From Candidatus Saccharimonadota bacterium (GTDB taxonomy: Bacteria; Patescibacteriota; Saccharimonadia; Saccharimonadales; Saccharimonadaceae), in assembly GCA_049296095.1 (NCBI GenBank), contig JBAQRV010000001.1, positions 210,001 through 242,000 of the forward strand: a DNA stretch of 32,000 nt, in the 5' to 3' direction. The first letter of the stretch is position 1. Every line of letters begins with the position of its first letter. Under the pieces are notes generated by a model, which had not been told where the DNA came from, searched no databases, and saw only the letters and a program-made list of their open reading frames with translations. Both the position numbers and the translations under genes were made by a program. Shown one piece after another: positions 1-32,000 of this stretch.

Positions 1-555
1 ATTCTTTTCTGTCACATTAAAAGCATCGCCGACGATTTTTAATTTAACCGCCAGTGGTACTGCTTCGACAATTCGTTGTGGGTTCTTCAAAACAAACTTG
101 TAAAAATCTTTGAGTAACGTTGTTTGGCTAGGCAAGATACCTTGTTTCTCCTCGGCATTATAAAAAGGCGGGCTACATAAAATAAGCGACTTTACGATCA
201 AAGGATAGCGTTTTGCAATCTCGACAGCAATCAAACTGCCCATTGAATGCCCGACAATAATAAGTGGCTGGCGAATATTCAAGCCAAGTAGCGTTGCAAT
301 CACTGAGCGCGCTTGAATAGCGATATTATATTTTAGCCAACGTGGGCTAGGGGATCCACCAAAGCCGAGTAGGTCAACCGATATCACACGAATGTCGCTC
401 GGGAGTTGCTTGACGACCTCTGCCCAGGCAGCACCAGAGTTGCCCATACCGTGAAGCAATAGCACCGTCGCTCGGGGTGCTTTTGCCTTTTGATCAGTGT
501 ACACGTGGAGGCGATAAGGCACTCGGAGATATTTGTGTATAAGCGTGTTAAACAT
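1..555 (-). CDS. alpha/beta-fold hydrolase, 3'-partial (C-terminus lies beyond window start)
   Basis: Absent from the ORF track because it runs off the edge. My reverse-strand translation from the ATG (complement of 553-555) gives MFNTLIHKYLRVPYRLHVYTDQKAKAPRATVLLLHGMGNSGAAW...LIIVGHSMGSLIAVEIAKRYP... It has an HG oxyanion motif and a G-H-S-M-G nucleophile elbow (GxSxG). The frame is open down to position 1. Confidence 0.75.
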   Translation of the reverse strand, partial: MFNTLIHKYLRVPYRLHVYTDQKAKAPRATVLLLHGMGNSGAAWAEVVKQLPSDIRVISVDLLGFGGSPSPRWLKYNIAIQARSVIATLLGLNIRQPLIIVGHSMGSLIAVEIAKRYPLIVKSLILCSPPFYNAEEKQGILPSQTTLLKDFYKFVLKNPQRIVEAVPLAVKLKIVGDAFNVTEKN

Positions 556-660
556 ACGCTTATAGTATATGCTATCACCTCACGATTAGGTAAATCGCCC
601 CCGATAGGGCATACTAAGTACAATACAACGGACGATTTCATCCCTACACGAAAGGTTCAT

Positions 661-897
661 ATGGCAAATTCAGCCAGCGCCCAAAAATTCCTCGACTCAG
701 CATTAGCGGACGAAGTACGCGAAACACTTATTGAAATGATGAACGACCCCAACTTTAATACCGAGTCGCTCTACTCAACAGCGGCAGGTGAAAAGCAATT
801 GTTTGTTGATAAGCACCTGCGCTATCTCAGTCTCCATACCAATCTCAACACAGAGCACTATCTCTCAAACCTTCGTTTGATGACTCGTATACGCTAG
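661..897 (+). CDS. hypothetical small protein (78 aa)
   Basis: ATG at 661 is preceded by GAAAGG (650-655). The longer 490 start would overlap the divergent hydrolase start, so I prefer 661. No motif recognised. Confidence 0.45.
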   Translation: MANSASAQKFLDSALADEVRETLIEMMNDPNFNTESLYSTAAGEKQLFVDKHLRYLSLHTNLNTEHYLSNLRLMTRIR

Positions 898-910
898 AAA
901 ATCTCCCCTG

Positions 911-938
911 TTGCTCGAAAAAGCATTAGTGCTATACT
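911..938 (+). promoter_or_regulatory. sigma70-type promoter: TTGCTC, 16-nt spacer, TGcTATACT. The -10 box ends 6 nt before ATG 945 (leaderless layout)
   Basis: TTGCTC at 911-916, extended -10 TGc at 930-932, TATACT at 933-938, ATG at 945. Confidence 0.5.
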
Positions 939-944
939 ACCAAT

Positions 945-1412
945 ATGACTACAGATAAAATTACCTCCAGCAAAAAGACACATGTCAAAATCGTCCGACA
1001 CATCGAACCTCTCGAGAGTGATATACCAACAAAATCCCACGATTCATTTCACAAGATTTCTCAAAGCGTTTCCACGAAACTTGGTTCACCGACAGCTTTT
1101 GCGCTTGCCGTCTTACTTATCGTGGCCTGGATTGTTACTGGTCCATTCTTTCACTTCTCAGATACTTGGCAATTAGTGATTAACACGACAACAACCATCG
1201 TCACATTCCTGATGGTCTTTGCTATCCAAAACACTCAAAACCGAGACGCCAAAGCAATGCAACTCAAGTTGGATGAACTTATTAAGAGTAGCCGAGGTGC
1301 TCGCACTGAATTTGTTGATATCGAAGATCTGACAGATACCGAGCTTGACCTCCTACATGGTGAGTTCCGCGTCATTCATGAAAAGTTCCGCGACCGCCGC
1401 GACAACAAGTAA
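945..1412 (+). CDS. low-affinity iron permease family protein (Fet4-like, PF04120-type)
   Basis: GSPTAFALAVLLIVAWIVTGPFFHFSDTWQLVINTTTTIVTFLMVFAIQNTQNRDAKAMQLKLDELI matches my recollection of the conserved core of bacterial low-affinity iron permease family members (two TM helices followed by NxQNRD...KLDELI). Confidence 0.8.
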   Translation: MTTDKITSSKKTHVKIVRHIEPLESDIPTKSHDSFHKISQSVSTKLGSPTAFALAVLLIVAWIVTGPFFHFSDTWQLVINTTTTIVTFLMVFAIQNTQNRDAKAMQLKLDELIKSSRGARTEFVDIEDLTDTELDLLHGEFRVIHEKFRDRRDNK

Positions 1413-1479
1413 TACACTCGCCGACATTTTCAAACTTTGCTATACTAGCAATAAACCATAAGCATATAAGGAGAAGCTT

Positions 1480-2019
1480 GTGAAAAAACTAGTCATTACT
1501 AGCCTTGTCGCTTCTTTTGTTGTCCTGGCAGGTATATTCTATAGTACCGACGTCAGCGCACAAACAACCACAACCGAACCAACTCAAACAGTTCGCTGTA
1601 CCATTGCCCAGGCACGGCTCAATACCCGCATCACCCAGGTTGATAAGGTCAAGACAGCGCAAACAAAGGTTTACAACGATTTACTTGCAAGAGTCGACCT
1701 AACAATCACCTCAGCAGAGGCGGCCAGCTACGACGTGAGTGACCTCACGGCAGCACGTAACACTGCTAGTGAAGCCATCCAAGCGTTTACCACCAAATCA
1801 TCTGAATACACGACCTCACTCATGGGAACCAAGAACCTTTCATGTGGTGAAAGCGGTGGGGAATTCGTGTCATCACTCGTCTCTACCAGAAAGGTCCTTA
1901 CCGAAACACGCCAGGCAAACCTTGCTATTAAAACAGCCTTCAGAAATGATGTTGTTCCAGCCCTCCAAGCGTACGCGTTATGGCTAAAAGAGAATACGAC
2001 CACCCAGGAGGATAAGTAA
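1480..2019 (+). CDS. secreted hypothetical protein (signal peptide)
   Basis: GTG start with TAAGGAG (1467-1473) upstream. The N-terminus MKKLVITSLVASFVVLAGIFYSTDVSA/Q looks like a Sec signal peptide. The rest is Thr/Ala-rich with no known motif. Confidence 0.6.
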   Translation: MKKLVITSLVASFVVLAGIFYSTDVSAQTTTTEPTQTVRCTIAQARLNTRITQVDKVKTAQTKVYNDLLARVDLTITSAEAASYDVSDLTAARNTASEAIQAFTTKSSEYTTSLMGTKNLSCGESGGEFVSSLVSTRKVLTETRQANLAIKTAFRNDVVPALQAYALWLKENTTTQEDK

Positions 2020-2696
2020 TGAACCCGTCTAACGAACCTTTTGACCCAACAAAGAACCAAACGCCACCGAGCACGCCACCGGCTAACCCTTCAGCAAGTG
2101 ATGCGGCTGCGATGCAGGCAATCGAGGCACTTGAGGCGGAAAGTAATGGCCTTCCTGAGGCAGAACCAGTCACCCCTCAGCCATCTGCTCTCCCTTCAAC
2201 TCCACCAGAGGTAGCTCCTACACCCATCGCTCCTATACCTCCTCTCACAACAGAAAGCCCAACAACACCAGCCGTACCGCTGTCATCGCCTGAAGATCCA
2301 GCCGTACCGGCATCTGATGCGCCATCTGGCGTTGCGGCAGACCTGAATAAGAGCTTATCTGAGGAAGCTCCCGTAGCAAGTACGGCCAGCGAGTTTCAGC
2401 CATTTGCTGCAAAGAAAAAGTCTTCAAAGAAGTCAATTATCATCCTGGTAATCATTATTGCCGTCCTCATCCTGGGAGCAGGCGGCTACTTTGGCTGGCA
2501 GTACCTCCAGTCGCAAAACACTCCGACAACTCCAGTTCAGACGACACCTGACACAAGTACCGAACAAGAGACGATTCCAGGTGACACCGAGACTTCAGTA
2601 ACAGAAATGGTAACTGATATCGAAACACAACTCGATGGCATAGATGATAGTGAATACGACGATACAACTTTAGACGATAGCACCCTCTACAACTAG
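2019..2696 (+). CDS. Pro/Thr-rich single-pass membrane protein
   Basis: The ATG shares one nt with the upstream TAA (TAATG), and GGAGG lies at 2006-2010, suggesting translational coupling. It has a low-complexity PxP-rich N-terminal half, one TM helix (IIILVIIIAVLILGAGGYFGW) and an acidic C-terminal tail. Confidence 0.6.
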   Translation: MNPSNEPFDPTKNQTPPSTPPANPSASDAAAMQAIEALEAESNGLPEAEPVTPQPSALPSTPPEVAPTPIAPIPPLTTESPTTPAVPLSSPEDPAVPASDAPSGVAADLNKSLSEEAPVASTASEFQPFAAKKKSSKKSIIILVIIIAVLILGAGGYFGWQYLQSQNTPTTPVQTTPDTSTEQETIPGDTETSVTEMVTDIETQLDGIDDSEYDDTTLDDSTLYN

Positions 2697-2740
2697 CTCT
2701 GGCGTGCTGTTTAAGGCATATCTTTGCTATACTGTCATAT

Positions 2741-3307
2741 ATGAAGCCTCTGACATCTACCACTCCTCACGTCATCATTATGGTCGGTATTCCCGGCGCT
2801 GGGAAAAGCGCATTTGCCGAACATTTCGCTCGAACATTTCAATCACCACTAGTCAGCCATCAACAGCTCATGGACGCCGCGACTGTTGATGAAGTAGTAA
2901 GCGCCCGACTGGCTGATGTGCTGCTCGACGAGCTCCTCAAGACGCAGCGAACGCTTATCTATGACGGCCCAACCCACACCAAGTCGAGTCGCCTTGCCCT
3001 TATAAAAAAGGTAGTCGCAGCCGGTTACGAGCCTCTGCTTGTTTGGGTGCAAACCGAATCACTGGAAGCAAAGCGACGAGCTATCAAGAAACGTCCTAAC
3101 AATACCCATATAAGCCCAGAGGCATTCGATGCCGCGCTCCGACACTTTACACCGCCAACTGCCGCCGAAAAGCCAGTTGTCATCAGTGGTAAGCACACTT
3201 ACGCCAGTCAACTTAAAATCGTTCTGAAGCGACTCGCCGAACAATCACGACCAGAAACACCCGAAACTCCTCGAGCTCGTCCTAGTCGAACGATTATTTT
3301 AAGGTAA
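2741..3307 (+). CDS. P-loop ATPase/kinase (AAA_33 / zeta-toxin-like fold family)
   Basis: Walker A motif MVGIPGAGKSAFAE near the N-terminus. At 188 aa the size is typical of small nucleotide/polynucleotide kinases. The -10 box TGcTATACT (2725-2733) ends 7 nt before the ATG. Confidence 0.65.
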   Translation: MKPLTSTTPHVIIMVGIPGAGKSAFAEHFARTFQSPLVSHQQLMDAATVDEVVSARLADVLLDELLKTQRTLIYDGPTHTKSSRLALIKKVVAAGYEPLLVWVQTESLEAKRRAIKKRPNNTHISPEAFDAALRHFTPPTAAEKPVVISGKHTYASQLKIVLKRLAEQSRPETPETPRARPSRTIILR

Positions 3308-3314
3308 AAGTATT

Positions 3315-4004
3315 ATGCCGATCATTCAAGACGAAGAATTTGGCAAAATCACAATTCGACGTAGCGCCCGAGCCTCCCAGGTTCGCCTCCGCGTTGCCCC
3401 TGATGGAACACTCCGCGCTTCACTCCCGCTCTATGCACCGACATTCTTAGTCAAACGACTTATCAAAAGCTCACGCCAGGAATTACGCAATCTTTTAAGC
3501 CAGTCGCAACCAAAAACGACGTATCTTGATGGCATGCAGATTGGTAAAAGCCACTACTTAACGATTCGGCCAGGCGCAAAGCTTTCCACCACTAGGCGGG
3601 GACAGCAAATCACTGTTAATCTCCCGCCAAACCTCAGCCTTGAAGACAGTCAAGTAGTCAGGGTAATTCGCGATGGAGTTATTGCCGCTCTGCGTATTGA
3701 GGCCAAGAGCTATCTGCCAAAGCGACTAGCATTCCTCGCCCAAAAGTACGACTTTCAATATGAGAAGGTCAGATTTTCTCATGCTAGTGGACGGTGGGGG
3801 AGTTGCAGTAGCCAGGGAACCATTAGTTTGAATATCGCCCTGATGAAGCTGCCGTTTGAATTGATTGATTACGTCATTATCCACGAACTCGCCCATACAC
3901 GCCACATGAACCATAGCGCAGCCTTTTGGGAACTTGTCAGTGTCGGCGATCCCCTCTACGTACAGCACCGCCGCGCCTTAAAGCAAGAAGCGCCCTCGAT
4001 TTAA
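3315..4004 (+). CDS. YgjP/DUF45-type metal-dependent hydrolase (HExxH)
   Basis: C-terminal IIHELAHTRHMNHSAAFWELV (HExxH followed by H..FW) and RWGSCS upstream are the hallmarks of the DUF45/YgjP (M48-like, SprT-like) family. Confidence 0.8.
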   Translation: MPIIQDEEFGKITIRRSARASQVRLRVAPDGTLRASLPLYAPTFLVKRLIKSSRQELRNLLSQSQPKTTYLDGMQIGKSHYLTIRPGAKLSTTRRGQQITVNLPPNLSLEDSQVVRVIRDGVIAALRIEAKSYLPKRLAFLAQKYDFQYEKVRFSHASGRWGSCSSQGTISLNIALMKLPFELIDYVIIHELAHTRHMNHSAAFWELVSVGDPLYVQHRRALKQEAPSI

Positions 4005-4048
4005 CCAAGATATACAAAACCATCACGCTACTGCTATAATCAACTCAT

Positions 4049-5683
4049 ATGTTCGAGGGTGGAATTAGCTTTAACCAGGGATCAGACCGTGCCGTTCGTT
4101 GGATTGCATTACTCGGTACCCCTGTATATGTCGGCTACAGCCTATTGGTGATGTTTGGACTCACGCAAAGCTCAAATTATGCTGGTGATGTGATCTGTCT
4201 CACTATTTCTGGCCTCTGGCTGGCCCTTGGTGTGTATCACTTTTTTGCACCGATTCGCTCACGATTCGATATGTTGTGGCGTCTGGTACTATATCAAGCG
4301 CTGGCACTCGCCACGATCCTTTTTATTACCGGCTTCCTCGAACCGTTTGCTTCGTCGATAGCTCTGCTCTTCTTGGCATCAAACATTTATTTTGGTCGGC
4401 GAGCCTTAATTATCAGTATGGCCTCCGTGGTGGTTGCTGCGGTTGTTGACGGTATTATTCGATATCCCGTTGATCCATCGATTGTTGGCAGTAACATTAT
4501 GGGGGCAGGGGCAATTCTCATCCTCGGTGCAGCTATGGTTGGCATTATCACTGCCCAAGAAACCCGCCGTCAAGCGCTCATCCACAGTCAAGCCCAGGAG
4601 CGACTACAGTATGATCGAATCCTAACAATCATCAATAATTTAAGTGATGCGACCCTCAGTACTGATGAAAAGGGGACGGTTCTTATGTATAACGCCGCTT
4701 GTCTTGATCTGCTCGACACCAACGAAAGTTTAAAAGGAAAAAATATTAACGATTTGTTCCATCTCTCAGATAGTGCGAAAACGCCGGTTAAGCTGTTCGA
4801 TATCTTAAAGGAAGCTAAACGAACGACACGTCGTGACGATGTTACCCATGTCTACAGCGATGGCGAAGCAATTCGCCTCGAAATGACCTACGCGCCGATC
4901 AAAAGTACGTATAGCCGTCATAAAAAGGCCCAGCTCCAAGCTGGCTTCATTATCATTATTCGTGACGTTACCAAACAAAAAAGCCTCGAGGAAGAGCGGG
5001 ACGAATTTATTAGTGTTGTGAGCCACGAACTACGAACCCCTATCACTATCGTGGAAGGCACTTTGTCGAATGTACAGGTAATGGTCGACCGCCCTGAGGC
5101 ACCAGATCAAAAAGCCCTCGCTGCAGTGCTAAAAACCGCCCATGACCAAGTGTTGTACCTGGCAAAGATGGTGAATGACCTCAGTACCTTGTCTCGCGCC
5201 GAACGTGGCGTCGCCGACGAAGGCGAAGATATCGACGTCAGCGAACTTGTTCACAAGCTTCACGATCAATACGAAAATGATGCCAGGGCACGGAAATTAC
5301 AGCTCGATCTCGACCTAGGTCCAAAACTCGGCATGATCCACGTTAGTCGTTTATACGTCGAGGAGCTTTTGCAGAACTTTATCACTAATTCGATAAAATA
5401 CACCAAAGAGGGCAAGATTACTATCATTGTTAAGAAAGCAAAGGGCGAGGTTACCTTTGCCGTAAAAGACACTGGCATCGGCATCAGCCGTGGCGACCAG
5501 AACAAAATCTTTAATAAATTTTATCGCAGTGAAGATTACCGCATTCGAGAGACAAGTGGAACGGGACTAGGGCTATATGTGTCTGCCAAGCTGGCTCACA
5601 AACTTGGTACCAAGATCAACCTTACGAGTCGCCTTAATCATGGTTCGACCTTTAGTTTTAGTCTTCCTTCAAAGGAGGGGTAA
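4049..5683 (+). CDS. sensor histidine kinase (multi-TM N-terminus, PAS-like, HisKA, HATPase_c), no adjacent response regulator
   Basis: Roughly 170 aa of hydrophobic helices, then a PAS-like segment, an H-box FISVVSHELRTPIT, an N-box NFITNSIKYT, and G-boxes DTGIGIS / GTGLGLYV. The -10 box TGcTATAAT (4032-4040) ends 8 nt before the ATG. Confidence 0.85.
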   Translation: MFEGGISFNQGSDRAVRWIALLGTPVYVGYSLLVMFGLTQSSNYAGDVICLTISGLWLALGVYHFFAPIRSRFDMLWRLVLYQALALATILFITGFLEPFASSIALLFLASNIYFGRRALIISMASVVVAAVVDGIIRYPVDPSIVGSNIMGAGAILILGAAMVGIITAQETRRQALIHSQAQERLQYDRILTIINNLSDATLSTDEKGTVLMYNAACLDLLDTNESLKGKNINDLFHLSDSAKTPVKLFDILKEAKRTTRRDDVTHVYSDGEAIRLEMTYAPIKSTYSRHKKAQLQAGFIIIIRDVTKQKSLEEERDEFISVVSHELRTPITIVEGTLSNVQVMVDRPEAPDQKALAAVLKTAHDQVLYLAKMVNDLSTLSRAERGVADEGEDIDVSELVHKLHDQYENDARARKLQLDLDLGPKLGMIHVSRLYVEELLQNFITNSIKYTKEGKITIIVKKAKGEVTFAVKDTGIGISRGDQNKIFNKFYRSEDYRIRETSGTGLGLYVSAKLAHKLGTKINLTSRLNHGSTFSFSLPSKEG

Positions 5684-5778
5684 CCTTAGCGTCACTAGAC
5701 TAATCTACACTAAAGTGGTATAATTATAATCAGCTTAGTAGTACCTAACGAACAGCAATTGGATAGAGAGGACACCTT

Positions 5779-6093
5779 GTGGCAGATTTCAGCAAAGCCG
5801 AAGCGATCGGACGCGCTGTACTGGACTACAACCTAGAGATCTGGATGTCAAGAACGACACTCGAGAAGCTCGCAGAGAACCCCGGATTTCGGTTCGATCT
5901 GCTGGGCACTATCGATGTCGAATACTTGCACTATGTCGGCATTCGCTGGAGCACCGACCCTCAGCACAATGACATCATCCGTCTCCTAGGAGACACCTTC
6001 ACCGAGATGAATAATCTCGGCCTCACCCTAGTTCAAGAGGAACGCGGCCCACGTGCTTACGCGATTGCGTTTGCCAAGCTTCGCACCGATTGA
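5779..6093 (+). CDS. hypothetical protein (104 aa)
   Basis: GTG start with AGAGAGGA (5765-5772) upstream and a TGgTATAAT -10 box at 5716-5724. No motif recognised. Confidence 0.45.
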   Translation: MADFSKAEAIGRAVLDYNLEIWMSRTTLEKLAENPGFRFDLLGTIDVEYLHYVGIRWSTDPQHNDIIRLLGDTFTEMNNLGLTLVQEERGPRAYAIAFAKLRTD

Positions 6094-6127
6094 TCAAAAG
6101 GCGAGCGCTAGAGTGTCCGCTCTATCC

Positions 6128-6170
6128 CTCGTCTCTTTCTATTCAAACCTATTGAATACGAAGAGATGAG
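6128..6170. terminator. long imperfect hairpin between convergent genes (possible bidirectional terminator, no clear U-tract)
   Basis: CTCGTCTCTTTCTATTCAA (6128-6146) pairs with TTGAATACGAAGAGATGAG (to 6170): about 19 positions with 1 mismatch and 2 G.T pairs. It lies between the stop of 5779..6093 (+) and the stop of 6172..7302 (-). Confidence 0.4.
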
Positions 6171-6171
6171 A

Positions 6172-7302
6172 TTAGACAACTTTCGGAACTTTAACCAAAC
6201 GTCCCTTCCATGTGATGACTCGCTTGTGGTATCCCCAGGCGCTCACGGCGACCAAAATCGCTTCTTGAATAACGATAAAGCCCCAAAGCAGCCCGCCTAC
6301 CCACCAGCCACGCTTCCAGACCTTTCTCAGGTAGCTTGCGTAAAGGCCTGCAAACATCAGCCAAAACAAGGCAGCAATGATCTGCAAAATACCAAACCCT
6401 GCAAATATCCCAGCAATGAGCACAAACAATGGCCCAGCCAGAATCAGTAGATCGAGCCCGACGATGACTGCGTGTGGAATCTTTGCCCCGACCAAAGGAA
6501 ATAATAAACGAATACTGGTTGCTACCTGTGAGCGCCATTTCTTTTCGTAGCTCACACCTAAACTTTCGGTGCCTATAAGGAAACGGTACTGGTTCGTTGC
6601 CATTAATTCGGCTGAAAAGCGCGATTCGGGCTGAATGGCTGCCTTGAAATGCGCAAATCCTTGCCAGCGATCAATCAGTGTCCTGCGATCAATCAGCCAA
6701 GCATTACTGGCCGTCGCCGGTGCACTGGCGCGGTGAAACATAAGTTCCCAAAAATAACGAAGTGGTGAAAAAATCACGCTGGCACGCCAGCCGTCTTCTC
6801 GGCGAGGTAGTACGGATACCATCAAAGCCTTTTCGTTCTGCGCATAGGCCACGAGCTGCTCAATTGAATCAGGTGATAAGCGGGTGTCGACGTCCATAAA
6901 TAACACATAGGTGCCACTTGCTTCTTTGAGAAGGCCCTGAAGCGCATAATTCTTTCCCAGCCAACCATCAGGCAGCGCGGAACCTTCAACAAATCGGACG
7001 CCCTCATGCGCAAATGACTTAATGAGTACAGAGGTATCGTCACCAGACAGGTCGTCCAAGACAATAATTTCGAGCTTTGGGTAGTTTGACTCGATTAAGC
7101 GTTGTAAGCATTCCGTCATGGCGTGCATTTCATTACGGGCGGGGATACACACCGTTACACCTGGCATATCATCAATCATTGACGCGCTGGTCACAAAACT
7201 GTTTTGTTTAAAGTGTTTAAAAGCGTAGCGGAGCCGCCAGAAGCCGACCACAAAAACCGCCAGCAGTACCGTAAAAAGTATGTAAACAATAACCTCAACC
7301 AT
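6172..7302 (-). CDS. family 2 glycosyltransferase with C-terminal membrane domain
   Basis: N-terminal TM helix, then VTVCIPARNEMHAMTECLQRLIESNYPKLEIIVLDDLSGDDT (GT-A fold, DxD-type signature) and FMDVDT. The C-terminal third is hydrophobic. Confidence 0.8.
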   Translation of the reverse strand: MVEVIVYILFTVLLAVFVVGFWRLRYAFKHFKQNSFVTSASMIDDMPGVTVCIPARNEMHAMTECLQRLIESNYPKLEIIVLDDLSGDDTSVLIKSFAHEGVRFVEGSALPDGWLGKNYALQGLLKEASGTYVLFMDVDTRLSPDSIEQLVAYAQNEKALMVSVLPRREDGWRASVIFSPLRYFWELMFHRASAPATASNAWLIDRRTLIDRWQGFAHFKAAIQPESRFSAELMATNQYRFLIGTESLGVSYEKKWRSQVATSIRLLFPLVGAKIPHAVIVGLDLLILAGPLFVLIAGIFAGFGILQIIAALFWLMFAGLYASYLRKVWKRGWWVGGLLWGFIVIQEAILVAVSAWGYHKRVITWKGRLVKVPKVV

Positions 7303-7321
7303 CTTCTCCCATCATATCATC

Positions 7322-7351
7322 TTGACGGTTTGACCCCAAGTAGGATATAGT
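7322..7351 (+). promoter_or_regulatory. candidate promoter of secE-nusG (TTGACG, 18-nt spacer, TATAGT)
   Basis: TTGACG at 7322-7327 and TATAGT at 7346-7351. Confidence 0.45.
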
Positions 7352-7361
7352 ACTACTTGAC

Positions 7362-7385
7362 AGTCTGCAGCAGCAGACTTTTTTA
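7362..7385 (+). terminator. terminator-like hairpin plus T-run inside the secE upstream region (possible attenuator)
   Basis: AGTCTGC (7362-7368), loop AGCA, GCAGACT (7373-7379): a perfect 7-bp stem followed by TTTTT (7380-7384). It lies 28 nt upstream of the secE GTG. Confidence 0.4.
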
Positions 7386-7412
7386 ATTGGGTAAGAAAGT
7401 AGGGCAGAAGAC

Positions 7413-7724
7413 GTGGCTAGCGAAACAAAAGTGACCCGTATCAGTGCAAAAGACACCGCACCGGTTACAAAAGTCAAAAAAACTGCAACAAAGAAACCGA
7501 GTCGAACCCCGCGCACACCGCGTAATCGATTTATCAAAACTTTGTTTGCTATCGGTGGTTACTTTAAAGGAGCCTGGGTTGAACTCCGTCTCGTACGTTG
7601 GCCAACTCGTAAAGCTACTTGGGGCCTAACACTGGCCGTCATCATCTTTAGCGCCTTCTTTGTCGTTCTCATTCTGCTGCTCGACCTATTGTTTAAATAT
7701 TTATTCGAATTAATTCTAAGTTAA
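7413..7724 (+). CDS. secE: preprotein translocase subunit SecE
   Basis: Basic N-terminus, then GAWVELRLVRWPTRKATWGLTLAVIIFSAFFVVLILLLD (the conserved SecE motif plus a single TM helix). It sits immediately upstream of nusG, as in most bacteria. Confidence 0.85.
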   Translation: MASETKVTRISAKDTAPVTKVKKTATKKPSRTPRTPRNRFIKTLFAIGGYFKGAWVELRLVRWPTRKATWGLTLAVIIFSAFFVVLILLLDLLFKYLFELILS

Positions 7725-7737
7725 GGATCAACCCACA

Positions 7738-8283
7738 ATGTCAAACAACCGCTACGACTCATCTCGCCAATGGTACGCCATCCACACTTACAGTGGCTAC
7801 GAAGAAAAGGTAGGCGAAAGCATTCGTCAACGTATTAACGCCGTCGATATGGCCGACAAGATCTTCGACGTCATGGTGCCGAAGGAAAAACAAATCGAAA
7901 TCAAGAATGGGAAACGTAAAGTCGTTGAAAAGAAGATTTTCCAAGGCTACGCGCTGGTTGAAATGAAACTGACCGACGAAACCTGGTATATTGTCCGTAA
8001 CACCCCTGGAGTCACCGGCTTTGTAGGTACCAGCACTCAGCCAACCCCAGTTTCTGATGACGAAATCCGCAAGATCAAGAAGCGCATGGGTGTGGAAGAT
8101 CCAAAACACTTCATCGACTTTTCAGAAGGCGAAGTCGTCAGTATTACCGACGGTCCATTCAAGGGCTTCGATGGCGCCATCTCTGAGATCGACAACCAAA
8201 AGGGTAAGGTCAAGGTTATGGTCAGCATGTTCGGCCGCGACACCTCAGTTGAGCTTGATGCTTTGCAGGTAAAGAAAGTCTAG
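7738..8283 (+). CDS. nusG: transcription termination/antitermination factor NusG
   Basis: WYAIHTYSGYEEKV... (NGN domain) and GEVVSITDGPFKGFDGAISEIDNQKGKVKVMVSMFGRDTSVELD (KOW domain). Confidence 0.95.
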   Translation: MSNNRYDSSRQWYAIHTYSGYEEKVGESIRQRINAVDMADKIFDVMVPKEKQIEIKNGKRKVVEKKIFQGYALVEMKLTDETWYIVRNTPGVTGFVGTSTQPTPVSDDEIRKIKKRMGVEDPKHFIDFSEGEVVSITDGPFKGFDGAISEIDNQKGKVKVMVSMFGRDTSVELDALQVKKV

Positions 8284-8294
8284 AGAAGTCTCGG

Positions 8295-8582
8295 ATGGGA
8301 AATGATCGAGAACCATCATTTCAACATCTCGAGCGAAATGCCCAAAACCGTACTTGGGTGGAGCGTACCTCGCAAGAGCTATTAAAAGCGACACCAGACG
8401 AGCTTATTGAATATTCAATAAGCTACTTTGGACAAACTCACCGTTTTGCTGCAATTCGTACTTGTGAAAAACAAATACGTTTTTATGAACTCCTCCAGCG
8501 CCTTGAAGAGGCCGACAGCTTCCTTGCTGCTCTCCCAACGCTTTGGAAATTGTACGATGAATGTGCCTCACACGAGTCATAG
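8295..8582 (+). CDS. hypothetical protein (95 aa, predicted helical)
   Basis: The ORF starts 11 nt after the nusG stop with no obvious SD. No motif recognised. Confidence 0.4.
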   Translation: MGNDREPSFQHLERNAQNRTWVERTSQELLKATPDELIEYSISYFGQTHRFAAIRTCEKQIRFYELLQRLEEADSFLAALPTLWKLYDECASHES

Positions 8583-8596
8583 TTCTACAAAGCATA

Positions 8597-8625
8597 TAGA
8601 CAAACACTGGGACTTCTTTTATATT
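8597..8625 (+). promoter_or_regulatory. candidate promoter: TAGACA, 17-nt spacer, TATATT, ending 8 nt before ATG 8634 (leaderless layout)
   Basis: TAGACA at 8597-8602 and TATATT at 8620-8625. Confidence 0.4.
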
Positions 8626-8633
8626 GGGTTGAA

Positions 8634-9065
8634 ATGTCGTCACCTGAATTTACACCCCTCCATTCAAACGAAGTTCGAGTAGTCATCTCTGTACCTGGCG
8701 AGGAGAGCTTTCTCAGTACCGAGAGTGATCGGCCTGTCTTGTTTAGCGATCCGCCACGCCAGCCTGGAGAAGAAGGTTTGGTACGTCTCACTAACGAAAA
8801 AAGGGCCTTAACGATCGCATCACGTCGTGGTTTGGCATTGCCGCCACTCAGTATGGATCGTAGTTTGGGAAATTATGAAGGAATTTCAGGATTCCTAGTA
8901 CGTCCTGCAAGTGGTACCACCCGCACACTACCAGATAACCAGGCAGTCGCTAAGTTCTCTATACGCGAAGCCCTGTACGACGCCGAAACTGAAGACGACT
9001 CCTACATAAGTCCTGAAGATCTCTACTTCCTCAAACGCGCTTTTATGCATAAGGTTGAGCGTTAA
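8634..9065 (+). CDS. hypothetical protein (143 aa)
   Basis: Clean ORF with its own promoter-like signal. No motif recognised. Confidence 0.5.
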   Translation: MSSPEFTPLHSNEVRVVISVPGEESFLSTESDRPVLFSDPPRQPGEEGLVRLTNEKRALTIASRRGLALPPLSMDRSLGNYEGISGFLVRPASGTTRTLPDNQAVAKFSIREALYDAETEDDSYISPEDLYFLKRAFMHKVER

Positions 9066-9070
9066 CAGGC

Positions 9071-9100
9071 TTGCTAAAACGGACTCTTATCTGTTATAAT
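9071..9100 (+). promoter_or_regulatory. candidate rplK promoter (TTGCTA, 18-nt spacer, TATAAT)
   Basis: TTGCTA at 9071-9076 and TATAAT at 9095-9100, giving a leader of about 75 nt before ATG 9183. Confidence 0.5.
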
Positions 9101-9113
9101 ACTCGGGTTACGC

Positions 9114-9165
9114 ACTAAATAAAGCTTTCATTTTTCTGAAAGTGCTTCGCAATTATTTATTTAGT
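9114..9165 (+). promoter_or_regulatory. structured rplK 5' leader (nested helices)
   Basis: ACTAAATAA (9114-9122) pairs with TTATTTAGT (9157-9165). This encloses CTTTCA (9125-9130) / TGAAAG (9137-9142). The region is AT-rich, so significance is modest. Confidence 0.3.
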
Positions 9166-9182
9166 ACAAGAAAGAAAATACT

Positions 9183-9608
9183 ATGGCAAAGAAAATTATC
9201 GGAAATCTTAAACTTCGTATTCCCGCTGGTCGTGCGACTGCAGGTCCTCCTGTTGGTTCTACGCTCGGTCAATGGGGTCTGAACATGATGGACTTTATTA
9301 ACCCGTTCAACGAAGGCACCAAAGACCTCATGGGCAAGGACGTCATTGTTCACATCCAGGTGTTCGAAGATCGAACATTTACCTGGAACTCCCTCGGACA
9401 GCCAGTTGATGACATGATTCGCGAACGCGCCAACATCAAAAAGGGCAGCGCCAAGTCTCACGTCGACAAAGTAGGCAAGATTACTCGTGCTCAGCTCGAG
9501 GAAATCGCTGAGATCAAGAAAGATCAACTCAACGCAATCGACATGGACGGCCGCGTCAAGGTTATCGCCGGCACCGCTCGTTCTATGGGCGTCGAAGTCG
9601 TCGCTTAA
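9183..9608 (+). CDS. rplK: 50S ribosomal protein L11
   Basis: MAKKIIGNLKLRIPAGRATAGPPVGSTLGQWGLNMMDFINPFNE... is a canonical L11 N-terminal domain. Confidence 0.95.
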   Translation: MAKKIIGNLKLRIPAGRATAGPPVGSTLGQWGLNMMDFINPFNEGTKDLMGKDVIVHIQVFEDRTFTWNSLGQPVDDMIRERANIKKGSAKSHVDKVGKITRAQLEEIAEIKKDQLNAIDMDGRVKVIAGTARSMGVEVVA

Positions 9609-9623
9609 GCAAGCCTTCGTATT

Positions 9624-9650
9624 AAAAAGATGCCGTTATGGCATCTTTTT
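9624..9650. terminator. bidirectional intrinsic terminator between rplK and the antisense small gene
   Basis: AAAAAGATGCC (9624-9634), loop GTTAT, GGCATCTTTTT (9640-9650). The A-run and T-run flank the stem, so it can work on both strands. Confidence 0.7.
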
Positions 9651-9867
9651 ATATTGTAAATCTCTTGCCATAAGCCAAGACTGCCGTAGGATTATCCTCT
9701 AGCCACTGCAAGGGAGTGGTATGTAGTGATGCATGTTCTGTTGTCCACCAAAGGTCTATCCCCTCCTTATTAAAGCGTTGTGCCAGCATATTAGACACTA
9801 GCTCGAATACCTCAACATCAGTCAGTTGCTCTTTCTCATGGTCAGTTACTGTCAGCTTTTCATTCAT
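9649..9867 (-). CDS. small protein (72 aa), possibly DUF2384 / Xre-MbcA-ParS-type antitoxin C-terminal domain-like
   Basis: WWTTEHASLHTTPLQWLEDNPTAVLAYGKR resembles the W...L...P..(W/L)L......V..L pattern of DUF2384, recalled from memory and not computed. A TATACT -10 box (complement of 9874-9879) lies 6 nt before the ATG. Confidence 0.45.
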   Translation of the reverse strand: MNEKLTVTDHEKEQLTDVEVFELVSNMLAQRFNKEGIDLWWTTEHASLHTTPLQWLEDNPTAVLAYGKRFTI

Positions 9868-9894
9868 ATCGATAGTATATCGTATACAACAGCT

Positions 9895-9923
9895 TTGATT
9901 TGTTGTGATTTTGTGCTATAATA
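9895..9923 (+). promoter_or_regulatory. dedicated rplA promoter (TTGATT, 17-nt spacer with TGc, TATAAT)
   Basis: TTGATT at 9895-9900, TGc at 9915-9917, TATAAT at 9918-9923, giving a leader of about 60 nt to ATG 9991. Confidence 0.55.
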
Positions 9924-9990
9924 AAGAGGTACTAATCAATGTTGGGAGGCCGTCAAACAGCCGTTTGCACCACAGAAAGGATTCATAACT

Positions 9991-10986
9991 ATGGCAAAGA
10001 AAGCCGAGTTACTTGAAGCAGCTAAAAAGCTTGGTCTAGAACTGACCGAGAAGAACACTATTAAAGAAATTGAGGAAGCGATCCAGGCAACTGGAACTAC
10101 TGTCGCCGCTGAAGAGCTGGCCGTGCTAGAAGATACTCCTGTCGCCAAAGCTGGTAAGCGAAGTGCCAAGGCGCTGGCTGAAGCTGAAGCTAAGGTAGAA
10201 AAAGAGATCCGTAAAGAGACAGGTGATAAAACACCAGTCGATGAAGAGGGTCACGCTATTGTCAAGAAAGGCCCACGCCCTGTCACTCGTCCTCTCATCG
10301 AGCGTCGTGGTAAAAGTTACCGTAAGGTTGCTGAGAAGGTCGAAGCTGACAAGCTCTACAGTTTGAGCGATGCGATCGCTCTTGCGGTCGAGACTAACCC
10401 GAGCAAGTTTGACGCTAGCGTTGAAGCGCACGTTCGTTTGAATGTTGATCCTCGTCAAGCTGACCAGAACATCCGTGCGACAGTTTCGCTACCAAACGGA
10501 ACTGGTAAAACTATCCGAGTTGCCGTCTTTGCCCCTGAGACAGACCACAAAGCCGTTATGGCTGCTGGTGCTGACGTTGTCGGTGACGAAACTTTCCTGG
10601 CACAGCTCGACAAAGAAGTCATCGACTTCGACGTCCTGATCGCGACACCACAGTACATGCCACGCCTCGGTAAGTACGCTCGTCTTCTTGGTCCACGTGG
10701 CCTGATGCCAAACCCGAAGGCTGGTACCGTTGCAACTGACGTTGCAAAGGCAACCACTGAAGCCAAAGCTGGTAAGGTTGAATACCGTGTCGATAAGCAA
10801 GCGATTGTTCACTTAAGTATTGGTAAGGTAAGCTTCGGCGCCGACAAGCTCAACGAGAACGCTAAAAGCTTCTTTGACAGCCTGACCACACAAAAGCCAA
10901 ACACCATCAAGGGTGGCTACGTGAAGTCAATCACTATCAGCACCACTATGGGTCCTGGTATTAAGGTTGAGAACTTTTTAAGCTAA
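9991..10986 (+). CDS. rplA: 50S ribosomal protein L1 with a roughly 100-aa N-terminal extension
   Basis: From about residue 105, GKSYRKVAEKVEADKLYSLSDAIALAVE...DQNIRATVSLPNGTGKTIRVAVFA...LGPRGLMPNPKAGTV...ISTTMGPGIKV aligns with canonical L1 (about 230 aa). There is no in-frame ATG between codon 1 and about codon 190, and AAAGGA lies upstream of 9991. Confidence 0.95.
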   Translation: MAKKAELLEAAKKLGLELTEKNTIKEIEEAIQATGTTVAAEELAVLEDTPVAKAGKRSAKALAEAEAKVEKEIRKETGDKTPVDEEGHAIVKKGPRPVTRPLIERRGKSYRKVAEKVEADKLYSLSDAIALAVETNPSKFDASVEAHVRLNVDPRQADQNIRATVSLPNGTGKTIRVAVFAPETDHKAVMAAGADVVGDETFLAQLDKEVIDFDVLIATPQYMPRLGKYARLLGPRGLMPNPKAGTVATDVAKATTEAKAGKVEYRVDKQAIVHLSIGKVSFGADKLNENAKSFFDSLTTQKPNTIKGGYVKSITISTTMGPGIKVENFLS

Positions 10987-11010
10987 CCGGATTGCTTTAA
11001 GAGCCAAATT

Positions 11011-11041
11011 AAAAATCCTCGCCGTGTAGGCGAGGATTTTT
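11011..11041. terminator. bidirectional intrinsic terminator after rplA and after the convergent 11042..11722 gene
   Basis: AAAAATCCTCGCC (11011-11023), loop GTGTA, GGCGAGGATTTTT (11029-11041): a perfect 13-bp stem including the A and T runs. Confidence 0.8.
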
Positions 11042-11722
11042 CTATGAAACTTTTTCAAGAGACGAGGTATCGAAAGGATGCTTAAGCATTTGAACCAAAC
11101 GCAAGGCACCTTTTCCCATCGGAGTTGTTAATAAACGATCCATTTTTTTGATCCGAGGAGTAGTTTCAACCATACTACCATCTAGCTCATGTGGCGAAAC
11201 ACTTTGATGAATCAGGCGATCTCCTAATATTCGCTCAGATGACGAAACCAATTCGGGGCTCTGTTCATGGATAAGGGAAAGAAGTTCATTGATAATTCGT
11301 TGATTGTCTTTATTTTCCTCAACCACCGATCGGTGGGCTTCTAGCACTTTGCCATCAATAACCGTACGTAAATAACTTGTTAGATTTTCGACAGGAGTTA
11401 CATTATCTACTTGAGGCACCACCAGGTCACCACGCGCCTGATCTTGTGATGCAATTTCAACTAATCGATACATTTGTGTCTGTAAGGTGTCGATACTGTC
11501 AGTCGCTACCCGAACCTCAACAATGTCGGCAACTTTCCTCCTAATGAATCCCTCAGCAGGTGCGTGCATAGCTCCATCAGTACCAGGATTGTGATCAGGG
11601 TATTTGTCTGAAAAGTGAAACCCATCGATTGTAACCGCTGACTGTGGCGGTCCAGCGTAGAATGTCGGCCGCTCAAAACTAGCCGCGTCTCTTGATTGCG
11701 TTTCTAGCTTGCTTGCTGACAT
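11042..11722 (-). CDS. hypothetical protein (226 aa)
   Basis: AAGGAG lies 6 nt upstream of the ATG on the reverse strand. No motif recognised. Confidence 0.55.
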   Translation of the reverse strand: MSASKLETQSRDAASFERPTFYAGPPQSAVTIDGFHFSDKYPDHNPGTDGAMHAPAEGFIRRKVADIVEVRVATDSIDTLQTQMYRLVEIASQDQARGDLVVPQVDNVTPVENLTSYLRTVIDGKVLEAHRSVVEENKDNQRIINELLSLIHEQSPELVSSSERILGDRLIHQSVSPHELDGSMVETTPRIKKMDRLLTTPMGKGALRLVQMLKHPFDTSSLEKVS

Positions 11723-11928
11723 ATCGTGCTCCTTGTACTTTTTGCTTCTGTTGTCGATAAGTGCGTTGTTTGTTTAGTGAAATAACGTCGCTTGATTCCA
11801 GTGTAGCACAAGCATAATCAGTTGTTGTCAAAATAATTGCATTTTATAGAGGGGGTCACTTTTCATTTATTGTGATTGTCTTAGCGATATGCAATGATAA
11901 GCTTATACATCTCTTGGGGAGGAGAATT

Positions 11929-12846
11929 ATGAAACAATACTTGGATTTGCTACGCGATATCAAACAAAATGGGACGATTAAAACTGACCGCACAGGTACC
12001 GGCACAAAAAGTGTCTTTGGTCGACAGCTTCGTTTTGATTTAAAAGAAGGATTCCCCGCAACCACAACAAAACGACTATTCTTCCGTGGTGTCGTGCATG
12101 AATTACTTTGGTTTTTGGCAGGGGACAGTAACATTAAGTACCTCGTTGATAATGACGTTCACATCTGGACGGAATGGCCATTCAAGGCGTACCTCGTCGC
12201 CACTAACCAGAAGGTTCCAGAACCAAATTCTGATGAATGGAACAAGAAAATGGCAGACTTTACTGAGAAAATTAAAACTGATGATGCATTTGCGAAACAA
12301 TATGGACATCTTGGTCCCGTCTATGGCTACCAATGGCGCCACTGGCCTGACGGGCAGGGTGGCGAAATTGACCAAATAACTGAGGTAATTGATGCAATCA
12401 AAAACACACCAGATTCTCGTAGAATGATCGTCAGCGCCTGGAACGTGGCAGATATTAAAGAAATGGCTAAATCAGGATTACCACCATGCCACTCCCTCTT
12501 TCAGTTCTATGTTGCCGATGGAAAGCTTAGTTGCCAGCTCTACCAGCGGAGCGCTGACACCTTCCTTGGTGTACCGTTCAATATTGCTTCTTACGCACTA
12601 TTGACGCAAATGATCGCTCACGTCACAGGCCTAGAAGTCGGTGAGTTCGTCCATAGCTTCGGCGATACGCATATCTACTTAAACCACCTCGAACAAGTAG
12701 ATAAACAACTCGCGCGCGAGCCAAAAGCGCTTCCTAAACTAAGGTTAAATCCTGATATAAAATCAATCTTTGACTTCACTGTCGATGATATCGAGCTACT
12801 GGACTACAACCCAGATCCCGGCATCAAAGCACCGATTGCCGTCTAG
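11929..12846 (+). CDS. thyA: thymidylate synthase ThyA (long form, 305 aa)
   Basis: [31 protein letters not shown]...[30 protein letters not shown]...[26 protein letters not shown]. The start at 11929 has GGGGAGGAG upstream. The track's start at 11872 would add 19 unconserved residues. Confidence 0.95.
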
Positions 12847-13328
12847 CGACGAACGTAAGTGACGAAATCAAAGGCGTATTTGTTAAATTCATCAGGGTCA
12901 TGATGCTCACGAGCCGTTTCAAGCCATAGGTCTGGATTAATCGGCGGAAAGAAGACGGTCGCATTGTCGAATGTCGCATCAACTTCGGTTGCTAAGATAA
13001 CATCCGCACTATCGAGTGTTTGCTCGTAAATCTGAGCACCGCCAATAATAAAGACTTGTGAATCGGTTGCAATGGCGTAGGCCTCCTCAATACTTGGCAC
13101 GACACCGATCCCTTGGACTGGTTCCATTGAACGACTAACAACAATATTCTGACGGTTCGGCAAGGGGCGCCCAATCGACTCAAACGTCTTTCGCCCCATG
13201 ATAATAGAATGACCTGTTGTCAGCTCTTTAAAGTGCTGCAGGTCTGCCGGAAGGTCTCGTTGCCACAACAAATCGTTGTCGGCACCGATGCCTCTTTTCT
13301 TATCATAAGCAACAATAATTGATTTCAT
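12843..13328 (-). CDS. folA: dihydrofolate reductase
   Basis: [62 protein letters not shown]...[12 protein letters not shown] prefer the start at 13328 (the conserved DHFR N-terminus) over the track's 13379. Confidence 0.9.
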
Positions 13329-13377
13329 CTGTACCCATCTTAACATGGTACAATCAAAGTAATACAAGGGGAGAATC

Positions 13378-14097
13378 ATGAGCGTCTATAGCAATACCGA
13401 TATTTTTAAAGCTATTAAAGACGGCACCATTGTCTGCGTGCCATACAACAAGGATCACGTGTCCGAAGCCAGTCTTGACTTCACACTGGGCCATTATTTT
13501 TATAAGCAAGAATATTCTGAACAAGCAAAAGTCTACAATCCTTTTGATAAAAGTGACGTTGACCGTTATTTCAAAGGCCCGCTCGAAGCCATGCCACACA
13601 AGCAGTGGTGTGAAGAAAATGGCTATGCGCTGTTTGACAATATTCCAGAGGATCATCCAATTATCGTCCTAAGGCCTGGTGAGCGCATCCTTGCCCACAC
13701 TCATGAATTTGTGGGTATCCGCCCTGAAGGTGGCGCGTCCGAGGTAAAATCTCGTAGTAGCTGGGGGCGCAATGGTGTCGCCGTCTGTTTTGATGCTGGT
13801 TGGATCGACCCGGGCTATATTAACCGCATCACCCTTGAGATCTATAACCTCAATCAACACGAATCAGTCGTACTACCAGTGGGTGAGCGTATCGGTCAAT
13901 TGATTTTTCACAAAACTGGCCCCGTTGAAGGTGACTACAGTAATGGACGAAAGGGGATGAGCGGTAAGTACCAGCATACCTCAAATCTTGATGAATTGAT
14001 CGCCACCTGGACACCTGACGCGATGCTACCTCGTGCCTGGAAAGACAAGCGCCGAGTTGCGCCTGTTATCCCAGGACTTGGAAAGGGAATGAAGTAG
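13378..14097 (+). CDS. dcd: dCTP deaminase family protein (long form; possibly a bifunctional dCTP deaminase/dUTPase)
   Basis: It aligns with Dcd: DIFKAIKDGTI..., LRPGERILAHTHEFVG, SRSSWGRNGV, DAGWIDPGYINRITLEIYN (catalytic Glu retained) and GERIGQLIF. AAGGGGAG SD at 13366-13373. Confidence 0.75.
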   Translation: MSVYSNTDIFKAIKDGTIVCVPYNKDHVSEASLDFTLGHYFYKQEYSEQAKVYNPFDKSDVDRYFKGPLEAMPHKQWCEENGYALFDNIPEDHPIIVLRPGERILAHTHEFVGIRPEGGASEVKSRSSWGRNGVAVCFDAGWIDPGYINRITLEIYNLNQHESVVLPVGERIGQLIFHKTGPVEGDYSNGRKGMSGKYQHTSNLDELIATWTPDAMLPRAWKDKRRVAPVIPGLGKGMK

Positions 14098-14768
14098 TGG
14101 GACTATTCGTTGCCATTGAAGGTGGTGACGGTTCCGGTAAGGGTACACAAAGCAAGATACTCGCCGAATACGCTAAAGACACCCTCAAAAAGAATGTTCT
14201 GGTCATCTCATTTCCGCAACACGGCGAGTTCTCGTCTTATTATGCCGACCAATATTTAAATGGCGCTTACGGCGCAAACGATACCATTCACCCCGATCTC
14301 TCCAGCCTGCCATATGCACTCGACCGTTTTGCTGCGAGTGACAAGATTCGCAAAGTCCTCAATGACCCGAACGGCTTTGTTATCGCCGACCGTTACGTTG
14401 CCTCAAACCTTGCGCACCAGGGCGCTAAACTTCCTGATGAAAAAGAACGCCAAGAATACTATGACCGGATGATGCGCACTGAGTATGAAGTCCTCGGCAT
14501 TCCCAAACCTGACATTAATATTATTCTTCTGGTTCACCCGCATGTCTCGCAGAAAAATGTCGATAAAAAAGACGCACGTGCCTATACAACAATGAAACGA
14601 GATATCCTTGAAGCTGATGCCAATCATCTTGAACTCGCTAAGGCAAATTACGAGGAGCTGACTCGGTTGTATCCAGAAGCTTTCAAGGCGATCGATTGCA
14701 TGGAAGATAGGGAGACGATGCGATCAATTGAATCTATCCAACAAGATATTCGACGTCTCATAATGTAG
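14097..14768 (+). CDS. tmk: thymidylate kinase
   Basis: FVAIEGGDGSGKGTQ P-loop, DRY-type motif (ADRYVASNLAHQ). The GTG start shares one nt with the dcd TAG stop. Confidence 0.9.
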   Translation: MGLFVAIEGGDGSGKGTQSKILAEYAKDTLKKNVLVISFPQHGEFSSYYADQYLNGAYGANDTIHPDLSSLPYALDRFAASDKIRKVLNDPNGFVIADRYVASNLAHQGAKLPDEKERQEYYDRMMRTEYEVLGIPKPDINIILLVHPHVSQKNVDKKDARAYTTMKRDILEADANHLELAKANYEELTRLYPEAFKAIDCMEDRETMRSIESIQQDIRRLIM

Positions 14769-14770
14769 CG

Positions 14771-15805
14771 TTAGCTCTTACGTTTGATCTCTTTTGCAAG
14801 CGAGCCACTCACAAATAACATGCCTTCAAACTCTTCGCTCAGAGATGGACCATGCTCGGTAGAATGGGGAATGGCCCGCACATAAGTCCCGTAGGAAATA
14901 TTTTGAAGATTAACGACACGGTCCAACCCAGGTAGAGTAACTTTATTTTCCTTCACACCATGAAATTCAGGGTAGAGGGGTGCAACAAAGGGATTAGTGC
15001 TCTCCATAACTTGCATAACAACGTCGTTATACTCAATCTCAATAAGTGGCCTTTTGACAATCAAAAGGGGGGACTGTTTTTTTACTTCCTGATGGTGACG
15101 CGCTGCATCCAGAGCAAGTGCGAGTGAATCATAGGTCTGGTGCGTTCCCTTGACTGCATGCTCCCCCGGCCGTACATCTGGCTGTTCGTTGAGGATACGA
15201 TACCTGATACCATGATCATCTAACTCTTTGATTATTCTCTGAAAGTTGATCGTTGCAGCCTTCTTTACAGCCATCACATTAAAAGGATTCGTATATTGCA
15301 TACCCCCGACCGCCTCCATCTGAGGATATGTACTGAGTAGATTGAGGGTATCAAAGAAAGATGGGATACCCGTGCGGTATCTAATAGCAGTACCTCGAAG
15401 TTCGTCGGTCCATTTCTTGGGGTCTTCAGCTACGGCAAAGCGCAAACGGTTAAGACCCTCTGCACTCTTTGTACATCGACGCATATGAAACTCTTCAATC
15501 TCAGACTCAACAAGCTTTTGGGATTTTTCACCGAGGTTTGTGTTTTTGACTCTTTGACGGAAGCGATCGAGCATAAATTTCTTAGCACCGTTAAAATAAT
15601 CGATACCCTCGCTTGTTTGAAGGTTGAATGGATCACCAGGTGTAGGCGAGTAAGGATTGATCTCGTATGGTAATTTATTAACCACTAGCGGGGCATCAAG
15701 CGTTGGATCGCCCTCGAAACCATCAAAGAAATTAATACGCATACCTTTTCCGGTAGCATGTTCAACGTAGCCGGTTTCAGCAGATCGATCGTGTGCATCA
15801 CTCAT
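14771..15805 (-). CDS. hypothetical protein (344 aa)
   Basis: Long clean ORF with a TGgTATAAT -10 box (complement of 15816-15824) 10 nt before the ATG. No motif recognised. Confidence 0.6.
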   Translation of the reverse strand: MSDAHDRSAETGYVEHATGKGMRINFFDGFEGDPTLDAPLVVNKLPYEINPYSPTPGDPFNLQTSEGIDYFNGAKKFMLDRFRQRVKNTNLGEKSQKLVESEIEEFHMRRCTKSAEGLNRLRFAVAEDPKKWTDELRGTAIRYRTGIPSFFDTLNLLSTYPQMEAVGGMQYTNPFNVMAVKKAATINFQRIIKELDDHGIRYRILNEQPDVRPGEHAVKGTHQTYDSLALALDAARHHQEVKKQSPLLIVKRPLIEIEYNDVVMQVMESTNPFVAPLYPEFHGVKENKVTLPGLDRVVNLQNISYGTYVRAIPHSTEHGPSLSEEFEGMLFVSGSLAKEIKRKS

Positions 15806-15866
15806 AATTATCCATATTATACCACCGTTTTAAATCGAAGTCTATATTCCCACAGAGGTGAAACGA

Positions 15867-15887
15867 GCCTTGTCGCAATGACAAGGC
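15867..15887 (-). other. GC-rich hairpin (8-bp stem, 5-nt loop)
   Basis: GCCTTGTC (15867-15874) pairs with GACAAGGC (15880-15887). Confidence 0.4.
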
Positions 15888-15911
15888 CCCAATGAAAGAA
15901 GAGGTAGGAGT

Positions 15912-15936
15912 GGGGGTCTCGACGCTGAGAACCCCC
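15912..15936 (-). terminator. GC-rich hairpin 7 nt downstream of the small-ORF stop (candidate terminator on the minus strand)
   Basis: GGGGGTCTC (15912-15920) pairs with GAGaACCCCC (15927-15936): 9 bp with one bulged A. On the minus strand it is followed by a pyrimidine/T-rich stretch. Confidence 0.35.
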
Positions 15937-15943
15937 GCTCGGT

Positions 15944-16066
15944 CTACTTGGTCACCGGAGGCGACGTGCTGGGGCGGTCTTCTTCGACTGCCTTTGCACC
16001 CCCAAGTATGGAGTTAGATGAGCTCGATCTTCCGTTGATCATCCCGAGCCAGTCTTCGTCTGCCAT
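15944..16066 (-). CDS. candidate small ORF (40 aa): MADEDWLGMINGRSSSSNSILGGAKAVEEDRPSTSPPVTK
   Basis: It is below the ORF-track length cutoff and was found by hand. AGAGGA lies 6 nt upstream of the ATG, a TGgTATATA -10-like box lies further upstream (complement of about 16113-16122), and two hairpins lie downstream. Low-complexity composition makes coding status uncertain. Confidence 0.25.
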   Translation of the reverse strand: MADEDWLGMINGRSSSSNSILGGAKAVEEDRPSTSPPVTK

Positions 16067-16169
16067 ATGGTTTCCTCTATTCTCTCACTGCTCAACTTGT
16101 GGTTGAGGCAATTACTTGTTATATACCATTTCGCTTATATTTACCAGTAATCTCAGTCTGTCGGCTCTG

Positions 16170-16198
16170 TTGACTTATTTACCCCAATTAGCTATAAT
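16170..16198 (+). promoter_or_regulatory. rplJL promoter (TTGACT, 17-nt spacer, TATAAT)
   Basis: TTGACT at 16170-16175 and TATAAT at 16193-16198, near consensus. The leader to ATG 16399 is about 195 nt. Confidence 0.65.
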
Positions 16199-16212
16199 CA
16201 CCTCTAGACATA

Positions 16213-16326
16213 CCAAAGACAGTAGCCGCCGAGATGACATCAACGCTTAATCCGCTACCGAGGAACTGTAAAACATACATTTCTATTTAAGTCTTTGGCG
16301 ATGCGAGGTCCAAAGACTTTTTGTTT
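16213..16326 (+). promoter_or_regulatory. L10 (rplJ) leader with mutually exclusive helices and an intrinsic terminator (attenuator)
   Basis: CCAAAGAC occurs twice (16213-16220 and 16310-16317) and GTCTTTGG once (16291-16298). The 16289-16298/16310-16319 helix is followed by TTTTTGTTT, forming a terminator. The 16213-16220/16291-16298 helix excludes it. Confidence 0.6.
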
Positions 16327-16398
16327 CTCGCAAGTGCCAACAGGGCTGTCTAGCGACTTAACAATCTGGCCGAATGAATACTAACCAAGGAGATTTTT

Positions 16399-16923
16399 AT
16401 GGCAATTACCCGCGATAAAAAGAACGAATTGGTTGCTGAATTTAGTGAGCTATTGGCAGGCGCAAAGGCAACCGTCTTTGCTGCTTACAATGGCCTCAGC
16501 GTTGCTGATGTCCAAAAACTTCGTGCAGAAGCACGCGAAGCAGGTGTCGTGATCCGTGTGATCAAGAACCGCCTGGTTCGCGTAGCGATGAGCGAAGCCG
16601 AGGCTTATAAAAACACAGATGTCTCTGGACTAACCGGACAGCTTCTCTATGCAATGAGCATGGACGACGAAGTTGCACCCGCAAAGATCCTGAGTGCATT
16701 TGCAAAAAGTAATGACGCGCTTGTCATTGCAGGTGGTTTTTCTAACGAAGGTGCTCTATTGAGCGCTGACGAAGTTAAAGCACTCGCAACTCTACCAAGC
16801 AAGAACCAACTTATTGGCGAAGTCATTGCGCAACTGCTTTCACCGGTTCACGACATTACGAACGCGCTGTCTGGAAACTTACACGCGCTGCTCGATGGTG
16901 TCGAAGCCAAAGCAACCAGTTAA
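16399..16923 (+). CDS. rplJ: 50S ribosomal protein L10
   Basis: AAGGAG SD. KKNELVAEFSELLAGAKATVFAAYNGLSVADVQKLRAEAREAGVVIRVIKNRL is canonical L10. Confidence 0.95.
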   Translation: MAITRDKKNELVAEFSELLAGAKATVFAAYNGLSVADVQKLRAEAREAGVVIRVIKNRLVRVAMSEAEAYKNTDVSGLTGQLLYAMSMDDEVAPAKILSAFAKSNDALVIAGGFSNEGALLSADEVKALATLPSKNQLIGEVIAQLLSPVHDITNALSGNLHALLDGVEAKATS

Positions 16924-16960
16924 TACTTAACGAAACATTTACTATTAGAAGGAGTCAATT

Positions 16961-17338
16961 ATGGCTGATTTAAAGAAACTTGCAGAAAGCCTTACCGGCC
17001 TTACTGTACTTGAGGTTAATGAACTCAAGACAATTTTGAAAGATGAATATGGCATCGAGCCTGCAGCAGCTGCTGTAGCCGTTGCTGGTCCCGCTGCAGA
17101 CGCTGCAGCACCTGCTGAAGACGCAAAGTCTGACTACACTATCGTCCTTAAGGACGCTGGTAGCCAGAAAGTCGCTGTTATCAAGGCCGTGAAAGACATT
17201 ACTGGTCTTGGTCTTGGTGAAGCAAAGGCTATCGTTGATGGCGCACCTGCTACTGTTAAGGAAAAAGTTCCTACAGAAGAAGCAGAAGCTGCAAAGAAAA
17301 CCCTCGAAGAAGCTGGCGCAACCGTCGAGCTCAACTAA
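16961..17338 (+). CDS. rplL: 50S ribosomal protein L7/L12
   Basis: GAAGGAG SD. N-terminal dimerisation helix, Ala/Pro hinge ([19 protein letters not shown]) and a C-terminal domain ([27 protein letters not shown]...[19 protein letters not shown]). Confidence 0.95.
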
Positions 17339-17368
17339 TTTACATTCGGCCATTTTGAGTCACAACTA

Positions 17369-17402
17369 TACCGCTTCCAGTTTGGAGGCGGTATTTTTGT
17401 TT
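17369..17402 (+). terminator. intrinsic terminator after rplL
   Basis: TACCGCTTCC (17369-17378), loop AGTTT, GGAGGCGGTA (17384-17393), then TTTTTGTTT. Confidence 0.75.
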
Positions 17403-17494
17403 CAGCAAAATATACAACGTTTTGAGCAACACCCCTGATTTCTATGTGGAAAACACGGCCTGCGTATTTTTGCAATTAAGCTTATACTATCGAT

Positions 17495-18004
17495 ATGCCA
17501 ACTTTTGCAAAATACATCATTTACTTTCTTATCTATAGCACTCTTGGCGCTCTTCTTGAGACTGGTTTTCGACTCGTGACAGAGCAGCATTGGTATGGTA
17601 TTCATGGCTTCCTGCATCTGCCACTGTTTCCGATTTACGGGTTTGGTGCGCTGCTTATTCTCCTTATAGCCCGATATATCCGGAACCCAATTATATTGTT
17701 TTTCGTCGGAGGGGTTGCTGTCAGTATCTTGGAGTTTGCTGCCCATTGGCTGATCGAAGTTATATTCAATGACCGCATATGGAGTTATGAGAACGGGACA
17801 CCAACCTTAGGAGGAAGAATTTCACTCCTTAGCTCTTTCTGGTTTAGCGTTGCCGCTGTCGTATTGGTATATATCATCCACCCGAGGGTAGTGAAGCTTG
17901 TGAAGCGGATACCGTCTCGTGAGGTTATGGTGATTGTCGTATTGGCTGGCCTTGTCGTACTCTTTGACATCATCTTTTCAATTGTTGAACGACTCATTCA
18001 TTAG
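17495..18004 (+). CDS. polytopic membrane protein, CmpB/DUF1113-like ('putative ABC-transporter type IV' family)
   Basis: YFLIYSTLGALLETGFRLV...HGFLHLPLFPIYGFGALLIL resembles the family signature (recalled, not computed). It has 4-5 TM helices. TATACT (17483-17488) lies 6 nt before the ATG. Confidence 0.6.
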   Translation: MPTFAKYIIYFLIYSTLGALLETGFRLVTEQHWYGIHGFLHLPLFPIYGFGALLILLIARYIRNPIILFFVGGVAVSILEFAAHWLIEVIFNDRIWSYENGTPTLGGRISLLSSFWFSVAAVVLVYIIHPRVVKLVKRIPSREVMVIVVLAGLVVLFDIIFSIVERLIH

Positions 18005-18034
18005 AAACTCTAGACCACCAGGCGAAAACAAACA

Positions 18035-18063
18035 TTGACACAAGCGCCATCACTTGATATAAG
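18035..18063 (+). promoter_or_regulatory. promoter (TTGACA, 17-nt spacer, TATAAG)
   Basis: TTGACA at 18035-18040 and TATAAG at 18058-18063. Confidence 0.55.
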
Positions 18064-18113
18064 TGGGGTAATACAACTTCAAAAATACACAGATTAAGGA
18101 ATTGCGAGTACCC

Positions 18114-18632
18114 ATGTCTGATTTACCAGAGAAACAAGTAAAGCGACTACACGCTTTGATTCAAGAAGCAGAGACTAACCTAGCAGCAGCCAAGGAGCTA
18201 TTAATTAGTATCATCGGCGACGATGGGACAGTTATCACACCAAGAGGCGGTGCGAACGACGAAGTCGGTGGCAAGGTTGTCGAAGGTGTCTTTGACGGAC
18301 AGAAAATGGCCGGGCCTGACGGCAAAGAATATCCCGTTCCTGCAAATTATGCCAGTAAGTCAAAGCTTGTTGAAGGCGATATCCTCAAGCTGACGATTGC
18401 TGACGACGGTAGCTTTATCTACAAACAGATTGGCCCGACCGAACGCACACAACTGATCGGAACACTTGTCCAGCACGATGGTGCGTATTATGTCGAAGCG
18501 AACGGGCGAGAGTACCGCATCTTGCTTGCGAGCGTTACATACTTCCGTATCAACGTCGGTGATCAGGTCACCATTATCATTCCAACCGACAACCCAGAGG
18601 CGACTTGGGCGGCGGTTGAAGCAGCGTTATAG
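18114..18632 (+). CDS. hypothetical protein (172 aa from the ATG; the track's TTG start at 18102 is also possible)
   Basis: N-terminal helical segment followed by beta-rich segments. No motif recognised. The start is uncertain because TAAGGAA (18095-18101) lies 12 nt from the ATG and directly abuts the TTG. Confidence 0.5.
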   Translation: MSDLPEKQVKRLHALIQEAETNLAAAKELLISIIGDDGTVITPRGGANDEVGGKVVEGVFDGQKMAGPDGKEYPVPANYASKSKLVEGDILKLTIADDGSFIYKQIGPTERTQLIGTLVQHDGAYYVEANGREYRILLASVTYFRINVGDQVTIIIPTDNPEATWAAVEAAL

Positions 18633-18671
18633 CTCTTTTCTTAATAAGGTTGCCGCACTTTAATAGACGTC

Positions 18672-18700
18672 TTGTATATTGTTACTGCTAGCGTTATAGT
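18672..18700 (+). promoter_or_regulatory. tdk promoter (TTGTAT, 17-nt spacer, TATAGT)
   Basis: TTGTAT at 18672-18677 and TATAGT at 18695-18700. Confidence 0.5.
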
Positions 18701-18743
18701 ATCCTCATCACGACAGTGAAAACAAACATTGGGGATAAGGTGC

Positions 18744-19343
18744 GTGGCAAAACTACATTTTAAATATGGCGCAATGAACAGTGGCAAAAGCGATACGCTT
18801 ATTAAAACTGCCTACAATTACACGGAACGTGGTCTATCTGTTGTCACCATGAAGCCAAGTATCGACACGAAAGGCGACACTAACATTGTCGCTCGCGGAG
18901 GTGCAATGCGCCCCGTCGATATTATCGCAACGCCTGAAATGAACGTCCGACAGGAAATCAAAGCCTACACAAAAAAGCAGGGGATCGACAAGCTTTCCTG
19001 CGTCCTGATCGACGAAGCCCAGTTCCTGACCAGCGAACAGGTCAGTCAGCTCCTTGAAGTTGCCAAGCTCGACAATACCTCAGTCATAGCCTATGGACTG
19101 CGCGCCGATTTCCTCACACAGTTATTCCCCGGTAGCAAGCGCCTTTTCGAAATTGCCGATAACATCGAGAAGTTACCGACGATGTGCCGTTGTGGCAATC
19201 AAGCCGAGTTGAACTGCCGAAAAGTAAACGGTCACTACGTCTTTGAAGGCGACCAGGTCGCTATAGATGGAGAACAAGCCGTTTCCTACGAATCATTCTG
19301 CGGAAGCTGTTATTTGAAGGAGCGAGATGCGGCACATTCTTAA
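18744..19343 (+). CDS. tdk: thymidine kinase
   Basis: GAMNSGKSDTLIKTAYNY P-loop, VLIDEAQF, and zinc-ribbon cysteines CRCG...CGSCY. I prefer the GTG at 18744 (GGGGA lies 8 nt upstream). The TTG at 18729 is an alternative. Confidence 0.85.
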   Translation: MAKLHFKYGAMNSGKSDTLIKTAYNYTERGLSVVTMKPSIDTKGDTNIVARGGAMRPVDIIATPEMNVRQEIKAYTKKQGIDKLSCVLIDEAQFLTSEQVSQLLEVAKLDNTSVIAYGLRADFLTQLFPGSKRLFEIADNIEKLPTMCRCGNQAELNCRKVNGHYVFEGDQVAIDGEQAVSYESFCGSCYLKERDAAHS

Positions 19344-19406
19344 AACACAACAAACCAAAGTCATTTAACGCGTATACTAGAAAAAGAAACAGGGGAGAAA
19401 ACAAAA

Positions 19407-20903
19407 GTGTCGAGGGCATTATACCGAAAATATCGCAGCAAATCGTTGGCAGAAGTCGTTGGACAAAGCCATATCACCGACATCTTGGCACGTGCGATTC
19501 AAGCTGGGCGCATTTCACATGCCTACCTCTTGACTGGACCTCGGGGAGTTGGTAAAACCTCGGTCGCCCGTATTCTCGCCCATGAAATTAATCATCTCCC
19601 TTACAGCGACGATTCAACCCATCTCGACATCATTGAAATTGACGCTGCCAGCAACAACGGCGTCGAGGACGTTCGCGACCTGCGCGAGAAAGTCCAGATT
19701 GCCCCAGTCTCAGCCGAGAAAAAGGTCTACATCATCGACGAGGTACACATGCTATCCAAGGCGGCTTTTAACGCACTCTTAAAAACTCTTGAGGAGCCGC
19801 CAGAGCACATCGTTTTCATCCTAGCGACGACTGATGTTGATAAACTTCCAGCGACTATTGTCAGCCGAACTCAACGCTACGGCTTTCGCGCCATCACCGC
19901 GGAGGATGCGATCAAGCATTTGCGACACATTGCAGACGAAGAAAAAATTAAGATTGATGACGATGCACTGGCAGTTATCGCTCAGCGCGGTGACGGGAGT
20001 TTCCGTGATAGCATCAGCTTGCTCGATCAGCTTTCTAGTCTCACAGATAAGAAAACTGGTATTACCGCTGAACTTATCGAAGCAACCCTAGGCCTTGCCC
20101 CAGCTAAAATTCTAGACGAACTCCTCGTCGCTATTGAGGCACACGATGTTAGTGCTATCGCGGCGCTCCTCGATCAAACAGCTGCCGATGGCATCAGCCC
20201 GGTCACCTTAACCGAGCAATTAACTATCCGCCTGCGCGAGCTCATCAGCGCTAAACCCCAACTCCTACCATTACTCGATAGCCTCTTAGACGTCGCCCGC
20301 AGTAGCCAACCGGGCCTCAAACTCCTCGCATGCCTAGGTACCTTTGCCCTCGAACACAAACCCACCAAAACCGCCGCCCTCGCCACCCCCGTCCTCGAAG
20401 TCACCGCCACCATCGAACAACTCACCAAACAAGCCACAAAAATCTCTCCGAAAGTTTCTAAATCTTCAAGGGAATCTGGTGATGGAACTGCGGCTTTTCC
20501 TGAGCCTCTGCAGCCCGAGTCTGCACTGGCGCAAAGCCCAGTAAAGACCCGGAGCGAAGCCAGATCAGAAAAAGTCGCAGGTTCGGCAGCAGATTTTGTT
20601 TGGGAAGATTTAGTTAATTTTACGAAGAAAAATTATGTCGCCCTCTACAGCGTCCTCTCCAAATGCTCTCCCATTCACGAACCAGGTATCCTTACCTTAT
20701 ATACCAAGAGTGCTTTTTATAAAAAGAAGCTCGACGACGCGAAATATAGCGCCCACCTCTATGAATCACTCCAAAAACTCTGGGGTTATGAACCAACCAT
20801 CCACACCATTCCCACAGCTCCGCCACCAAGTAGTAGCCAGGCCGCCTCGGTAGCTGCTATTATGGGCGGAGGAGAAGAGGTTTCAGTCGAAGCCTCGGAG
20901 TAA
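19407..20903 (+). CDS. dnaX: DNA polymerase III subunit gamma/tau
   Basis: LYRKYRSKSLAEVVGQSHI...HAYLLTGPRGVGKTS...YIIDEVHMLS..AFNALLKTLEEPP..VFILATT...SRTQRY. GTG start with AGGGGAG SD. Confidence 0.9.
   Translation: MSRALYRKYRSKSLAEVVGQSHITDILARAIQAGRISHAYLLTGPRGVGKTSVARILAHEINHLPYSDDSTHLDIIEIDAASNNGVEDVRDLREKVQIAPVSAEKKVYIIDEVHMLSKAAFNALLKTLEEPPEHIVFILATTDVDKLPATIVSRTQRYGFRAITAEDAIKHLRHIADEEKIKIDDDALAVIAQRGDGSFRDSISLLDQLSSLTDKKTGITAELIEATLGLAPAKILDELLVAIEAHDVSAIAALLDQTAADGISPVTLTEQLTIRLRELISAKPQLLPLLDSLLDVARSSQPGLKLLACLGTFALEHKPTKTAALATPVLEVTATIEQLTKQATKISPKVSKSSRESGDGTAAFPEPLQPESALAQSPVKTRSEARSEKVAGSAADFVWEDLVNFTKKNYVALYSVLSKCSPIHEPGILTLYTKSAFYKKKLDDAKYSAHLYESLQKLWGYEPTIHTIPTAPPPSSSQAASVAAIMGGGEEVSVEASE
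20484..20584. repeat. imperfect palindromic (hairpin) element, copy A, in-frame inside the dnaX linker
   Basis: The outer arms 20485-20503 and 20565-20584 pair (19 pairs, with 1 mismatch, 1 G.T and 1 bulge). Core TCTGCAGCCCGAGT (20507-20520) and core ACCCGGAGCGAAGCC (20547-20561) are identical to those in copy B within cysS. Confidence 0.65.
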
Positions 20904-20909
20904 GAGGAT

Positions 20910-22259
20910 ATGGCCGATAAAAACGTTCCCGCCGGGAAAGTTCCCCCACAAAACCTAGACGCCGAGATGAGTTTGCTCGGCGCTGTTCTCATTGACGAAG
21001 AAACGCTAGCAGATATTTCTGAGCACGTGACACCAAAAGACTTCTATGACAAGCGGCACGGCATCGTCTATGAAGCCATGATGCGCCTCTACGAGAAACA
21101 TAAACCTGTCGATCTTTTAACCCTGACTGAAGAATTGAGCAGAAAGAAAGAGCTAGAGACTATCGGTGGCTCGGCGTACTTAACCGAACTGACCAACTAC
21201 GTTCCAACGGCTGCACACGCCGAAGCCTATGCCGAACTTGTTTCCCAAAAAGCCATCCGTCGCCGTCTCATTAAAGCCAGTGGTGATATTTCTGAGCTCG
21301 GCTATGATGAAGAAACTTCAACCCAAGAACTGCTCGAACAAGCCGAAGCTCAGCTGTTTTCCGTCAGCGACCAATCACTCAAACAGGATCTCGTCAGTAT
21401 TGAAAGTATTTTGACCGAGAGTTTTGACCGTATGGAAGAGCTGCACCGCAACAAGGGTTCGCTCCGAGGCATCCGCACCGGCTACCGCGACCTCGACAAT
21501 ATGACTGCCGGTCTGCAGCGCAGTGACCTTATTATCCTGGCGGCTCGACCTGCCATGGGTAAGACGACGCTCGTGACAAACCTTGCCTACAACGTTGCAA
21601 CAATCGCCAAGCAACCCGTACTATTCTTTAGCCTTGAGATGAGCAAGGAGCAACTTGTTGACCGTATGCTGGCCGATGCTTCAGGGGTAGATGCTTGGAA
21701 CATCCGTACGGGAAACTTGTCAGATGAGGATTTCAGTAAACTATCAGAAGCTATGGGTGAGATGGCCGAAGCTCCGATCTTTATTGACGACACACCCGGC
21801 GTGAGCGTACTTGAAATGCGCACCAAAGCCCGCCGCGCAGCCCACGAACAACCACTCGGACTGATCATCGTCGACTACTTGCAGCTGATGCAGGGGAGTG
21901 GGCGAAGTGACGGTAACCGCGTCCAGGAGGTGAGCGAGATCTCTCGAGGCCTCAAGTTGTTAGCACGAGAGCTAAACGTGCCTGTTATTGCACTGTCACA
22001 ACTGTCTCGTTCAGTCGAGTCGCGTTCACCACAGATCCCGCAACTGGCCGACCTGCGTGAATCGGGATCAATCGAGCAGGACGCCGACATCGTTATGTTC
22101 ATCTATCGTGAAGCCTACTATAACCCCGATACTGATCGATCGAATATTACCGACCTCATTATTGCCAAACACCGTAACGGACCGACTGGTCGGGTTGAGT
22201 TATACTTCCACCCAGAGCGTCTGCGCTTTATGTCTCTCGACCGCAAGCACGATGAGTAG
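20910..22259 (+). CDS. dnaB: replicative DNA helicase DnaB
   Basis: PPQNLDAEMSLLGAVLID..., GLQRSDLIILAARPAMGKTT (Walker A), LIIVDYLQLM, and SRGLKLLARELNVPVIALSQLSR. Confidence 0.95.
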   Translation: MADKNVPAGKVPPQNLDAEMSLLGAVLIDEETLADISEHVTPKDFYDKRHGIVYEAMMRLYEKHKPVDLLTLTEELSRKKELETIGGSAYLTELTNYVPTAAHAEAYAELVSQKAIRRRLIKASGDISELGYDEETSTQELLEQAEAQLFSVSDQSLKQDLVSIESILTESFDRMEELHRNKGSLRGIRTGYRDLDNMTAGLQRSDLIILAARPAMGKTTLVTNLAYNVATIAKQPVLFFSLEMSKEQLVDRMLADASGVDAWNIRTGNLSDEDFSKLSEAMGEMAEAPIFIDDTPGVSVLEMRTKARRAAHEQPLGLIIVDYLQLMQGSGRSDGNRVQEVSEISRGLKLLARELNVPVIALSQLSRSVESRSPQIPQLADLRESGSIEQDADIVMFIYREAYYNPDTDRSNITDLIIAKHRNGPTGRVELYFHPERLRFMSLDRKHDE

Positions 22260-22282
22260 CGTGGTATAATTGAGGGTAACTC

Positions 22283-23713
22283 ATGGCTGTGCTTGAACCC
22301 ACAAAATTGTTTATCTACCGTTGGCGATACATTATCGGCTATAGCTTTATTGGCCTACTTTTAGCAGGCTTACTGGTTTTCGCAGGCCTGTACGTCCCAG
22401 GTGGCATTTCGCCTGAGGAAGTTCGGGCAACAATCATAAGCGACAGTATCTCGCCTTCAGACCCAAGTACCTTCGGTGTCACGAACTTGCCGTATTATCT
22501 TTTGCAAGCTCTGGTATTCCACCTGTTTGGCGTCTACGATTTCACTATTAAACTTCCTTCGCTCATCTTAGCCTTGTTCTCTGCGGTTGGACTTATTTTA
22601 TTACTCCGCCGCTGGTTCAAGCCAAATATCGCGGTCCTTGCCTCGTTGATCGCCATCACGACAGGACAGTTCTTGTTTATCGCTCAAAGCGGCACTCCTA
22701 GTATCTTGTATGTCTTCTGGCCGGTAATGCTCCTGCTACTAGGAACACAGATCACTAGGGAGAAACGCTTCAGCCTGCTCTGGAAATTATTGTTTACTAT
22801 CGGTGCCGCTCTTAGCCTTTACACACCACTCAGTATCTATCCTTTGATTGCTATTATCTTAGCGATCATCTTACATCCACATCTCCGCAACGCTGTCCGA
22901 AGACTGTCGAAAATTAAACTGGCAGCGAGTCTTGTTCTCTCGGGTGTAGTTGCAACACCCCTGGTCATGGGGATAATCGCCAATCCACGTCTCGGGCTCA
23001 CATTGATAGGCATTCCTGAAAGCTGGCCACCAAATATCCAAGACAACCTCCAGACACTCCTACACCAATACTTTGCCTTTTGGGAACCAAGCACGACAAC
23101 GCTTATGACACCTGTCTTTGGCTTGGGATCGGTGCTATTAATTGGGCTTGGTCTTTATCGCCTGATCATGACCCGCGAGACCACCCGTAGTTACTTGATT
23201 ATCATCTGGCTATTATGTCTGCTACCAATCATTATCCTCAATCCGAGCTTTACCAGTGTTGCCTTTGTGCCGTCAGTATTGTTGCTTGCAGCCGGACTGA
23301 CCAGTTTGATCACCTATTGGTATCGATTATTCCCACTCAACCCGTATGCGCGCATCACAGGACTTGTTCCTCTTATTATCCTTGTCGCAGTCCTTATCGG
23401 TTCAGGGCTTGATCGCTATATATACGGATATCACTACGACCCCAATACGGCCGTCAACTTTTCAAAGGATCTCAAGTTAATTCCAAAGAACACGGCACAC
23501 TTGGTCGTGGCCGAAGACGAGCTGGCGTTTTATCAGGTCGTTGCCAAGCATCGTCCAGGTCTCAGTGTCAGCACTATACCTCAAAGTGACACTTTCGTGG
23601 CAACACGCAGTGCTCGTGACGCCGCAGATGGATATGCCATCCAACAAATTATCACCACAACCTACACCAACAACAGCGACCGCCTCTATATCTATAAAAA
23701 GGCCTCTCAGTAA
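22283..23713 (+). CDS. GT-C fold glycosyltransferase (ArnT/PMT, GT39/83-like) polytopic membrane protein
   Basis: About 11-12 TM helices. The first loop followed by NLPYYLLQALVFHLFG resembles the PPLYY..L....FG motif of this family (recalled, not computed). There is a soluble C-terminal domain. Confidence 0.55.
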   Translation: MAVLEPTKLFIYRWRYIIGYSFIGLLLAGLLVFAGLYVPGGISPEEVRATIISDSISPSDPSTFGVTNLPYYLLQALVFHLFGVYDFTIKLPSLILALFSAVGLILLLRRWFKPNIAVLASLIAITTGQFLFIAQSGTPSILYVFWPVMLLLLGTQITREKRFSLLWKLLFTIGAALSLYTPLSIYPLIAIILAIILHPHLRNAVRRLSKIKLAASLVLSGVVATPLVMGIIANPRLGLTLIGIPESWPPNIQDNLQTLLHQYFAFWEPSTTTLMTPVFGLGSVLLIGLGLYRLIMTRETTRSYLIIIWLLCLLPIIILNPSFTSVAFVPSVLLLAAGLTSLITYWYRLFPLNPYARITGLVPLIILVAVLIGSGLDRYIYGYHYDPNTAVNFSKDLKLIPKNTAHLVVAEDELAFYQVVAKHRPGLSVSTIPQSDTFVATRSARDAADGYAIQQIITTTYTNNSDRLYIYKKASQ

Positions 23714-23753
23714 CGTATAATAGAGCGAGATAGTTAAGACGGAGTAAAGAATT

Positions 23754-24044
23754 ATGGCTTTTGACCAAGTAAAGATGCTGAACCAACTGCGCAAAGCGCA
23801 AAATGACCTGAAAAAAGAAATCATCGAAGTCGAAGCAGGTGATGGTGCCGTTGTCGTCCAGATTACTGGCGAAATCAAGGTAAAAAAGATCACCATCGAC
23901 CCTGAGCGCGTTGATACTGATGACATCGCCGAACTTGAACACTGGCTGGAAATTGCCCTTCGTGATGGACTGCAAAAAGCGCAAGAAGTTGCTGCAGAAA
24001 AGATGAAACCTTTGATGGGCGGCCTGGGCAACCTAGGACTGTAA
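23754..24044 (+). CDS. ybaB: nucleoid-associated protein YbaB/EbfC
   Basis: MLNQLRKAQNDLKKEIIEVEAGDGAVVVQITGEIKVKKITIDPE....D.ELEHWLEIALRDGLQKAQEVAAEKM is the family pattern. GGAG SD. Confidence 0.9.
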   Translation: MAFDQVKMLNQLRKAQNDLKKEIIEVEAGDGAVVVQITGEIKVKKITIDPERVDTDDIAELEHWLEIALRDGLQKAQEVAAEKMKPLMGGLGNLGL

Positions 24045-24045
24045 C

Positions 24046-24660
24046 GTGGCACGCTTGTTGCCAGTTGCGCTTGAGAAATTGATCGACGAACTTGGCCGCT
24101 TGCCAGGCGTCGGGATGCGTACTGCCGAGCGGTATGCCTATTTCTTGTTGCGTGCCGACCAGCACGTGAATGACAAGCTGGCGACAACCATCCATGACAT
24201 TCACAGTCAAGTAAAAGTCTGTCCGGTGACATTTGCCCTGATTGATGCCGACGAGGACGTCTCGGCGCTCTACAGCGACCCAGAACGCGACAAGAGCCTC
24301 GTCGCGGTGGTTGAGGAACCTCTGGATATTGTCGCCTTAGAGCGCACGGGACAATTCAAAGGTACCTACCACGTCCTCGGCGGTGCTATTAGTCCGATCG
24401 ATGGCATCGGACCCGAACAACTTCATATTCCCGAACTCTTAAAACGCTTGGTTGATGATAACGTCAAGGAAATCATTATCGCTACCAATGCAAGTGTCGA
24501 AGGGGAGTCAACTGCGCTCTTCCTCCAGCGCTACATCAAAGACGCCGGTATCGAAGTCGCCATGAGTCGCCTGGCTCGAGGCATTCCGGTTGGGGTTGAT
24601 TTGGAGTATGCCGATCAAATCACACTTGGACATGCCCTAGAAGGCCGACGCAGCCTCTAG
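24046..24660 (+). CDS. recR: recombination protein RecR (zinc-finger cysteines largely missing)
   Basis: HhH motif LGRLPGVGMRTAERYAYFLL, Toprim region VAVVEEPLDIVALERTGQFKGTYHVLGGAISPIDGIGPEQL...IIIATNASVEGESTA, and C-terminal RLARGIPVGVDLEYAD. Confidence 0.9.
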   Translation: MARLLPVALEKLIDELGRLPGVGMRTAERYAYFLLRADQHVNDKLATTIHDIHSQVKVCPVTFALIDADEDVSALYSDPERDKSLVAVVEEPLDIVALERTGQFKGTYHVLGGAISPIDGIGPEQLHIPELLKRLVDDNVKEIIIATNASVEGESTALFLQRYIKDAGIEVAMSRLARGIPVGVDLEYADQITLGHALEGRRSL

Positions 24661-24678
24661 TCTGCTACAATAGATCTA

Positions 24679-25677
24679 ATGTTTGATAAAGCCCGCGAAC
24701 TGATTGAATCAGCCCAAAAGATCGTTATTATCCAAGCCGAAAACCCAGATGGTGATTCTCTTGGTAGTACTTTAGCATTGGAAGAAATCCTCGGCGACCT
24801 CGGTAAGGACGTCGTCTTATACTGTGCGATTGATATTCCAAAATATATGCATTATATCCAGGGGTGGGATCGGATTGTGAAAGATTGGCCAAAAGATCGG
24901 GATCTCGCAATTATCGTTGATACTTCGAGCGCCCTTTTGATGACAAAAACCTTCGAGACAGCCGGCGTCACACACTTCATGGAGTCACACCCCGTCCTTG
25001 TGATTGATCACCACGCTGAAGTTGTAGGCGACCTTCCCTTTGAACACACGCTCGTCAACGATCTTACTTCAGTCGCAACTGGCCAGGCACTCTACAAAAT
25101 GGCTATTGAAGCGGGCTGGTCAATCAACCCTCAGGCTGCCGAGAATCTATTCTTGTCAATTCAAGCAGACAGCCTTGGCCTGACCACTCAAAATACCGAC
25201 GCTGATGCTTACCGCGTTGCAGCCGAACTGGTTGCACTCGGCGCCAACCCTTCCGTTATCGAAGGGCGACGTCGCGAATACATGAAAAAACCGGCTGATA
25301 TCCTTGCCTATAAGGGTGAGTTAATTGGTCGTATCGAATATAGCCTTGAGGGTAAACTTGCCACTGTCCATATTCCTTGGGCTGAGATCGAGCAGTATAG
25401 TGACCGCTATAATCCAAGCGTCCTGGTGCTCGATGAGATGCGGCTGGTTGAACATGTTGAAATCGCCGTTGCAATCAAAACCTACCCCGACGGCAAGCTG
25501 ACAGGCAAGATCCGCTCAAACGTGCCGATTGCTGGACAAGTCGCTGGCTTCTTTGGCGGTGGCGGACATGACTATTCGGCGGGCTTCAAAGTCTTTGAAG
25601 ACTATGACAAAATAATGACTGAATTAGTAACTGCAGTAGATAAGGCCTTGATCGATTATGAGTCTTCAATTTCATAA
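24679..25677 (+). CDS. DHH/DHHA1 family phosphoesterase (NrnA-like oligoribonuclease/pAp phosphatase)
   Basis: DGDSLGS, VIDHHA and GGGGHDYSAGF (DHHA1 GGGH) motifs. TGcTACAAT (24663-24671) ends 7 nt before the ATG. Confidence 0.8.
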   Translation: MFDKARELIESAQKIVIIQAENPDGDSLGSTLALEEILGDLGKDVVLYCAIDIPKYMHYIQGWDRIVKDWPKDRDLAIIVDTSSALLMTKTFETAGVTHFMESHPVLVIDHHAEVVGDLPFEHTLVNDLTSVATGQALYKMAIEAGWSINPQAAENLFLSIQADSLGLTTQNTDADAYRVAAELVALGANPSVIEGRRREYMKKPADILAYKGELIGRIEYSLEGKLATVHIPWAEIEQYSDRYNPSVLVLDEMRLVEHVEIAVAIKTYPDGKLTGKIRSNVPIAGQVAGFFGGGGHDYSAGFKVFEDYDKIMTELVTAVDKALIDYESSIS

Positions 25678-27196
25678 CCAACTCACCAGAACCGTTGACC
25701 CCTTCACTCCTCAAGTCGAAGGACAAGTAAGTCTCTATACCTGTGGACCGACCGTCTATGACTATCCGCACGTTGGTAACTGGTCTGGGTATATCTATTG
25801 GGACGTACTCGTGCGCACACTGCAAGCGAATGGCCTCAAGGTTGATCGTGTCATGAACATCACCGATGTGGGCCATCTAACAGGCGAGAACGAAGGTGAT
25901 GCTGATCGAGGGGAAGACAAGCTCGAAAAGGGTGCTCGTCGCGAAGGTAAAACCGCCTGGGAAGTTGCTGCTTTTTATACCGAAGATTTCATGAAGGGCA
26001 TTGAGCGTCTCGGTCTTATCATGCCAACTCACATCACTAAAGCAACCGACTACATCGACCAGCAGCTCGCCCTCGTTCGCACACTCAAAGAAAAGGGCTT
26101 TACCTACGAAATCGACGACGGTATCTACTTTGATACTGCCAAGTTCCCAACCTACGCTGACTTTGCCGGCCTAGACCTCGAAGCCCAACGCGCCGGTGCC
26201 CGCGTCGAATACAACCCAGAAAAAAGAAATCACAGCGACTTCGCTCTATGGAAATTCACCCCAGCTGGCGAAACCCGTGATATGGAATGGAAGACTCCCG
26301 ATGACTTGCTTGATTCCACATCTGTCGAAACATCTGCAGCCCGAGTTTCCGATCAGGAAACCCGGAGCGAAGCCGTTTCGTCAGATGTCGGAAGCAAGGA
26401 AGTTAGAATGGGTTTCCCAGGCTGGCATCTCGAATGCTCAGCCATGGCGATGTCACTGCTTGGTAACACTTTGGATATGCATACAGGTGGCATTGATCAT
26501 ATTCCAGTGCACCATACCAACGAAATCGCCCAATCAGAGGCCGCAACCGGCGTGATATTTAGCAATTTCTGGCTTCATAATAATCACCTCAAGGTCAACG
26601 GCACCAAGATTAGTAAGTCACTTGGAAACGGCTATACACTCGATGACCTCGAGAAAAAGGGCTATAGTCCGCTCGACTTCCGCCTCTTCGTCCTCCAAAG
26701 CCAATACCACAATGAGGGTAATTTTACGTTCGAAAACCTTGAAGCCGCCAAGAACCGCCTCCTCAACTGGCGAAATATCGCCGCTTTGCGCCACCAGACC
26801 CACGGCACACTCGATGATGGCGACGACCGATCTGTTGCGCTGTATGCAACCTCCCAAGCAATTGTTGAGGCCCTTTCAAACGATCTCGATACACCCGAAG
26901 CTTTCCGAATCATCGACGAAGCCTTCGATCAGCTTACCAATACTTCGATTGACAAGATCCATCAACACGCACTGGTGAGCGTTCTTGAAACGATTGACGA
27001 TACACTAGGGCTCCAGCTTATTACGACCACACCGGACATATCTGATGATCAAAAGCGAACTATCCTGGAACGCGAACGTGCCCGCGAGAATAGGGACTTT
27101 AAGACTGCCGACAGCCTGCGAGATCAGCTGGAAAAAGAAGGTGTCACTGTTCGTGACACCTCAACAGGTCCAATTTGGGAGTATCTTAAGATTTAG
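25658..27196 (+). CDS. cysS: cysteine--tRNA ligase with a ~36-aa insertion in the catalytic core
   Basis: LYTCGPTVYDYPHVGN (HIGH-type), PGWHLECSAM, GGIDHIPVHHTNEIAQSEA, and KISKSLGN (KMSKS). The start overlaps the upstream gene by 20 nt. Confidence 0.95.
   Translation: MSLQFHNQLTRTVDPFTPQVEGQVSLYTCGPTVYDYPHVGNWSGYIYWDVLVRTLQANGLKVDRVMNITDVGHLTGENEGDADRGEDKLEKGARREGKTAWEVAAFYTEDFMKGIERLGLIMPTHITKATDYIDQQLALVRTLKEKGFTYEIDDGIYFDTAKFPTYADFAGLDLEAQRAGARVEYNPEKRNHSDFALWKFTPAGETRDMEWKTPDDLLDSTSVETSAARVSDQETRSEAVSSDVGSKEVRMGFPGWHLECSAMAMSLLGNTLDMHTGGIDHIPVHHTNEIAQSEAATGVIFSNFWLHNNHLKVNGTKISKSLGNGYTLDDLEKKGYSPLDFRLFVLQSQYHNEGNFTFENLEAAKNRLLNWRNIAALRHQTHGTLDDGDDRSVALYATSQAIVEALSNDLDTPEAFRIIDEAFDQLTNTSIDKIHQHALVSVLETIDDTLGLQLITTTPDISDDQKRTILERERARENRDFKTADSLRDQLEKEGVTVRDTSTGPIWEYLKI
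26318..26388. repeat. imperfect palindromic (hairpin) element, copy B, in-frame inside the cysS catalytic core
   Basis: ACATCTGTCGAAAC (26318-26331) pairs with GTTTCGTCAGATGT (26375-26388): 14 bp with 1 mismatch. There is an inner stem 26341-26350/26356-26365. Core TCTGCAGCCCGAGT is at 26333-26346 and core ACCCGGAGCGAAGCC at 26360-26374. Confidence 0.7.
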
Positions 27197-28301
27197 ATTT
27201 AGCGACTGGCTTGTCGCTCAGTTCGCGCTGCTTCTTGGCATAAATGAGATACTCGTCGAGCAAGATTCGCAGTGACCCTGCAATCGGAATAGCGATAATA
27301 CCACCGACGATACCAAACATATAGAGTCCAATCGTCACTGATGCCAAGACAGCCAAAGCGGACAATTCGTTACGTTTCGACTGAATCTGTGGTGAGATAA
27401 AGTTGTTTTCAATTTGTTGATAGACAATAAAGAAGATTGCGTAGATGATGGCGGCAGGAATATTATTGAATGCCAGCAACGCAGTCACGATGACCCCACC
27501 GATAGTGGCACCAAACATAGGAATCAACGATAACACGAAGGTAATTGCAGCCGTCGTGAAGGCAAGATTGCTTGGTATAACAGGAAAGACCAAGCTCAGT
27601 ACAAACACGGCCAACCCAGCAAATGTCGCGCCAATAGCCGAGACCGTCAATTGACCGGTAATATAGCCAGTCACGACTCCATAGATACGGCTCGAGATTC
27701 GTTTATGAATTTCCATGCGACCCTTGTTGTTATACAGTCCCCACAGGCGCTGCATCCACGCAGGACCTTCAATCAACATCAAGAAGGTCAATACCAGCAC
27801 CAATAAGAGCGCTGTAAAGAAGCTAAAGATTGAGCCAATACCACTAATGACACTCTGTCCTACATTGCTCGCCCAACCAGTTGCATTGTCCTTTAGTGAG
27901 TTAAGAGCGCTGTCTACTTGAGATTGCAGACCGTATTGATCGACCACATCGCGAAGGCCATGCCACGACTGCGTCGCTGAATCAACCACAGCTGGTACGC
28001 TCTCGACAAATTTGGCAGTTTGCTGAACGATCGGTGGGATCACCAGGAAAATAATCGCACCGAGTATCGTGACAACTGCCACATAGGCAATCGCTGTCGC
28101 ACCAACCCGACTTTTACCAGGTAAACGACGTGCAATACGTCCTACTGGAGTATTCAAAGCCAGTGCCAGGAAAAGTGACGTTCCTAAAATAATCAAAGCA
28201 ACCTGCGCAGCAATAATCAAATAAATAAGCAATCCTAGCCCAATAACCACTAACCAGAATCGTACGAACGTGCGGGTATCTATTTCTAAGCGTGTTTTCA
28301 T
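27186..28301 (-). CDS. AI-2E family transporter (PerM/UPF0118)
   Basis: Eight hydrophobic segments. The C-terminal core ...FFIVYQQIENNFISPQIQSKRNELSALAVLASVTIG..FGIVGGIIAIPIAG is typical of the family. TATAAT (complement of 28309-28314) lies 7 nt before the ATG. Confidence 0.85.
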   Translation of the reverse strand: MKTRLEIDTRTFVRFWLVVIGLGLLIYLIIAAQVALIILGTSLFLALALNTPVGRIARRLPGKSRVGATAIAYVAVVTILGAIIFLVIPPIVQQTAKFVESVPAVVDSATQSWHGLRDVVDQYGLQSQVDSALNSLKDNATGWASNVGQSVISGIGSIFSFFTALLLVLVLTFLMLIEGPAWMQRLWGLYNNKGRMEIHKRISSRIYGVVTGYITGQLTVSAIGATFAGLAVFVLSLVFPVIPSNLAFTTAAITFVLSLIPMFGATIGGVIVTALLAFNNIPAAIIYAIFFIVYQQIENNFISPQIQSKRNELSALAVLASVTIGLYMFGIVGGIIAIPIAGSLRILLDEYLIYAKKQRELSDKPVAKSKS

Positions 28302-28382
28302 AGGCTGTATTATACACGCTTTATCAAGTCACAGATAGATAGCTCGACAAGATGCTTATCCTTAGTTATAGTGTTGTGTAGC

Positions 28383-30047
28383 ATGGAACCATTACTTATC
28401 CAGTTACGGGCAATCTTTAAAGGTGAGGTCTTGACCGACAAAGTAACCAAGGAAGCCTACAGTCACGACGCGAGTATCTATGAACTCGTTCCTGATGCGG
28501 TGGTCGTTCCAAAAGACAGCCAAGATATCCAGAAACTCGTCACCTTCGTAAATAAACATAAGTCTTTGCACCCGCACCTCGCCCTTACTCCTCGAAGCGC
28601 CGGCACCGACATGTCTGGTGCCGCTATTGGAAGCTCGCTTGTGATCGATATGACCCAGCATTTCTCAAAGATCAAGAGCCTCAAAGGCACCCTCCTCAAC
28701 GTCCAGCCTGGAGTATTTATGCGCGATATTGACCCTTACTTAGCGGCCAAGCAGCTCATGCTGGGATGTGTCCCAGCGAGTCGTGCCATCTGTACTATTG
28801 GAGGAATGGTCGCAAATAATGCCGGCGGCGAACAATCGCTTCGCTATGGCAATACCGAACGGTCGGTTCGAGAGCTAAAAGTAGTCCTCGCCGATGGGAA
28901 GGAATACACTGTCAAACCACTCACTAAACGCCAGCTTGAGATGAAGATCAAGGAAAAGACCTACGAAGCCACCCTCTATCGTCAAGTCTACGAACTCATT
29001 GAAGCAAACTACGATCTTATCAAGAATGCCCGGCCGCACGTGAATAAAAATTCGATGGGCTACAACCTATGGAGTGTCTGGGACAGGGGAACGGGAATCT
29101 TTGATTTAACCCATCTATTCTCGGGAAGCCAAGGGACTCTCGGCATCATCACCGACATCGTTATAGAGGCAGTTCCGAAAGCGATTCACACTGGGTTACT
29201 CTTGATATATCTTCCCTCCATCAAGCATCTGGGTGATATCATTCCAGCCGTCATGAAACATAATCCTGCAACCTTTGAAGGCTTCGACGATATTACATTC
29301 AATCTTGGCATCAAGTATTTTTCGACCTTCAAGAAGCAGCTTGGCATGAAGGAATGGCTCCGACAACAAACCTGGCTACTCGGCTCGGTTGCAAAATTCC
29401 GCGGTCATCTCCCTAATATTCTTTTGATGGTGGAATTCGAAGGGAACACTAGAGAAGAGGTCTATACAAAGATTTCCAAGCTCCATGACGACCTAAAGCA
29501 ATACAAGGTTAAAATGGACATCGAAGGCGATGAGGCTTCGAGCGCACCATTCTGGCAGATCCGTCGAGCGGCCTTATCGCTCCTACGCAATCGTGTCAAA
29601 GACAAATATGCGTCGCCGTTCATTGACGATATGACGGTCCAGCCAAAATATTTGCCTCAATTCGTTCCCGAGTTGCGTCGAATTATTCGTAAGTATAAAC
29701 TGCCTGCGACTATCCAGGGCCACTTCGGTGATGGAAATTTTCACATTATTCCACTCATGAATATTGCTGGCACAAAGGACCAAGCAAAGCTTGAACCCGT
29801 CATGCGCGAACTCATCCCGATCGTCCTAAAATACGGTGGCACAATGGCAGGCGAACATAATGACGGCATGGTGCGTGGGCCATGGCTGCCAAGCGTCTTT
29901 GGTGAGCCAATGTACCAACTTTTCAAACAAACTAAAGAAATTTTTGATCCGCTCTATATCTTTAACCCTCACAAAAAAACTGACGCGTCGTGGGACTATA
30001 GTATGGATCACATTCGTTCGCATAATCAAAACGGGTGGATCAAGTAG
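28383..30047 (+). CDS. FAD-binding oxidoreductase (FAD_binding_4 / GlcD-like FAD-linked oxidase)
   Basis: VVVPKDSQDIQKLV...LTPRSAGTDMSGAAIG (FAD-binding PCMH domain) and C-terminal GGTMAGEHNDGMVRG. I prefer the ATG at 28383 over the track's GTG at 28371, because TATAGT (28367-28372) overlaps 28371. Confidence 0.8.
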   Translation: MEPLLIQLRAIFKGEVLTDKVTKEAYSHDASIYELVPDAVVVPKDSQDIQKLVTFVNKHKSLHPHLALTPRSAGTDMSGAAIGSSLVIDMTQHFSKIKSLKGTLLNVQPGVFMRDIDPYLAAKQLMLGCVPASRAICTIGGMVANNAGGEQSLRYGNTERSVRELKVVLADGKEYTVKPLTKRQLEMKIKEKTYEATLYRQVYELIEANYDLIKNARPHVNKNSMGYNLWSVWDRGTGIFDLTHLFSGSQGTLGIITDIVIEAVPKAIHTGLLLIYLPSIKHLGDIIPAVMKHNPATFEGFDDITFNLGIKYFSTFKKQLGMKEWLRQQTWLLGSVAKFRGHLPNILLMVEFEGNTREEVYTKISKLHDDLKQYKVKMDIEGDEASSAPFWQIRRAALSLLRNRVKDKYASPFIDDMTVQPKYLPQFVPELRRIIRKYKLPATIQGHFGDGNFHIIPLMNIAGTKDQAKLEPVMRELIPIVLKYGGTMAGEHNDGMVRGPWLPSVFGEPMYQLFKQTKEIFDPLYIFNPHKKTDASWDYSMDHIRSHNQNGWIK

Positions 30048-30090
30048 TCTTTTGACTGTCGACGCTAGATAATGTATAGTAAAAGCAGTT

Positions 30091-30408
30091 ATGAGCACAG
30101 AAACTATCGGCTGCGTCAAGGCAGCAACCAAGATCCTCGGCGACAAATGGACCCCCCAGCTGTTACGCTTCTTTGTTAATGAGGAGACGGTTCGTTTTTG
30201 CCAGATTCAAGATTTAGTAGAAGGCATCAACCCTCGGACACTCTCCTCTCGACTTGATTATCTTGAAGCTGAAGGTATTATCACCAAACACCCGACGACC
30301 TCTGAGAGTCGTTGCGAATACCGTCTTACTCAAAAAGGAAAGGACCTGGTACCAATCCTTCACAATATGCAAACCTGGAGTGACCGATATACAGAGGTCG
30401 CAGCCTAA
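30091..30408 (+). CDS. HxlR-family winged-helix transcriptional regulator
   Basis: ILGDKWTPQLLRFF....RFCQIQDLVEGINPRTLSSRLDYLEAEGIITKH.......EYRLTQKGKDLVPIL is the HxlR-type HTH pattern. Confidence 0.8.
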   Translation: MSTETIGCVKAATKILGDKWTPQLLRFFVNEETVRFCQIQDLVEGINPRTLSSRLDYLEAEGIITKHPTTSESRCEYRLTQKGKDLVPILHNMQTWSDRYTEVAA

Positions 30409-30461
30409 CTTTCGGGCGTTTTCTCAGCATATTATCAGCCAAATGAGCGTATACTAAGAGT

Positions 30462-31133
30462 ATGAGAGTACTCATTGTTGAAGATGAACACAAGATTGCC
30501 CGCGCCTTAAAAAAGACTTTGGAGCAAGAGACTTATGCGGTTGACGTTGCCTATGATGGGGATGAAGGCTATGCAATGGCCACAACTGAACCCTACGACA
30601 TCGCCATTATCGATCGAATGCTTCCGGGCAAGTACGATGGTATTGGTATCGTCAAAGGCATGCGTGAAGCCAAAATCCACACCCCTGTTATTTTTCTAAG
30701 TGCCCTGGGAAGTGTGAGTGAGCGGACAACTGGCCTTGATGCAGGTGCTGATGATTACCTCGTCAAACCTTTCGCGCTTGAAGAGCTCCTCGCAAGAGTA
30801 CGCGCCCTATTGCGCCGTCCTACCGAACAACAGGCAACCATTCTGCGAGCAGGCGACCTGACACTCAATACCGTCACCTACAGCGTCGAGCGCGCCGGCA
30901 AACCAATCCAACTTACTAGCAAGGAATTTGCCTTACTTGAATATCTCCTTCGCAACCAGGGACGGCCGATCAGCAAAGAGGTGATTATCAGTCATGTCTG
31001 GGATTACGACGCAGATATCTTACCAAATACTGTTGAAGTCTATATTAAATATCTTCGTAATAAAATTGACACGCCATTCAAGTCACCACTGATCCACACG
31101 GTCAGGGGATTTGGCTACAAGCTCGAGGCATAA
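30462..31133 (+). CDS. OmpR/PhoB-family response regulator
   Basis: MRVLIVEDEHKIA...DIAIIDRMLPG (receiver Asp), ...DDYLVKPF, and a C-terminal winged helix (LTSKEFALLEYLLRN.GRPISKE...VWDYD.....NTVEVYIKYLRNKI). Confidence 0.9.
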   Translation: MRVLIVEDEHKIARALKKTLEQETYAVDVAYDGDEGYAMATTEPYDIAIIDRMLPGKYDGIGIVKGMREAKIHTPVIFLSALGSVSERTTGLDAGADDYLVKPFALEELLARVRALLRRPTEQQATILRAGDLTLNTVTYSVERAGKPIQLTSKEFALLEYLLRNQGRPISKEVIISHVWDYDADILPNTVEVYIKYLRNKIDTPFKSPLIHTVRGFGYKLEA

Positions 31134-31138
31134 CAACA

Positions 31139-32000
31139 ATGTTTCGTTCCGCGACGTTAAAACTGACCGCCTGGTACCTGGCAATCCTCATGACCATTAG
31201 TATCGTTTTTAGTATTGTTATTTTTCAGCTAAATTTCCATGAAGTTGGCGTGCGGCTTGAAAATCTGCAACAGGGCTTAATAAGCGCCGAGTCCCTACAG
31301 CAGATTAGCTTAAGTCAGGTGGGAGAGAGCGCTTTAATCCGCATACAAGCCGAGCAGGCAGCGCTACAAATGTTTCTGTCTCTTATTTATATTAACGCCG
31401 CTATCTTGATTGCAGGTGGAGTAGGCAGTTACTTCCTCGCGAGGCGTACACTCCAGCCGATCGAACGTGCACACGACGCCCAGAGCCGCTTTACAAGCGA
31501 TGCCAGCCATGAACTGCGGACACCGCTCGCAAGTATGAAGACCGAGCTTGAGGTCGCACTTCGCGACAAGTCACTGAGCGCCGAGGAGTCAAGAGAACTC
31601 TTGATCAGTAACCTCGAAGAAGTAAATAAGCTTATTGGCCTATCAGAGATGCTTTTAAAACTGTCAAAGCTTGATTATGACCGATTGGAACGCAAACAGA
31701 TTGATCTGGTTGAACTTTTCCACTCAAAACTCAAAGCATTTCCAAAAGTCGCCAAACGTTTTACTGTTACGACCCGAAAGCGTGCAACCGTTTTTGGAAA
31801 TGAAGCCGCTATCGCTGAGCTCATCACCATCCTGATTGATAACGCTATTAAATATAGTCCTCCTAAAAGTCGTATCATGGTTCGTATCTATGAGCGTCGA
31901 CTAATGGGAGTATTCGAGATCAGCAATAGCGGCCCTGCTATCTCGGCTGACAGACTCCCTCACATCTTTGAACGATTCTACCGAGCTGATGATTCTCGAA
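31139..32000 (+). CDS. sensor histidine kinase, 3'-partial (runs off window end)
   Basis: Absent from the ORF track (edge). My translation gives MFRSATLKLTAWYLAILMTISIVFSIVIF... (TM1), ...AAILIAGGVGSYFLARRTLQPIE (TM2/HAMP-like), an H-box FTSDASHELRTPLASM and an N-box LIDNAIKYSP. It starts 6 nt after the response regulator stop. Confidence 0.85.
   Translation, partial: MFRSATLKLTAWYLAILMTISIVFSIVIFQLNFHEVGVRLENLQQGLISAESLQQISLSQVGESALIRIQAEQAALQMFLSLIYINAAILIAGGVGSYFLARRTLQPIERAHDAQSRFTSDASHELRTPLASMKTELEVALRDKSLSAEESRELLISNLEEVNKLIGLSEMLLKLSKLDYDRLERKQIDLVELFHSKLKAFPKVAKRFTVTTRKRATVFGNEAAIAELITILIDNAIKYSPPKSRIMVRIYERRLMGVFEISNSGPAISADRLPHIFERFYRADDSR

Follow-up and report, generated by a model that had tools for sequence, protein, structure and literature searches.

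The window, by which we mean the whole 32-kb stretch of DNA that was analysed, contains a segment within dnaX that is best explained as belonging to a family of short palindromic repeats of Saccharibacteria, non-autonomous and similar in behaviour to the Rickettsia palindromic elements (RPEs). We put the probability of this reading at about 0.78. Each copy is an imperfect hairpin of 80-135 bp, and a second one lies in cysS, in the same window. The family extends across Saccharibacteria and has apparently gone undescribed until now. We found no publication describing this Saccharibacteria palindromic repeat, no Rfam 15 family overlaps any copy at the gathering score (30 sources), and permissive thresholds give only chance-level Rfam matches (E 3.8-9).

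Two hairpins with shared cores in dnaX and cysS

The host genes are dnaX, encoding DNA polymerase III gamma/tau (19407..20903; open-reading-frame list and Pfam domains), and cysS, encoding cysteinyl-tRNA synthetase (25658..27196; Pfam and protein name); these and all other features of the window given here are on the + strand. A preliminary description of this DNA had noted two short strings that occur in both genes in the same order, and these are recovered as four exact matches: core 1 (TCTGCAGCCCGAGT) at 20507..20520 in dnaX and 26333-26346 in cysS, and core 2 (ACCCGGAGCGAAGCC) at 20547..20561 and 26360-26374. Between the cores lie 26 nt in the dnaX copy and 13 nt in that of cysS. Core 1 is translated in different frames (LQPES in DnaX, SAARV in CysRS), and core 2 is read as TRSEA in both. 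A lone 14- or 15-mer repeat in 32 kb is indeed near chance, as had been argued, and the colinear pair is indeed beyond it, with TCTGCAGCCCGAGT-N(5-35)-ACCCGGAGCGAAGCC occurring twice in the window and in none of 100 dinucleotide shuffles. A covariance-model search with filters off finds no third copy in the window. The further claim that conservation acts on the nucleotide rather than the protein level is demonstrated directly, since one DNA sequence serves several reading frames and, at the cysS site, either orientation. The sequence claims of the preliminary description thus all hold, with corrections to the extent of the hairpin and to the core helix.

The two segments each fold as one long hairpin of the shared architecture that had been proposed. 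At its centre is a conserved asymmetric module composed of core 1 ((A)TCTGCAGCCCGAG), a variable inner hairpin and core 2 (CCCGGAGCGAAGCC), and this module is clasped by two arms that pair with each other and vary from copy to copy. The pairing of core 1 with core 2 stands, with the amendment that the helix is irregular and carries a fixed A.C mismatch, an A bulge and a GAA/A internal loop. In dnaX, folding places a copy-specific left arm at 20476..20503 and the right arm with which it pairs at 20565..20592; between the cores lies an inner hairpin (20521..20546) whose sequence varies and whose pairing is conserved in the alignment of copies. The arm stretches named earlier (20485-20503 and 20565-20584) do pair, through 17 Watson-Crick pairs, one G.T, one C.A and one bulge, and the hairpin as a whole, defined by the folds and by the match to covariance model R1, is longer than was claimed, spanning 20476..20592.

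The dnaX copy folds with -27.6 kcal/mol as DNA (z -3.6) and -55 kcal/mol as RNA (z -4.8), and is the sixth most stable 120-nt DNA hairpin in the window. The cysS copy, likewise delimited by fold and R1 match (26304..26403, inner hairpin 26347-26359), is the most stable of the entire window (-31.5 kcal/mol as DNA, z -7.4). R1 matches the former at 20476-20597 (73 bits, E 5e-21) and the latter at 26302-26409 (83 bits). An inverted-repeat search with 8-nt seeds misses both elements because their arms are interrupted.

Compensatory change supports the helices across copies, as the preliminary description had supposed from two copies with differing but still pairing arms. In the copies 77.7% of cells are paired; shuffles reach 62.5% and slid controls no more than 46%. 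Pairing rises to 90-94% in the inner stem, where each position shows at least four pair types, and the arms reach at least ~20 nt in nearly all copies. Compensatory changes are also found when the dnaX arms and inner hairpin are compared with the orthologous copy in L196. Many copies carry distal boxes, AGAGCCGC..TCGCTACC on the left and GGTAGCGAAAAGGCGAAC on the right, and TCTGC is near-invariant in 57 aligned copies though it lies outside the search pattern. On the element's own forward strand G.T pairs exceed A.C pairs by 42:8 in intergenic copies and by 15:6 in copies antisense to the host gene. This excess opposes the negative GC skew of the window. We also considered the GAAAC/GTTTC proximal arms as possible relatives of parS or attC and rejected both resemblances, since the order and position of the half-sites do not fit.

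Both insertions fall where the host protein appears to accommodate them. In DnaX, the Pfam domains DNA_pol3_delta2, AAA and DNAX_ATPase_lid occupy residues 10-208, and the element sits in the length-variable linker behind these ATPase domains. In CysRS, the tRNA-synt_1e domain is split into two stretches flanking the insert and is accompanied by CysS_C (the source protein is named cysteine--tRNA ligase, Candidatus Microsaccharimonas sp.). An AlphaFold model of CysRS (pTM 0.84) has pLDDT below 50 only at residues 221-247, which are the insert, and in two short segments, and by this prediction the insert peptide is placed without disturbing the fold.

Orthologues that lack the segment exist for both genes. 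Alignment with a 466-aa DnaX orthologue (L194, P0125; 77% nucleotide identity) places the missing DNA, ~96 nt or 32 codons, at 20493..20588, with insert edges ambiguous by a few bases, and alignment with the element-free cysS of L193 places a missing 78 nt, or 26 codons, at 26308..26385. The filled cysS of L195 and the empty one of L196 differ by 79-81 nt, so that differences of 96, 78 and 79-81 nt separate filled from empty alleles. The shortest DnaX orthologues (462-466 aa) are without any insert, and at least 61 of the 120 closest DnaX proteins show family-1 signatures, in two frame combinations. Among the 120 closest CysRS proteins, 82 are empty, 18 carry the element forward and 5 reversed, 3 carry another family and 12 other inserts. 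Metagenome relatives of cysS, among the matches listed, are mostly distant genes, and the six or so close ones all lack the element. Distant CysRS genes are also short, indicating that the insert is derived and the short form ancestral.

Sequence comparison within cysS further singles out the module. The 48 nt at 26326..26373 are identical to the orthologous copy in L195 in the cysS gene alignment and form the longest identical run between the two genes, whose overall identity is 77%; no other run exceeds 20 nt. Between the cysS genes of L083 and L084 (87-88% identical), an element of ~110 nt is reverse-complemented at ~95% identity. A resemblance of core 2 to the codons for IAQSEA in cysS (one mismatch) is at chance level.

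Distribution of the element in Saccharibacteria

The preliminary description had raised the possibility of further copies elsewhere, and many are found in related genomes, both within open reading frames and between genes. We scanned 185,579 species genomes with a core pattern that demanded 21 core bases and then applied R1. Of the 107 stretches matching the pattern, 67 are genuine full-length copies from 47 assemblies (49-105 bits, model positions 1-122), and the other ~40 are chance matches in high-GC genomes that score 13-26 bits, nearly all over the core positions only. Nearly all assemblies with genuine copies are labelled Saccharibacteria or Patescibacteria. Each assembly holds 1-4 exact-core copies. 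Two near-complete single-scaffold genomes of ~0.9 Mb have three apiece; three copies lie inside 155 kb of a 900-kb scaffold and three inside 86 kb of a 926-kb scaffold. Invariance of the cores spans oral Nanosynbacter to soil Saccharimonadales, in part through ascertainment, since the search pattern needed 21 core bases. Viral contigs gave no match to the element, and there is thus no sign of a phage vector. Neither solitary cores nor a composite of core 1, a gene and core 2 occur in 1.38 Mb, and a peptide search for further host proteins yielded a single candidate.

About 40% of the copies (26 of 66) are intergenic and lie between intact genes. The remaining copies lie in frame within housekeeping genes of no fewer than 15 unrelated families, as assigned by Pfam, with atpH, topA, dus, SAM methyltransferases, rnhB-UPF0102, alaS, mnmA, rluA-like, trmA-like, tsaD, ABC-F ATPase, leuS and tatD as hosts besides cysS and dnaX. 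Each coding copy that we examined lies in an uninterrupted open reading frame of at least 150 aa, so that the frame is kept, as had been proposed. The open reading frames that flank intergenic copies are distinct intact genes and not split halves of one, and we therefore see no sign of copies lying out of frame, for which splicing or ribosomal bypass would be required.

The element is read in three frames and in both orientations, and the module is stop-poor in ~2.3-2.5 of 3 frames in either orientation. Relative to transcription the orientation is weakly biased, with 18 copies in the same and 8 in the opposite direction (7:3 at intergenic and 11:5 at coding sites); these counts come from informative sites, convergent and divergent gene pairs being uninformative. 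One position in mnmA is filled in opposite orientations in L132 and L182. Copies within a genome may also resemble one another: three genes of JBBRCG01 share the same unusual inner hairpin, and similar sharing is found in MKSO01, CAOHYA01 and JBAQEV01. Such paralogous copies have in common the module and ~5-12 nt on each side, and their arms beyond this are unrelated.

Probable mobility and alternative explanations

The tests that we ran favour the earlier suggestion that the segment is a small mobile or REP-like palindrome that genes tolerate in frame. Insertions would survive only where the added peptide is harmless, as may be the case for the ~32 codons that the dnaX copy adds to an inter-domain linker and for the 26 codons that the cysS copy adds to a loop of low AlphaFold confidence. 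The module, being stop-poor, would itself aid the survival of in-frame insertions. Derived module subtypes that are common to different genes of one genome suggest spread or homogenisation within genomes; the pattern is observed directly, and the process is what we infer from it. Recombination or template switching between the arms probably accounts for the two orientations at the cysS site, by flipping the module in place with the frame intact. Movement itself may depend on a trans-acting enzyme whose target is the irregular core helix formed by one folded single strand, and template switching within the hairpin may keep the arms complementary or extend them into host flanks.

No transposase adjoins any copy or occurs in the window, and no conserved terminal inverted repeat shared among copies was found. 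Filled and empty pairs, which are 77-84% identical, show no clear target-site duplication. In 1.76 Mb of fetched loci we saw no RAYT or IS200-type gene, a tblastn search with an approximate IS200 TnpA query gave no match with E <2, and a Y1/HUH gene was likewise not seen, a result of limited weight. Mobility is inferred from the comparisons above, as no insertion event was seen between near-identical genomes.

Some observations are less expected of an RPE-like element. The invariance of the cores exceeds what a purely neutral selfish element would lead one to expect, and another genome has a different module family at the same sites. Moreover, near-identical modules with unrelated arms in one genome indicate that a simple unit of cut-or-copy-and-paste is insufficient. 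We tentatively consider a more specific form of the mobile-element reading, possible though on balance improbable, in which only the central module of ~55-85 nt is mobile or convertible. As a folded single strand recognised by an enzyme, it would home into or overwrite hairpin apexes, and fold-back or template switching would assemble the long arms on the spot out of host flanks, giving a spreading palindrome. If true, such propagation of the module alone would be distinct from transposons with terminal inverted repeats and target-site duplications, from REP/RAYT and from integron cassettes, and it would explain the near-identical modules with unrelated arms, the reuse of sites, the in-place flips of orientation and the strand-specific G.T excess.

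The invariance of the cores also bears on a rather unlikely alternative, that the element is a selected cis-acting nucleic-acid site. A conserved Saccharibacteria protein would then bind or process the irregular core helix on its long stem, either as single-stranded DNA at the replication fork or as RNA, and the intragenic copies would be tolerated carriers. This is consistent with cores that are identical in very distant Saccharibacteria despite the few copies per assembly, with a module conserved far beyond its host gene, synonymous positions included, with the forward-strand G.T excess against the prevailing skew and with the grouping of three copies on parts of the 900-kb and 926-kb scaffolds. 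A selected site would not, however, be expected to occupy close relatives patchily, to strike different genes in different genomes, or to leave some genomes empty at these sites or with a different module family. Both orientations occur at one site and the 18:8 bias relative to transcription is weak; known RNA families gave no match. A role as terminator is likewise rejected, as a clear T-tract follows the right arm in only one intergenic copy inspected by eye (L093). Recognition of a structured motif by a protein, the other option of the preliminary description, may be the mechanism behind the mobile-element reading, and we retain it because the cores are invariant across the lineage and the G.T excess is on one strand.

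The occurrence of forward and reverse-complement forms at the same cysS site, both in frame, and of opposite orientations at the mnmA position might point to a programmed intragenic inverton, in which the arms are invertase sites and the module flips within a population to give two versions of CysRS or DnaX. We regard this as very improbable, since the orientations differ between species-level genomes (87-88% nucleotide identity) and not within one population, many copies are intergenic, the peptide product, a loop modelled with low confidence, shows no obvious function, and no gene for an invertase or recombinase was seen close to the copies that we examined. Finally, ectopic gene conversion between dnaX and cysS (just 5.8 kb apart), selection for a shared peptide motif (core 2 as TRSEA in both) or plain chance is refuted by the 67 copies in 47 assemblies, in at least 15 gene families and intergenic DNA, by the differing frames of core 1, by the use of three frames and both orientations elsewhere and by the absence of the joint core pattern from all 100 shuffles.

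Relation to known elements and to genome reduction

The closest parallel is with RPEs (Ogata et al. 2000, Science 290:347, as cited in PMC2996958, PMC10969869 and PMC1166351) and with the related protein-coding palindromic repeats of Wolbachia and Methanocaldococcus jannaschii. Both RPEs and the Saccharibacteria element are short palindromes that invade coding and non-coding DNA of reduced-genome, host-dependent bacteria, lie in frame in unrelated housekeeping genes with a fold-compatible peptide, have no linked transposase and are present or absent among orthologues. Their host phyla are unrelated, and copy numbers differ: 1-4 per assembly here, whereas R. conorii has 44 and R. felis 728. Such low numbers, unlike the hundreds of RPEs in some Rickettsia, count against an RPE-like reading. 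The conserved part of the Saccharibacteria element is a central asymmetric module with copy-specific arms, unlike in RPEs. According to PMC10969869, every RPE codes for a conserved peptide. In the Saccharibacteria element, with several frames and either orientation in use, the peptide shows no such conservation, and we therefore class the element as RPE-like by behaviour and do not count it among the RPEs.

REPs are extragenic, high-copy sequences of 20-40 bp with a GTAG or CGTC tag (PMC3733652). The REP/BIME sequences of RAYT systems and the ends of IS200/IS605 share with our element imperfect hairpins in which the irregularities, and not the stem sequence, could be recognised. They have no terminal inverted repeats or target duplications, and in our element too we saw no shared terminal inverted repeats and no clear duplication. 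The G.T strand asymmetry is what would be expected under single-strand recognition. Size (80-135 bp), frequent intragenic location and low copy number set the element apart from REPs. Bacterial MITEs such as Correia, ERIC, RUP and the Coxiella QMITEs have shared terminal inverted repeats, target-site duplications and a parent IS (PMC10969869, PMC5896051). They too are small, non-autonomous and hairpin-forming, and some are in frame in open reading frames, but the termini of our element differ between copies, no clear duplication was seen in the filled and empty pairs, and no parent IS was detected beside any copy or in the window. PARCEL consists of 25-aa amphipathic repeats arranged in tandem in proteins of the membrane or surface (PMC2996958). 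It is ruled out, as the copies described here are solitary and in cytoplasmic housekeeping enzymes.

In integron attC sites, as in this element, structure is conserved over sequence, unpaired or extrahelical bases mark the strand and the central or terminal structure is variable. The conserved boxes of attC (RYYYAAC and GTTRRRY) are at the outer ends and its cassettes form arrays beside intI, whereas here the conserved part is central and the copies are solitary inside housekeeping genes. Intragenic invertons, which Chanin and colleagues reportedly described in Nature in 2024, are said to be segments within a gene that are flanked by inverted repeats and keep the frame both ways. The element differs from these in being a dispersed repeat and not a gene-specific switch, with orientation differences between species and no invertase found.

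With this family, the presence of selfish palindromes in essential genes, known from Rickettsiales, Wolbachia and one archaeon, is extended to the Candidate Phyla Radiation. This group too is reduced in genome and dependent on hosts, which suggests a general link between genome reduction and the tolerance of inserts. The element explains part of the length variation and low-complexity inserts in Saccharibacteria housekeeping proteins, among them DnaX, CysRS, TopA, AlaRS, LeuRS, MnmA, TsaD and ATP synthase delta, and annotators and structure modellers should expect such inserts. The invariant asymmetric core, the copy-specific arms, the in-place inversion and the reuse of sites make the recognition mechanism testable, and a single copy, in atpH, is present in Saccharibacteria that can be cultured and genetically manipulated. 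The cores also provide a compact lineage marker that could flag mis-binned Saccharibacteria contigs in metagenome-assembled genomes.

The dnaX insertion and its counterpart in cysS

The dnaX linker carries, in frame, one member of an apparently undescribed family of Saccharibacteria palindromic repeats that behaves like the Rickettsia palindromic elements (RPEs). Core 1, TCTGCAGCCCGAGT, starts at 20507 in dnaX and 26333 in cysS, and core 2, ACCCGGAGCGAAGCC, at 20547 and 26360; all four are exact plus-strand matches at the places reported in the preliminary description, which also correctly gave the core-to-core spacer as 26 nt in dnaX and 13 nt in cysS. Across the element, the DnaX ORF (19407-20903) translates to ...PLQPESALAQSPVKTRSEARSEK... 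and the CysRS ORF (25658-27196) to ...VETSAARVSDQETRSEAVSSD...; as had been claimed, the two genes thus read core 1 in different frames and core 2 in the same one. A lone repeat of 14 or 15 nt within 32 kb is indeed unremarkable, and the colinear pair is beyond chance, with two matches in the window and none in 100 dinucleotide shuffles. A covariance-model search with filters off found no third copy in the window. An assembly artefact is unlikely because an independent Logan assembly encodes the same CysRS.

Each copy folds as a single long hairpin, at 20476-20592 in dnaX (z of -3.6 as DNA and -4.8 as RNA) and at 26304-26403 in cysS (z of -7.4). In a sliding scan of the window for stable 120-nt hairpins, the cysS copy ranks first and the dnaX copy sixth. 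The second most stable DNA hairpin of this length (-31.9 kcal/mol) lies in recR at 24241-24360, with an inverted repeat at 24265-24279 and 24331-24345; it is probably not an insertion, because the length of RecR is normal. The heptamer d(GCGAAGC) is reportedly an unusually stable mini-hairpin, from work by Hirao et al.

A dispersed family with a conserved module and variable arms

We scanned one genome for each of 185,579 species with the pattern AGCCCGAG-N(10-40)-CCCGGAGCGAAGC, which returned 107 stretches and was present in no viral contig. Scores against R1, a covariance model built from an alignment (A2) of 57 non-redundant copies, are cleanly bimodal. At 49-105 bits, 67 loci match across the whole model, in DNA of 39-58% GC from 47 assemblies labelled almost entirely as Saccharibacteria, Saccharimonadales, Nanosynbacter or Patescibacteria, and the count of copies called for at the outset finds more of them in relatives. 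About 40 loci in high-GC genomes (Actinomycetota, Myxococcota and similar) score 13-26 bits, nearly all of them at core positions only, and were rejected as chance matches. Two full-length copies (73-80 bits) come from MAGs outside Saccharibacteria, labelled Dongiaceae (L132, DATMTU010000174.1) and Verrucomicrobiia (L136, DATJIC010000057.1); their contigs, with a GC content of 49-52%, are probably mis-binned Saccharibacteria contigs.

Assemblies carry one to four copies, with four in JBAQEV01, three each in MKSO01, CAOHYA01, JBBRCG01 and DASTSD01, and one in the complete oral-taxon genome CP128407.1; searching 665 kb of flanking sequence with R1 added just two diverged copies. Two exact-core copies each have a diverged second copy within a few kb, at L099:5617-5737 (minus strand, 64 bits) and L129:7873-7991 (plus strand, 32 bits), and each of two scaffolds of ~0.9 Mb holds three copies within 86-155 kb, which hints at local clustering.

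The conserved module consists of (A)TCTGCAGCCCGAG and CCCGGAGCGAAGCC, in that order, on either side of an inner hairpin that is 12-36 nt long; conservation among the 57 aligned copies is at least 90% also for TCTGC and the trailing C, which lie outside the search pattern. In the RNAalifold consensus the cores pair irregularly: their helix contains one unpaired A, one A.C mismatch, one bulged A and a GAA/A loop. Pairing in the inner stem reaches 90-94%, with at least four pair types per position, and in the whole proposed structure it is 77.7%, compared with 62.5% when columns are shuffled and no more than 46% with slid partners, which supports the helices proposed in the preliminary description. 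Arms of at least ~20 nt begin 0-2 nt from the cores in nearly every copy, and summed over copies they comprise 1585 Watson-Crick pairs, 110 G.T, 55 A.C and 227 other mismatches. Many copies also have distal boxes (AGAGCCGC..TCGCTACC on the left, GGTAGCGAAAAGGCGAAC on the right), giving a long form of ~135 nt of which both window copies are degenerate versions. The earlier observation that helices differ yet still pair extends to orthologues: between the window dnaX and that of L196, the cores are fixed and substitutions in the inner stem and arms are compensated. The window cysS and that of L195 are 77% identical overall, and no stretch of the gene is identical over a greater length than the module, at 48 nt.

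Insertion sites within and between genes

Comparison with the 120 closest CysRS and 120 closest DnaX proteins establishes the dnaX and cysS segments as insertions, patchily present among relatives. There is no insert between DMEW and GFPGWH in 82 of the 120 CysRS; 18 have an insert of the ETSAARVS...ETRSEAVS type, five have ETASLR.S...ETRAADVS, three a different insert (ETKSEVQ) and 12 still others. The reverse complement of the element DNA encodes exactly ETASLR...ETRAADVS, and in the cysS genes of L083 and L084, which are 87-88% identical outside the insert, the ~110-nt inserts are reverse complements of each other at ~95% identity. Distant CysRS genes are short, and the cysS insert is therefore derived. 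The DnaX linker is hypervariable (total length 462-534 aa) and its shortest forms are without the segment; signatures of the family occur in at least 61 of the 120 DnaX, in two frame combinations (L(Q/E)PE...RSEA and LQPE...GAKP), and other DnaX carry different inserts.

Relative to element-free orthologues, the window has 96 additional nt in dnaX and 78 in cysS. The filled and empty cysS alleles of L195 and L196 (84% identical) differ by 79-81 nt, corresponding to the module plus arms of ~17 nt, and no target-site duplication is recognisable at the divergence of the pairs compared, of which this cysS pair is the closest. AlphaFold models the window CysRS confidently as a whole (pTM of 0.84), with a pLDDT below 50 at residues 221-247, the insert. 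A second, unrelated in-frame indel of 12 nt in cysS (25879-25890, peptide GENE; pLDDT below 50 at residues 76-83) is common to only a few orthologues (P0021, P0035, P0042). The conserved CysRS motif IAQSEA, whose codons lie ~150 nt downstream of the site, has the coding sequence CCCAGAGCGAAGC (L013:668; L088, minus strand, 710), one mismatch from core 2, a likeness we set aside as its count is at the chance level for 1.4 Mb.

Across the family, 40 of 66 copies are coding (ORF of 150 aa or more) and 26 are intergenic (ORF below 150 aa). Coding hosts include ATP synthase delta (in 12 oral-type genomes), topoisomerase I (four copies), Dus (three, at the C-terminal end), SAM methyltransferases and RNase HII-UPF0102 (three each), AlaRS and MnmA (two each), CysRS (two plus the window copy) and DnaX (one plus the window copy). 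An RluA-type pseudouridine synthase, a TrmA-like enzyme, TsaD, an ABC-F ATPase, LeuRS and TatD host one copy each; another lies at the upstream edge of an exonuclease I gene, and a long ORF host in L116 has no Pfam match. Intergenic copies are flanked by intact ordinary genes, such as parB/lepB, miaA, dus, priA, tmRNA, hpf, ndk, rmuC, rpoD and comEC, with no transposase among these neighbours. The cysS loop, the dnaX linker, topA and the 3' ends of dus and miaA recur as sites between genomes with different arms, module subtypes or orientations, and the same MnmA position is occupied in opposite orientations. Upstream of rpmA, a block of ~80 nt (..GGTCCTCGGCCAGTCAGG..CCCCAGACCCCGGGG..; L162:5900-6060, L122, L151, L089, L163) immediately 5' of the element is conserved across genomes; it matches no Rfam family and may represent a structured RNA not yet described, or the end of a gene.

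Spread, strand and relation to known repeats

Copies in different genes of one genome often have a derived module subtype in common. JBBRCG01 has an unusual short inner hairpin, CGCCCCAAAGCG in cysS and an rluA-like gene and CGCCCTTGGGCG in dus, and MKSO01, CAOHYA01 and JBAQEV01 show similar sharing, a pattern that implies propagation or homogenisation inside the genome. In L085 (GCA_049276535.1, JBASWP010000001.1), the dnaX-linker and cysS-loop sites contain another palindromic module, at 4170-4300 and 10620-10760 of that locus (GAAGAGAC-TAAAAGCGAAGTGC-hairpin-GAAACGGTCTCTT, peptide ETKSEVQ); its 17-nt and 13-nt cores are identical between the two copies, neither of which R1 detected. Module type is thus concordant within a genome and differs between genomes.

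In paralogous copies, similarity stops ~5-12 nt outside the cores, and the arms beyond are unrelated yet self-complementary, which simple transposition of a unit plus its arms fails to explain. The module might instead enter or convert the apex of resident hairpins; the arms might be made locally through fold-back or template switching, host flanks outside the insert being more complementary in filled than in empty cysS alleles; or the modules of old copies might be homogenised via short-patch conversion anchored on the conserved cores. Homing of the module into hairpin apices, recognised as a folded single strand, is possible.

An obligatory function as sense-strand RNA is unlikely, because both orientations are found at one site and the bias relative to transcription is weak (11 same and five opposite at coding sites; seven and three in informative co-directional intergenic pairs). 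On the element's forward strand, arm mismatches show G.T:A.C ratios of 42:8 in intergenic copies (14:3 in a sign test over copies), 15:6 in copies antisense to the host and 25:17 in sense copies, counts that include non-independent orthologous copies and are limited as evidence accordingly. GC skew on the window's plus strand is negative, so the G.T excess is not compositional. This asymmetry suggests a role for the forward strand in folded, single-stranded form, whether as RNA or as DNA on the lagging-strand template. Whichever way round it is read, the module is stop-free in ~2.3-2.5 of three frames, both in coding and in intergenic copies (1.7-2.0 in shuffles); the arms are stop-poor in coding copies only, which looks like filtering by selection.

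The element matches no Rfam family, and full-text literature searches returned no paper describing elements of this sort from Saccharibacteria or Patescibacteria. Among known kinds, the protein-coding palindromic repeats come closest to it. RPEs are described as ~150 bp long; R. conorii has 44, of which nearly half lie in ORFs in frame, and R. felis has 728, of which 85 are in ORFs (PMC10969869, PMC1166351); such repeats are also recorded for Wolbachia and M. jannaschii (references in PMC2996958). The Saccharibacteria element behaves in the same way as RPEs but differs in its unrelated host lineage, low copy number, reuse of sites, conserved central module with copy-specific arms, and occurrence in several frames and both orientations. 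MITEs are defined by shared TIRs, a TSD and a parent IS; here the termini differ between copies, no TSD is recognisable in the filled/empty pairs compared, and no IS was detected next to the copies examined or in the window. Size, location and copy number set the element apart from REPs (20-40 bp, extragenic, high copy), and it does not form the tandem amphipathic arrays of PARCELs. Single-strand recognition of the attC or HUH type serves only as a mechanistic analogy; the 1.76 Mb of loci searched yielded no Y1 transposase, a weak negative. Of the options first offered, a small palindromic mobile/REP-like element tolerated in frame was probably the right one.

Elsewhere in the window, ThyA (11872-12846) has 324 aa against a Pfam profile of 266 positions, a dCTP-deaminase-like protein (13378-14097) has ~24 extra residues and the L1 ORF (9991-10986) has 130 residues before its L1 domain; each of these could be another in-frame insertion or extension. 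Upstream of rplJ, at 16195-16332, Rfam identifies a ribosomal protein L10 leader (RF00557, 50 bits).

What the first reader, a model, noticed from the sequence alone, without database searches (positions are those of the whole stretch)
26300..26407. A ~108-nt hairpin-forming insertion, kept in-frame, splits the conserved catalytic core of CysRS
The CysRS aligns with canonical enzymes up to ...DFALWKFTPAGETRDMEWKTP and resumes at MGFPGWHLECSAM. As I recall, canonical CysRS (E. coli ...[20 protein letters not shown]) has only about five residues at this point. Here there are about 36 Ser/Glu/Asp-rich residues (DDLLDSTSVETSAARVSDQETRSEAVSSDVGSKEVR).

The DNA of the insert is highly structured:
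- 26318-26331 ACATCTGTCGAAAC pairs with 26375-26388 GTTTCGTCAGATGT (14 bp, one T.T mismatch).
- Inside it, 26341-26350 CCGaGTTTCC pairs with 26356-26365 GGAAACcCGG around a GATCA loop.
- ACATCTG is directly repeated at 26318 and 26330.

No stop codon is introduced. A structured, low-complexity-coding segment sitting in-frame in an essential housekeeping gene is what is known for Rickettsia palindromic elements (RPEs). I am not aware of such elements being described for this kind of genome. The second copy in dnaX (next finding) argues that it is a nucleotide-level element rather than a lineage-specific protein domain.
Basis: partly seen in the sequence, partly recalled or inferred. Interest (0 to 1): 0.75.

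Follow-up and report, generated by a model that had tools for sequence, protein, structure and literature searches.

The report
Hairpin repeat element inside Saccharibacteria genes
The 108-base insert in the cysteinyl-tRNA synthetase gene is one copy of an apparently undescribed family of hairpin-forming repeat elements that sit, translated in frame, inside essential genes of Saccharibacteria, much like the palindromic elements of Rickettsia, and whose central core is conserved far more strongly than the genes that carry it.

Summary
Positions 26300-26407 are 36 in-frame codons absent from canonical CysRS, and they fold into one long hairpin (RNA -53.5 kcal/mol, z = -8.0). It is a nucleotide-level element, not a protein domain. 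A second copy lies in dnaX with its 5' core read in a different frame. An exact-core scan of 185,579 species genomes found 65 true copies, essentially all in Saccharibacteria. They lie between genes and inside at least 15 housekeeping genes, in three sense frames and in antisense.

The anatomy is long covarying arms, an invariant asymmetric core (ATCTGCAGCCCGAG / CCCGGAGCGAAGCC) and a variable apical stem-loop. Among CysRS orthologues the site is empty, filled in sense, filled in antisense, or holds decayed remnants. Synonymous sites of cysS and dnaX are saturated (38-57% identity), yet the core keeps 89-100% identity at third codon positions. AlphaFold2 predicts the peptide as a disordered loop.

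Best reading: an RPE-like selfish palindromic element whose core is a protein recognition site. A host-level function of the structured core is not excluded. No transposase, target-site duplication, Rfam family or paper was found.

The parts
25658..27196 (+). cysS (cysteine--tRNA ligase, 512 aa), host gene of the element
   Evidence: ORF. Pfam tRNA-synt_1e and CysS_C. Matches to solved CysRS structures. Named cysteine--tRNA ligase, Candidatus Microsaccharimonas sp..
26300..26407 (+). Whole in-frame insert (36 codons, DDLLDSTSVETSAARVSDQETRSEAVSSDVGSKEVR). One long hairpin pairs 26302 with 26405.
   Evidence: Fold (z = -8.0). Only 2 counterpart residues in 3SP1. Residues 221-246 have pLDDT below 50.
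26302..26331 (+). 5' arm of the outer stem (P1). The proximal part GAAAC and the arm TCCACATCTGTCGAAAC belong to a subfamily shared with copies in other genes.
   Evidence: for the structure. for shared arms. GACTTGCTTGATTCC resembles the basal module GAGCCGCTTGCTACC of L059.
26332..26345 (+). 5' half of the invariant core, ATCTGCAGCCCGAG (contains CTGCAG). It pairs asymmetrically with the 3' half: CU/AG, internal loop GCA/GA, GC/GC, bulged A, CCG/CGG, A.C mismatch.
   Evidence: Exact in 65 loci. Structure. Compensatory variants CCG/CGG to CCA/TGG in L012 and G-C to A-U in dnaX orthologues.
26346..26360 (+). Apical stem-loop P3, short type. GUUUCC (from 26345) pairs with GGAAAC (to 26361) around the loop GAUCA. 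Its sequence varies between copies but it stays paired.
   Evidence: Pairs 25-55 to 29-51 show up to 6 pair types and 14-28 double changes each.
26361..26374 (+). 3' half of the invariant core, CCCGGAGCGAAGCC (contains GCGAAGC)
26375..26405 (+). 3' arm of the outer stem (P1)
19407..20903 (+). dnaX (DNA polymerase III gamma/tau, 498 aa), host gene of the second copy
   Evidence: Pfam.
20461..20610 (+). Second copy of the element, in frame in the variable linker of DnaX. It is a long hairpin with cores at 20507-20519 and 20548-20561 and a long-type P3. The 5' core is read as LQPE here, against SAAR in cysS.
   Evidence: z = -5.2; 61.2 bits. Presence or absence among DnaX orthologues.

Best explanation
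The segment is one copy of a Saccharibacteria-specific family of palindromic (hairpin) repeat elements that behave like the Rickettsia palindromic elements.

Shown:
- Each copy is an 80-190 nt imperfect hairpin. It has long arms whose sequence is specific to a subfamily or locus but stays complementary, an invariant asymmetric core (ATCTGCAGCCCGAG opposite CCCGGAGCGAAGCC, with fixed bulges and mismatches) and a variable apical stem-loop.
- Copies lie between genes and, stop-free and in frame, inside many housekeeping genes. They occur in any frame and either orientation.
- Among related species a given site can be empty, filled, flipped or reduced to a remnant.
- Several similar copies can occur in one genome.
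- The core changes far more slowly than synonymous sites of the host gene.

Inferred:
- The element spreads as DNA, without its own transposase. A trans-acting protein would recognise the bulged core on an extruded hairpin or cruciform.
- Only insertions that keep the reading frame open and land in tolerant surface loops survive. In CysRS the tolerant site is the loop just before the PGWHxEC motif.
- The element is translated there into a disordered Ser/Glu/Ala/Arg-rich loop.
- Recombination between the arms flips the core.
- Internal deletions erode copies.
For: Structure and family:
- Fold z = -8.0.
- 65 true copies among the 67 exact-core hits, essentially all in Saccharibacteria genomes.
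- Covariation: 80.7% of cells paired against 65.4% in shuffles and 27-46% when partners are slid; 298 double-change cells against 117 expected.
- RNAalifold independently recovers the core and P3.

Nucleotide level, not protein level:
- Three sense frames plus antisense are used.
- Hosts confirmed by Pfam are TopA, MnmA, Dus, TsaD, LeuRS, AtpH, DnaX, AlaRS, RNase HII, TatD, ABC-F, Fpg, a pseudouridine synthase and methyltransferases.
- MnmA and CysRS carry the element at the same site in both orientations.

Dynamics:
- CysRS orthologues: 68 empty, 24 sense, 5 antisense, 11 remnant. Filled states are scattered over the tree (22 parsimony changes).
- TopA has two alternative sites with reciprocal empty sites.
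- DnaX has both empty and filled alleles.
- L011, L029 and L031 from one MAG share about 140 nt at three loci.
- About 25 copies are intergenic. That is an excess over the roughly 10% expected if these genomes are about 90% coding (my assumption), as expected under purifying selection against genic insertions.
- Intergenic copies carry stops: 1.6 of 6 frames are open, the same as shuffles.

Translated as a tolerated loop: pLDDT below 50 for residues 221-246 in an otherwise confident model.

The same sequence occurs in two independent assemblies.
Against: - No target-site duplication was found at any filled/empty or multi-copy comparison.
- No transposase or other candidate enzyme lies next to any copy. 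The one pair of inverted copies, in L012, flanks priA.
- Exact-core copy number is low, 1-4 per roughly 0.9 Mb genome.
- In situ conservation is hard to explain by selfishness alone. In four dnaX orthologues third-position identity is 0.38-0.57 in the gene but 0.89-1.0 in the core plus P3, with a sharp boundary. The arms are homologous but diverged with compensation.
- The same holds for cysS: 0.48 against 0.94, confined to residues about 221-250.
- All cysS insertions lie at exactly the same site. This needs either one ancient insertion with many clean losses, or strong site preference.
- Retention of the segment in mRNA and protein was not tested.
Confidence: 0.6

Rival explanations
1. The element is a host-functional structured nucleic-acid module. 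The bulged core plus hairpin, as RNA or as single-stranded or cruciform DNA, would be the binding or processing site of a Saccharibacteria protein. Examples are a post-transcriptional operator or RNase site shared by a set of housekeeping mRNAs, or a replication or chromosome-organisation site. Its presence inside ORFs would then be tolerated because the function acts on the nucleic acid.
For: - The core and its asymmetries are invariant across the class while the helices covary, the classic signature of a functional structure.
- In orthologous dnaX and cysS copies the core plus P3 is 89-100% identical at third codon positions, where the host gene is saturated at 38-57%.
- The boundary of conservation is sharp, and no flanking conversion tract is seen.
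- The arms of orthologous dnaX copies diverged but stay paired.
- More than 30 DnaX orthologues keep the element as the only conserved island in a hypervariable linker.
- Very few degenerate copies turned up in 500 kb around the hits.
Against: - At any one locus the element is dispensable. 68 of 108 CysRS orthologues lack it, and about half of the filled alleles have mutated cores or internal deletions.
- Orientation relative to the host gene is not fixed. Roughly 14 sense against 5 antisense genic loci, both orientations at one site, and about 5:4 for intergenic copies. This argues against a sense-RNA function.
- Orientation relative to strand compositional skew is only weakly biased: GC3 19:12, p = 0.11; AT3 22:9, p = 0.002.
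- The set of host genes differs between lineages.
- No Rfam family matches.
Confidence: 0.28
2. The hairpin is removed or skipped, so the protein lacks the insert. This would be intron-like excision from the mRNA (cleavage at the stem followed by ligation) or translational bypassing, as in T4 gene 60 or the mitochondrial byp elements.
For: The long hairpin brings the two flanks of the host gene together. The insert splits a catalytic-core region of an essential enzyme.
Against: - All 46 copies lying in stop-free stretches of at least 150 aa (most confirmed as real genes) keep the frame and lack stops, which excision or bypass would not require. Intergenic copies, in contrast, do contain stops.
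- Ten genic copies are antisense, where an RNA signal could not be the same.
- The distance from the conserved core to the base of the hairpin varies from 20 to 57 bp, so there is no fixed cleavage geometry.
- No ribozyme or intron family matches.
- AlphaFold2 accommodates the insert as a loop.
Confidence: 0.04
3. The insert is a lineage-specific protein insertion (a low-complexity linker or domain) selected at the amino-acid level, and the hairpin is incidental. Alternatively it is a chance hairpin or an assembly artefact.
For: The peptide is Ser/Glu/Asp-rich like many linkers, and it lies in a loop.
Against: - The same nucleotides are read in different frames and orientations in different genes, and even within CysRS orthologues.
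- Third codon positions are conserved.
- Fold z = -8.
- The identical gene sequence occurs in an NCBI MAG and in an independent Logan assembly, and the family occurs in dozens of genomes.
Confidence: 0.01

Closest known systems
Rickettsia palindromic elements (RPE-1 to RPE-10; Ogata et al. 2000, 2002, as summarised in PMC10969869)
   Same: Both are roughly 100-150 nt palindromic repeats in a reduced genome of a host-dependent bacterium. Both are inserted in frame, without stops, in unrelated housekeeping genes as well as in non-coding regions. Both are predicted to be compatible with the protein fold as surface loops. Neither has an associated transposase or a classical target-site duplication.
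   Different: The phylum is different, and no sequence relationship was tested. Copy number is lower (1-4 exact cores per genome, against 44 copies in R. conorii). Here a short asymmetric core is invariant across a whole class while arms and apex covary. Here the element is read in several frames and both orientations, even at one site, whereas each RPE family encodes a conserved peptide.
Bacterial MITEs found inside genes (Coxiella QMITE1, ERIC, BOX, Correia elements; PMC5896051, PMC10969869)
   Same: Small, non-autonomous, dispersed repeats with inverted-repeat arms that fold into hairpins. They are occasionally intragenic and can make in-frame fusions.
   Different: No target-site duplication and no related insertion sequence were found. 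In MITEs the terminal inverted repeats are the conserved part. Here the centre is conserved and the arms vary.
REP/BIME elements with RAYT transposases, and other substrates recognised as folded single strands (IS200/IS605 ends, integron attC sites)
   Same: All are imperfect hairpins in which conserved bulges or mismatches, rather than the stem sequence, would give the recognition. This is my suggested model for how the core is read.
   Different: REPs are 20-40 nt, extragenic and present in hundreds of copies. attC sites have conserved R boxes at the base of the stem and sit in cassettes next to an integrase. None of the defining partners (RAYT, TnpA, IntI) was seen near any copy, and strand bias relative to replication is weak.
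Yeast mitochondrial GC clusters and byp elements (from my own knowledge)
   Same: Short mobile hairpin-forming elements that invade protein-coding genes of a reduced genome.
   Different: byp elements are skipped by the ribosome and need not preserve the frame. Here frame and openness are always preserved.

Membership tests
In-frame palindromic repeat elements (RPE-like, defined by behaviour) | Repeated element defined at the nucleotide level, with several copies per genome and family | tested here: met
   Two copies in the window. 65 true copies across Saccharibacteria genomes, with 3-4 per genome in some.
In-frame palindromic repeat elements (RPE-like, defined by behaviour) | Palindromic: folds into a long hairpin | tested here: met
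   z = -8.0 for RNA and -8.1 / -7.4 for DNA. All copies fold alike.
In-frame palindromic repeat elements (RPE-like, defined by behaviour) | Inserted in frame, without stops, in unrelated protein-coding genes | tested here: met
   46 copies lie in stop-free stretches of at least 150 aa, covering at least 15 gene families.
In-frame palindromic repeat elements (RPE-like, defined by behaviour) | Insert compatible with the protein fold (surface loop) | tested here: met
   AlphaFold2 gives pLDDT below 50 and no secondary structure for residues 221-246, with confident flanks. This is a prediction only.
In-frame palindromic repeat elements (RPE-like, defined by behaviour) | Retained in the mRNA and the protein | not testable with these tools
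   Needs RNA-seq or proteomics.
Rickettsia RPE families proper | Sequence similarity to the RPE-1 to RPE-10 consensus; occurrence in Rickettsia | not tested
   No RPE sequences were at hand. The organism is a Saccharibacterium, so membership is not claimed.
MITE | Terminal inverted repeats | tested here: met
   Imperfect inverted arms of 20-57 nt.
MITE | Target-site duplication flanking the element | tested here: not met
   None is visible in cysS empty versus filled, in three copies from one genome, or at the two TopA sites. Divergence of the compared sequences limits the power of this test.
MITE | Derived from, or mobilised by, an identifiable insertion sequence with matching ends | tested here: inconclusive
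   No transposase-like ORF was noticed next to the copies inspected, and L012's inverted pair flanks priA. The neighbours of most copies were not annotated, and whole genomes could not be read.
REP/BIME with RAYT | Short (20-40 nt) extragenic palindromes in very high copy number, with an associated Y1 transposase | tested here: not met
   80-190 nt long, often intragenic, 1-4 exact copies per genome.
Self-splicing intron, intein or bypass element | Catalytic RNA or intein domain, or no need to preserve the frame | tested here: not met
   No Rfam match even at E up to 10. 36 residues are too few for an intein. The frame is always preserved in genic copies, while intergenic copies carry stops.
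Known structured RNA families (Rfam 15) | Match to a curated covariance model | tested here: not met
   The only gathering-level hit in the window is the L10 leader. The element region gives only sub-threshold miRNA-like hairpin hits.

The most novel reading that the evidence does not exclude
The invariant bulged core with its covarying hairpin is a functional structured nucleic-acid module maintained by selection at each locus. It would be the docking site of an unknown Saccharibacteria protein, living inside the coding sequences of essential genes (aminoacyl-tRNA synthetases, DnaX, TopA, ATP synthase delta). It would either define a new hairpin-guided, transposase-less way of spreading DNA, or a shared regulatory or replication signal embedded in ORFs.
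Probability: 0.3. Interest if true: 0.85.

Novelty: new variant of a known kind. Interest (0 to 1): 0.68.

Why it matters
Protein-coding palindromes were described as a peculiarity of Rickettsia. Finding the same behaviour in Saccharibacteria, an unrelated ultra-small episymbiont lineage of the candidate phyla radiation, suggests it is a recurrent outcome in reduced, host-dependent genomes. In the human oral Nanosynbacter clade every copy found sits in the ATP synthase delta gene.

The family explains part of the unusual insertions seen in Saccharibacteria housekeeping proteins. It gives a nucleotide marker for the class and can mislead gene-based phylogeny and annotation.

The class-wide invariant, asymmetric core is conserved well beyond saturated synonymous sites. 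This makes a concrete question testable in cultivable, transformable strains: which protein reads this hairpin, and for whose benefit?

Tried and rejected
- Rfam at gathering thresholds on the window, and at E up to 10 on the element: nothing relevant.
- tRNA/tmRNA scan: none.
- Viral contigs scanned with the core pattern: 0 hits, so no sign of a phage vector.
- Target-site duplications: none seen in three kinds of comparison.
- REPtron-like arrangement: the two inverted copies in L012 flank priA and a small zinc-finger-like ORF, not a transposase.
- Pre-adaptation to coding: intergenic copies are open in 1.6 of 6 frames, the same as shuffles, so the element is not intrinsically stop-free outside the core.
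- Orientation relative to replication: the pooled skew suggested a bias. The within-locus control is weak (GC3 19:12, p = 0.11; AT3 22:9, p = 0.002), so I treat it as inconclusive.
- K-turn, loop E and bulge-helix-bulge readings of the core were considered by inspection and do not fit the consensus rules. This rests on my own knowledge and was not computed.
- L043 (Microthrixaceae) and L047 (Solirubrobacteraceae) are chance pattern matches, at 17 and 27 bits.
- Literature searches for Saccharibacteria or Patescibacteria with palindromic, MITE or repeat terms found nothing relevant.
- The metagenome scan, the representative-protein search and the structure-library comparison were not used. They would not have changed the verdict.
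Full report
**1. The observation**

The window comes from a Candidatus Microsaccharimonas (Saccharibacteria) MAG, GCA_049286885.1. The same cysS sequence is present in an independent Logan assembly.

cysS is the ORF 25658-27196. Against the solved Borrelia CysRS 3SP1, residues 215-250 (26300-26407) face two residues of the chain, just before the conserved GFPGWHLEC motif.

The 108 nt fold into a single hairpin from 26302 to 26405:
- RNA: -53.5 kcal/mol, shuffles -26.6 +/- 3.4, z = -8.0.
- DNA parameters: z = -8.1 on the + strand and -7.4 on the - strand.

**2. It is a nucleotide-level repeat**

A second copy lies in dnaX, with exact cores at 20507 and 20547 inside a -67.6 kcal/mol hairpin, z = -5.2. 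The two copies share only TCTGCAGCCCGAGT and ACCCGGAGCGAAGCC. The spacing between the cores differs by 13 nt, so the 5' core is read as SAAR in CysRS and as LQPE in DnaX.

I scanned one genome for each of 185,579 species with GCAGCCCGAG-N(10-40)-CCCGGAGCGAAGC. This gave 67 loci.
- 65 score 49-92 bits with a covariance model of the family.
- The two hits in Microthrixaceae and Solirubrobacteraceae score 17 and 27 bits and are chance matches.
- All true hits come from Saccharibacteria or unclassified Patescibacteria MAGs, except two contigs labelled Dongiaceae and Verrucomicrobiia. The host genes on those two cluster with Saccharibacteria genes.
- Viral contigs gave no hit.

**3. Anatomy**

All copies share one architecture:
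- An outer stem of 20-57 bp. Its sequence is unique to a locus or shared within a subfamily.
- The core, 5'-AUCU GCA GC CCG A G / C C CGG A GC GA AG CC-3', with a fixed 3x2 internal loop, a bulged A and an A.C mismatch.
- An apical stem-loop that is short (12-15 nt between the cores, as in cysS) or long (28-31 nt, as in dnaX).

On 57 distinct copies, 80.7% of cells pair, against 65.4% in column shuffles and 27-46% when partners are slid. There are 298 double-change cells against 117 expected. RNAalifold independently recovers the core helix and P3.

Rare variants change core pairs in a compensatory way: CCG/CGG to CCA/TGG in L012, and G-C to A-U in dnaX orthologues.

One subfamily carries a second conserved module about 30 nt further out: (T)AGAGCCGC on the 5' side and G(G)CGAAAAGGCGAAC on the 3' side. 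The cysS copy has a diverged version of it.

Rfam has no such family.

**4. Where the copies sit**

46 of about 70 copies lie in stop-free stretches of at least 150 aa, 36 in sense and 10 in antisense. They use three sense frames.

Pfam confirms these hosts:
- TopA, MnmA, Dus, TsaD, LeuRS, ATP synthase delta, DnaX.
- A pseudouridine synthase and methyltransferases.
- Fpg.
- For antisense copies: AlaRS, an RNase HII-UPF0102 fusion, TatD and an ABC-F ATPase.

About 25 copies are intergenic. Many lie between convergent genes, with no orientation preference. Intergenic copies contain stops like random sequence: 1.6 of 6 frames are open. The open frames of genic copies therefore reflect selection after insertion.

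**5. Dynamics**

CysRS. Among 108 close orthologues, the segment between DFALWK and GFPGWH takes several forms:
- 24-29 aa (26 aa in most) in 68 'empty' alleles.
- 47-66 aa in filled alleles: 24 sense and 5 antisense (SETASLR...TRAADVS).
- Intermediate lengths in 11 remnants that have lost the core.

Filled states are scattered over a neighbour-joining tree, with 22 parsimony changes.

Other genes:
- MnmA carries the element at one site, in sense in L032 and in antisense in L063, with arms of different subfamilies.
- TopA has two alternative sites, each empty in the lineage where the other is filled.
- DnaX orthologues range from 462 aa (empty) to 534 aa.
- Three copies in one MAG share about 140 nt at three loci.

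No target-site duplication was seen anywhere, and no transposase lies nearby.

**6. Constraint**

Third-codon-position identity among four dnaX orthologues:

| Region | Third-position identity |
|---|---|
| ATPase domain | 0.38-0.49 |
| C-terminal domain | 0.48-0.57 |
| Linker flanks | 0.41-0.55 |
| Core plus P3 (18 codons) | 0.89-1.0 |

The arms of these four copies are homologous but diverged, and they remain paired.

For cysS, window against its 84%-identical orthologue:

| Region | Third-position identity |
|---|---|
| Gene outside the insert | 0.48 |
| Whole 36-codon insert | 0.83 |
| Core plus P3 | 0.94 |

The excess identity is confined to residues about 221-250.

So either the core is under purifying selection on its nucleotide sequence, or it is much younger than the species splits. 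In neither case is there a trace of transferred flanks.

**7. The protein**

AlphaFold2 with 52 homologues gives mean pLDDT 82. Residues 221-246 have pLDDT below 50 and no secondary structure, while the neighbouring strands are confident. This fits a disordered surface loop at the junction of the connective-polypeptide domain and the second half of the Rossmann fold. That domain assignment is from my own knowledge of CysRS.

**8. Interpretation**

The protein-domain, chance and artefact readings are excluded. Excision or bypass is unlikely for two reasons. Genic copies always preserve frame and openness, whereas intergenic copies do not. Antisense genic copies exist.

The behaviour matches Rickettsia palindromic elements as summarised in PMC10969869, and I take an RPE-like selfish element as the best explanation (0.6). 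The invariant asymmetric core suggests recognition of a folded hairpin by a trans-acting protein, as in REP/RAYT, IS200/IS605 or attC systems. None of their defining partners was found, and strand bias relative to compositional skew is weak.

The in situ conservation of the core at orthologous sites keeps a host-level function alive as the main rival (0.28).

**9. Novelty**

Three full-text searches found no report of such elements in Saccharibacteria or Patescibacteria. I rate this a new variant of a known kind.

Noticed in passing
P0093, P0097, P0103 (CysRS); P0128, P0130, P0135-P0137, P0139, P0144, P0157, P0160 and others (DnaX): At the same cysS and dnaX insertion sites, other orthologues carry different recurrent peptides (EETKSEVQ..., ...VPxRASQAPQAEQSSPVERP...). 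These look like further families, or strongly diverged cores, of the same kind of element. They are not detected by the exact-core pattern.
   Followed up: no
L073-L076 and more than 30 DnaX orthologues: A large clade keeps a core variant (CCCTGGAACCCGAG...ACCCGGAGYGAAGCAG, peptide TLEPESIPVLKQRETRSEAVS). It is the only conserved island in a hypervariable DnaX linker. Covariation is visible even at the peptide level (ES..T, EL..A, EP..A, EA..P).
   Followed up: partly
L005, L024, L045, L059, L069, L010/L034/L049/L044/L052: A subfamily has a second conserved module about 30 nt outside the core: 5' (T)AGAGCCGC and 3' G(G)CGAAAAGGCGAAC. With the core this gives three GCGAA motifs on the 3' arm and two AGCC motifs on the 5' arm, possibly a repeated protein-binding unit.
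   Followed up: partly
window 26335-26340 and 20509-20514: The invariant core contains the palindrome CTGCAG (the PstI recognition sequence). Its 3' half contains GCGAAGC, which I recall from the literature as an unusually stable DNA mini-hairpin. Relevance unknown.
   Followed up: no
L032 (DATMTU010000174.1, labelled Dongiaceae) and L035 (DATJIC010000057.1, labelled Verrucomicrobiia): These contigs carry high-scoring copies of the element (66 bits). Their host genes cluster with Saccharibacteria MnmA and methyltransferase genes, so they are probably mis-binned Saccharibacteria contigs.
   Followed up: partly
L064 2027-5026: The LeuRS that hosts a copy also has a NUDIX domain (PF00293, residues 423-544) inserted after the editing domain.
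   Followed up: no
L042 (antisense-copy host): RNase HII is fused to a UPF0102 (YraN-like) domain, and the element lies in the linker between the two domains.
   Followed up: no
window 16195-16332: Ribosomal protein L10 leader (RF00557, 50.1 bits), upstream of rplJ/rplL.
   Followed up: no
window 25658-25677: The cysS start overlaps the end of the upstream DHH-family ORF (24679-25677) by 20 nt. The downstream AI-2E transporter gene (27186-28301, minus strand) overlaps the cysS stop by 11 nt.
   Followed up: no
loci L003-L069: Within single 8 kb loci, genes on opposite strands differ in GC3 skew by 0.2-0.5. Saccharibacteria genomes therefore carry a strong strand compositional asymmetry, which could be used to map replication direction.
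   Followed up: partly
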